This document shows, piece by piece, positions 1 through 42,351 of a stretch of DNA of 42,351 bases. Under the pieces are notes generated by a model. The model saw nothing but the letters and a program-made list of their open reading frames with translations. It was not told the DNA's origin and did not search any database. The DNA comes from Chloroflexota bacterium. GTDB taxonomy: Bacteria > Chloroflexota > Chloroflexia > QHBQ01. A program made the translations under genes and the position numbers. Every line of letters begins with the position of its first letter. Position 1 is the first letter of the stretch. Location of the stretch: contig JAYUUN010000056.1 of the NCBI GenBank assembly GCA_043754535.1, positions 1 to 42,351 on the forward strand, in the 5' to 3' direction.

Positions 1-164
1 AGGGCCACGCTCGCGCCGCCGTGCAGGTAGCCGAACGGCTGGTGGTGGGCTGTAGTGACTGGCATGGTCGCCACCACACGCTGAGCGGTCATCTCGGTGA
101 TCTTCATGCCCAGGGTAGTCGCCAGCCCTGCCTGTACATCCAGTTCAGGTTGGTTGCTCATCAT
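1..164 (-). CDS. PaaI/MenI-like hotdog-fold thioesterase (3' end runs off the window)
   Basis: Manual translation from ATG at 164 gives MMSNQPELDVQAGLATTLGMKITEMTAQRVVATMPVTTAHHQPFGYLHGGASVAL, which contains the QPFGxLHGG hotdog thioesterase motif. AAGGAG RBS upstream. Not in the ORF track. Confidence 0.85.
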   Translation of the reverse strand, partial: MMSNQPELDVQAGLATTLGMKITEMTAQRVVATMPVTTAHHQPFGYLHGGASVA

Positions 165-612
165 GCCTCTCCTTGAAGACGGCCAGGATTTGGCTGGTAG
201 CGGGGATGCCGCGCTCGTAGAAGGCGATCCTGCCATCGGCTGCGATGCCTACTACCGTGCGGTTGACGGAGGGCTGGCCCTGCCAGGTGGTCAGCGCATC
301 GTAGTCGCCCGCCACCTTCAGGCCCTCGTCTACCAGCAGCGGGGTGGTCAGGCTATGGTTGGCGACGAAGCTGCGGTGCGACTCGGCAGTGCCAGGGTTG
401 ACCCCGAATACGGCCACGCCTGCCTGCTCGTACAGCGCGTTGTCGTCGCGGGCAGCACACATCTGTTTGGTGCAACCGGGAGTTTCGTCGGCGGGGTAGA
501 AGATAAGGACGACCGGCTGTTTGCCGCGATAGCTAGCGAGGTTAATAGCCTTGCCAGTCTGATCCTTGAGCGTAAAGGTCGGAGCTTCTTTGCCAACTTG
601 CATGAGGGACAT
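145..612 (-). CDS. bcp: Peroxiredoxin, Bcp/PrxQ type
   Basis: FYPADETPGCTKQMC gives PxxxTxxC plus a resolving Cys 5 residues later. Start moved to ATG 612 (MSLMQVGKEAP), which follows an AGGAG RBS. Confidence 0.85.
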   Translation of the reverse strand: MSLMQVGKEAPTFTLKDQTGKAINLASYRGKQPVVLIFYPADETPGCTKQMCAARDDNALYEQAGVAVFGVNPGTAESHRSFVANHSLTTPLLVDEGLKVAGDYDALTTWQGQPSVNRTVVGIAADGRIAFYERGIPATSQILAVFKERHDEQPT

Positions 613-756
613 ATGGGGCTTCTCCTGTGCGAAAGTATGTTGTGTTGTGTGAGACGGAGCTATTATAACCGATCTAAGGCTCCTGGTTCGGTAGCACCCC
701 AGGATTGTTGCAAAAGCTGCCAACGTCACTTTCTCCTTCAAGCGAGGCGCATCTGC

Positions 757-1467
757 CTACGTCCCCAGGTATGCCTTTGCTACCTGCTCGTCGGCTAGCA
801 ACTCTGCGCCAGTGCCACTGAGGGTGATGCGGCCCCGCTCCAACACGTGGGCGTAGTCCGCCAGGCGCAGAGCTTTGAGCGCATTCTGCTCGACGAGTAG
901 GATAGTGCTGCCCGCCGCCTTCAATGCAGTGACGATCTCGAACACCTGCTTGACCAGCATTGGAGCCAGCCCCATGCTAGGTTCGTCCAACAAGAGCAGG
1001 CGCGGGTGGGCCAGGAGGGCGCGGGCTATAGCCAGCATCTGCTGCTCGCCACCCGACAACTGACCGGCGGGCAGACTGCGCCGCTGGGCAAGGATGGGGA
1101 AGCGGTCGTACATCGCAGCGACGGTTGGCCCGCCACGGCGTGAGCCAGCGGCAGCCAGCCCCATCGTCAGGTTTTCGGCCACGCTCATCTGACCGAGGAT
1201 CGCGCGCCCCTCGGCCACCTGCACCAGTCCACGCGCGACGATTTGGTGCGCAGGCTGGCGGGCAATCTCTGCGCCAGCAAAGCGGATGCTGCCTCGCTGC
1301 GGCTTCAGCAGACCAGAGAGAGCGTGCATTGTCGTGGTCTTGCCTGCACCGTTTGCCCCCACGATAGCTACCACCTGCCCCTCGGCCACTGCGAAGCTGA
1401 TGCCCTTGACCGCCTCAATGCCGCCATAACTCACCACCAGGTCTTCTACTATCAGCAGGTCATTCAT
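757..1467 (-). CDS. livF: Branched-chain amino acid ABC transporter ATP-binding protein (LivF type)
   Basis: Walker A GANGAGKTT, signature LSGGEQQMLAIARAL, Walker B LLLLDEPSMGLAP, LLVEQN and C-terminal AYLG. Confidence 0.9.
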   Translation of the reverse strand: MNDLLIVEDLVVSYGGIEAVKGISFAVAEGQVVAIVGANGAGKTTTMHALSGLLKPQRGSIRFAGAEIARQPAHQIVARGLVQVAEGRAILGQMSVAENLTMGLAAAGSRRGGPTVAAMYDRFPILAQRRSLPAGQLSGGEQQMLAIARALLAHPRLLLLDEPSMGLAPMLVKQVFEIVTALKAAGSTILLVEQNALKALRLADYAHVLERGRITLSGTGAELLADEQVAKAYLGT

Positions 1468-2525
1468 CCCTCGGCGTGCCAGAGGGGTGTACCCGCGATC
1501 CCCCGCCGCCTTTGGTACTGCGTCCAGAGTGGGCGAAAGCCCAGGTGCGGCCAGAACTTGCTAGAGAGCGGATTGGAGTAGGTAAACCAGAGGGCGTAGC
1601 CTAGCGGTTCGTAGGCCGCCAGTTGCTCGAACACCCCTTGCACCAGCAGGCGGCCAATGCCCAGCCCACGCAGGTCGGGGCGCACGCCCACGCTGTTGAG
1701 GTAGCCATAGTTGCCATCAGGCAGGCGGTAGTTGCTCAACCAACCCGGCAGCGTCTCCACGTAGCATTCGGCCATCGCCACCACCTCACCCGCACGCTCG
1801 GCCACCACGATCACCGGCAGCCTGTCCACGTCTTCGTTCGCCCAGAGGTAGAGCAACCGCTGGCGGAACTCACGCTCCAAAGCTGGCACCATGCGGGCGA
1901 AGGGCGAGTAGGGCAGGTGGAACTCAAGTTCGCCCAGGTGTAGGCCAACCAACTCCTCTGCGTCTTGCTGCTGAGCCAGGCGGGTCGTCACCCCAGCAGG
2001 GGCGGGTCGCTGGCTGGCGGGCAGTGGTTCCAGGCCGCGCACGGCCAGGATGTTGTCAGGCGCGAACCCAGCTACCTTCAACTGCGACTCCACCCAGTGG
2101 TCGCTACTAAGCCAGGTGATCAGTTCGCCCTCGGTCTGCTGCCCCTGCCACTGGCGGTCGAGGGCGGCCAGCAGCGCACTGAAGGCGGCCTGCGCCTCTG
2201 GAGCAAGGCTGGGCGGCAGAAAGAGTTGGCGTACCAGGCCAGTGCGGGGAGCGTAAAACGCGCTCATCTCCTGCTCCTCGCTGAACTGCCAGAGGGCAGT
2301 GACAGCGCAACCAACCACGCGCCCGCCGCCAGTGCGGGCCACCAGCACCGGCTGGCCGCTGGCAACCCCGTCGCGTAGCATCTGGGCAATCTGGGCGGGG
2401 TTACGGGGGCCAGCCAGGTGGTTGTCGAGGGCGAAGAAGCGGTGGTCCTGTTTGGCAATCAGTGCGCTGAGGTCGTCGCTGACCGCGCGCAGTGGCTCAA
2501 CTTTGATCGAGATCTGTGTCACCAT
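1464..2525 (-). CDS. GNAT family N-acetyltransferase (probably two GNAT-like domains)
   Basis: C-terminal VGVRPDLRGLGIGRLL acetyl-CoA motif and FWPHLGF. Start set at ATG 2525 because a promoter lies at 2575-2603. Confidence 0.75.
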   Translation of the reverse strand: MVTQISIKVEPLRAVSDDLSALIAKQDHRFFALDNHLAGPRNPAQIAQMLRDGVASGQPVLVARTGGGRVVGCAVTALWQFSEEQEMSAFYAPRTGLVRQLFLPPSLAPEAQAAFSALLAALDRQWQGQQTEGELITWLSSDHWVESQLKVAGFAPDNILAVRGLEPLPASQRPAPAGVTTRLAQQQDAEELVGLHLGELEFHLPYSPFARMVPALEREFRQRLLYLWANEDVDRLPVIVVAERAGEVVAMAECYVETLPGWLSNYRLPDGNYGYLNSVGVRPDLRGLGIGRLLVQGVFEQLAAYEPLGYALWFTYSNPLSSKFWPHLGFRPLWTQYQRRRGIAGTPLWHAEG

Positions 2526-2574
2526 GCGTGTTTTGTCCCTGTACTTTGGCGTTACAGTGGGGCTGTCTGCGCTG

Positions 2575-2603
2575 ATTGTAGCACGAAGCCCGCTGAGGGG
2601 CAA
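2575..2603 (-). promoter_or_regulatory. sigma70-type promoter for GNAT-livF
   Basis: TTGCCC-N17-TACAAT on the minus strand, with TG extension. Confidence 0.55.
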
Positions 2604-2660
2604 GCGGCCCTGAGATGGGGTGACTACTAGCGGATCACGGCAGTTAATGGGGTGCGAAAG

Positions 2661-2705
2661 CGGGTAAGCGCATGGTGTAGAGAGTGTCTACTGCCCGCTT
2701 ACCCG
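2661..2705 (-). terminator. Hairpin downstream of the MMPL gene, possible terminator
   Basis: 10-bp stem CGGGTAAGCG/CGCTTACCCG with inner GTAGA/TCTAC stem. Only a short U tract on the minus strand. Confidence 0.4.
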
Positions 2706-2735
2706 TGCTGTTGGTTGCGCCAATCTGTCGGCTGG

Positions 2736-5063
2736 CTACTGCGCGCTCATCTCCGGCTGACCGCCTACCTTGACGCTGCTGGGTTGGGCTGCTGGCACTT
2801 CTTCCTTCTCACCGAGGCCGAGGCGGTTGTAGAGCGCGGTTAGTGGCGCAGGCGACCACCAGTTGTACTTGCCCATCAGCCGCATCGTTGCAGGGACGAG
2901 TAGCAGGCGTACGAGGGTGGCATCTACCAGGATGGCGAGGGCAAGACCGACCCCGATCTGCTTGATGAACAGGATTTCGCCAGTGGCAAACGCCCCAATC
3001 ACCACGACCAGCAGCAGAGCCGCACTGGTGATGATCGCTCCTGTCTTCTGCACACCGAGGGCGACGGCGGCGGTGTTATCGCCACTGCGGTCGTAGTTCT
3101 CCTTAATGCGCGAGAGCAGGAACACCTCATAGTCCATGGAGAGACCAAAGGCGATTGCAAAGATCAGCACCATCTGGGTCGCGTCTATGGTGCCGTTTGG
3201 TGTGTAGTTGAGCAGTTCGGTAAAGCGGCCATCCTGGAAGACCCAAACCAGCGCGCCAAAGCAGACCGAGAGCGAGAGGATGTTGAGCAACACAGCCTTG
3301 AGCGGCACGAACAGACTGCCGAGCATCAAAAAGAGGATGACGAAGATGACCAGGATGATGAAGCCGAGCGCAAGCGGGATGTGGCTTTCGAGGCTGGCGA
3401 GCAGGTCAACCAGGTAGGCAGGCGAGCCACCCACCTGCGTGCTGAGACCAGCAATTGGAGGGAGGGCGCGTAGGTCGGCCACCAGTTGGCGGCTACTCTG
3501 GTCGGTGTACTTGCCGTCGTAGATGATGCTGACCAGGCTGTAGTTATCCTTCGCGTAGCGGGCTGCCGCCGTCGCTGCTGGCTCTGCCAGGGGCGACTGT
3601 GTGCCAATCGAGGCGTAGAAGCCACTGATTGCCTCTTTGCTGGCAAGGCGTGGGTCAACCGTCACCAGGCTCTCCACCTGACGTACTCCCGACACCGCCT
3701 TGAGTGCAGTAGTGTAGTCGTAGAGGCTGGCGAGGCTGGCGGGGCTGGTGGCGGCTGCGTCGCTGCGAACTACGATCTGGATTGGGGCGGTTTCGTTGGC
3801 CGGGAAGTCCCTTTGCAGTGCGTCAAAGACTACGCGGCTTTCGGCCTTGACTGGCAGGCTGTCCGGGCCAGGGGTCGAGTAGCTGGCCCGCAGGAAGGGG
3901 CTACCCATGAACAGTAGCAGGCCAAGCGTGACAACCAGGATCGCCGTTGGATAGCGCATCACGAACGCACTGCTCTTGTACCAAAAGCCGTGTGGCGCAT
4001 CACTCTGGCTAGCAGTAGCACTTTGGCGACGAAAGAGGCGGTTGAGCGAGAGGGCATTGACACGGGGGCCAAGCACGGCAAGCAGGGCTGGCAGTACGGT
4101 TAGCGAGGCAAGGACGGCCACGATCACGGCTGCGGCACTGCCTGTACTCATGCTGCGGAGGAACATGATCGGGAACACTTGCAGACTGAGCAGGCTGAGA
4201 GCGACCGTCAGGCCGCTGAACAGCACGGTGCGCCCAGCAGTCTGCATCGTGCGGACGAGGGCGGCACGCACATCCCCTTGCTGGCGGCTCAGCTCCTCAC
4301 GAAAGCGGCTGATCATGAACAGGCTGTAGTCTATCGCCAGGCCCAAACCAAGCATCGTGATTACGTTGATCGCGAACACCGAAACATCAGTGAACTCGGT
4401 TAGCACCCGCACCAGCAGGAACGCGCCGAGGATCGCCAACCCACCTATCGCGAGCGGGAGCGTGGCGGCTACCAGGCTGCCGAAGATGAGCAGCAACAGC
4501 AGAGCGACCAGCGGGAAGGTGTAGAGTTCAGCCTGGCCCAGGTCCTTCTCCACCTGGGCCGAAATCTCCTCGTTGATTGGCGCGGTGCCACCCAGCCGCA
4601 CCTCTAGCCGCTCGCTCTTGAGTTGCTGGCGCAGGGTGGGTAGCAGCTTGAGTGCTTTGCCCAGCCCCCCTTCGATGTTGACTACAGCGTAGGTGCTACG
4701 CTTGTCAGCGGAGAGCAGTTGGGGTGCGCCAGTCTCATAGTAGCTGGTGATTGTGCCAACCCCCGGCTGGCCCTGTACTTTGGCGAGGGTAGCGGCTACT
4801 GCCTGTTGGTAGAGCGGGTCGCTAACGGTCAGGCCGTCCTTTGCGCTGAACAGGACGATCAGCGGTGTTTGGTTGTGGCCCATCTCTTTGGCGATCATGC
4901 CAGCTACCTTGCTCGACTCGCTGCCAGGGTCATCGAAGCCGCCGCCCTTCAGCTTGCCAAACACGCTGCTGCCATATACCCCACTCAGCACCATGAACAA
5001 GACTGCAGCGACGAGGACGGCCCAGCGGCGGTGGTAGATGAAGCGGGCGAGGGTGGCAAACAT
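2736..5063 (-). CDS. MMPL family (RND superfamily) transporter
   Basis: Two repeats of TM bundles with GLGLAIDYSLF and FGLSMDYEVFLLSRIKE motifs. Start at ATG 5063 (MFATLARFIYHRRWAVL). Confidence 0.92.
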   Translation of the reverse strand: MFATLARFIYHRRWAVLVAAVLFMVLSGVYGSSVFGKLKGGGFDDPGSESSKVAGMIAKEMGHNQTPLIVLFSAKDGLTVSDPLYQQAVAATLAKVQGQPGVGTITSYYETGAPQLLSADKRSTYAVVNIEGGLGKALKLLPTLRQQLKSERLEVRLGGTAPINEEISAQVEKDLGQAELYTFPLVALLLLLIFGSLVAATLPLAIGGLAILGAFLLVRVLTEFTDVSVFAINVITMLGLGLAIDYSLFMISRFREELSRQQGDVRAALVRTMQTAGRTVLFSGLTVALSLLSLQVFPIMFLRSMSTGSAAAVIVAVLASLTVLPALLAVLGPRVNALSLNRLFRRQSATASQSDAPHGFWYKSSAFVMRYPTAILVVTLGLLLFMGSPFLRASYSTPGPDSLPVKAESRVVFDALQRDFPANETAPIQIVVRSDAAATSPASLASLYDYTTALKAVSGVRQVESLVTVDPRLASKEAISGFYASIGTQSPLAEPAATAAARYAKDNYSLVSIIYDGKYTDQSSRQLVADLRALPPIAGLSTQVGGSPAYLVDLLASLESHIPLALGFIILVIFVILFLMLGSLFVPLKAVLLNILSLSVCFGALVWVFQDGRFTELLNYTPNGTIDATQMVLIFAIAFGLSMDYEVFLLSRIKENYDRSGDNTAAVALGVQKTGAIITSAALLLVVVIGAFATGEILFIKQIGVGLALAILVDATLVRLLLVPATMRLMGKYNWWSPAPLTALYNRLGLGEKEEVPAAQPSSVKVGGQPEMSAQ

Positions 5064-5104
5064 GATCGATCCCTTTCTGTTGCTAGTGCAAGAAGCTGCG
5101 CCCA

Positions 5105-5779
5105 TCACAGGGCGTTGGTTTTGTTTGGTAAAGGTCGCAAACCCTGAACCGTCATCGCCATCATCTCGTGGGCGACGGCCTGGGCGCGTTCGGGGGGCAT
5201 CATCTGCGGCATGGTGATCGCCAGCGAGACGATCCCGTGCATCATGCTCCAAAGTAGGCTGGCGTAGATTTCGCTGTCGCCCGGCTTCATCGCCCCTACT
5301 GCTATGGCGTTCTGGATCGAGGTGGCAAGGCCAGTCAGCACTGCTATGCGGGGTGCGATCTCGCCTGGCAGGGGGTGCAACATATAGTCGCTGCGCTGCA
5401 TAAACATCACGCGATAGTAGGTAGGCTGAGTGAGGCCGAAGCTGAGGTAAGCCTGGCCGAGGTTGATCAGGCAGGTTACTGGCTCGTCGCTGCTGGCCTC
5501 CGCTGCGTGCATCTGCTGCTCGAACTTGGCGAAGCCCTCATCCAACACGGCATGAAGTAGCTCGGCTTTGTCCTTGTAGTAGAGGTATATGGTGGTGGGT
5601 GTGTAGCCAATCCGCTCCGCTACTTGGCGCAGCGAAAACTGCTCGTAATCCTGGCTAGCTAGCAGTTCAGTGGCAGCATGGAGTATTCGCTCACGTAGCT
5701 CTAGCTTCCCTTGCTTGCGCCGCTCGATACTGCCCATCTTTGTGCGCTCGTCTCTGGTAGGTTGCTCTTTGATCTCCAT
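5105..5779 (-). CDS. TetR/AcrR family transcriptional regulator
   Basis: HTH FSLRQVAERIGYTPTTIYLYYKDKAELL and a WHG-like C-terminus (LWSMMHGIVSL). Directly upstream of the MMPL gene. Confidence 0.9.
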   Translation of the reverse strand: MEIKEQPTRDERTKMGSIERRKQGKLELRERILHAATELLASQDYEQFSLRQVAERIGYTPTTIYLYYKDKAELLHAVLDEGFAKFEQQMHAAEASSDEPVTCLINLGQAYLSFGLTQPTYYRVMFMQRSDYMLHPLPGEIAPRIAVLTGLATSIQNAIAVGAMKPGDSEIYASLLWSMMHGIVSLAITMPQMMPPERAQAVAHEMMAMTVQGLRPLPNKTNAL

Positions 5780-5810
5780 AGCCTCGTTAACCTGCTTACC
5801 CTAGTTAGTA

Positions 5811-5829
5811 TGCTTAACGCCGTTAAGCA
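5811..5829. promoter_or_regulatory. Candidate TetR operator (perfect 9-1-9 palindrome)
   Basis: TGCTTAACG-C-CGTTAAGCA lies over the predicted transcription start of the tetR-mmpL promoter. Confidence 0.7.
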
Positions 5830-5830
5830 G

Positions 5831-5859
5831 ATTATAGCACCTGCTCTCTACTCTGTCAA
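5831..5859 (-). promoter_or_regulatory. Consensus sigma70 promoter of tetR-mmpL
   Basis: TTGACA (5859-5854)-N17-TATAAT (5836-5831), with TG extension. Confidence 0.8.
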
Positions 5860-6020
5860 GGGTTTTGGCACAGCAGGGCAGAGCTTCGGCAAGAATAGGG
5901 CTTCCTGACTGATAGCAACGCGCAGCCTGCTAGCTGGCGGGCGGTCAGACGGCCCAGGGTAGCGGCCCCCTTTCTATATGCAACCAATCACAGCAAAGTA
6001 GCCGAATATTCCACTAATCG

Positions 6021-6035
6021 TGGCACAGCCCTTGC
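6021..6035 (+). promoter_or_regulatory. Candidate sigma54 (-24/-12) promoter
   Basis: TGGCAC-AGCCC-TTGC matches TGGCAC-N5-TTGC, about 200 nt upstream of the co-oriented CmpX-like gene. Confidence 0.5.
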
Positions 6036-6232
6036 CTTATGGCTCCTTGTCAGAACACCAGCGGCAAGCACTGGGTACAGCTTCGTGGATGCTGTGGCTG
6101 CCCGTGCCGCTCGCTACGGCTAATCCGACTCGCACAACGATGTGATTGTGAGCATGGCAGTGTACAACCGTCCAGGCTGCCTACGCTCCTGACCAAACCT
6201 CATCCAAAACGTACGCTCAGAGGAGAAACACA

Positions 6233-7837
6233 GTGGAGACGTTCCTTAACTTTCTGACCGCCTGGCTGCTGCCTTTCGCGCAGTCCAGCGGCCAAGCCGT
6301 AAACACCGGCAACTACAGCTTTGACAGCTTCATGAACCAGGACTTTCTGCCCTTCCTGCCGAAGCTGGCGGTGGCAATCATCATCCTCCTGGTCGGCTGG
6401 ATCATCGCCCGCGTGCTGCGTGGGGTGGTTGCGACTGCACTGAACCGCACTGGCATTGGCGCACGCATTGCGCGAGCGGCTGGCGCAAAGGATGCAGCCC
6501 AGGCTGCCCAGGGTGAGCGAGCGATTGCTTCAATCGTCTATTACCTGATCATCCTGATCGCCCTCGTCCTTGCCCTCAGTGCGCTTGGCCTCAACCAGAT
6601 TACTACCCCGCTCAACAGCCTGCTCAGCCAGTTCCTCGGCTTCCTGCCCAACCTGATTGCGGCGATCATCCTCGGCTTCATCGCCTACATCATTGCTACT
6701 ATCGTGCGCCTGCTTGTCCTCAACGCCCTATCTGCGGCGGGGGCAGACAACCGTCTGGCTAAGGCCACTGGCGGCTCTGGGGCAGTGCCGATCAGCAAGA
6801 CGATTAGCGATGTAGTCTTCTACCTGATCCTGCTTCTTTTCCTGCCTGCCATCCTGGCCGCCCTCGGTCTCGTCACTGCGCTCAAGCCAGTTAGCGACTT
6901 CGTAGGCAACATCGTCGGGGCGTTGCCGAACATCCTACAAGCCGCGATCATCCTGCTGATCGCCTACTTCATTGCGATCATCGTGCAGCGCATCGTTGTT
7001 GGTGTCCTCCAGAGCGTGGGCTTCGACCGCTTGCCCTCTACCCTCGGCCTCGACCGCACCCGCACTGGCCGCGCCGCTGCTGATGCTGCGCGCGAGGCAG
7101 GCGAAGGCGCACAGCAGGCGGGTCAGCAGCTAGCCAGCGACGCACAAGCCGCCGCTAGCGAAGCGACCCGCGCAGCAGCCCAGAAGCTGCAAGAGAACAA
7201 CCCTGGCGGCACCGTCACGGGTGGAACTAGCGGCACCAGCAGCGTAACCATCCGCAACAGCGGTGGCACCAGCAGCACCGGCGGCAGCACCAGCGGTAGC
7301 ACTGGCAGCAACGCTGGCAGCAGCATCGGTCGTACTCTCAGCCCGACGGCAGCTGGTGGCAATACCCCTGGCACCAGTGCCTCCGAACTGGTAGGCTATG
7401 TTGTTCTCGGCGGCATTCTGCTCTTTGCGGCAACCCAGGCTGCGACCGTGCTGGGCTTTACCGGCCTCGCTGCGGTGCTAACCCAGGCTACCGCCCTCTT
7501 TGGCAACGTCTTGCTGGCCGCAGTACTGCTAGCACTCGGTATCTTCTTCGCCAACCTGGCGGGTGAGTTGATCGAGAACACTGGCGCACCACAGTCGCGC
7601 ACGCTGGCTACTTTCGCTCGCGTTGCTATCCTCGTCCTGGTCGGCACCATCGCCTTGCGCCAGTTGAGCCTGGGCAGTGACATCGTGAACCTTGCCTTCG
7701 GCCTCGGCTTCGGCGCAATTGCGGTCGCCTTCGCCATTTCCTTCGGCCTCGGTGGTCGGCTGCCCGCCGAACGCTTCCTGGAGGAGTACCGCCAGTCGCT
7801 CAAGCGCAACGATAACCAGCCACCAACCCAGCAGTAG
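6233..7837 (+). CDS. CmpX-like / MscS-related membrane protein with repeated conserved TM helices
   Basis: Repeated FLPKLAVAIIILLVGWIIA / FLPNLIAAIILG / ALPNILQAAIIL units and a C-terminal AFAISFGLGGR motif. GTG start after AGGAG. Confidence 0.8.
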   Translation: METFLNFLTAWLLPFAQSSGQAVNTGNYSFDSFMNQDFLPFLPKLAVAIIILLVGWIIARVLRGVVATALNRTGIGARIARAAGAKDAAQAAQGERAIASIVYYLIILIALVLALSALGLNQITTPLNSLLSQFLGFLPNLIAAIILGFIAYIIATIVRLLVLNALSAAGADNRLAKATGGSGAVPISKTISDVVFYLILLLFLPAILAALGLVTALKPVSDFVGNIVGALPNILQAAIILLIAYFIAIIVQRIVVGVLQSVGFDRLPSTLGLDRTRTGRAAADAAREAGEGAQQAGQQLASDAQAAASEATRAAAQKLQENNPGGTVTGGTSGTSSVTIRNSGGTSSTGGSTSGSTGSNAGSSIGRTLSPTAAGGNTPGTSASELVGYVVLGGILLFAATQAATVLGFTGLAAVLTQATALFGNVLLAAVLLALGIFFANLAGELIENTGAPQSRTLATFARVAILVLVGTIALRQLSLGSDIVNLAFGLGFGAIAVAFAISFGLGGRLPAERFLEEYRQSLKRNDNQPPTQQ

Positions 7838-7866
7838 GCTAGAGCCAGTCCAGTTCTATCCGCAGG

Positions 7867-7900
7867 GGGCGCATTCACGGAATGCGCCCTCTTTCTTTTT
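7867..7900 (+). terminator. Rho-independent terminator
   Basis: GGGCGCATTC-ACG-GAATGCGCCC followed by TCTTTCTTTTT. Confidence 0.8.
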
Positions 7901-7959
7901 AGCCTCCGCAGGGTGTTAAAGCCACCTCCCCCTGTAGTGGACAGCCCCAAGCAACCACA

Positions 7960-8012
7960 GGGTAGCAAGCCAAATCCCTTCTACTTCGGTGGGGAGATTT
8001 GGCTTGCTACCC
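7960..8012 (+). repeat. Long inverted repeat capped by a cUUCGg loop
   Basis: Perfect 17-bp arms GGGTAGCAAGCCAAATC / GATTTGGCTTGCTACCC, with a GU-containing inner stem and C-TTCG-G loop. Confidence 0.7.
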
Positions 8013-8071
8013 CGAACCTTGCGCTGCACTGCTGTATAGTATGGTTGAAGGTTGCAACCGAGGAGAAAACG

Positions 8072-8635
8072 ATGAGTGGAACAGATGAGCAGGCAGCGAT
8101 TGCCCAGCTCAAGCGGGGCGAGATAGCAGGGCTGTCGCTGCTGGTAATGCGCTACGAGGATCAGGCGGTGCGTGCCGCCTACCTCGTTTGCCACGACCTG
8201 GCCGTAGCCGAAGATGTGGTGCAGGACGCATTCCTGCGCGCCTACGAAAAGATCGCCCAATTCGACCAGAGCCGACCCTTTGCCCCCTGGTTCTTGCGGA
8301 GCGTGGTAAATGCTGCCCTGCGAGCAGCAACCCGCCAGAGCCGCCAGGTGGATGACACGGACGATAGGCTGGCCGCCAGCATCAGCCACGACCCCCAGCC
8401 CGACGATCTGCTGGCCGCCGCCGAGACGAAGGAGGCAGTCTGGGCCGCCCTCGACCGCCTCTCACTACAGCAAAGGGCTGCTGTAGTTCTGCGCTACTAC
8501 CTCGACCTGAGCGAAGCGGAGATGGCCGCACAACTGGCCGTCCCCCCTGGCACTGTCGAGCGGCGGCTGCACGATGCCCGCCTACGCCTGCGCCAGCTTC
8601 TACCTGCCTGGCTACAGCCAACCGTCAAAGAATAG
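8072..8635 (+). CDS. ECF RNA polymerase sigma factor (sigma70 family), copy 1
   Basis: Region 2 AEDVVQDAFLRAY...FAPWFLRSVVN and region 4 QRAAVVLRYYLDLSEAEMA...GTVERRLHDAR. Start at ATG 8072 after GAGGAG. Confidence 0.9.
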   Translation: MSGTDEQAAIAQLKRGEIAGLSLLVMRYEDQAVRAAYLVCHDLAVAEDVVQDAFLRAYEKIAQFDQSRPFAPWFLRSVVNAALRAATRQSRQVDDTDDRLAASISHDPQPDDLLAAAETKEAVWAALDRLSLQQRAAVVLRYYLDLSEAEMAAQLAVPPGTVERRLHDARLRLRQLLPAWLQPTVKE

Positions 8636-8647
8636 AAGGAGAAAGCA

Positions 8648-10050
8648 ATGGACAAGCAAAAAATCAAGGCCGCCCTCGACGAGTACGCCTTGCGCTACCC
8701 TCGACCGACCCAGCCTGGAGCAGACGATCACCGCCGCCGCAGAGCTACAACGGGCTGCCCCGCAAGCGCGCAATCACCCGCGCCGCACCTTGCGCCTGAC
8801 CCAGCTAGCCACCATCTCTGCGCTCGTGCTGGTAGTCAGCTTTGTCAGCTACGCCCTCGCGCCAATCGTGGGTAGAGGGCTGGCCGGTGACTTCAATCGC
8901 CAGGAGGCAATAGCTACCGCGACCGCAGTGGCAGACCCCGAACTCAATCCGCTGCTCTGGTCGCCCCTGGTCAAGCGGGCGCAGAACCTCAACCTCAGCC
9001 AGACGGTTGCCAGCGACACGATCACCCTCAAGCGGGTGTACGCCGACTCCAACCTGATCGCCGTCCACTACACGATCCAGAGCCTGGGCGCGCACGTTGA
9101 TGACAGCAGCGGTTGCCTTAACACTCAACAGGTACCTGGTAGCGCGGGTCAGGGCTTCATGGTGACCGGGGGTTATGGTTTCCCGCTGATTTGTGGGCAA
9201 GCGATACCCACAAAGGTACAGCTCTACGCTAACGACAAGCAGGTTCCTGCCTTCACTGGCAGCACCTTGCTTATGGATAGAGACAGTATAGTGGTTAGCC
9301 CGGCTACCCCTCGCAGCAGCGGCTACCCTGTCCAAGAGAATGACGGCAGCTACGCCCTGGGTGGCGCAGACCTGCTCTACCGCTGGCAGGGTGGCGGCAA
9401 GCAGGGTGCGGGGGCTGATCGAGGCGGTTAGCTACTTTGATGCCAGCAGCCTGCACGAGAGCGGCCTACTCAACCTCCGCTTCGGCGTTGACCTGCAACC
9501 TGGCGGAGACCTCACGACCATGCACATCGATGAGCCTGGCTTCATCCGAAGCGGTGTCAGCTACAAGCGGGGGACGGCTGCCGACGGGAGCAGCAGACCG
9601 AACGAGCCGTTCCAATACAGCTTTACCGCCACCCAGGTGACCGAGCAGCGCACCATTGCTGCCCAGCAGACGTTGAAGGCCAACGGCCTCAGCATGACGC
9701 TGGATGACGTGCAACTTACGCCAGTACAGATGCGCCTGCACCTGCACTTCTCGCAACCAGTCGGCGCATCAGCTAGCAATTGGCGACCATTCGCTGACCT
9801 GGTTGGCCCTGGCTTCGTCACCGGGAACGGCTACACATACTTGCCAATCATCAGGCTAGGCAACCTGCTAGCCGAACGCTGGGAGCGGCAGGCGGATGGT
9901 AGCTGGCTCTACATCGTCACTGGCAATGTCTATGAGCAGCTAGGTGACTGGGCGTTGACCGTCTACCATCTGCAAGGCGGAAGCGTAGGCGACCTGCCTG
10001 GCCCCTGGATATTCAAGTTCAACCTGCCAGCAGCAGCAAGCAGCAAGTAA
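8648..10050 (+). pseudogene. Putative membrane anti-sigma factor (DUF4179-like extracellular part) interrupted by two +1 frameshifts
   Basis: ATG 8648 follows an AAGGAG RBS. Coding sense moves from ORF 8648 to ORF 8574 near CCC 8698-8700, then to ORF 9340 near GGGGG 9410-9414. Removing two bases gives one 466-aa ORF with an N-terminal module, TM helix and LNLSQTVASDTITLKRVYADSN-type beta domain. Could be sequencing errors. Confidence 0.7.
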
Positions 10051-10151
10051 CCAAAGCGCAGAGTGCAGCAGCGGGGTGGATCGCTGTTGACCCACCCCAC
10101 TACTATAGCCTCAGCCTATGGCAGCGATACGCAAAACCTATTCGCCCCCGC

Positions 10152-10180
10152 TTGTCTAGCTGGGGCGATAGTGCTATAAT
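10152..10180 (+). promoter_or_regulatory. sigma70 promoter of sdhCAB
   Basis: TTGTCT-N17-TATAAT with TG extension. Confidence 0.65.
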
Positions 10181-10287
10181 GTGGCATATAGGCGGGACAC
10201 TAGCTGCAACGAGCCTTATCAGCAGCCCAACCCAACTAGCCTCCGCAACGTAGCGGGCGTAAGAAATATAGAGGAGGGAGTTCGACA

Positions 10288-10986
10288 ATGAGTACTACTC
10301 CAGTTGTCAAAGGCGGCGGCAGCAAGGCGCAAAGTAGCTTTGCCACCCGCAACCACTACTGGCTTCGCCGCTTGCATTCCCTCAGTGGGATCGTGCCAAT
10401 CGGCGGCTTCATGCTGTTCCACCTCTACATCAACGCCTTCGCCCTCAACGGCGCGGCAGCCTTCAACAAGGCAGCGGGCAGCATCGAGGATCAGCCAGGG
10501 GTGCGTATCCTGGAGTGGGTGGTGATCTTCATCCCCTTGCTCTACCACGCCTTCTATGGCCTCTACATCTTCTTCTATGCCAAGCAGAATAAGGTACACT
10601 ATGCCTATTACCGCAACTGGGCCTTCTTCCTGCAACGCTGGACAGCGATCATTGCTCTGTTCTTTATCCTCTACCACACGGTAGCCCTACGCTTCCTCAC
10701 CTTCGGCGGCAAAGTGCCACCAAACTACACTTCGGTGATGCAACACCTGACCGACCCCTGGGTGCTGCTGATCTACGTCGTTGGCCTACTCGCTACTACC
10801 TTCCACCTGACCAACGGCATCTGGGCCTTCCTGGTTAGCTGGGGTCTCACCGTCGGCCCCCGCGCCCAGCGGGTCTCCGCCTACGTCTGTGGATTCCTCT
10901 TTATCGCAATTTCGCTGCTCGGTGTCGCCATTGCCACCCATTTCTACCTGGTCGGCAACGGGGTGCTGGGTACCATCTTGTCGTAA
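10288..10986 (+). CDS. sdhC: Succinate dehydrogenase cytochrome b558 subunit (Bacillus type)
   Basis: RRLHSLSGIVPIG motif, about five TM helices with several His candidates for heme ligands, FHLTNGIWAFLVSWG. Precedes sdhA. Confidence 0.92.
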   Translation: MSTTPVVKGGGSKAQSSFATRNHYWLRRLHSLSGIVPIGGFMLFHLYINAFALNGAAAFNKAAGSIEDQPGVRILEWVVIFIPLLYHAFYGLYIFFYAKQNKVHYAYYRNWAFFLQRWTAIIALFFILYHTVALRFLTFGGKVPPNYTSVMQHLTDPWVLLIYVVGLLATTFHLTNGIWAFLVSWGLTVGPRAQRVSAYVCGFLFIAISLLGVAIATHFYLVGNGVLGTILS

Positions 10987-11057
10987 GTGGGAGCGCAAGC
11001 AGCCCAGCCCCGCAACGAAGCGTAAGCATCAGGGTTCGTACCAGAAGGAGGAAGTTA

Positions 11058-13097
11058 ATGCCAGCCAGGATCATCATTGTCGGCGGCGGGCTTGCGGGCC
11101 TCAGTGCTGCCATCAAGGTCGCCGAGGCGAGCGTGCCGGTTGACCTTTTCAGCATCGTCCCCGTGCGTCGCAGCCACTCGGTTTGCGCTCAGGGTGGGAT
11201 CAACGCTGCCGTCAACACCAAAGGCGAAGGCGACAGTCCTGCTCAACACTTCGACGATACCGTTTATGGCGGCGACTTCCTTGCCAACCAACCGGCGGTT
11301 AAGGCGATGTGCGACGCTGCCCCCAGCATCATCTATCTGCTCGATCGCATGGGGGTGCCGTTCAGCCGCACCCCCGAAGGCTACATTGACTTCCGCCGCT
11401 TCGGTGGCACCCTCTTTCACCGCACCGCCTTCGCTGGGGCTACTACCGGCCAGCAGTTGATGTACGCCCTTGATGAGCAGGTGCGCCACCATGAGGCCGA
11501 GGGTACGGTCAAGAAGTACGAAACCTGGGAGTTCCTCAGCCTCGTTCTCGACGAGCAGGGCAACTGCTGCGGCATCACCGCCCAGGATTTGCGGAGCATG
11601 GAGATCAAGAGCTTCGCCGCCGACGCAGTGATCATGGCGACTGGTGGCCCCGGCGTGGTCTTCGGCAAGTCCACCAATTCGGTGATCAACACTGGCACCG
11701 CCGCCAGCGCAGTCTACCAGCAGGGCGCACTCTACGCCAACGGCGAGTTCATCCAGGTTCACCCCACCGCCATCCCCGGCGAAGACAAGTTGCGCCTGAT
11801 GTCCGAGTCGATCCGTGGCGAGGGTGGCCGCGTTTGGACTTACAAGGACGGCCAACGCTGGTACTTCCTGGAGGAGCGTTACCCCAAGTACGGCAACCTG
11901 GTTCCCCGCGACATTGCCACCCGCGAAATCTTCCAGGTAGTCACCGAGATGGGCCTGGGCGTAGACGGCCAACGCCAGGTCTACCTCGATATTAGCCACC
12001 TCGACCCGGAGATGCTTGAGCGAAAGCTGGGTGGGGTGATCGAAATCTACCGCAAGTTTGTGGGTGACGACCCCACCCGCGTGCCAATGCGCGTCTTCCC
12101 CGCCGTACACTATTCGATGGGTGGCCTCTGGGTAGACATGAACCAGGCGACCAACATCCCTGGCCTGTTCGCGGCTGGCGAAGTAGACTACAGCATCCAC
12201 GGGGCAAACCGCCTGGGCGCGAACTCGCTCGTCTCCTGCATCTACGGCGGCTTCGTTGCTGGCCCTAACGCCGTCACCTATGCCAAGAACGCGAACAAGA
12301 GCGCAGCCGCGGTTAGCAGCACGGTCTATGAGGGGGAGGTACGCCGCCAGCAGGAGAAGGTGGATCGCCTGCTTCGAGCCAGCGGCAGCGAGAACCCCTA
12401 CCAGATGCACAAGGAACTGGGCGAGATGATGACCGACAACGTTACCATCGTCCGCTACAACAAGAACCTCAAGGCGACGGACGAGAAGTTGCAGCAGATG
12501 ATCGAGCGTTATAGCAACAACATCATGGTACCCGACCACTCTGCCTTCGCCAACCAGGCGGTGGCCTTTACTCGCCAGTTGTGGAATATGCTGGTGCTGG
12601 CCCGCGCTATTACCCTCGGTGCGTTGGCCCGCGACGAATCGCGGGGGGCGCACTACAAGCCCGACTTCCCTGAGCGCGACGACGCGAACTTCCTCAAGAC
12701 CACTATCGCCCGCTACGATGCCGCAACCACCGCGCCCCAACTTAGCTACGAGGCAGTAGATGTTAGCCTGACCAAGCCCCGCGCCCGTGTCTACACTGAT
12801 GACGGCGCGAAGAAGGCGGCAGGAGCAACAGCAGTAGTTGTTGGCACGAACGGCCACAGCAACGGGGTAAACGGCCACGCCAACGGTGTCTCTGCTAACG
12901 GGGTAAACGGCCACGCCAATGGCAGCGACGGCCACATCAGCCCAGAAGGGGCTGTGCCACAAACCGCAGCCGCCCTGCACAAGGTGTCGGCGGCAGTGTC
13001 TGCCGATCCAGTGCCAGAGATGGCAAGCAGTGCCGCCAACGCAGGCGCGAACCTGGGCATCGACAACGTGACCCCACAGCCAGAAGACCGTAAGTGA
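11058..13097 (+). CDS. sdhA: Succinate dehydrogenase flavoprotein subunit
   Basis: GGGLAG FAD motif, RSHSVCAQGG (covalent-FAD His), HYSMGG, HGANRLGANSL and ESRGAH. Extra ~90-aa low-complexity C-terminal tail. Confidence 0.96.
   Translation: MPARIIIVGGGLAGLSAAIKVAEASVPVDLFSIVPVRRSHSVCAQGGINAAVNTKGEGDSPAQHFDDTVYGGDFLANQPAVKAMCDAAPSIIYLLDRMGVPFSRTPEGYIDFRRFGGTLFHRTAFAGATTGQQLMYALDEQVRHHEAEGTVKKYETWEFLSLVLDEQGNCCGITAQDLRSMEIKSFAADAVIMATGGPGVVFGKSTNSVINTGTAASAVYQQGALYANGEFIQVHPTAIPGEDKLRLMSESIRGEGGRVWTYKDGQRWYFLEERYPKYGNLVPRDIATREIFQVVTEMGLGVDGQRQVYLDISHLDPEMLERKLGGVIEIYRKFVGDDPTRVPMRVFPAVHYSMGGLWVDMNQATNIPGLFAAGEVDYSIHGANRLGANSLVSCIYGGFVAGPNAVTYAKNANKSAAAVSSTVYEGEVRRQQEKVDRLLRASGSENPYQMHKELGEMMTDNVTIVRYNKNLKATDEKLQQMIERYSNNIMVPDHSAFANQAVAFTRQLWNMLVLARAITLGALARDESRGAHYKPDFPERDDANFLKTTIARYDAATTAPQLSYEAVDVSLTKPRARVYTDDGAKKAAGATAVVVGTNGHSNGVNGHANGVSANGVNGHANGSDGHISPEGAVPQTAAALHKVSAAVSADPVPEMASSAANAGANLGIDNVTPQPEDRK
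12861..12919 (+). repeat. 23-nt direct repeat inside the sdhA tail
   Basis: AACGGGGTAAACGGCCACGCCAA at 12861-12883 and 12897-12919 (36-nt period), encoding NGVNGHAN twice. Confidence 0.8.
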
Positions 13098-13390
13098 CTT
13101 TGGCTCTATGACTTGGAGCTTTGGAGGGTGCTGATCCATTGGCACGCTCCAAAGTCTAAAGCTGGGTTGGTGGGCAGCGATGACCATGCAGGCGAGTAAT
13201 CTCGTGGCTGTGAGCCAATGGCAGAAGAACGAGTACTGGGCTATCAGCATCGAAATCCTAGGCAGTGACAGTGCTTAAGCAGATGAAGTTGGAGGCTAAA
13301 GGGCGGCGAGATTGACGGCTTAAGGCTTTCATCGAACCGCTCACCTCCTCGCTAACAAAGAAACAGAAGTTTGGGCAAGGAGCAACCAAC

Positions 13391-14242
13391 ATGGCACAGA
13401 GTTATCCCGGCAGCGGAGCCAACGGCAGCATGAATGGCGCAAGCCTCTCCAACCCTGGCGCGACGGCCCAGGCCGCCAAGCCCGCTAAGCCACCGATCCG
13501 CATCCGCGTGCGCCGTCAGGATGCACCCGACAGCAGCGGTAAGGCGAATGTGCGCTACGAGGATTTTGCTATCCCCTACAAGCCGAACATGAACATCATC
13601 TCGTGCTTGATGGAGATTCAGCGCAACCCAAAGGATGTCAACGGTCAGGCCGTCAACCCGGTGGTTTGGGAGAACAACTGCCTGGAACAGGTCTGCGGCA
13701 GTTGCGCCGTTGTGGTCAACGGCAAGACCAAGATGGCCTGCTCCAGTCTGGTTGACCAGTTCGACCAGCCGATCACTATCGAGCCGATGCGCTCCTTCCC
13801 TGTCCTGCGCGACCTGATCGTGGATCGCCGCCGAATGTTCGACGCGCTGAAGAAGGTGAAGGCATGGGTGCCGATTGACGGCAGCTACGATCTCGGTCCC
13901 GGCCCCAAGATGTCGCCAGAGGAAGCCGACCAGCGGTATGTAGAGTCTACCTGCATGACCTGTGGCATCTGCCTCGAAGTCTGCCCCAACGTCAGCGAGG
14001 AGTCGCCCTTCATTGGCGCGTTTGCGATCAACCAGGTGCGCCTGTTCAACCAGCACCCGACCGGCAAGCTGAACAAGAATGAGCGGCTCAAGGCACTGAT
14101 GGAGGAGGGTGGCATTGCCTACTGTGGTAACAGCCAGAACTGCGTACAGGCTTGCCCCAAGGGTATCCCCCTCACCGAGTCCATTGCCGAGATGAACCGC
14201 GCCGTCAACTTCTACGCGATCACCCGCATCTTCAAGAAGTAA
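13391..14242 (+). CDS. sdhB: Succinate dehydrogenase iron-sulfur subunit
   Basis: Cys clusters CLEQVCGSC, CMTCGICLEVCP and CGNSQNCVQACP. Confidence 0.96.
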   Translation: MAQSYPGSGANGSMNGASLSNPGATAQAAKPAKPPIRIRVRRQDAPDSSGKANVRYEDFAIPYKPNMNIISCLMEIQRNPKDVNGQAVNPVVWENNCLEQVCGSCAVVVNGKTKMACSSLVDQFDQPITIEPMRSFPVLRDLIVDRRRMFDALKKVKAWVPIDGSYDLGPGPKMSPEEADQRYVESTCMTCGICLEVCPNVSEESPFIGAFAINQVRLFNQHPTGKLNKNERLKALMEEGGIAYCGNSQNCVQACPKGIPLTESIAEMNRAVNFYAITRIFKK

Positions 14243-14256
14243 GTAACCCAGGCGAC

Positions 14257-14290
14257 GGGGTACACCAATGGGGGTGTACCCCTTTTGGTT
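14257..14290 (+). terminator. Rho-independent terminator of sdhCAB
   Basis: 10-bp stem GGGGTACACC / GGTGTACCCC followed by TTTTGGTT. Confidence 0.8.
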
Positions 14291-14365
14291 TGCCCAACCC
14301 TCCCTGAACTTCTGTTATAATAAGCGCAACAAACGTAGACCCCTAAGCAAACAGGAGAGTAGCTA

Positions 14366-15388
14366 ATGAGTGCTGAAAGTAGGCCGCCTGCCCAACGCCA
14401 ACTGATGGCGATGATCACCAGCTTCTGGGCCGCACGCGCTATCTACGCCGCTGCCAGCCTGGGGGTGGCCGATCTGCTCAAGGATGGTCGCCGATCTGCG
14501 GCTGAGATGGCAGAAACACTGGCAGTCAACAGCGATGGTCTACACCGTCTGCTGCGTGCGCTCACCTTTGTTGGCATCTTCGACCTTGACGAGCGAGGTG
14601 GCTTCGGCCTGACCGAGATGGGCCAGTACCTGCGGAGCGACCTGCCCACCTCCCTGCGCGGACATAGCCTCTTTCACGGCAGTGCCTGGTCATGGCAATC
14701 CTGGAGCGAGATACTCTACAGCGTGCAGAGCGGCCAGCCCGCTGGCGAACACGTCTTTGGTCTGGAGATGTTCGACTACCTCAACGAGCGACCGACTGAA
14801 GCCCACGCCTTCGACCAGGCAATGACCAGCACCAGCGACAGCTTCAACTACCCTGTTGTCAGCAGCTACGACTTCAGCGGGATCAGCAAGCTGGCCGACA
14901 TTGGTGGTGGGCGCGGCAGCTTCCTGGCCGCTATCCTGCGCGCCAACCCCCTCATGCGCGGATTGCTCTTTGAGCAGCAAGCCACAAGCGAGGGTGCAAG
15001 CGTAGCCCTGGGCGCACAAGGGCTAGCCGACCGTTGCGAGTTCGTGGTTGGCGACTTCTTCCAGAGTGTACCAGGTGGGGCCGATGCTTACGCCCTCAAG
15101 AATGTACTGCACGACTGGGATGATGCACGAGCGAGCAAGATATTGCAGAACGTGCGTCAGGCGATGCAGCCCGGCAACAGGCTGCTGATCGTCGAGAACA
15201 TGATCCTCACCGAGAACCAGCCGAGCTTCGGCATGATCATGGATTTGCAGATGATGCTCGTCACCCCCAGTGGCCGCGAGCGCACCGTCGCCCAGTTTAG
15301 CCTGCTGCTAGTGGCGGCGGGCTTCCAGTTCAAGCGGCTGGTGCCGACTGGCTCATCAATGAACGTGCTTGAGGCGGTCGCGATCTAG
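14366..15388 (+). CDS. SAM-dependent O-methyltransferase (N-terminal dimerisation domain + Methyltransf_2)
   Basis: LADIGGGRG, GDFF, KNVLHDWDD and GRERT motifs. Extended -10 TGnTATAAT at 14313-14321. Confidence 0.88.
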   Translation: MSAESRPPAQRQLMAMITSFWAARAIYAAASLGVADLLKDGRRSAAEMAETLAVNSDGLHRLLRALTFVGIFDLDERGGFGLTEMGQYLRSDLPTSLRGHSLFHGSAWSWQSWSEILYSVQSGQPAGEHVFGLEMFDYLNERPTEAHAFDQAMTSTSDSFNYPVVSSYDFSGISKLADIGGGRGSFLAAILRANPLMRGLLFEQQATSEGASVALGAQGLADRCEFVVGDFFQSVPGGADAYALKNVLHDWDDARASKILQNVRQAMQPGNRLLIVENMILTENQPSFGMIMDLQMMLVTPSGRERTVAQFSLLLVAAGFQFKRLVPTGSSMNVLEAVAI

Positions 15389-15441
15389 CAGCGGCACGTA
15401 GCCTGCTCAGTAGCTAGCAATAACCTCAGAAGGAGCAAGCG

Positions 15442-15900
15442 ATGAGCGCGAAAGATACGGTCGAGCAGTTGATCAAGGCACTGGAGGCTCAGGAATGGCA
15501 AGCGGCGGCGGCTCTCCTCAGCGACGACTTCGCCGAGGGTGGCACCTTGCCTGGTGAGGCGCAGACCCGCGAAGACTACCTGGCGGCACAGAAGGCTATT
15601 GCCACCGCCTTCCCCGATTGGCACTACACCGTCAGCGATGTGCAGGAACAGGGCAACACAGTAACCTTGCGTCTGGCAGGCAGCGGTACGCACACGGGCG
15701 AACTGGTACCGCCAATCCCGGCTATGCCAGCGATCCCCGCCACTGGCAAGGCAGTGACATTGCCTGCTGACCATGCAGAGTTCATGCTCAAGGACGGGCA
15801 GATTACCGCATTGCGGCTGGACACCCCCCTCGGTGGCGGTTTGGACGGCATCCTGGAACAGATCGGCGCAGTGCCGCTGATGGAGATGGGCGGACAGTAG
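15442..15900 (+). CDS. SnoaL-like ester cyclase / NTF2-fold protein
   Basis: AFPDWHYTV..., GTHTGEL...PATGKAV and DGQIT motifs. AGGAG RBS. Confidence 0.82.
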   Translation: MSAKDTVEQLIKALEAQEWQAAAALLSDDFAEGGTLPGEAQTREDYLAAQKAIATAFPDWHYTVSDVQEQGNTVTLRLAGSGTHTGELVPPIPAMPAIPATGKAVTLPADHAEFMLKDGQITALRLDTPLGGGLDGILEQIGAVPLMEMGGQ

Positions 15901-15924
15901 CTCTGGCCCACAGAGGAGGCGAGA

Positions 15925-16521
15925 TTGGCAACCAACGAGTACTACTTCAGCAGCCAGTGGCAGGTGGAGGGGACGGCAGACGAAGTAGCAGCGATCCTCA
16001 GCGACGTTGAGGCCCTACCGCGCTGGTGGCCGAGCGTCTACCGTGAGGTCTACACCCTGCGCTCTGGCAACCAGCAGGGGATCGGCAAGGTGGTTGAGTT
16101 GCACACCAAAGGCTGGTTGCCCTACACCTTGCTCTGGCAGTTCACCGTTGTGGCCCGCGATCTGCCGCACAGCCTGACCCTCGATACCACTGGCGATTTT
16201 GTAGGCCGCGCAGTCTGGACATTTGCGCAGGATGGCCCACTGGTTAATGTGGGCTGCGAGTGGCAGTTCCGCGCCGAAAAGCGGCTACTGCGCTATCTCT
16301 CCCCACTGCTAAAGCCTCTCTTTCGGCTCAACCACCTGTGGGCTATGGATCGCGGGCTAGCGAGCCTCAAGCTCGAACTGCGCCGCCAACAGGCCCGCTC
16401 AGTAGAAGAACTGGCCCACGTCCCAGCACCGCCACCACCACCCTCAGCACTCACCTTGCCGCTCGCGCTGGCGGCAATGCTAGGGCTGGTGGGGCTGCTA
16501 GGCCTGCGCCGCCGCCGATAG
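15925..16521 (+). CDS. SRPBCC (polyketide cyclase/dehydrase-like) protein with C-terminal membrane anchor
   Basis: LSDVEALPRWWPSV, GDFVGRAVWTF and LLKPLFRLNHLWAM motifs, then a Pro linker and hydrophobic tail ending RRRR. TTG start after GAGGAGG. Confidence 0.75.
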   Translation: MATNEYYFSSQWQVEGTADEVAAILSDVEALPRWWPSVYREVYTLRSGNQQGIGKVVELHTKGWLPYTLLWQFTVVARDLPHSLTLDTTGDFVGRAVWTFAQDGPLVNVGCEWQFRAEKRLLRYLSPLLKPLFRLNHLWAMDRGLASLKLELRRQQARSVEELAHVPAPPPPPSALTLPLALAAMLGLVGLLGLRRRR

Positions 16522-16561
16522 TCTAGGCAATGCCGCCGAAACAGTACCTGCCAGCCTCCGA

Positions 16562-16591
16562 TTGACAAGCGTGCAGCAGAGTTGCTATACT
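16562..16591 (+). promoter_or_regulatory. sigma70 promoter
   Basis: TTGACA-N18-TATACT with TG extension. Confidence 0.65.
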
Positions 16592-16686
16592 AGTTATGAA
16601 CAGGCCATACGCAGGAGCAAGGGCGCAAGCGGGTGCGCCCTTAGTTTGCTAGCCGCCATGCCAGCCAGGAGGTATCTTCGCCCTTA

Positions 16687-17454
16687 ATGCAGCCGCACGA
16701 GTATGAGACGATGTACAGGGCCGAAGATCGGCACTGGTGGTATGTGGGCCTCCGCACGGTAATGTTCAGCCTGCTGAACTTGCCCCGCCGCCCGCACAAC
16801 GAAGCCGAACGGCAGTACCACATCCTCGACGCGGGCTGCGGTACTGGTGGCACCCTCGGTAAGCTGTGGCGTTATCCGCACGCCCAGGGCATTGACTACT
16901 CCCCCCTTGCGGTGGAGTTCTGCCACCAACGCGGCCTGCATAACGTGCAGCAAGGCTCGGTGACAGCAATCCCCCAGCAGGACAGCAGCCTCGACCTGCT
17001 AATCTCGCTTGATGTCCTCTGCGACGAGGGTACACCGCCGGAGTCGTTCGCCCTGCGCGAGTTCTACCGCGTGGTCAAGCCAGGCGGCAGGCTCTACCTC
17101 AACCTGCCAGCCTACGGCTTCCTACGCGGTGAACACGACGTTGCCGCTGGGGTGGTGCGCCGCTACGATGCGGCCAGGCTGCGCGGGCTGGTAGAGGGCG
17201 CGGGTTTCCGCATCCGCCGCCTCACCTATTGGAACACCCTGCTCTTTCCTATCGTTGTGGCTGTGCGCCGCAGTCAGGCTACTGCCGCCCGTACCCTGGC
17301 CGAGAAGCCCGCCGACGCACGGAGCGACGTGAAGCTACCGCCAGAGCCGCTCAACCGTGTTCTGACTAACCTGGTGCGCCTCGAAGCCGCGTGGTTGCGC
17401 CGCTTTGACCTGCCTTACGGCTCATCCATCGCCTGCGTCGCCGAGAAGATTTGA
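16687..17454 (+). CDS. Class I SAM-dependent methyltransferase
   Basis: N-terminal EDRHWWY, ILDAGCGTGG motif I and VVKPGG. Confidence 0.85.
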   Translation: MQPHEYETMYRAEDRHWWYVGLRTVMFSLLNLPRRPHNEAERQYHILDAGCGTGGTLGKLWRYPHAQGIDYSPLAVEFCHQRGLHNVQQGSVTAIPQQDSSLDLLISLDVLCDEGTPPESFALREFYRVVKPGGRLYLNLPAYGFLRGEHDVAAGVVRRYDAARLRGLVEGAGFRIRRLTYWNTLLFPIVVAVRRSQATAARTLAEKPADARSDVKLPPEPLNRVLTNLVRLEAAWLRRFDLPYGSSIACVAEKI

Positions 17455-17470
17455 GGCTACCTGCGCCAAC

Positions 17471-18175
17471 TCAGGCAAGGTCGAACAGCAACACCTCTGC
17501 CTGCTGCTCGCCGTCGCCAGTCAGCGTCACCTGCCCCTCGGCGGTAATGAATGCGCCGTCACTGGTCTGCAACTGCTGGCCGTTGAGGGTGATGCTGCCG
17601 CGCACTACCTGCACGTAGCCGTAGCGGTCGGGCGCAAACTGGTGGCTGACTGTCTGCCCCTGCTCTAGCAAGGTGCTGTAGAGCTTCGCGTCCTGATGGA
17701 TCGTCACTGCGCCCTCGGCACCGTCGGGGGCCGCGACCAGCCGTAGCCTGCCCTGCTTCTCCGCAGCAGGAAAGAAGGTCTGCTCGTAGCTGGGCGATAG
17801 GCCGCGGGCGTTGGGCAGCAGCCAGATTTGCAGGAAGTGCAACCCCTCCTCCTTCGCGTGGTTGAACTCGCTGTGGCGCACTCCTGTGCCTGCGCTCATC
17901 CGCTGCACTTCACCAGGGCGAATTACCGAGGTGTTACCCATGCTATCCTTATGCTCCAATCCACCTGCCAGCACGTAGGAGATGATCTCCATGTTGTTGT
18001 GCGCGTGGGTGGGGAAGCCGTGACCAGGGTTGACCCGATCCTCGTTGATCACCAACAGGCTACGGAAGCCACTGAAGCGTGGGTCGTAGTAGTCGGCGAA
18101 AGAGAAGCTGTGGTAAGTATTGAGCCAACCGTGATCAAAGTGGCCGCGCTCGGCGGCCTTACGTACCTGAATCAT
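17471..18175 (-). CDS. Pirin family protein (YhhW-like)
   Basis: HGWLNTYHSFSFADYYDP, FPTHAHNNMEIISYV, QRMSAGTGVRHSE and FLQIW motifs. Start at ATG 18175 after GGAGG. Confidence 0.92.
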   Translation of the reverse strand: MIQVRKAAERGHFDHGWLNTYHSFSFADYYDPRFSGFRSLLVINEDRVNPGHGFPTHAHNNMEIISYVLAGGLEHKDSMGNTSVIRPGEVQRMSAGTGVRHSEFNHAKEEGLHFLQIWLLPNARGLSPSYEQTFFPAAEKQGRLRLVAAPDGAEGAVTIHQDAKLYSTLLEQGQTVSHQFAPDRYGYVQVVRGSITLNGQQLQTSDGAFITAEGQVTLTGDGEQQAEVLLFDLA

Positions 18176-18180
18176 CGCCG

Positions 18181-18612
18181 TTACCTCCAAATTGGGGCTG
18201 CCATTTTGTGCTGCAAGTGGTGAGAAAAGAATAAGGGTTGGTTGACGCTACGGCTGTTGCGCTCATAAGTGCCAGTGTCCAGTCCCCAGCCGATGATGCG
18301 GCGGGCGGTAATGCGAATCAGTGGGGTTTCGCCCTCGATTGTCACCGCAGTGCCGCGAACCTCGATGCCACGTGCCTCCTGGTTGGTTAGCACGTCGTCC
18401 ACCAGGAAGGCAACCTGCCCGCTGCGCTGAATATCGCGCCACTTCTTGCTATCGCGCATTCGGTAGCCAGTGATGTCCAGCGTGTCCAGAGTGGGGTTGT
18501 AACGATAAGCTAGCGGCACAATATGTGGTGTACCGTCTGCGCCCACTGTTGCCAGCCGACCCAGCCACTGGCTCTGCAAATACTCAAGCTCTTTTGGCGT
18601 AAAGTTGCTCAC
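18181..18612 (-). CDS. PPOX-class (pyridoxamine 5'-phosphate oxidase-like) putative F420-dependent oxidoreductase
   Basis: FTPKELEYLQSQWLGRLATVG..PHIVP, VAFLVDD and RGIEVRG motifs. Confidence 0.8.
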   Translation of the reverse strand: MSNFTPKELEYLQSQWLGRLATVGADGTPHIVPLAYRYNPTLDTLDITGYRMRDSKKWRDIQRSGQVAFLVDDVLTNQEARGIEVRGTAVTIEGETPLIRITARRIIGWGLDTGTYERNSRSVNQPLFFSHHLQHKMAAPIWR

Positions 18613-18634
18613 CGTTGCGCTCCTTACCTATGGT

Positions 18635-19582
18635 TCAACGGCCAGCCTTGCTAGCCGCTACTACTGCTTCGGTCAGCGGCGGCACCGCTGCTGCGTTCGA
18701 TGGCACGGGCTGGCGCAGATTGCCGCCCTGCTCGATGATGATACTACTGAGGATCAGGGCGATGCCCAGCCCTTGCACCAGGCTAACCGTCTGCCCCTTG
18801 AAGAAGTAGCCGAGGGCGAAGGCCACTACCGGGTTGACCAGGCCGATGATCGCAACGCTGGCGGGGGGCAGCCTCTCGATGCCGCGAAACCAGAGTGCGT
18901 AGGCCAAGCCGGTGCTAATTACGGCCATGTAGAGGTAGCCGCCCAGGTTGGTCGGGCTGAAGGTCGGCAGCCCCCCCTTGTAGCCAACTTCTACTGCGGC
19001 CAGCAGGGTGAGAAAGAGGCCGCCCGCCACCAGTTGCCAGGCAGTCAGCACCAGCAGCGACACCTCTGGTCGCCCCCAGCGGCGCAGCAGCACGATGCCG
19101 CAGGCCGAAGCCAGCACGCCACCTAGCCCCGCCGCCACGCCCAGCCCATCCAGCCGCGAACTTGGGCCGAGGACAAGCAGGCCCACGCCAAGCAGCCCCA
19201 GCGTAGCAGCCAGCAAGGTGTATCGCTTTGGCACTAGCCCCAGCAACGGCCAACCAATGAAGGCAACCAGGAAGGGCTGCACCGCATTGTTGGTCGCGGC
19301 TACCCCGCCAGGCAGCCGATAGGCGGCAACAAAGATACCAGCAAAGGCGAGACCAATGTTGAACATCCCCACCACCGCCGCCCGCCGCCACCACATCCCT
19401 TGTGGCAGCCGCCGAAAGAGCAGCAGCATCAACAGGCCAACTGGTAGCACGCGCAACGCCCCACTAAGGAAGGGGCGGTCGGGCGGCAGGAACTCAGTGG
19501 TCACGAAGTAGGTTGTACCCCAGGTGAGCGGGGCGATCATGGTCAGCAAAATGTTCTTCAGCACTTGTGGCACCCCCACCAT
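18635..19582 (-). CDS. EamA/DMT family transporter (PecM-like)
   Basis: APLTWGTTYFVTTEFLPPDRP, AYRLPGGVAA and AYALWFRGI motifs, about ten TM helices. Exact start uncertain (19564-19609). Confidence 0.85.
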   Translation of the reverse strand: MVGVPQVLKNILLTMIAPLTWGTTYFVTTEFLPPDRPFLSGALRVLPVGLLMLLLFRRLPQGMWWRRAAVVGMFNIGLAFAGIFVAAYRLPGGVAATNNAVQPFLVAFIGWPLLGLVPKRYTLLAATLGLLGVGLLVLGPSSRLDGLGVAAGLGGVLASACGIVLLRRWGRPEVSLLVLTAWQLVAGGLFLTLLAAVEVGYKGGLPTFSPTNLGGYLYMAVISTGLAYALWFRGIERLPPASVAIIGLVNPVVAFALGYFFKGQTVSLVQGLGIALILSSIIIEQGGNLRQPVPSNAAAVPPLTEAVVAASKAGR

Positions 19583-19707
19583 TCCCCACAGCCAACAAGG
19601 GTAAGTCACGTTATGCTAGCAAACCAACCACCAACAATACTAGCCCGCTTCATGGGGAAGGGCGTACCATTTGGCACGCCCCTCCACCCCTGACTGGCGA
19701 GTGCTAG

Positions 19708-20268
19708 TTAGGCGGCTGCCGCTTCTTGCTTGGCCTCAGCATTGGCTGGGGCCATAGCAGCTTCGATGTCGAGGACGATCTTTACATCCTCACCGACCAG
19801 TACGCCGCCTGCTTCCAGGGCGACATTCCAGCTCAGGCCAAAGTCCTTGCGGTTGATCTTGGCCTCGGCACTGAAGGCGTAGACTTTAACCCCCCAGGGG
19901 CTAACCCCCGCACCCTCGCGGGTCGCCTTGAACGTCACTTCCTTGCTCACGCCATGGATGGTCAGGTCACCAACAAGGTCGAAGCTGTCGCTCTTGACGT
20001 TGGCGATTCGCGTGCTGCGGAAGGTCAGGGTCGGGTACTCGTTGGCAGCAAAGAACTCGCTGCTGCGCAGGTGTTCGTCGCGCTTCGCATCGCGGCTGTC
20101 CAGGCTAGCAACCTGCGCGGTCGCCTCGACGGTGGAGTTCTCAAAGTTTTGTTCGTCCAGGTTGATAGTGCCGCTAAACTCGTTGAAGCTGCCACGCACC
20201 GTGGTGATCATCATGTGCTTGACGCTGAAGCCGATGCTCGAATGGCTGGAGTCAATGTTCAGGATCAT
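19708..20268 (-). CDS. YceI family (polyisoprenoid-binding) protein
   Basis: IDSSHSSIGFSVKHMMITTVRGSF, RDEHLRSSEFF, GDLTIHGV and INRKDFGLSWN motifs. Confidence 0.93.
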   Translation of the reverse strand: MILNIDSSHSSIGFSVKHMMITTVRGSFNEFSGTINLDEQNFENSTVEATAQVASLDSRDAKRDEHLRSSEFFAANEYPTLTFRSTRIANVKSDSFDLVGDLTIHGVSKEVTFKATREGAGVSPWGVKVYAFSAEAKINRKDFGLSWNVALEAGGVLVGEDVKIVLDIEAAMAPANAEAKQEAAAA

Positions 20269-20380
20269 GGTTAGTTCATCCCCTTCTTGTATATGGTTCT
20301 TTTATCATTTCGTTCTGAGCTGTTCCCCAGTGGGATCGCCCTGACCTCTGGAGTCTACCATACGCACACCCCTAATTGCA

Positions 20381-20423
20381 AGTACGTACCAAAAAGTGCG
20401 TACCCTACTTTTTGGTACGTACT
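20381..20423. promoter_or_regulatory. Candidate HxlR-family operator (17-bp perfect inverted repeat)
   Basis: AGTACGTACCAAAAAGT-N9-ACTTTTTGGTACGTACT between the divergent yceI and hxlR promoters. Confidence 0.7.
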
Positions 20424-20432
20424 GCCAAAGGG

Positions 20433-20461
20433 TTGCGTACAGCGGCGAAAGGTGGTATAAT
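20433..20461 (+). promoter_or_regulatory. sigma70 promoter of the hxlR-like gene (probably leaderless transcript)
   Basis: TTGCGT-N17-TATAAT with TG extension. ATG follows 6 nt after the -10 element. Confidence 0.65.
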
Positions 20462-20467
20462 GAGGCC

Positions 20468-20854
20468 ATGAGTACGATGATCACCAGACCAACCAGACCA
20501 GCTATCCCTGCCGCCAACTGTGGCACGCGCAAGGTGCTAGACCTGATCGCCGACGAGTGGACGGTCTTTGTTGTCTACGCCCTGGCTGACGGCACCCGCC
20601 GCTACAGCCAGTTGCAGCGCGAAGTGCATGGCATCTCGCAGAAGATGCTGACCCAGACCCTCCGCAATATGGAGCGCGATGGCATGGTCGAGCGCAAGGT
20701 CTACCCAGTCGTGCCGCCCATGGTCGAGTATTCACTGACTGAACTCGGCCAGACCTTGATCGAGCCGCTCTCGGCTGTCGGTCGCTGGGCAGAGGAACAC
20801 CTCGGTGAGGTGGAGCAGGCACGCGCCCAGTATGACCGGCTGAACCTGCGCTAG
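20468..20854 (+). CDS. HxlR/DUF24 family winged-helix regulator
   Basis: NCGTRKVLDLIADEW (N-terminal Cys), GISQKMLTQTLRNMERDG and VPPMVEYSLTELG motifs. Confidence 0.92.
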   Translation: MSTMITRPTRPAIPAANCGTRKVLDLIADEWTVFVVYALADGTRRYSQLQREVHGISQKMLTQTLRNMERDGMVERKVYPVVPPMVEYSLTELGQTLIEPLSAVGRWAEEHLGEVEQARAQYDRLNLR

Positions 20855-20939
20855 CAGCAAGCCGCCCGCGCAAATCTCTACGGCCTGCGTGTTCGTGCCT
20901 GGCTGCCGCCACCCGCTGCCCAGGACCTAGCCAGCCCTG

Positions 20940-20968
20940 TTGACACTCCCCCCCTCACGCGCTATACT
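20940..20968 (+). promoter_or_regulatory. sigma70 promoter of the phosphomutase gene
   Basis: TTGACA-N17-TATACT. Confidence 0.7.
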
Positions 20969-21010
20969 GTTGCCAGTCTGAACACAACCACGCAAGGAGG
21001 ATAGCCAACG

Positions 21011-22468
21011 ATGGCTGACCAGCAGACAAAGGTAAGCAAAGAGATTTTCCGTAGCTATGACGTGCGCGGCACTATCGGTGACCAGTTGACCGATGAGGTG
21101 TTGGAGTTGATCGGCAAGGCTTATGGCACCCTGCTCTACCGCCTGGACGAGCGCAGCGGCGGTAGCGGCAACCCGAACAAGCAGGTGACGGTTGGCCGCG
21201 ACGTGCGTACCACCTCGCTCAACTTCGCTGCCGCCCTGGTGCGCGGCATCGCTTCGACCGGCATCGACGTGACCGACGTAGGCATCGTTCCCACCCCCAC
21301 CCTCTACTTCTCGGTTGGCTACTTCAAGATGGATGGCGGGGCGGTCGTTACCGCCAGCCACAACCCGCCTCAGTTCAACGGTCTCAAGATGCGAAAGATG
21401 ATCCCCGGCGGCACGGATGGTGGCATGATCAACGCCCCGCTCTCAACCGAGGAGATTCAGGAACTCTACCAGATCATCGCCGGGGGCAACTTCAGGACGG
21501 GCGCGGGCAAGGTGGTAGAGCGCGACGTGCTGGAAGCCTACATTGACTACATTGTGGATACGGTTAAGGTCCACCGCCCGCTGCGGATCACCCTCGATAC
21601 CGGCAACGGCGCGACTGGCCCCACTGCGGTCAAGCTGTATGAGAAGATGGGGGTGCAGGTGGACGGCCTGTTTATTGAACCGGATGGCCGCTTCCCCAAC
21701 CACGTGCCGAACCCAATCAAGCCAGAGAACATGACTGCCCTCCAAGAGCGGGTGCGCGAAACTAGCAGCGATATGGGTATCGCTCTGGATGGCGACGGCG
21801 ACCGTCTGGGCGTGGTGGACAACAAGGGCGAAATCCTTTGGGCCGACGAGTACCTGATCCTGCTGGCACGCCAGGCTCTTGAGGAGCATCCCGGCGCAAC
21901 GATTATCTACGATGTGAAGTGCGGCCTGGGCCTGATCGAGGATATTGCGAAGCATGGTGGCAAGGGCGTGATGTGGAAGACTGGTTACACCAACATCTTC
22001 GCCAAGCGTGCAGAAACCGGCGCGCCCCTCGCAGGCGAGTACAGCGGCCACATCTTCTTCAACGACCCCCTGATCAGCTTCGACGACGGCCTCTATGGCG
22101 GGGCGCGGATGTTGAGCTTCATCAGTGCCAACGAACACGATGTGCGAGACCAACTGAGCGACGTACCAAAGTATTACAACACTATCGAGGGCCGCCTTGA
22201 GGTGGACGACAAGCGTAAGTTCCAGATCATCGCCGAACTGAGCGCGTACTTCAAAAGCAAGTATGAGGTGATCGACCTGGACGGCGTGCGGATCGTCTTC
22301 CCCGACGGCTGGGCCTTGATCCGAGCCAGCAACACCGAGCCGAGCCTGACTACCCGCTTTGAGGGCAAGACCGCCGCGAAGCTAGCCGAGTACCAGGCTA
22401 TCGTCTTCGACAAGCTGAAGGAGTACCCTGAAGTCCGCGAAGAAGGCAGCAGCGGCCACAGCCACTGA
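21011..22468 (+). CDS. Phosphomannomutase/phosphoglucomutase
   Basis: IFRSYDVRG, TASHNPP (phospho-Ser), DGDGDR (metal loop), GEYSGH and RASNTEP motifs. Confidence 0.93.
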   Translation: MADQQTKVSKEIFRSYDVRGTIGDQLTDEVLELIGKAYGTLLYRLDERSGGSGNPNKQVTVGRDVRTTSLNFAAALVRGIASTGIDVTDVGIVPTPTLYFSVGYFKMDGGAVVTASHNPPQFNGLKMRKMIPGGTDGGMINAPLSTEEIQELYQIIAGGNFRTGAGKVVERDVLEAYIDYIVDTVKVHRPLRITLDTGNGATGPTAVKLYEKMGVQVDGLFIEPDGRFPNHVPNPIKPENMTALQERVRETSSDMGIALDGDGDRLGVVDNKGEILWADEYLILLARQALEEHPGATIIYDVKCGLGLIEDIAKHGGKGVMWKTGYTNIFAKRAETGAPLAGEYSGHIFFNDPLISFDDGLYGGARMLSFISANEHDVRDQLSDVPKYYNTIEGRLEVDDKRKFQIIAELSAYFKSKYEVIDLDGVRIVFPDGWALIRASNTEPSLTTRFEGKTAAKLAEYQAIVFDKLKEYPEVREEGSSGHSH

Positions 22469-22557
22469 GGCGCGGGCCAGTGAGTTCGGTAGGTGGGGGT
22501 GCAAGACTGTGCGCCCCTCCTAGCCCCCTGACTAAACTTGACAAAGAGGAGAGACAA

Positions 22558-23925
22558 ATGTCTAAGGACGACAAGAAGAAGGATAAGAAGGGCAAGAAGG
22601 ATAGAGCGACTGAGCAGACTGCCGACGTTGCTCTGAGCGCACTGGCCGATAGTGCTGACCCCGCTGCCGTGGGCAGCACTGTTGCTGGCAGCAACGGTGC
22701 CAGCGACTACGGCGGCATCATGCAAGAGGCTCTGGCGATGAACGAGGAACTAGTCAGCCTGCGCCGCTACTACCATATGCACCCGGAGCTATCTAGCCAG
22801 GAGTTCGCCACCGCCCGCAGCATCGCCGACTATCTGCGCGGCCTCGGCAACATTGAGGTACACGAACTGGTTAATGGCACCGCTGTGCTTGGTTTGTTGC
22901 GTGGTGGCGCAGGTGATGGGCCGACGATCATGGTGCGGGCCGATATTGACGCGCTGCCGATTATCGAGGCCAATACTGTTGAATACAAGTCGCAAAACGT
23001 GGGCGTGATGCACGCCTGCGGCCATGACACCCACATCACTGGCGTGCTGGCAACGGCCAGGCTACTCAGCCAGCGGGCCGCCACCCTGAAGGGCAACGTC
23101 AAGTTCGCCTTCCAGCCCGCTGAGGAGCGCAGCGGGGGGGCGCAGCCGATGATCGACGAGGGGGTAATGAAGAACCCCAGCGTAGATCGGGTGATTGGCT
23201 ACCACGTCTGGGGCGATATGCGAGTTGGCAAGGTCGGCATCAGTGCTGGCCCAGTGATGGCTGGAGTCGAGGAGTTCGTGATCACGATCAAGGGCAAAGG
23301 CGGCCACGGCGCACACCCTGACCAGACGGTTGACCCTATCGTGGTTGCCGCCCACCTGATTACCGCCTTGCAGACCATCGTCAGCCGCAATGTAGACCCG
23401 TTGGACACGGCGATCTGCACGGTTGGCAAGGTGGAGGCTGGTACTGCCTTCAACATCATCCCCGAAACCGCGAAGCTGACTGGTACCCTGCGCTTCTTCA
23501 AGGAACACGTCCACGAACTGTTGCTGGAGCGCGTTCGCACCCTGGCCGAAGGGGTAGCTGCTGGCTTTGGCGCGACTGCCGAGGTGAAGTACACAGGCGA
23601 CCTTGCGATGATCCCAGTGGACAACGATGCAGAGACTACGGCCTGGCTGCGGGGGGTAGCCGAGCGCACTGTTGGGGCCGAGCGCGTGGTCGACCAGGGC
23701 CAGACGATGGGCGGTGACGACATGGCCCTTTTCGTCAAGCAAGCCCACGGCACCTACTTCTTCCTCGGTGGCAAGAACGAGGCGAAGGGCTTCGACTCGC
23801 CACATCACAGTTCCACCTTCGACATTGATGAGGGCTGCCTGCCCTACGGCGTAGCGGTTCTCACCGCTGGCGTGCTGGACTACTTGAAGTTAGCCGCACT
23901 CGCTGTCTCCACTTGCATAAGCTAG
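22558..23925 (+). CDS. M20 family amidohydrolase (Acy1/HipO-like)
   Basis: HMHPELS, RADIDALP, MHACGHD, FQPAEE, GKGGHGA and HHS motifs. Start at ATG 22558 after GAGGAG. Lys-rich N-terminal extension. Confidence 0.9.
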   Translation: MSKDDKKKDKKGKKDRATEQTADVALSALADSADPAAVGSTVAGSNGASDYGGIMQEALAMNEELVSLRRYYHMHPELSSQEFATARSIADYLRGLGNIEVHELVNGTAVLGLLRGGAGDGPTIMVRADIDALPIIEANTVEYKSQNVGVMHACGHDTHITGVLATARLLSQRAATLKGNVKFAFQPAEERSGGAQPMIDEGVMKNPSVDRVIGYHVWGDMRVGKVGISAGPVMAGVEEFVITIKGKGGHGAHPDQTVDPIVVAAHLITALQTIVSRNVDPLDTAICTVGKVEAGTAFNIIPETAKLTGTLRFFKEHVHELLLERVRTLAEGVAAGFGATAEVKYTGDLAMIPVDNDAETTAWLRGVAERTVGAERVVDQGQTMGGDDMALFVKQAHGTYFFLGGKNEAKGFDSPHHSSTFDIDEGCLPYGVAVLTAGVLDYLKLAALAVSTCIS

Positions 23926-23928
23926 TTA

Positions 23929-23958
23929 GGGGTTGGCAGCTTGCCAGCCCCGCTTTTT
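23929..23958 (+). terminator. Rho-independent terminator
   Basis: GGGGTTGGCA / TGCCAGCCCC stem followed by GCTTTTT. Confidence 0.7.
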
Positions 23959-23989
23959 ACCAGCAGGGGCGAGACGGTGTGCTTCTTCA

Positions 23990-24766
23990 TCAGCCGCCTA
24001 TGCAGGCCACCTGCTGCTGCCACGGCGCGTCGGCTTTCGGCGGCCAGTCGTAGTCGGGGCCGTTCGCCGTGTCGGTGATCCTAGAGATCAGCCAGCCCTC
24101 TTTTACCCTGACAAGGGTGAACACCTGATCGCCTCTACCAGAAACCGTACCAACCTCAACTGCAAAGACCATAGTAGTAGCCCCCAGCGAGTACCCTGTC
24201 CCCAAGTCTTTATCAACAATGGAAGGGTGAATAAGGCGACCTTTGCCAACCGTAAGGTAAGACCCCGTGCGTGCCTTGATCGCTAGCAGCATGGTGACGA
24301 ACCGCTGTTTGTCGCAGGGGTTCTTGCTCGGTAGCATCAACGAGTACATCCTATTATAGCGGTCTTGTGCGCTTGCCAGGGTATTAGTATCATTAAAGGT
24401 CGCATAGTAGTTATTTAGCACGTCTACCAGCTCGCTCTGCGGCGGGAAGGCAGGTAGGGCAGTCGGCTGCACCGTTGCTGCTAGCGGGTAATAGCCATAC
24501 TCAGATGTATCCGAAATCGGGTGGGTGTTGCGTCCAAATAGCGGCGAGAGAGCGAAGCTGACTGGCACAGTCAGCAGGGCCGCCAGCACTAGTGCGCCAA
24601 CCAGGCGACTACGTAGCCGCTCCCGGCCAGTCAGCTTCACGCGCTCACCGCGCCACTTTGCCGCAGCACGGATCGTCGGCCAGAGGTCGAGGCTAGGTGG
24701 CAATGCACTACTGGCATCCTGCCACAACGCCTGCCGTACTACCTCATCGCGTTCGTCTTGCTTCAC
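23990..24766 (-). CDS. Putative membrane anti-sigma factor with uncharacterised extracellular domain
   Basis: Start overlaps the ECF sigma stop (GTGA). N-terminal LDLWPTIRAAA helix, one TM helix, then a ~170-aa domain with two Cys. Confidence 0.65.
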   Translation of the reverse strand: MKQDERDEVVRQALWQDASSALPPSLDLWPTIRAAAKWRGERVKLTGRERLRSRLVGALVLAALLTVPVSFALSPLFGRNTHPISDTSEYGYYPLAATVQPTALPAFPPQSELVDVLNNYYATFNDTNTLASAQDRYNRMYSLMLPSKNPCDKQRFVTMLLAIKARTGSYLTVGKGRLIHPSIVDKDLGTGYSLGATTMVFAVEVGTVSGRGDQVFTLVRVKEGWLISRITDTANGPDYDWPPKADAPWQQQVACIGG

Positions 24767-25356
24767 TTCAACCCCTCCTTAACCCCACTGTCGTCGCCCT
24801 CAAGTGGCGCGGCAGCCGGGTGCAACCAGGCTGGTAGCAACTGCCGCAGCCGCTGGCGGGCGACCTGCAAGCGGCGTTTGACCGCGCCCGGCTCGATCTT
24901 TAGTTGAGCTGCCATCTGTACTTCGCTCTGGTCAAGGTAGTAGCGTAGAACGATAGCTGCCCGCTGCCGGGCCGATAGCTGGTTGAGGGCGGCAGCGATC
25001 TCCTTGTGGGCAATCGCTAGCTCTACCACCTGCTCTATATCGCCGCTGCGCTCGACCAGCACCGTCGCTGCGTCTGCACTCAGGCTGATCTGCCGCTGCC
25101 CGCGCGTTGCTGCCTTGAGCGCATCGTTGACTACGATCCGCAGAAACCAGGGAGCGAAGGGGCGGCGGCTGTCGAACTGCGCCGCCCGCTCGTAGACGCG
25201 CAGGAAGGCGGCTTGCACGATGTCCTCGGCAAGCTGGCGGTCGCGGCAGACCAGGTACGCGCTGTGCAGAGCCTGCGTCTGGTGGCGCAGCACCAGCACC
25301 TCCAGGCCGCCGATCTCCCCCCGCTTCAAGCGGGCTATCGCCTCTTGTTCATCCAT
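24763..25356 (-). CDS. ECF RNA polymerase sigma factor, copy 2 (paralogue of 8072-8635)
   Basis: AEDIVQAAFLRVY...FAPWFLRIVVN and QRAAIVLRYYLDQSEVQMA motifs. Start at ATG 25356 or GTG 25374. Confidence 0.9.
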   Translation of the reverse strand: MDEQEAIARLKRGEIGGLEVLVLRHQTQALHSAYLVCRDRQLAEDIVQAAFLRVYERAAQFDSRRPFAPWFLRIVVNDALKAATRGQRQISLSADAATVLVERSGDIEQVVELAIAHKEIAAALNQLSARQRAAIVLRYYLDQSEVQMAAQLKIEPGAVKRRLQVARQRLRQLLPAWLHPAAAPLEGDDSGVKEGLK

Positions 25357-25650
25357 GCACCCTCTCACCCCCACCTAGCCCCATCTTGGGACTGCGTTCT
25401 GCTATTATTATCCGCCAGTAGGCTCTAAGGTAACATGATCGAGCAAGAATGGCAAAAGAAGTGGGTGGAGTATCACCTCCCGGTGATGAGCAACCGCCCG
25501 CGGATTCGTAAAAGCGGATAAGCGGATTGCAACGATGTGGCTAACAGGTGGATGCGCAGATGTGGGTTCAACGGCAACTAATCTGTGCATCCACTCTACT
25601 AGTCCGCTAGCTGCTCCCATCACCCTGCACAGCTACAACACTCCGTTTGT

Positions 25651-25679
25651 TTGACAAGCAGCCCTACGTTTGCTATAAC
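25651..25679 (+). promoter_or_regulatory. sigma70 promoter of hppD
   Basis: TTGACA-N17-TATAAC with TG extension. Confidence 0.6.
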
Positions 25680-25760
25680 TAGAGCCAGAGCAGTCCCCCG
25701 GTTGGGGGCGCAGGTTGTTTCCTTTGCCACAGCAAAACATGACTAAGGAGGATCGCAGCA

Positions 25761-26906
25761 ATGGCGATGTCTATCGAACGGCCCACCAGCCAGCGCGAAC
25801 GGCGGTTGCAGCAAGGTGAAGACTTCTTCCCGATCCAGAAAATTGACCACATCGAGTTCTACGTCGGCAACGCCCGTCAGGCTACCCACTTCTACCAAAG
25901 TGGCTTCGGCTTCAACGTGATCGCCTACGCTGGCCCCGAAACTGGCGTGCGTGACCGGGCCAGCTACCTGCTTGAGCAGGGCCAGATTCGCTTCCTGCTG
26001 ACCAGTGCGCTACAACCAGAAGGCTTCATTGCCGACCACGTAGCCCGCCATGGCGACGGCATCCGCGATATCGCCTTCCAGGTGGGCGACGCGGTGGCCT
26101 GCTACAACGCCGCCATCGAGCGCGGGGCCGTCAGCGAGCAGGAGCCGACGGTGATCGAGGATGAGGATGGGCGCATAGTGCGTGCTGCGATCAAGATTTA
26201 TGGTGACACCATCCACAGCATCGTGCAGCGCGACGGCTACACTGGCACGTTCCTACCTGGCTTCCGCCCACGCACAAAGGGCTGGCAGGTCGCCAGCACT
26301 GGCATCAAGGCGGTAGATCACTGCGTCGGCAACGTAGAGCTTGGCAAGATGGACGAGTGGGTGAGCTTCTACGAGACCATCCTCGGCTTCAGCCAGATGC
26401 GCCACTTCAGCGACGACGACATCAACACCGAGTATAGCGCACTGATGTCGAAGGTGATGGAGAACGGCAACGGGCGGGTCAAGTTCCCGATCAACGAGCC
26501 TGCGCTGGGCCGCAAGAAAAGCCAGATTCAGGAATACCTGGACTACTACGGCACCCCTGGCGTGCAGCACATCGCCCTTGCTAGCGGCAACATCATCGAG
26601 ACCGTAAAGGCAATGACCGAGCGCGGTATCCAGTTCATGAAGACTCCTCACAGCTACTACGAAGCCTTGCCAGCACGGATGGGTGAAATCAAGGAAGATA
26701 TAGTAGAGCTTGAGCAGTACGGCATCCTGCTTGACCGCGACGAGGAGGGCTACCTGCTACAAATCTTCACCCGCACAGTGCAAGACCGACCCACCGTCTT
26801 CTTCGAGATCATCGAGCGGCACGGCGCACGCGGCTTCGGCGAGGGCAACTTCAAGGCTCTGTTCGAGGCTATCGAGCGTGAGCAGGCCGAGCGCGGCAAC
26901 CTGTAG
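25761..26906 (+). CDS. hppD: 4-hydroxyphenylpyruvate dioxygenase
   Basis: DHIEFYVGNA, DHCVGNV, GVQHIAL, LLQIFT and GFGEGNFKALFEAIEREQ motifs. Confidence 0.96.
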   Translation: MAMSIERPTSQRERRLQQGEDFFPIQKIDHIEFYVGNARQATHFYQSGFGFNVIAYAGPETGVRDRASYLLEQGQIRFLLTSALQPEGFIADHVARHGDGIRDIAFQVGDAVACYNAAIERGAVSEQEPTVIEDEDGRIVRAAIKIYGDTIHSIVQRDGYTGTFLPGFRPRTKGWQVASTGIKAVDHCVGNVELGKMDEWVSFYETILGFSQMRHFSDDDINTEYSALMSKVMENGNGRVKFPINEPALGRKKSQIQEYLDYYGTPGVQHIALASGNIIETVKAMTERGIQFMKTPHSYYEALPARMGEIKEDIVELEQYGILLDRDEEGYLLQIFTRTVQDRPTVFFEIIERHGARGFGEGNFKALFEAIEREQAERGNL

Positions 26907-26940
26907 CAGCCTGACTGATCGTTGTGCAGTATGGAAGCGC

Positions 26941-26976
26941 AAAAGGACAGTGAAGCAGTAGTTGCTTCACTGTCCT
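26941..26976 (-). terminator. Terminator between convergent hppD and Kelch gene
   Basis: 14-bp perfect stem AGGACAGTGAAGCA / TGCTTCACTGTCCT. The A run on the left gives a U tract for the minus strand. Confidence 0.75.
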
Positions 26977-27001
26977 GCCCTTCTTAGCCCAGCGTAGTTA
27001 C

Positions 27002-28690
27002 TCAGGGGGCGGCTGGGTACTGCTGCTTGTAGCGGAAGCTGCCTAGCTGACTCAGTTGCACCTCGTAGGCGGTACCAGCGTTCTCCGGGTGGTACTCGAA
27101 GACGGCCCGCTCAAAGTATTGCACAGTGTAGGTCTTGCCGTCGGTGTCGCTTTTCTCCTGAAACTCGTCGCTGATCGGGTAGCCCTGCTGGGCGAGGCCG
27201 CCACGCGTCTCCCAGTAAGTGCGGAACTTGCCGCCAACCACCTTGCCGGTCTGGGCGAAGGGGAGTGGGTTGTCAGTGCTAACGGTCTGCGCGGGCGGCG
27301 TAGCTGCTGGTGGCGGCGTAGCTTCGCAACCAACAGTGGCAGCTTCCGCTGTGTTGAGCAGGTTGCTACCCTGACTACCGCCTATCGCAAACACGATATT
27401 GCCTACGCTAGCTCCACCAGGGAGCATCCGCCGCTCAGCCATATCCAGCCCGCTCTGCCAGACGTTGGCAGCAGGATCGTAGGCGTAGCTCTGGCTGCGG
27501 GCAGCGGCGCGGCTGCCACCGATACCACCGAAGATGTAGAGGCGGTCACCAACCACTGCGCTACCAGGGTAGTCGAGGGTGTCGGGCAGATCGGCGCGCG
27601 CCATCCACTTGTCCGCCGCAATATCATAGTCATAAGTGGAGCGGCTGAAGCCAGACTTGTCCAGATCGTACCCAGCGGTAACATAGAGGTGGCCGTTGAT
27701 CACCCCATAGCCGAAACCACTGCTCCGGGTCGGCAGGGCGGCACGGGTGGCCCACTTGTCCGTCGCTGGGTCATATTCCCAGGTCTGGTTGCCAATACTG
27801 AGGACGCTGAGGCTGAGTACGCCGCCAACCAGGTAAATCTTGCCGTTCCAGTAGCCTGCCGCTGCCAGGCCGCGGATTTCAGGCATCGCAGTCCCACTGC
27901 TCCACGAGTTGCTGGCTATGTCATAGATGCGTGTGTCGTTGACGATTGCTCCCTTACCTGCCACGTCGCTGCCATGTACGCCACCGAAGAAGTAGAGTTT
28001 CTTGCTGCCTGGCACATAGACGGCATTGGCTACGGCGAAGTCGCTGGGCGCACTGGCGAGAGCAGTCCAACTGTTGGTGGCCGGGTCGTAGCGCAGCAGT
28101 TGCTTGCTCTCGGTTGCGCCACTGAGCGAGAGTGTGCCAGCGGTGGCGTAGATGTAAGTACCATCACTGACTGTTCCACCACCACTCGCCCCTGGCAGAG
28201 CGGCAACCGCCCGCCAGCCACCGAGAACAGGGTTAGCACAGGCAGCAGGAGGATTGCTGCTAGGATTATGCACGGTAGCCTCCGTCACAGCGGGGTTGTT
28301 TCGTGGGCTAGTCGGTAGCTGCTGGCTGACGAAGATCAGCGTGCTGGCGACCAACACCAACACCAGCATGGCTATGGCAAAGCGCGGCGGGCGATTGAAC
28401 AGCGGGCGCGCACGGGCTGGCAGGGTTACTTGCGTCTGCATCTCTGGGTTCCTTCTGCCCCGGTCAGGGGCGGTAGAGTTCGGTTTGGTTTGAGCCTGGG
28501 CCGCGATCATCTGGCGTAGCTGCTGACGGTAGGCGGTACTCGGCTGGCTGGGGCGTAGCTGGTGGCGCAGGCGACGAGCAAGGGCGGCCCGCTCACGGTC
28601 GAGCGCGGCTGGTGGCGTGGCAGCGGGGTCGGCGGTGAGTGCAGCAAGGTACAACTCTAGCAGTTCGGCCTGTTCTTCTTGCCTGCCCAT
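27002..28690 (-). CDS. Putative anti-sigma factor with TM helix, Kelch beta-propeller and Chloroflexia-type C-terminal domain
   Basis: Coupled to an ECF sigma (TGATG overlap). Six Kelch-like repeats (GG...YD...W), Pro/Thr linker and C-terminal GYPISDEF...QYFERAVFEYHPEN..V.L..LG. Confidence 0.8.
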   Translation of the reverse strand: MGRQEEQAELLELYLAALTADPAATPPAALDRERAALARRLRHQLRPSQPSTAYRQQLRQMIAAQAQTKPNSTAPDRGRRNPEMQTQVTLPARARPLFNRPPRFAIAMLVLVLVASTLIFVSQQLPTSPRNNPAVTEATVHNPSSNPPAACANPVLGGWRAVAALPGASGGGTVSDGTYIYATAGTLSLSGATESKQLLRYDPATNSWTALASAPSDFAVANAVYVPGSKKLYFFGGVHGSDVAGKGAIVNDTRIYDIASNSWSSGTAMPEIRGLAAAGYWNGKIYLVGGVLSLSVLSIGNQTWEYDPATDKWATRAALPTRSSGFGYGVINGHLYVTAGYDLDKSGFSRSTYDYDIAADKWMARADLPDTLDYPGSAVVGDRLYIFGGIGGSRAAARSQSYAYDPAANVWQSGLDMAERRMLPGGASVGNIVFAIGGSQGSNLLNTAEAATVGCEATPPPAATPPAQTVSTDNPLPFAQTGKVVGGKFRTYWETRGGLAQQGYPISDEFQEKSDTDGKTYTVQYFERAVFEYHPENAGTAYEVQLSQLGSFRYKQQYPAAP

Positions 28691-29271
28691 CAGTAAACCT
28701 CTCGTTTGATAATCAACTGCTTCAACCGCTCAACTGCACGGTGGCGCAGCATCCTGACTGCGGCCTCGCTCTTGCCCATTGCCGCTGCAATTTCGCCGCC
28801 GCTCCACCCTGCGCTGTCCAGTTCCAGCACATTACGCTGCTCGTCGGCCAGGTGGCTGATCGCCTGTAGTAGTTCGTGTCGCTCGGCAGCATCTACCGCC
28901 GCATCCTCCAGGGTTGGGCCGGGGGCGAGCAGGCGGTCAGCATCCAACACTGTTGTAGGTCGCCGCTTCTGGCTGTTGACCACAGTATTGTGGGCGATCC
29001 TGAACAGCCAGGCAGCAAAGGCTCGCTCCTGATAGCGTGGTAGAGCAACGAAAACTTCGAGGAAGATTTCGCTGGTTGCGTCCTCAGCGGCCTCACGGCT
29101 CTGCAAGCGCAGGTAGCAGTAAGCGTAAATGCGGTCGAGGTAGCGTTCGTAGAGCATGGTGAAGCGGGCGGGTTCGGCCTGAGCCACTCGCACCAACTCA
29201 TCGTCGCTCACTACCTTTGCATCAGCCGCGTCATCGCGCTGGCGGCTGACTATGCCAAACAAGATGATCAT
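28690..29271 (-). CDS. ECF RNA polymerase sigma factor, copy 3 (different subgroup)
   Basis: FTMLYERYLDRIYAYCY, AEDATSEIFL, FAAWLFRIAHN and EIAAAMGKSEAAVRMLRHRA motifs. Start uncertain (29271 or 29298). Confidence 0.88.
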   Translation of the reverse strand: MIILFGIVSRQRDDAADAKVVSDDELVRVAQAEPARFTMLYERYLDRIYAYCYLRLQSREAAEDATSEIFLEVFVALPRYQERAFAAWLFRIAHNTVVNSQKRRPTTVLDADRLLAPGPTLEDAAVDAAERHELLQAISHLADEQRNVLELDSAGWSGGEIAAAMGKSEAAVRMLRHRAVERLKQLIIKREVY

Positions 29272-29505
29272 CCTGCCTTCACCTGTCGTTCGTTGCAAGT
29301 CCGGGGCTTGCTGCCTACAGAAACAACGCAGCTGGGCAAACGTAACGGCCAGTTTGAGTTTTAATCTGGCACAGACTTAAGGCGGCCCATAATGAGCCGC
29401 CCGCGTCAGGTGCGATTTGGTAGATACTCCAATCAACAAACTGCCACCATTGTGTCACACTGCCGATTGAGGAGTACCGCTTGGGGCTACTCTCCCTGCT
29501 GGCAA

Positions 29506-30831
29506 TCAGCCGAGTTGGTCGGTTGGGATGTCACGCTGCTGTTGCAGGTTGAGGTGAACGGTCTTGCGGATGCCGTAGTTGATCGCCTTGCGCGCTTCCT
29601 CGCTCATCGGGTTGTTGGCCTGCAAGCTCTGTGCTTCCATCGCCAGGCGGTTCGCCAACTCTACCTCGCCCTGCGATAGTAGGCGGGTGGCTGCGCCCTG
29701 CAACTTCTGAGCAGCCCCAACCGTGTCGCCAGCGTTCAAGTCCTCCATCGCCCGCTGCTGCAACTTGTGGGCGGCTATCTTCTCCACCACGCTCATCACA
29801 GTTGGGTCGCTGGCAGAGTTAGGCAACTGTGCGGGTGGGTCGAAAGTCGCCACCACATCTGCACTGGCGATCAAGCCCCGCTGACGGCTGGCAGGCATAT
29901 CGTAGATCAAGTCTGCGCTGGCAATGCGAAAGTCACCCGCCTCCGAGGGGGGTAGCAGCAGTTCGAGCATCAAAGCCTGACCACGCCCACGCTCCACCTG
30001 ACCGATATAGTAGGTGCTACTCTCGCCAAAGTCGGCCCCGATATTAGGGGCTGCGGCAAGCTGGCTGATCTGCGGCATGGTGCGGTAGGCAGCCCGCAGG
30101 CTCACCCCTGGCGCAAGGCGCAGGCGCAGGCTAGCGTTATCAATCACCACTGCTTGCAAGCTGCGAACCGCCTCTTGAAAGTAGTCAATAATCCGCGCTG
30201 GGCTGTCCACGTAGTCGGCTACCCCACCCGTGAAGTCGGCTATGTCGTCGAGCAGCCGCTCATTCCAGTCGGTGCCAAGACCGAGGGCAGTGATGCCAAC
30301 CCGCTGCTGGGCGGCAATGCGGGCGGTATTGCGGCAGTCGTCCTCGCGCTCCGTGCGCCCATCGGTCAGCAATACCATCCGATTGAGTGGCACCGCAGCC
30401 TGACCCGCCAGCCGCACCCCCTCTTGCAGAGTACGAATCGCCTCGCGCATCGCAGGGGCCATGCGTGTGCCACCGAAGGGCTGAATCTGCTCAATATCGC
30501 GCTTGAGCCGGGGCCGCTGCATATCGTTGATCGTCGAAGCAGGGATAAAGGTCGTGTGGCGGCTGTTGAAGCCGACCACCGAGATGATATCGCTGGGGCT
30601 GAGTCGGTCAAGGACAAGGCGCACGGCCTCCTTGGCATAGCCGATCTTGTTCTGCGCCTCCATACTACCGCTATGGTCAATAACCAGGCACATATTGAGG
30701 GTGTTGGGCGCACTAGACAACATGGCGGCATTCGGCGTAATCTCCACCATCGCCTGGGCTACCTGCACCGTCCGCATCGCCGGTAGGTTCGAGCGGGCCA
30801 TCCGCACGCTCAAGTTAATCGCATCGGGCAT
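29506..30831 (-). CDS. von Willebrand factor A domain protein (YfbK-like)
   Basis: MIDAS motif DHSGS, GGT and LLTDG, followed by an Ig-like region and a helical C-terminus. Confidence 0.85.
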   Translation of the reverse strand: MPDAINLSVRMARSNLPAMRTVQVAQAMVEITPNAAMLSSAPNTLNMCLVIDHSGSMEAQNKIGYAKEAVRLVLDRLSPSDIISVVGFNSRHTTFIPASTINDMQRPRLKRDIEQIQPFGGTRMAPAMREAIRTLQEGVRLAGQAAVPLNRMVLLTDGRTEREDDCRNTARIAAQQRVGITALGLGTDWNERLLDDIADFTGGVADYVDSPARIIDYFQEAVRSLQAVVIDNASLRLRLAPGVSLRAAYRTMPQISQLAAAPNIGADFGESSTYYIGQVERGRGQALMLELLLPPSEAGDFRIASADLIYDMPASRQRGLIASADVVATFDPPAQLPNSASDPTVMSVVEKIAAHKLQQRAMEDLNAGDTVGAAQKLQGAATRLLSQGEVELANRLAMEAQSLQANNPMSEEARKAINYGIRKTVHLNLQQQRDIPTDQLG

Positions 30832-30878
30832 GATTGACTCCTTCTACCCCTATTATACAGCCAGCAGGCAAGGATGTT

Positions 30879-32669
30879 TCAACGGCGCAGCCACCGTCCC
30901 AGCAAGCCCGCTGCCAGCCCCGCCGCCGCGCTCATACCATAGCCACCAACCAGGGCGAGGTCGAGATAGAACTTGAAGGCGGTCTTGTAGTCGGGCAGGT
31001 GCCATTCGTAGCGCGTTCCCCACTGCTGGTAGAAGGCCGCAGCCTGGGCCGCCGCCCCACTGATCGCCCAGAGGGTAGGAGCTTGCAGCTTGTACAGGTA
31101 AGCCAGGCTATCCCCTTTGCCCGACCCGCCGCCGAGTAGCCCGTAGGCGAAGCTAGCGGCGACGTTGCTGATCGTTGCATCCAGCAGGCGTTGGCGGAAG
31201 AAAGCCTCTAGCCCCGTGTCGGTGCGAAAGATGCTGAGCGACCAGCGATGACCGCGCCCAAAGTAGAGAGCGGTGTAGAGCAGGTTAGCGGTGGCCCCAG
31301 CCGCCGCGGATTGTAGCATCCCCACCCTGGCAGCGAGGGCAGCGGCAGCAGCGGGGGCAGCTACTACCGCGAGGCTGAGAGGCAGTCGGGCCAGCCGTTC
31401 GTGGGCCAGCCGCTCTGCGCGCACGGCGCGGGCGGCAGCACGCAGGGTGCGGATGCCCTGATGGGCGGCCTGCATCACCGTCGCGTACTCGCCGCGCCGG
31501 TACTCATCCTCCAGCCGTGCGGTGCTGACCCCACTGCTGATCGGTTCGGCAGCTTGCAGCCGTTCGCCATAAGCCTGGTAGAAGGTGGCCTCCTGCTCTA
31601 GCCAGTCGAGGGCGACGCGGGCCTGCTGCGCCTGATCGAGCAACAGGTATTCAGCCAGCGGGCGGCCCTGGTTGTGGGCGGGGATTGGCAGGCCAAGCAG
31701 GGTGCAGAGCGTGGCAGCAATATCCACCTGGGCAACGCTGCCACGATAATCCCCACCGTCATCGCTGGCAACCCCTGCTCCTGCCAGGATCAGCGGGCTT
31801 TGCACCACCACCTCCTCTGGGCCACCATGCCCTCCACTGTCGGTGTGGCCGTGGTCAGAGGTGATAGCTACCGCCGTGTCGCTCAGGTCTACGCTGGCGA
31901 GGAACTGGCGCAGCAGCCTGTCCAGGTGGGCTACGCCGCCGACGTACTGAGGCGAGGTGCCGCCGTAGCCGTGGCCGAAGTTGTCGGCGGCACTCAAGTG
32001 CAGCACCATGAAGCCGGGCTGCTCTCGCTGCCAAAGCTGGATCGCTGCTGCGGTCAACGCTGCGTCCGAACTCAGGATTACCGCGTCGTCCGCATAGTCG
32101 CGGGGACCAATCACGTCGTTCGCGTCGGCCACGCGCCGGTCGCCACCAAGCTTCTTCTGCCAGGTGCAGTAGCGGCCCGCGTCGATGTTTGCGCCGAACA
32201 GTTGCCGCCAGGCGCGGTCGCCAACAGCAGCGGTTCGCAACCCAGCCGTCTGCGCGAGGCTGAACACGCTATCAATCGTCACCGCCTCTGGGTACCAGTT
32301 ACTCGTCACCCCGCTCACCTCCTGCCACGCGCCGGTTAGCATTGCCGTCCAGCCGGGGAGGGAGAGCGAGGGTTGGCCCACGCGGGCGATGAAGGCCACC
32401 CCTTGCTGGCGCAGGGCCACCAGCGTCGGCATAGTCAGTGCGCTGTCGGCACGCAGGCCGTCAAGGATGATCAGGATGGCGCGGCGAGCGGGGCGCGGCA
32501 GGGCAGCGGCAGGGCGCGGTGGCAGCGGGCGGCGGTAGGGGCCACGATAGTCTACATTGCTGCGCCAGACGCGGCGAGCGAGGACGATCATCCCCGCCCC
32601 AGTTGCGCTGATGGCGGCGAGAGTCGCCAGGGCGGGCAGGTAGGACAGCAACTTGCGGGTAGATGGCAC
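30879..32669 (-). CDS. Alkaline phosphatase superfamily membrane protein (NPP / phosphoethanolamine-transferase-like)
   Basis: ILDGLR, PSLSLPGW (nucleophile position), DNFGH, TSDHG and GHGG motifs. N-terminal TM and several C-terminal hydrophobic segments. Confidence 0.75.
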   Translation of the reverse strand: MPSTRKLLSYLPALATLAAISATGAGMIVLARRVWRSNVDYRGPYRRPLPPRPAAALPRPARRAILIILDGLRADSALTMPTLVALRQQGVAFIARVGQPSLSLPGWTAMLTGAWQEVSGVTSNWYPEAVTIDSVFSLAQTAGLRTAAVGDRAWRQLFGANIDAGRYCTWQKKLGGDRRVADANDVIGPRDYADDAVILSSDAALTAAAIQLWQREQPGFMVLHLSAADNFGHGYGGTSPQYVGGVAHLDRLLRQFLASVDLSDTAVAITSDHGHTDSGGHGGPEEVVVQSPLILAGAGVASDDGGDYRGSVAQVDIAATLCTLLGLPIPAHNQGRPLAEYLLLDQAQQARVALDWLEQEATFYQAYGERLQAAEPISSGVSTARLEDEYRRGEYATVMQAAHQGIRTLRAAARAVRAERLAHERLARLPLSLAVVAAPAAAAALAARVGMLQSAAAGATANLLYTALYFGRGHRWSLSIFRTDTGLEAFFRQRLLDATISNVAASFAYGLLGGGSGKGDSLAYLYKLQAPTLWAISGAAAQAAAFYQQWGTRYEWHLPDYKTAFKFYLDLALVGGYGMSAAAGLAAGLLGRWLRR

Positions 32670-32728
32670 GGGCGCGCTCCTTCGGTCGGTGTCTCGCCTT
32701 ATTCTACCACAAGCGGGCGGCTTGCTGC

Positions 32729-32757
32729 TTGCGTAACGCGTGGATAGAGGGTAAAAT
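32729..32757 (+). promoter_or_regulatory. sigma70 promoter of the MBL hydrolase gene
   Basis: TTGCGT-N17-TAAAAT. Confidence 0.55.
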
Positions 32758-32792
32758 AGAAGCTAGTTCACAACCCACAGGAGGAGACAAGG

Positions 32793-33674
32793 ATGGCTAA
32801 GGCTGGCTGGATCGCGCTGGGTGCGCTAACTGCAGGGGGCGTGCTATTGGCGCAGCGGGCAATCCGCAACCAACCACTGGTGACCGAAATCGTGGCGGGC
32901 GTATACGCCATAAACCTGCGCTTTGGCGGCCCATTGCGGGTCGGCAACCACGCCTACCTGCTCGACAATGGCGAGGGGCTGTTGCTGATAGACACTGGCA
33001 CGGTCAAGGACGGTGGCGACATTACGGCGGCGATCCAACAAATCGGCCACTCGCTTGCCGACCTGCGCGTGATCGTCGTCACCCACTGGCACTACGACCA
33101 CACTGGCTCGCTCTACGAACTGTTGCGTGGCGCACCCCAAGCTGTCGCCTATATGCACCCTCATGACCGCGAGGCAGTGGATGGCAAGGGCGGTAGCTCC
33201 TACTTCTACGGCATTGCGGGCGGCAAGGAAGGGCGGCGGATGCTTACCCAGGAGTACGACCCCACGCCAGCCGAGCTAGCTGACAGGCTGATCGGGGCGG
33301 ACACTGAGACGATTGGTGCAGCGGTTGCCCCCTGGGGTTTGCGAGCGATGCACACCCCCGGCCACACTCTCGGTAGCATGAGCTACTTCCATGACCAGCA
33401 GCGCATCCTCTTTCCCGGTGACGCAATGAACTATATGCTGGGCGCAGCTACTGCCCCCTTCATCCACGATGTCTATGAGGGCGGCTACGAGCGCACGCAG
33501 GAGCAGGCGGCAGCCTTCGCCGCGACAACCCCGCGCTATATCCTGCCCGCGCACATGACGATCAGCAGCCGCCCCAGCGAGTGGCAGGTGAGTGGCCCGC
33601 GCACTACCGCCCAGCGGTTGGCCGAGCGGGTGTTGGGGGTGAAGGTCAAGCTGGTGCGCGGAGGTAGAGAGTAA
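32793..33674 (+). CDS. MBL-fold metallo-hydrolase with N-terminal hydrophobic anchor
   Basis: LIDTG, THWHYDHTG (HxHxDH), HTPGHT, FPGD and PAH motifs. Confidence 0.88.
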   Translation: MAKAGWIALGALTAGGVLLAQRAIRNQPLVTEIVAGVYAINLRFGGPLRVGNHAYLLDNGEGLLLIDTGTVKDGGDITAAIQQIGHSLADLRVIVVTHWHYDHTGSLYELLRGAPQAVAYMHPHDREAVDGKGGSSYFYGIAGGKEGRRMLTQEYDPTPAELADRLIGADTETIGAAVAPWGLRAMHTPGHTLGSMSYFHDQQRILFPGDAMNYMLGAATAPFIHDVYEGGYERTQEQAAAFAATTPRYILPAHMTISSRPSEWQVSGPRTTAQRLAERVLGVKVKLVRGGRE

Positions 33675-33753
33675 TTCATCTGTCCTCTGCGTACAAGAAG
33701 GCTAAGCAGCCTGCTAAATCCCCTGCCAGGCAGTGCCAAGCAGCGGGCTGATA

Positions 33754-33762
33754 TGCTATAAT
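33754..33762 (+). promoter_or_regulatory. Extended -10 promoter upstream of the DnaE-like gene
   Basis: TGCTATAAT about 50 nt upstream of ATG 33811, with AGGAG at 33792-33796. Confidence 0.55.
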
Positions 33763-33810
33763 GAGCCGCGTCCGCAGCCGAACAAGCCGACAGGAGTTAC
33801 CCCGCCAGCC

Positions 33811-36423
33811 ATGCCCCGCCCAGCCCCTCTGCCCCTCTTTGCCGAACTCGAACCAGCCTTCGCTGGCCCACCCCTGTTGCTCGTGCGTGAGGCGGGCGGC
33901 AGTCGGGCGTTGGGTCGCGCCAGCGACTACGTAGCCGCCGCCGTCGCCCACGGCTGGCCTGCCATAGTTGCGGCTAATGTTGGCACACTGGCAGGCAGCC
34001 TCGACCTCTACGTGGCCGCCCGCGCCGCTGGCTTGCAAGCCGTGCTTGGCCTGGAGGTGCCGCTGCGGGTTGGTGAGGATGCGTATAGCGGCAGGAAGCG
34101 CGAGCCAATCGCCCCCACGCCCTTGCTGCTGCTGGCCCGCGATGCTGAGGGCTGGCGTAGCCTCTTGCGCCTGGCAGCGATGGCCGCCACCCCCGGCTGG
34201 GCTGCTGACCTCGAACTACTACGCCGCAACCCTGGCCTGAGCGTGGTTAGCCTCGGCCTCGCGCAGGCAGTGCTGGCTGGCAGAGACAAGCTGGCGGCTC
34301 TGGCCCGTACCCTGGCTGCCACCCAACAGGCAGTCGGTAGCACCCATCTCTACGCTGCCATCCCACACAGCCATACGGAGCAGGCCGGGGCGCGGGCGCA
34401 GAAGCAGGCGGCTGAATTGGGCATCGCCAGCGTCGCTCTGCAAGAGGCCCGCTACGCCAGCGAGGATGAGGCGGAGGCTTACGCTGCCCTCTGCACTCTC
34501 TACCAGCAGCCACCGCCCGAAGCCGCCTACCACATCGGCCCGCCAAGCGAGGCTGCCCGCGCCTTCGATGGACTGGACAGCTTGCGGGCGGTGGCTGAGT
34601 TGTTGCAGGCACACACAGCAGACCTCTGGCAGCCGCCCGCCCTACTTGGCACGCCACCACCCACTAGCCCGCGTACGCCAGGGACGGGGCCAGTGGAGGA
34701 GCAGGCGGTGGCGGTGGAAGCGGCGGGGTTGCTGCCCACCTATACCCTCGTGGCCGAGATCACAGCGGGGTTGCGGGAGCGAGGGTTGATCTGTCGGCTG
34801 GTACCGGGGCAGGGGGCCGACCTGTTCGCGGCCAGCATCGGCGCAACCAACCTGCCAGCGGCACTGCTGACCGCTGGTGGTAGGCTGAAGGCCAGCCTCT
34901 GCCTTGAGTATGCCAGCACCAGCGAAGCTAGCCTGCTGACTTATGTCGCTGAGCGGTGGCCGCAGGCGATCCTTGTACAAGCGACAGCCCGCACTACCCT
35001 GCGCCAGGCTTTGCGCGAGGCGGCGAAGGTACGCGGCAGTGAGGGTGAGCTAACTACTTTGTTGCAGTGGGCAGCCAGCAGTGAGCCAAAGGGAGGCGAC
35101 CTTAGCCCAGCTGCGGCGGCCACCCTTGCGCTGGCCGAGCGGTTGGGCGGGCGGCCACGCTGGGGCGAGGCGAGCAGCCGCAGCCTGCTGATCCCGGCGG
35201 CCAGCCCCCCGCTGCCACTGCCACTGCACGCCGAGTCGCCGCTTGCCAGCCTCACCATTGAGCGCGCTACTGCCGTTGCCCTCGGCGCAGTGCTGCTAGA
35301 CTTGCAACCCAATCCCCGGCTCGATCTCGTGCAGCAGGTAGCGACTGGCGAGATCGACCCCCAAGATGCAGCCACCTGGCGGCTGATTGCGGCTGGCGAA
35401 GCAGAGCGGTTGGATGGCTGGAACGCACCGCTAGCCCCCACCGCCGACTGGCCTACCCTGCTGGCTGCCCTCGCCAGCCCCGACGCGCCCGCCGATCACC
35501 CAGCAACGGCGGCTCTGGCCTGGGACAGCTATTGCCTGGCCTGGGGCAAGGCACACGACCTTGCCGCCTACTATGCCGCCGCTGGCCCCACCCTCGGTCT
35601 GCACCCGCTGGCGCAGCACCGCGAACAGTGGCAGGCAGCCTTCGCCGACGGACGCTTGGCGGGCGGCCCGCTGGCGGCGAGTGAACGGCCTATGCGCCTG
35701 TTTGGGGTGCTGCGCCAGCCGCGCCGCCTGCTCGCCAACGATGGTAGCACCTTGCTGACAGCCTGGTTGGACGACTGGCAGGGCAGTAGTCGGGTGTTCG
35801 GCTTTGGCCCGCTGGTCGAGCGGATCGTAGCCCTGAGCGAGGGCCAGCCCGCCCTACTGCTGGGCCGGGCAGTGGCGGGTAAGGATGGAGAGGTTAGCTT
35901 GCTGGTTGAAGATGCTGCCCCCTTCAGCGGTACAGTGCCGCCGCTGCCAGCCGTTGTGCAGACGGTCAGGCAAGCGAGGGTGGCCGCCCCGACTGGCGAC
36001 TTCTTTGCTGCCGTGCCAGAGCAGCACCCCCCAGAACCGCCTGCCCCCAGTACGCCCGCGGTCGGCAAGGTAACCACCCCGCCCAAAGCTACCGCTGCCA
36101 ACGACCGGGGCAGCAAGGAGAAAGCGAAGCTGGCCCCGCCCCCCCCACCACTCGTCACCCTGCGCCGCTTGCATCTGCGCCTGCCAGTCAGCGACGACCA
36201 GGCGGAGGACATTGGTGTAGCCCAACAGGTCGCAGACCTTGCCCGCCAGCACCCAGGCCGCGACCTCCTGCTCCTCTACATCCAGTGGAGCAGCCAGGAC
36301 GTGTGCATTGAACCTTACGGCTTCGGTGTTGCCGCCGACGAGTTTAGTGGGGCGGTGGCCGCCAGCCTGGGCCAGGGCATCATCTTCGCCGCCGACACGG
36401 TGGAGCGGCCCGCCCCCGCCTGA
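33811..36423 (+). CDS. Divergent DNA polymerase III alpha (DnaE)-like protein, predicted catalytically inactive
   Basis: Collinear DnaE-like blocks: PHP (AAAVAHGWPAIVAANVGTLAGSLDLYVAARAAGLQAVLGLEV; LLLLARDAEGWRSLLRL), thumb (TLRQALREAAKVRG; LAERLGGRPR), LGAVLLDL, IDPQDAATWRLIAAGE, SYCLAWGKAH, LGLHPL, OB fold and C-terminal LHLRLP...HPGRDLLLLYI domain. No PDxDxD motif. Confidence 0.75.
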   Translation: MPRPAPLPLFAELEPAFAGPPLLLVREAGGSRALGRASDYVAAAVAHGWPAIVAANVGTLAGSLDLYVAARAAGLQAVLGLEVPLRVGEDAYSGRKREPIAPTPLLLLARDAEGWRSLLRLAAMAATPGWAADLELLRRNPGLSVVSLGLAQAVLAGRDKLAALARTLAATQQAVGSTHLYAAIPHSHTEQAGARAQKQAAELGIASVALQEARYASEDEAEAYAALCTLYQQPPPEAAYHIGPPSEAARAFDGLDSLRAVAELLQAHTADLWQPPALLGTPPPTSPRTPGTGPVEEQAVAVEAAGLLPTYTLVAEITAGLRERGLICRLVPGQGADLFAASIGATNLPAALLTAGGRLKASLCLEYASTSEASLLTYVAERWPQAILVQATARTTLRQALREAAKVRGSEGELTTLLQWAASSEPKGGDLSPAAAATLALAERLGGRPRWGEASSRSLLIPAASPPLPLPLHAESPLASLTIERATAVALGAVLLDLQPNPRLDLVQQVATGEIDPQDAATWRLIAAGEAERLDGWNAPLAPTADWPTLLAALASPDAPADHPATAALAWDSYCLAWGKAHDLAAYYAAAGPTLGLHPLAQHREQWQAAFADGRLAGGPLAASERPMRLFGVLRQPRRLLANDGSTLLTAWLDDWQGSSRVFGFGPLVERIVALSEGQPALLLGRAVAGKDGEVSLLVEDAAPFSGTVPPLPAVVQTVRQARVAAPTGDFFAAVPEQHPPEPPAPSTPAVGKVTTPPKATAANDRGSKEKAKLAPPPPPLVTLRRLHLRLPVSDDQAEDIGVAQQVADLARQHPGRDLLLLYIQWSSQDVCIEPYGFGVAADEFSGAVAASLGQGIIFAADTVERPAPA

Positions 36424-36430
36424 GCAGAGG

Positions 36431-37615
36431 CTAGACCAGCTTCAGCACATCGGCCAGCACGCCTGCTGCCGTCACCGTCGCGCCTGCCCCTGGCCCCTGC
36501 ACGATCAGCGGGTTGTCGCGGTAGCGCATGGTGCGCCAGATAAATAGGCTGTCGGTGCCGCGCAGCCGACCAGCAGGCGAGTCCTTGTCCACCGCCTGCA
36601 AGCCCACCCGACTACCGCCAGGGGTGACAGCAGCGAGGTAGCGTAGTACCTTACCCTCCGCCACTGCTGCCTGTTGTCGCTGAGCAATCCGTGCATCCAC
36701 GTCGGCCAGCCCTGCCCAGAATTGTTCGAGGCTAGCTTCAGCCTTGCTGAGGCCGAGTGGCACCAGGCTCTCCACCGCCACGTCGCTGAGGTTGATGCGC
36801 TGCTCCATACGGCGGGCGAGGATCAAGGCCTTGCGGGCTGCGTCCAGGCCGCTAAGGTCGTCGCGGGGGTCTGGTTCAGTATAGCCACGGTCGGCGGCTT
36901 CGCGCAGAGCCGTACTGAAACTGAGGCCACGATCCAGGCCGGTGCAGAGATAGCCGAGCGTACCGCTGACGCTGGCTACGATGCTCTCAATCTGGTCGCC
37001 GCTCGCCAGCAAGTCCTCCAGGGTGCTGATCACTGGCAGGCCCGCCCCCACCGTCGCCTCGTGGCGCACCCGTCCCAGCTTTGACTTCACGCCAGGGCGG
37101 GTGTAGGGCTGCATCTCTGTCAGGTCGTTGATGTTGTCTACTGCCACCCCGGTGCTGGACATGGTGCGGCCCGGCAACTCTGGAGCGATCTCCATGTAGT
37201 CCTCGTAGGGGACGGCCAGGGGAGCCTTGTTCGCCAGCACGAGGTCGCAGCCATACTGGCGGCAACCAGCCAGCAGCGGGAAGGTCGCCTCGGTCGCAGC
37301 CAGGTCTATGACGATCACTGGCATATTGAGGCGGGCGACCAACTCTGGCAGCGCACTGAGGTCTGCCGTGTACAGCACACCACCGATGCCCCAAAGGTCG
37401 AGTGGGCGACCCGCGACCTTGTTGGCGAGTAGGGAGGTGAGCGCGTCGGGCGACCACCCTTGTAGCCGCAGGTACAACCCCTTGCTGTCGGCCAGCCCAA
37501 TATATTGCAGGTGATCCAGCCGCCCCGCTGCCTGCTGGCTGCTAATCTGGCGCACCAGTTCCTTCCCCACCTTGCCCAGCCCTAGCTGGATCAGGCCCAC
37601 CTTGTCTGCGATCAT
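36431..37615 (-). CDS. hom: Homoserine dehydrogenase (stand-alone, no ACT domain)
   Basis: GLGKVG, LANK, HEATVGAGLPVI, SGTLGY, TEPDPRDDLSGLDAARK and GPGAG motifs. Confidence 0.92.
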   Translation of the reverse strand: MIADKVGLIQLGLGKVGKELVRQISSQQAAGRLDHLQYIGLADSKGLYLRLQGWSPDALTSLLANKVAGRPLDLWGIGGVLYTADLSALPELVARLNMPVIVIDLAATEATFPLLAGCRQYGCDLVLANKAPLAVPYEDYMEIAPELPGRTMSSTGVAVDNINDLTEMQPYTRPGVKSKLGRVRHEATVGAGLPVISTLEDLLASGDQIESIVASVSGTLGYLCTGLDRGLSFSTALREAADRGYTEPDPRDDLSGLDAARKALILARRMEQRINLSDVAVESLVPLGLSKAEASLEQFWAGLADVDARIAQRQQAAVAEGKVLRYLAAVTPGGSRVGLQAVDKDSPAGRLRGTDSLFIWRTMRYRDNPLIVQGPGAGATVTAAGVLADVLKLV

Positions 37616-37673
37616 CTTTCACCTCCCCGGTTGTGTGGTCAGGGCTATTGTACACCAGTGGCGCACGGATAGG

Positions 37674-38846
37674 TTAGCCCGCAGCCAGGAAGGGCCGCAG
37701 GATCGCTGTCAACTGCTGATGCTCGATCAGGAAAGCGTCGTGGCCCCAGGGCGAGTCCAGTTCAACGTACTGCACCGCTTTGCCCGCGAGTTGCAGGGCA
37801 GCGGCCATCTCCTGCTGCAAGCGGGTGGGAAAGAGCAGGTCGCTGTTGATGCCAAGCACCAGCGTGCGGGCCGTCACCCGCGCCAACCCCGCTGCCAGGT
37901 CGCCGCGCCCCCGCGCTACATCGTGCAAGTCCATCGCCCGCGTAAGGACGAGGTAGCTGTTCGCATCGAAGCGGCGCACCAGTTGCGCCCCCTGGTAGTA
38001 GAGATAGTTTTCCACCTGGAAGCGGCTGGCGGGCTGGTAGTAGCTAGCGGGGTCAGCCTCTACCCGCTCGCGGCCAAACTTGCGCCGCATGGACTCGTCC
38101 GACTGGTAGCTGATCATCCCCACCATGCGGGCCAGGGCCAGCCCTTGCTCTGGGCTGCGACCTGTGCCGTAGTAGTCGCCGCCCTGCCAGTCAGGGTCGA
38201 TCTCGATAGCCCGCCGCCCGATCAGGCTGAAGGCGATCCCTTGTGGGCTGTGCGCGAAGCTAGCGGCAATTGGTACGGCAGCGGCTACGAAATCAGGGTA
38301 GCAGACTAGCCACTCGGCCACCTGCATCCCCCCCAACGAGCCGCCGATCACGCAAGCCAGTCGCTGCACCCCCAGGGCAACAAGCAAGCGGTATTCCAGC
38401 CGCACCATATCGCGCACGGTGACGGTGGGGAAGCGTGAACCGTAAGCGAGGCCGTTGGCGGCGGGACTGGTGGGGCCAGTTGTTCCCTGACAACCACCAA
38501 GGATGTTGGCACAGACCACAAAGTAGCGGTCAGTATCCAACGCCCGCCCCGGCCCGATCAGCGCGTCCCACCAGCCCGCTCTACTCTCGCCCGCATACAC
38601 CCCCGCCGCATGGCTGTCACCAGTCAGGGCGTGGCAGACGTACACACCATTGTCGCCCGCGGCGTTCAGCGTCCCCCACGTCTCGTAGGCCACCTGCACG
38701 GTGGGCAGGGTCACGCCGCTCTCAGTAATATAGGGTAGGGGGTCGAGCCAAATACGCTGCACGCTAATGCCAGCCGCTGCTTGGCCTGCCAGGGAAGCGA
38801 CCGAGGGATCATCGTCGAGGTTGATTGTAGCAATAGGTTCGTTCAT
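37674..38846 (-). CDS. metX: Homoserine O-acetyltransferase
   Basis: CHALTGDSH, WWDALIGPG, GGSLGGMQ (Ser nucleophile), SDLLF and GHDAFL motifs. Confidence 0.93.
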   Translation of the reverse strand: MNEPIATINLDDDPSVASLAGQAAAGISVQRIWLDPLPYITESGVTLPTVQVAYETWGTLNAAGDNGVYVCHALTGDSHAAGVYAGESRAGWWDALIGPGRALDTDRYFVVCANILGGCQGTTGPTSPAANGLAYGSRFPTVTVRDMVRLEYRLLVALGVQRLACVIGGSLGGMQVAEWLVCYPDFVAAAVPIAASFAHSPQGIAFSLIGRRAIEIDPDWQGGDYYGTGRSPEQGLALARMVGMISYQSDESMRRKFGRERVEADPASYYQPASRFQVENYLYYQGAQLVRRFDANSYLVLTRAMDLHDVARGRGDLAAGLARVTARTLVLGINSDLLFPTRLQQEMAAALQLAGKAVQYVELDSPWGHDAFLIEHQQLTAILRPFLAAG

Positions 38847-39620
38847 TTATTTGGGCGGTTGAGCGGTTGGGTTGACGATCAGGTAGGCGATCAGGGCGGC
38901 GACAACGACCAGGAAAAGGACACGCACGAAGCCGCTACCCTTCGCCATTGCCACCCGCGTGCCGAGGACGGAGCCGCCGATATTGCAGACTGCCATCGGC
39001 AGCGCGTAGGCGTACAGGATGGTGCCGCCGAACAGCAGGAAGGAGATGATCGCCGCCAGGTTGGTAGCGAAGTTGACTACTTTGGCCGAGGCTGAGGCGG
39101 TCAGGAAATCGAAGCCGAAGCCCGCGATAAAGACCAGGATCAGGAAGCTACCCGTCCCCGGCCCGAAGAAGCCGTCGTAGAAGCCGATGCCCGCCCCAGC
39201 AATCACCCCAACCGTGACTTGCCGCCGATGTGCCAGCTTCGGGGCGTGGAGCGCGCCAAAGTCCTTCTTGACGAAGGTGTAGATGGCGACGACGATCAGC
39301 AGGCCAATGATCAGCGGGCGCAGCACTTCCTTGTTGAGCAGGCTGACCGCCTGTGCGCCGAGGAACGATGCAGCAAAAGCTGCGCCCGCCGCTGGCAGCA
39401 GCGCAGTCCAGTCCAGCTTGATCCGTCGGGCGTAGCGGTAGGCCGCCACGCTGGTGCCAGCAATCGAGGCTAGCTTGTTGGTGCCAGAGAGGAAGGGGAA
39501 GGGGTAGCCAGGCAGGATCGCCAGCAGCGCAGGCAACTGGATCAGCCCGCCGCCGCCCACCGCCGAGTCTACGAAGCCCGCCAGGAACGCGAAGCCGCAC
39601 AACAGGATTGTTTCTAGCAA
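38847..39620 (-). CDS. TauE/SafE (TSUP) family membrane transporter, YfcA-like
   Basis: AGFVDSAVGGGGLIQLPAL, GTNK, GFYDGFFGPGTGSF and AKVVNFATN motifs. Confidence 0.9.
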   Translation of the reverse strand: MLETILLCGFAFLAGFVDSAVGGGGLIQLPALLAILPGYPFPFLSGTNKLASIAGTSVAAYRYARRIKLDWTALLPAAGAAFAASFLGAQAVSLLNKEVLRPLIIGLLIVVAIYTFVKKDFGALHAPKLAHRRQVTVGVIAGAGIGFYDGFFGPGTGSFLILVFIAGFGFDFLTASASAKVVNFATNLAAIISFLLFGGTILYAYALPMAVCNIGGSVLGTRVAMAKGSGFVRVLFLVVVAALIAYLIVNPTAQPPK

Positions 39621-39655
39621 GGTGATGTAGTCAACCTGAACCTGATTTTTGGATA

Positions 39656-39790
39656 GCTGGCTAAGAGGGAAAGCTGGTCGGACGCTGTACAGCCCTGCCC
39701 TGGTCTCCTTGTGGAGCGACCGTCCGAGCGGCGGCCAGCTTCCTCTCAGCCCAGCGGGTAGTAGGCGGCAGCACTGCTACGCTACCGCCT
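39656..39790 (-). other. Structured intergenic element between metY and tauE
   Basis: About 20-bp bulged outer stem (39656-39677 / 39735-39755), nested TCGGACG/CGTCCGA stem, inner hairpin and a second 10-bp hairpin at 39763-39790. The mismatches become G-U pairs on the minus (sense) strand. Confidence 0.45.
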
Positions 39791-39803
39791 GATTGGCTGC
39801 TGA

Positions 39804-41348
<1,545 letters not shown>

Positions 41349-41358
41349 ACCGTCCATC

Positions 41359-42351
41359 CTATCCCGATATGTAACCCTGAGCCTTCAACAACTCGGCGAT
41401 CAGGATCACGTTGCCAGCCGCCCCGCGCACCAGGTTGTGGCCCAGCAGCACGAACTTCCAGTCTAGCACGCTGCACTTGCGCAGTCGCCCAACCGACGTA
41501 CTCATCCCCCCGCCAGCATCGCGGTCGAGGCGCGGCTGCGGTCGATCTGGCTCGCTGCGGTAGATCACCGGCTGGGGTGGTGCGGTTGGTAGCTCCAGCC
41601 GCTCTAGCGGTCGCCAGTCCTGCCAGGCAGCGATGATTTCCTCGGCAGTGATCGGGTACTCCATCTCAACCGACACGCTCTCAAAGTGACCGTCAATTAC
41701 TGGCACGCGGGTAGTGGTTGCACTTATGCGCAGCGAACCCCGCTCATGCGCTGGCTCCCTACCAAGTATCTTGAGGGTTTCGGCCTCGATCTTCTCCTCC
41801 TCACCACCGATGTGCGGGATCACGTTGTCGGTGATGCTGAGGGCCGAAACACCGTCATAGCCAGCCCCGCTGATCGCCTGCATCGTCGTCACCAGCACAG
41901 CATTGAGGGCGAACTCGTTGCTGATCGGGGCAAGGACAAGCACTAGATGAGAGGTGGAGCAGTTCGGCGTGCAAGCGATCAACCCCGACCAGCCGCGCTT
42001 CTCCTGCTGCGTCTTGATCAGGCTAGTGTGCTGCCAGTTGATCTCTGGGAGCAGCAGTGGCACATCGGCGGCCATGCGGTAACTTTTGGCGTTGCTGACT
42101 ACTGCGTGACCGGCGCGGGCGAACTCTAGCTCCAGGCTCTCGGCTTCCTCGGCTTGCAACGCGCTGAGGATGATCGGGGTGTCGAAGTTGCGCGAGTCGC
42201 TTGCCACCACAGTCAGATCAAGTGCGTCGTCACCGATGCCCGTATCGTCGCGTAGCACGTCGCCGTAGCGTTTGCCGACCGTGCGCGACGAGCCGCTGAC
42301 TGCCCGCACCGCAAACCAGGGGTGGCCGCGCAGCAGACGCACGATGCGTGA
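41359..42351 (-). CDS. asd: Aspartate-semialdehyde dehydrogenase (archaeal/eukaryote-like type), 5' end outside the window
   Basis: HPWF, VVSNAKSYRM..DVPLLLPEIN, PNCST (catalytic Cys), TMQAISGAG, RVPVIDGH and HNLVRGAAG motifs. Confidence 0.93.
   Translation of the reverse strand, partial: SRIVRLLRGHPWFAVRAVSGSSRTVGKRYGDVLRDDTGIGDDALDLTVVASDSRNFDTPIILSALQAEEAESLELEFARAGHAVVSNAKSYRMAADVPLLLPEINWQHTSLIKTQQEKRGWSGLIACTPNCSTSHLVLVLAPISNEFALNAVLVTTMQAISGAGYDGVSALSITDNVIPHIGGEEEKIEAETLKILGREPAHERGSLRISATTTRVPVIDGHFESVSVEMEYPITAEEIIAAWQDWRPLERLELPTAPPQPVIYRSEPDRPQPRLDRDAGGGMSTSVGRLRKCSVLDWKFVLLGHNLVRGAAGNVILIAELLKAQGYISG

Follow-up and report, generated by a model that had tools for sequence, protein, structure and literature searches.

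A shortened DnaE homologue without a catalytic centre, probably retained for a structural role in the replisome in a lineage of Chloroflexia

A gene of a Chloroflexota bacterium of the class Chloroflexia encodes a homologue of the replicative polymerase subunit DnaE (Pol III alpha) in which the catalytic centre has been lost while the reading frame has been kept under selection. The gene lies on the forward strand of contig JAYUUN010000056.1, within a stretch of 42,351 nucleotides that was analysed as a whole and is referred to here as the window. We consider it probable, at roughly two chances in three, that the gene product is a non-catalytic, shortened descendant of a DnaE1-type alpha subunit, retained for a structural role in the replisome. 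No other C-family homologue could be detected in the genomes of the family, all of which are 83–89% complete.

Translation of the ORF gave 870 aa plus a stop without interruption, as the first-pass annotation of this DNA had claimed. Upstream, the reading frame stays open back to a GTG at 33733. The ATG at 33811 is supported as the start because the orthologues begin at a common conserved motif, M..KPLPLFGE. The gene had also been credited with an extended -10 promoter of its own, and a TG-extended TATAAT site was found upstream of the start; as a consensus match it is promoter-like, agreeing at 10/12 positions, and it is the sole such site in 33500–36700, a region in which shuffled sequences gave a mean of 0.2. 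Coordinates of all features are collected in Table 1.

The protein is a true DnaE homologue with PHP, palm, thumb, OB and C-terminal domains in order. A profile of six family sequences matched 1440 library proteins at E<=0.001, with profile positions 61–593 aligning to DnaE residues of about 17–610 and positions 649–875 to about 944–1167. An AlphaFold model built on a 70-row alignment (pLDDT 83.5) had its best structural matches in Thermus aquaticus (Taq) Pol III alpha (2hpi, E 1.8e-29), Mycobacterium tuberculosis DnaE1 and Escherichia coli alpha. Profile and structure matches agree with the DnaE-like blocks in correct order that had been read from the sequence, and the comparison with Taq and E. 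coli DnaE proposed at that stage returned both among the best matches. Modelling from the six family sequences alone reached a pLDDT of 44 and was unusable, and the 70-row model was used instead. Divergence from DnaE is strong, with an identity of about 20%. For the NCBIfam DnaE1 model NF004226 the score was 52.8 bits (cut-off 1002), and for TIGR00594 it was 44.3 bits (cut-off 434).

Within this frame the domains differ in how well they have been preserved. In the PHP region, Pfam matched residues 34–138 (34.1 bits), NCBIfam DnaE models matched residues 37–230, and the modelled domain has a pLDDT above 90 over most of its length. The palm and thumb region aligned by profile to Taq alpha 382–675 and, in the library search, fell within the match to DnaE residues 17–610. 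Beyond a short remnant, the rest of the fingers (Taq about 676–810) and the beta-binding/HhH domain are missing from alignments and profile, and a Pfam search of the 870-aa protein gave no PF17657 or PF14579 match. The OB fold aligned by profile to M. tuberculosis DnaE1 1019–1104, with modelled beta strands over residues 624–704 and OB-fold matches in Foldseek. It is followed by a linker that is poorly conserved in the family alignment and has a pLDDT below 50 over residues 716–771. The C-terminal domain (pLDDT about 90) aligns with the C-termini of a canonical DnaE (P0008) and of full-length dead DnaE from sister families. In E. coli and Thermus this domain of alpha binds tau, and by analogy it may do so here. 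At the other end of the protein, PLPLF is conserved in 6/6 N-termini seen (five aligned rows plus P0007), and the N-terminus of a second genome (G001), found on a separate contig, is identical over residues 1–32. Motifs of the QL[SD]LF type bind the clamp; PLPLF resembles them, a resemblance only, and is a candidate for the same role.

Table 1. Features of the dead DnaE gene and its product, with positions in the window
Feature	Coordinates	Strand	Basis
Promoter-like site: GTGCCA, 18-nt spacer, TG-extended TATAAT	33733..33762	+	consensus match only
Shine-Dalgarno-like AGGAG, 14 nt before ATG	33792..33796	+	read from sequence
CDS of the dead, reduced homologue of DnaE, 870 aa and a stop	33811..36423	+	homology searches, model, profile alignment
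N-terminal PLPLF (residues 6-10), candidate beta-clamp-binding motif	33826..33840	+	conserved in family N-termini
Degenerate PHP domain, residues about 21-270	33871..34620	+	Pfam, NCBIfam, alignment, model
Palm plus thumb region without catalytic centre, residues about 295-560	34693..35490	+	profile alignment
ASLCLEY strand, in the place of PDxDxDF in active enzymes (S362, C364, E366)	34891..34911	+	profile and multiple alignments
D497, equivalent of third catalytic Asp (Taq D618), family-invariant	35299..35301	+	alignments
Fingers remnant, residues 564-612, counterpart of Taq about 810-842	35500..35646	+	weak profile match (domain 3)
OB fold, residues 624-704	35680..35922	+	profile, model, Foldseek
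Pro/Ala/Lys-rich linker, predicted disordered, residues 705-780	35923..36150	+	model, alignment
C-terminal domain common to DnaE1-type alpha subunits, residues 781-867	36151..36411	+	alignment, profile, model

The first-pass annotation had implicitly treated the gene as additional to a separate, canonical dnaE elsewhere in the genome. Searches of the window's genome (G000, 88.9% complete) and of four sister genomes did not bear this out, as no canonical dnaE came to light in any of them. The five genomes of the family are all assemblies of metagenome type, 83–89% complete and in 132 to about 1000 contigs, and in these PF07733 and PF17657 were each found in 0/5. In G000, TIGR00594 matched nothing but this ORF and a PHP protein of 303 aa, and tblastn with two canonical DnaE returned only this ORF (E 0.002). 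When a local profile of 60 canonical DnaE was run on all six-frame ORFs of G000, it recovered this ORF (97.7 bits), the same 303-aa PHP protein and one weak 708-aa frame (17.8 bits, E 0.0013). Overall, four kinds of search in G000 and family searches in the four sister genomes revealed no DnaE palm or fingers. This falls short of proving that a canonical dnaE is absent, the five assemblies being incomplete and related and their misses not independent.

Dead DnaE is also present in 26/26 genomes of sister family f2, in 7/9 of f3 and in f6. Together these sequences form a monophyletic clade (SH-aLRT 99) spanning four Chloroflexia families in two orders. In the tree the clade branches as sister to, and not from within, the DnaE1 sequences of other families, and it could be an old paralogue and not a DnaE1 orthologue; its placement is unsure, given long branches and unequal composition. 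Catalytic DnaE copies occur in 15/26 f2, 12/16 f6 and 1/9 f3 genomes, those of f6 grouping with DnaE1 (SH-aLRT 90). No imu genes were found by Pfam beside the catalytic copies in two genomes; in a third, the catalytic copy adjoins a degenerate Y-family gene, the ORF just upstream of it having a weak Pol IV-like match (46.8 bits).

These distributions bear on the possibility that the ORF is an accessory dead paralogue, serving as regulator, decoy or repair scaffold, and that a catalytic dnaE went unbinned, collapsed or unassembled in all five family assemblies. The completeness of the genomes (83–89%) leaves room for such a miss, many f2 genomes do carry both a dead and a catalytic copy, and one f2 genome has two catalytic copies, a situation able to break assemblies. 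We nevertheless judge this explanation unlikely. Palm or fingers were found in 0/5 family genomes, with four kinds of search in G000, and a miss in all five would have a chance of about 7e-5 from completeness if the genomes were independent, which they are not fully. Eight of the nine f3 genomes are without a catalytic DnaE as well. The catalytic copies that some genomes of the clade do have are without the DnaE1-type C-terminal domain, and those of the window's own order branch outside DnaE1.

Because the old dead clade is universal in f2 and its members carry a DnaE1-type C-terminal domain, the protein has the look of a replisomal alpha turned scaffold, and neither that of a side copy nor that of a decoy. 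The original proposal had been broad, naming a non-catalytic replisome or repair partner, a decoy or a regulator. Its non-catalytic, selected character stands. Loss of catalytic residues under purifying selection fits the class of non-catalytic scaffolds, with a role like that of ImuB (a likeness of functional class, not of homology).

It also seems improbable to us that the protein is a non-catalytic DnaE derivative acting outside chromosome replication, for instance as a damage-tolerance scaffold or as a regulator that titrates clamp or tau. Such a role has a precedent in ImuB, a dead polymerase homologue described in the cited sections of PMC3919608 and PMC12926913 as a mutasome scaffold. 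It would also suit the gene neighbourhood, which consists of amino-acid metabolism genes with no replisome gene as neighbour, and a relatively relaxed dN/dS. However, the dead form is universal in the window's family (5/5) and in f2 (26/26), whereas mutasome genes are patchy, DnaE2 being non-essential according to the portion of PMC3919608 cited here. It has kept the C-terminal domain, which the same portion of that source reports as never present in DnaE2, and it has no imuA- or imuB-like neighbour in the window. Identity with DnaE2 (ImuC) was considered and rejected: a C-terminal domain is present, the palm is dead and the neighbours are metabolic, whereas DnaE2, in that part of PMC3919608, is characterized by the lack of a C-terminal domain, an intact palm and a usual position beside imuA/imuB.

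Residues of the catalytic site were mapped by profile alignment to Taq Pol III alpha and by multiple alignments. Active C-family enzymes rely on palm aspartates D401, D403 and D555 in E. coli, corresponding to D463, D465 and D618 in Taq. In the window's protein the PDIDTDF strand of Taq aligns with ASLCLEY, pairing S362 with D463, C364 with D465 and E366 with D467. Only one of the three catalytic aspartates is kept (D497), the other two being replaced by S362 and C364; this is the substitution that had been proposed by manual alignment. Residues S362, L363, L365, E366 and Y367 of the replaced strand are invariant in six family sequences. The GS nucleotide-binding loop is shortened, VPGQGAD aligning with GPGRGSAAGS three residues short. 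In the PHP domain, the metal ligands are replaced as first described (HxH by LLV(R), TDH by ANV). No Pfam match to DnaE palm, fingers or HhH models was obtained anywhere in the 870-aa protein. The catalytic apparatus is therefore missing more thoroughly than was first thought, since the fingers, which bind the incoming nucleotide, are deleted as well. From these losses we infer that the protein no longer synthesises DNA. A DNA polymerase with an unorthodox active site, made up for example of E366 and D497 with other residues, could explain why these two acidic positions on the two catalytic strands are family-invariant. This is very improbable in view of the missing fingers and GS loop, the loss of D497 as well in full-length dead relatives, and the absence of a Pfam palm match.

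Selection on the gene was assessed by the comparison of orthologues that the first-pass annotation had suggested. Orthologues with open frames are present in 5/5 genomes of the window's family, and two independent within-genus pairs each gave a dN/dS of 0.20 (G000/G001, dS 0.18; G002/G004, dS 0.60), far from the value near 1 of a decaying copy. The ratio is low in every 150-codon window (0.07–0.34), and between the family's two genera identity is 43%, with many invariant blocks. Since orthologues are found in all five genomes and dN/dS is about 0.20, we conclude that dead DnaE is under selection and not decaying, in line with the earlier supposition. Such a ratio is looser than we would expect of a protein at the core of the replisome, which speaks against the structural reading. 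That the ORF is a decaying pseudogene left open by chance is scarcely credible despite its low identity to DnaE (about 20%), being refuted in practice by the dN/dS result and opposed by the five open frames, the many invariant columns, the confident structure model and the presence of a promoter-like site and RBS.

If the protein is a structural replisome part, a different polymerase may act at the fork. In the four dead-DnaE families we found a highly conserved second family-A polymerase, here called PolA-II, which was present in 0/84 other genomes sampled from the class. Exonuclease and polymerase motifs of PolA-II are intact in 13/13 sequences, and a 5' nuclease domain is lacking. Among NCBIfam models it matches NF011539 best, a model named 'bifunctional 3'-5' exonuclease/DNA polymerase', and scores 568 bits where the cut-off is 640. 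Inteins are frequent in PolA-II, a QxxMF motif is conserved, and the N-terminal 125 residues comprise a Zn ribbon and a conserved EYYxxL helix. In the window's genome PolA-II is P0006, whose QxxMF/L motif spans residues 491–495. One relative of PolA-II, 700 aa long, bears the source label Candidatus Chlorohelix sp. PolA-II is vertically conserved across the four families, with housekeeping genes as neighbours in four genomes and neither a shared replisome gene nor prophage signs around it there. Dead DnaE evolves far faster than PolA-II, with 21–25% against 52–55% identity in the same family comparisons. Complex prediction for dead DnaE with the N-terminal 125 residues of PolA-II gave 0.36, 0.01 and 0.00 and points neither way. 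DnaN and a tau-length DnaX (frames of 585–742 aa) were found in 5/5 family genomes. A family B polymerase was considered as a general replacement and rejected, being present in 3/3 genomes of the sister genus but in 0/2 of the window's genus.

Two previously described family-A types invite comparison with PolA-II. The cited part of PMC12926913 describes PolA2/APEX as having a dead exonuclease and being confined to Actinobacteria, and PolA3 as phage-related, scattered and prophage-encoded. PolA-II is likewise without a 5' nuclease domain. Unlike PolA2/APEX, as it is presented there, it has intact exonuclease motifs, and unlike PolA3 it is vertically conserved, lies among housekeeping genes and often carries inteins.

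Taking the protein as a structural alpha, we suggest that its C-terminal domain would still provide docking to the clamp loader. Contact with the beta clamp would be made by the N-terminal PLPLF in the window's family and by internal QxDLF/QxSLF motifs in the others; the C-terminal domain and PLPLF are conserved, as is internal QxDLF in relatives. The dead palm/thumb and the OB fold may hold DNA. The dead alpha could then act as an adaptor through which another, catalytic polymerase is recruited to the fork, PolA-II being the most likely candidate. More tentatively, and at somewhat less than even odds in our estimation, the clade may replicate its chromosome without any competent C-family polymerase, the dead alpha serving as clamp/clamp-loader adaptor while PolA-II synthesises at the fork. 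On the same tentative reading the takeover would be complete in the window's family, with no catalytic DnaE of any kind remaining there.

According to the sections cited from two surveys, a catalytic Pol III subunit of the DnaE type is encoded in all bacteria that were examined (about 2000 genomes in PMC3919608; 3070 complete genomes in PMC12926913). That universality underlies the view of bacterial and archaeal/eukaryotic replicases as unrelated and fixed. Here a lineage's only detected C-family gene has lost active site and fingers and yet is conserved, and PolA-II occurs in exactly the lineages with the dead form. If closed genomes and bench work bear this out, no free-living bacterial lineage would have been found before to have exchanged its replicase's catalytic core. 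The lineage would also offer a natural intermediate, in which the old subunit stays on as a scaffold, and with it a direct test of replicative polymerase displacement, which to our knowledge is otherwise known only from organelles and viruses. Even on a modest reading, no inactivated C-family polymerase under selection would have been described before, as far as the literature was searched: these searches found no inactive DnaE and no bacterium without a catalytic C-family polymerase, although a diverged 'DnaEX' of this lineage may stand in supplementary tables of the surveys.

Domain order and fold are common to the window's protein and DnaE1 (2hpi, 2hnh, 5lew, 7pu7), by profile and by structure. 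Unlike DnaE1, it has two of the three aspartates replaced, a short GS loop and no PHP ligands, fingers or beta-binding/HhH domain; at 870 aa it is shorter than DnaE1 (about 1150–1250 aa), and its scores stay well short of all curated cut-offs for DnaE. Related to it are the full-length dead DnaE of the sister families (P0043, P0073 and ORFs in L037-L040 and L052-L055), of which our literature searches found no description. They are about 1000–1300 aa long, group with the window's protein in a single clade (SH-aLRT 99) and have the C-terminal domain in common with it. The PDxDxD strand is replaced in both; the Glu at its third position is found in the window's family and in 5/6 f2-type sequences, is Gln in P0043 and is absent in the f3 and f6 types. 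In the full-length forms the fingers are preserved mostly or in part, along with the HhH domain and the internal clamp motif QxDLF/QxSLF (6/6 f2-type, 3/3 f6-type and 1/2 f3-type sequences examined), whereas the third aspartate is lost. The window's family is the most reduced form of dead DnaE, with an N-terminal PLPLF instead of the internal motif.

Inactivated polymerase modules kept as structural parts are known from family B, in the C-terminal half of eukaryotic Pol epsilon and in inactivated archaeal PolB. These modules are likewise replicative, have lost catalysis and are retained in the replisome; they differ in polymerase family and domain of life, and in that an active module of the same family stays in the complex. 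ImuB in its mutasome with ImuA and DnaE2, as portrayed in the cited parts of PMC3919608 and PMC12926913, is also a non-catalytic polymerase homologue selected as an adaptor, and the analogy is a functional one. ImuB differs in polymerase family, being a Y-family homologue, and in fold; it works in damage tolerance and has a patchy distribution in these accounts, whereas dead DnaE stems from the replicative enzyme and is universal in its lineage.

Pfam recognised only a weak PHP domain (34 bits) in the protein encoded by the window ORF, and NCBIfam DnaE models covered just residues 37–230, scoring 53 bits where the cut-off is 1002. When six family sequences were aligned (A1) and the resulting profile was run against 1.84 billion representatives, 1440 proteins matched at E<=0.001. 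The top matches inspected were all DnaE of ~1100–1300 aa, and catalytic motifs were checked in seven of them. Profile positions 61–593 correspond to DnaE residues ~17–610 (PHP, palm and thumb) and positions 649–875 to residues ~944–1167 (OB fold and C-terminal domain). A structure model from the six sequences alone was useless (pLDDT 44); a second model, based on a 70-row alignment (A2) that combined the family with its longer dead relatives and with canonical DnaE, reached a pLDDT of 83.5 and a pTM of 0.69. Its best Foldseek matches were Thermus aquaticus (Taq) Pol III alpha (2hpi, E 1.8e-29), M. tuberculosis DnaE1 and E. coli alpha, a fold match that is not independent of sequence homology because A2 includes canonical DnaE. 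We conclude that the window protein is a DnaE homologue with a DnaE-derived fold.

Residues were mapped by profile alignment to Taq alpha and by two multiple alignments, which agreed. S362, C364 and E366 of the window protein occupy the positions of Taq D463, D465 and D467, and D497 that of Taq D618. The first-pass annotation had put the altered palm motif ASLCLEY at 34891–34911 and the retained aspartate at 35299, and both coordinates are exact. In the window family GPGRGSAAGS has become (V/G)(P/A)GQG-(A/G)D, and the PHP ligands HxH and TDH are replaced by LLV and ANV in the window protein. The fingers stretch equivalent to Taq ~676–810 is missing, as is the whole beta-binding/HhH region, and before the OB fold just a short pair of helices corresponding to Taq ~810–842 is left. 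Judged from its sequence, this protein cannot be an ordinary polymerase.

Locations of the dead DnaE gene and of the other features discussed (G, genome; C, contig; L, locus; P, protein; G000 is the window's own genome)
Feature	Location	Strand	Remarks
Dead DnaE CDS	window 33811–36423	+	uninterrupted frame, 870 residues
Promoter-like site: GTGCCA, 18 nt, TG-extended TATAAT	window 33733–33762	+	consensus match; contains GTG 33733
Aspartate-family amino-acid gene cluster	window 36431–42351	-	homoserine dehydrogenase, alpha/beta hydrolase, TauE exporter, Cys/Met PLP enzyme, aspartate-semialdehyde dehydrogenase
Kelch-repeat protein, ECF-type sigma factor, VWA-domain protein	window 27002–30831	-	consecutive; 562, 202 and 441 aa
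Divergent second DnaN-like ORF	G000 contig C12:5424–5780		436-aa frame; PF00712 E 5e-11
PolA-II P0006	G000 contig C124:65235–67745 (L027/L079)		837 aa; relatives in L028–L032, L059–L065, L078
Shorter dead DnaE of sister family	G009:C2:776375–779569; G013:C717; G023:C163; G027:C121		1060–1072 aa; part of fingers gone
Dead DnaE of G005	contigs C70, C64		split across two contig ends
Full catalytic DnaE copies of G005	contigs C57, C18 (L009, L010)		two copies
ORFs upstream of catalytic DnaE of G006	L058:8986–12590		three ORFs, 339, 251 and 467 aa, without Pfam matches; nearest has a weak Pol IV-like match
Two adjacent thioredoxin genes	L081:10477–11244 (G048)		~1.3–2 kb from PolA-II gene

The open frame of dead DnaE reaches 5' to the GTG within the promoter-like site, the one site of this kind in 33500–36700 against 0.2 expected from shuffles. 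Orthologues open with the conserved motif found at 33811, and we therefore place the start at this ATG, which has an AGGAG 14 nt 5' of it. G+C is 0.65–0.70 at the gene versus 0.57–0.67 in the rest of the window. The homoserine dehydrogenase gene adjoins dead DnaE in G001 too, and the Kelch/ECF sigma/VWA row may be a sigma/anti-sigma-like module.

Orthologous open frames are present in all five genomes of the window's family (f1; G000–G004, two genera), and three more sequences were found in databases, one of which its source assigns to a Candidatus Chloroheliales (Chloroflexia) MAG. Identity is 93% within a genus (G000/G001) and 43% between the two genera. By the Nei-Gojobori method dN/dS was 0.20 both for G000/G001 (dN 0.036, dS 0.178) and for G002/G004 (dN 0.119, dS 0.598), with 150-codon windows ranging from 0.07 to 0.34 throughout. 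These open orthologues and dN/dS values bear out the earlier inference of selection: dead DnaE is under selection and is not decaying.

A separate canonical dnaE had also been expected elsewhere in the genome, and here the search of G000 came back empty. The DnaE palm model PF07733 matched nothing in G000 or G001–G004, and the fingers model PF17657 had no match in these five genomes even at E<=1; PF07733 did match at three places in one sister-family genome and in 10 of 14 control genomes. In G000, TIGR00594 at E<=10 matched nothing beyond the window ORF and a PHP protein of 303 aa, and tblastn queries with two canonical sister-family DnaE returned the window ORF alone (E 0.002). A local profile built from 60 canonical DnaE was run against all 39,460 six-frame ORFs of at least 50 aa. 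Above the HMMER inclusion threshold it matched the window ORF at 97.7 bits (confined to N- and C-terminal parts), this PHP protein at 33.5 bits and, weakly, a 708-aa frame on contig C29 (17.8 bits, E 0.0013), and nothing else in G000. Dead DnaE is the only C-family homologue detectable in f1, whose assemblies, from related organisms, are all incomplete (G000 88.9% complete in 132 contigs, G001–G004 83–87%). All five genomes carry Pol I, a second family-A polymerase (PolA-II), one Y-family DinB each, DnaN, a tau-length DnaX and DnaQ-like exonuclease domains; a family B polymerase occurs in 3/3 genomes of the other genus and 0/2 of the window's. The ordinary dnaN of G000 is on contig C28, and the divergent DnaN-like ORF is a second one.

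In the sister family (f2), the last third of the window protein found matches in ORFs of ~1230–1300 aa. These are full-length DnaE homologues in which the PHP HxH is kept and PDxDxD, the GS loop and the third Asp are all replaced. With one of them as query, this type was found in 26/26 f2 genomes and in 7/9 of a further family (f3), and family f6, of another order, has related dead ORFs of ~1000–1070 aa. The four shorter f2 forms are without the region matching residues ~579–730 of the full-length form, a finger loss separate from that in the window's family. Of the 30 sequences in a maximum-likelihood tree, the 12 dead DnaE formed one group (SH-aLRT 99) joined to DnaE1 of other families (SH-aLRT 99). 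This tree does not include proteins P0008, P0010, P0014 and P0073, the partial sequence from G058 (f6) or the second of the two catalytic copies in G005. Deeper placement of the clade is unsure owing to long branches and unequal composition. An internal QxDLF/QxSLF stands at the clamp-binding-motif position in 6/6 f2-type, 3/3 f6-type and 1/2 f3-type dead sequences. This region is lost in the window's family, where PLPLF at residues 6–10 is invariant in all six N-termini seen. Within this old clade of dead DnaE, reduction has gone furthest in the window ORF.

Strong palm matches (PF07733 at E<=1e-50) were found in 0/5 f1, 15/26 f2, 1/9 f3 and 12/16 sampled f6 genomes, and in 84/84 sampled genomes (>=85% complete) from ten other families of the class. 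Eight more f2 genomes gave weak PF07733 matches alone (E 1e-4 to 1e-13), on dead ORFs. The clade's catalytic copies inspected have no C-terminal domain: one, of 1240 aa, ends after a weak OB match, and another, of 961 aa, is without OB. According to PMC3919608, this domain is absent from every DnaE2. In the tree, f2 and f3 catalytic copies branch outside the DnaE1 group and those of f6 with DnaE1 (SH-aLRT 90). An ORF with a weak Pol IV-like match (46.8 bits versus a cut-off of 367) immediately precedes the f3 copy (G006), as in imuB-dnaE2 cassettes, and the three ORFs at this locus could represent a diverged cassette of imuB/imuA' type. Within the clade, catalytic DnaE has a patchy distribution and is of the accessory type. 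Both copies in G005 (f2) have an unusual acidic insertion of ~40–50 residues in the PHP domain.

In PolA-II of G000 an N-terminal zinc ribbon and a low-complexity linker are followed by 3'-5' exonuclease and family-A polymerase domains, with no 5' nuclease domain; its best NCBIfam model is NF011539 (568 bits versus a cut-off of 640). Counted at >=48% identity, relatives occur in 5/5 f1, 24/26 f2, 8/9 f3 and 16/16 sampled f6 genomes and in 0/84 sampled from other families of the class, where ten genomes had Pol I-sized matches at 33–38% identity and no closer. Among the genomes sampled, PolA-II is therefore confined to the four families with dead DnaE. The three f2/f3 genomes without it are 63%, 66% and 71% complete, and one holds a fragment. 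The f2 and f3 tallies given here, also those for DnaE, count four unpublished genomes (G007, G015 and G034 in f2, G012 in f3); without them the dead type is in 23/23 f2 genomes, a strong catalytic copy in 12/23 f2 and 1/8 f3, and PolA-II in 22/23 f2 and 7/8 f3. Our conclusions are independent of those genomes.

Exonuclease motifs I–III and polymerase motifs A–C are intact in 13/13 aligned PolA-II, and identity between families is 52–66%, versus 21–25% for dead DnaE of the same families. Just N-terminal to the INLNS motif all 13 have Q-x-x-M-F/L; it is missing there from the same family's Pol I and, by its likeness to clamp-binding motifs, is a candidate for one. An EYYxxL helix is conserved in the N-terminal region. 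Many f2 PolA-II are 1150–1627-aa frames with split matches, and the one scanned contained intein and LAGLIDADG domains, as do many database relatives. Many PolA-II copies hold one or two inteins inside the polymerase domain. Where source-named, the best 120 database relatives came from Chloroflexota, Chloroflexia, Candidatus Chlorohelix sp. and one Myxococcales MAG. PolA-II gene neighbours in four genomes are housekeeping genes. Thioredoxin, which phage T7 polymerase uses as a processivity factor, is encoded near PolA-II in G048; the other three neighbourhoods showed no such gene.

We propose that dead DnaE stays in the replisome as an adaptor: its C-terminal domain would bind tau, its N-terminal PLPLF the clamp, and its dead palm/thumb and OB fold DNA, so as to bring in or organise a further polymerase. 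The distribution of dead DnaE, PolA-II and catalytic copies across families points to PolA-II as that putative partner. This pattern probably reflects just one or two evolutionary events and so, on its own, is without statistical weight; nor does it demonstrate that the two proteins are coupled physically or functionally. In f2 and f6 a milder arrangement may apply, in which a catalytic DnaE without the C-terminal domain and a dead copy with one could act together as a split alpha subunit; no catalytic half was found in the window's family.

The surveys PMC3919608 and PMC12926913 report a catalytic DnaE-type subunit in all the bacteria that they examined. Our data suggest replacement of the replicase, which, if true, would be categorically new for bacteria. 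Because the window protein fails the defining catalytic features of both DnaE1 and DnaE2, we file it as neither; it is a DnaE1-derived pseudo-polymerase. In the literature searched we found no report of a dead C-family polymerase kept as a scaffold, and to that extent the window ORF is new for this family. Scaffold-type dead homologues are known in other polymerase families: ImuB is one such retained homologue, and the inactive module of Pol epsilon is another.
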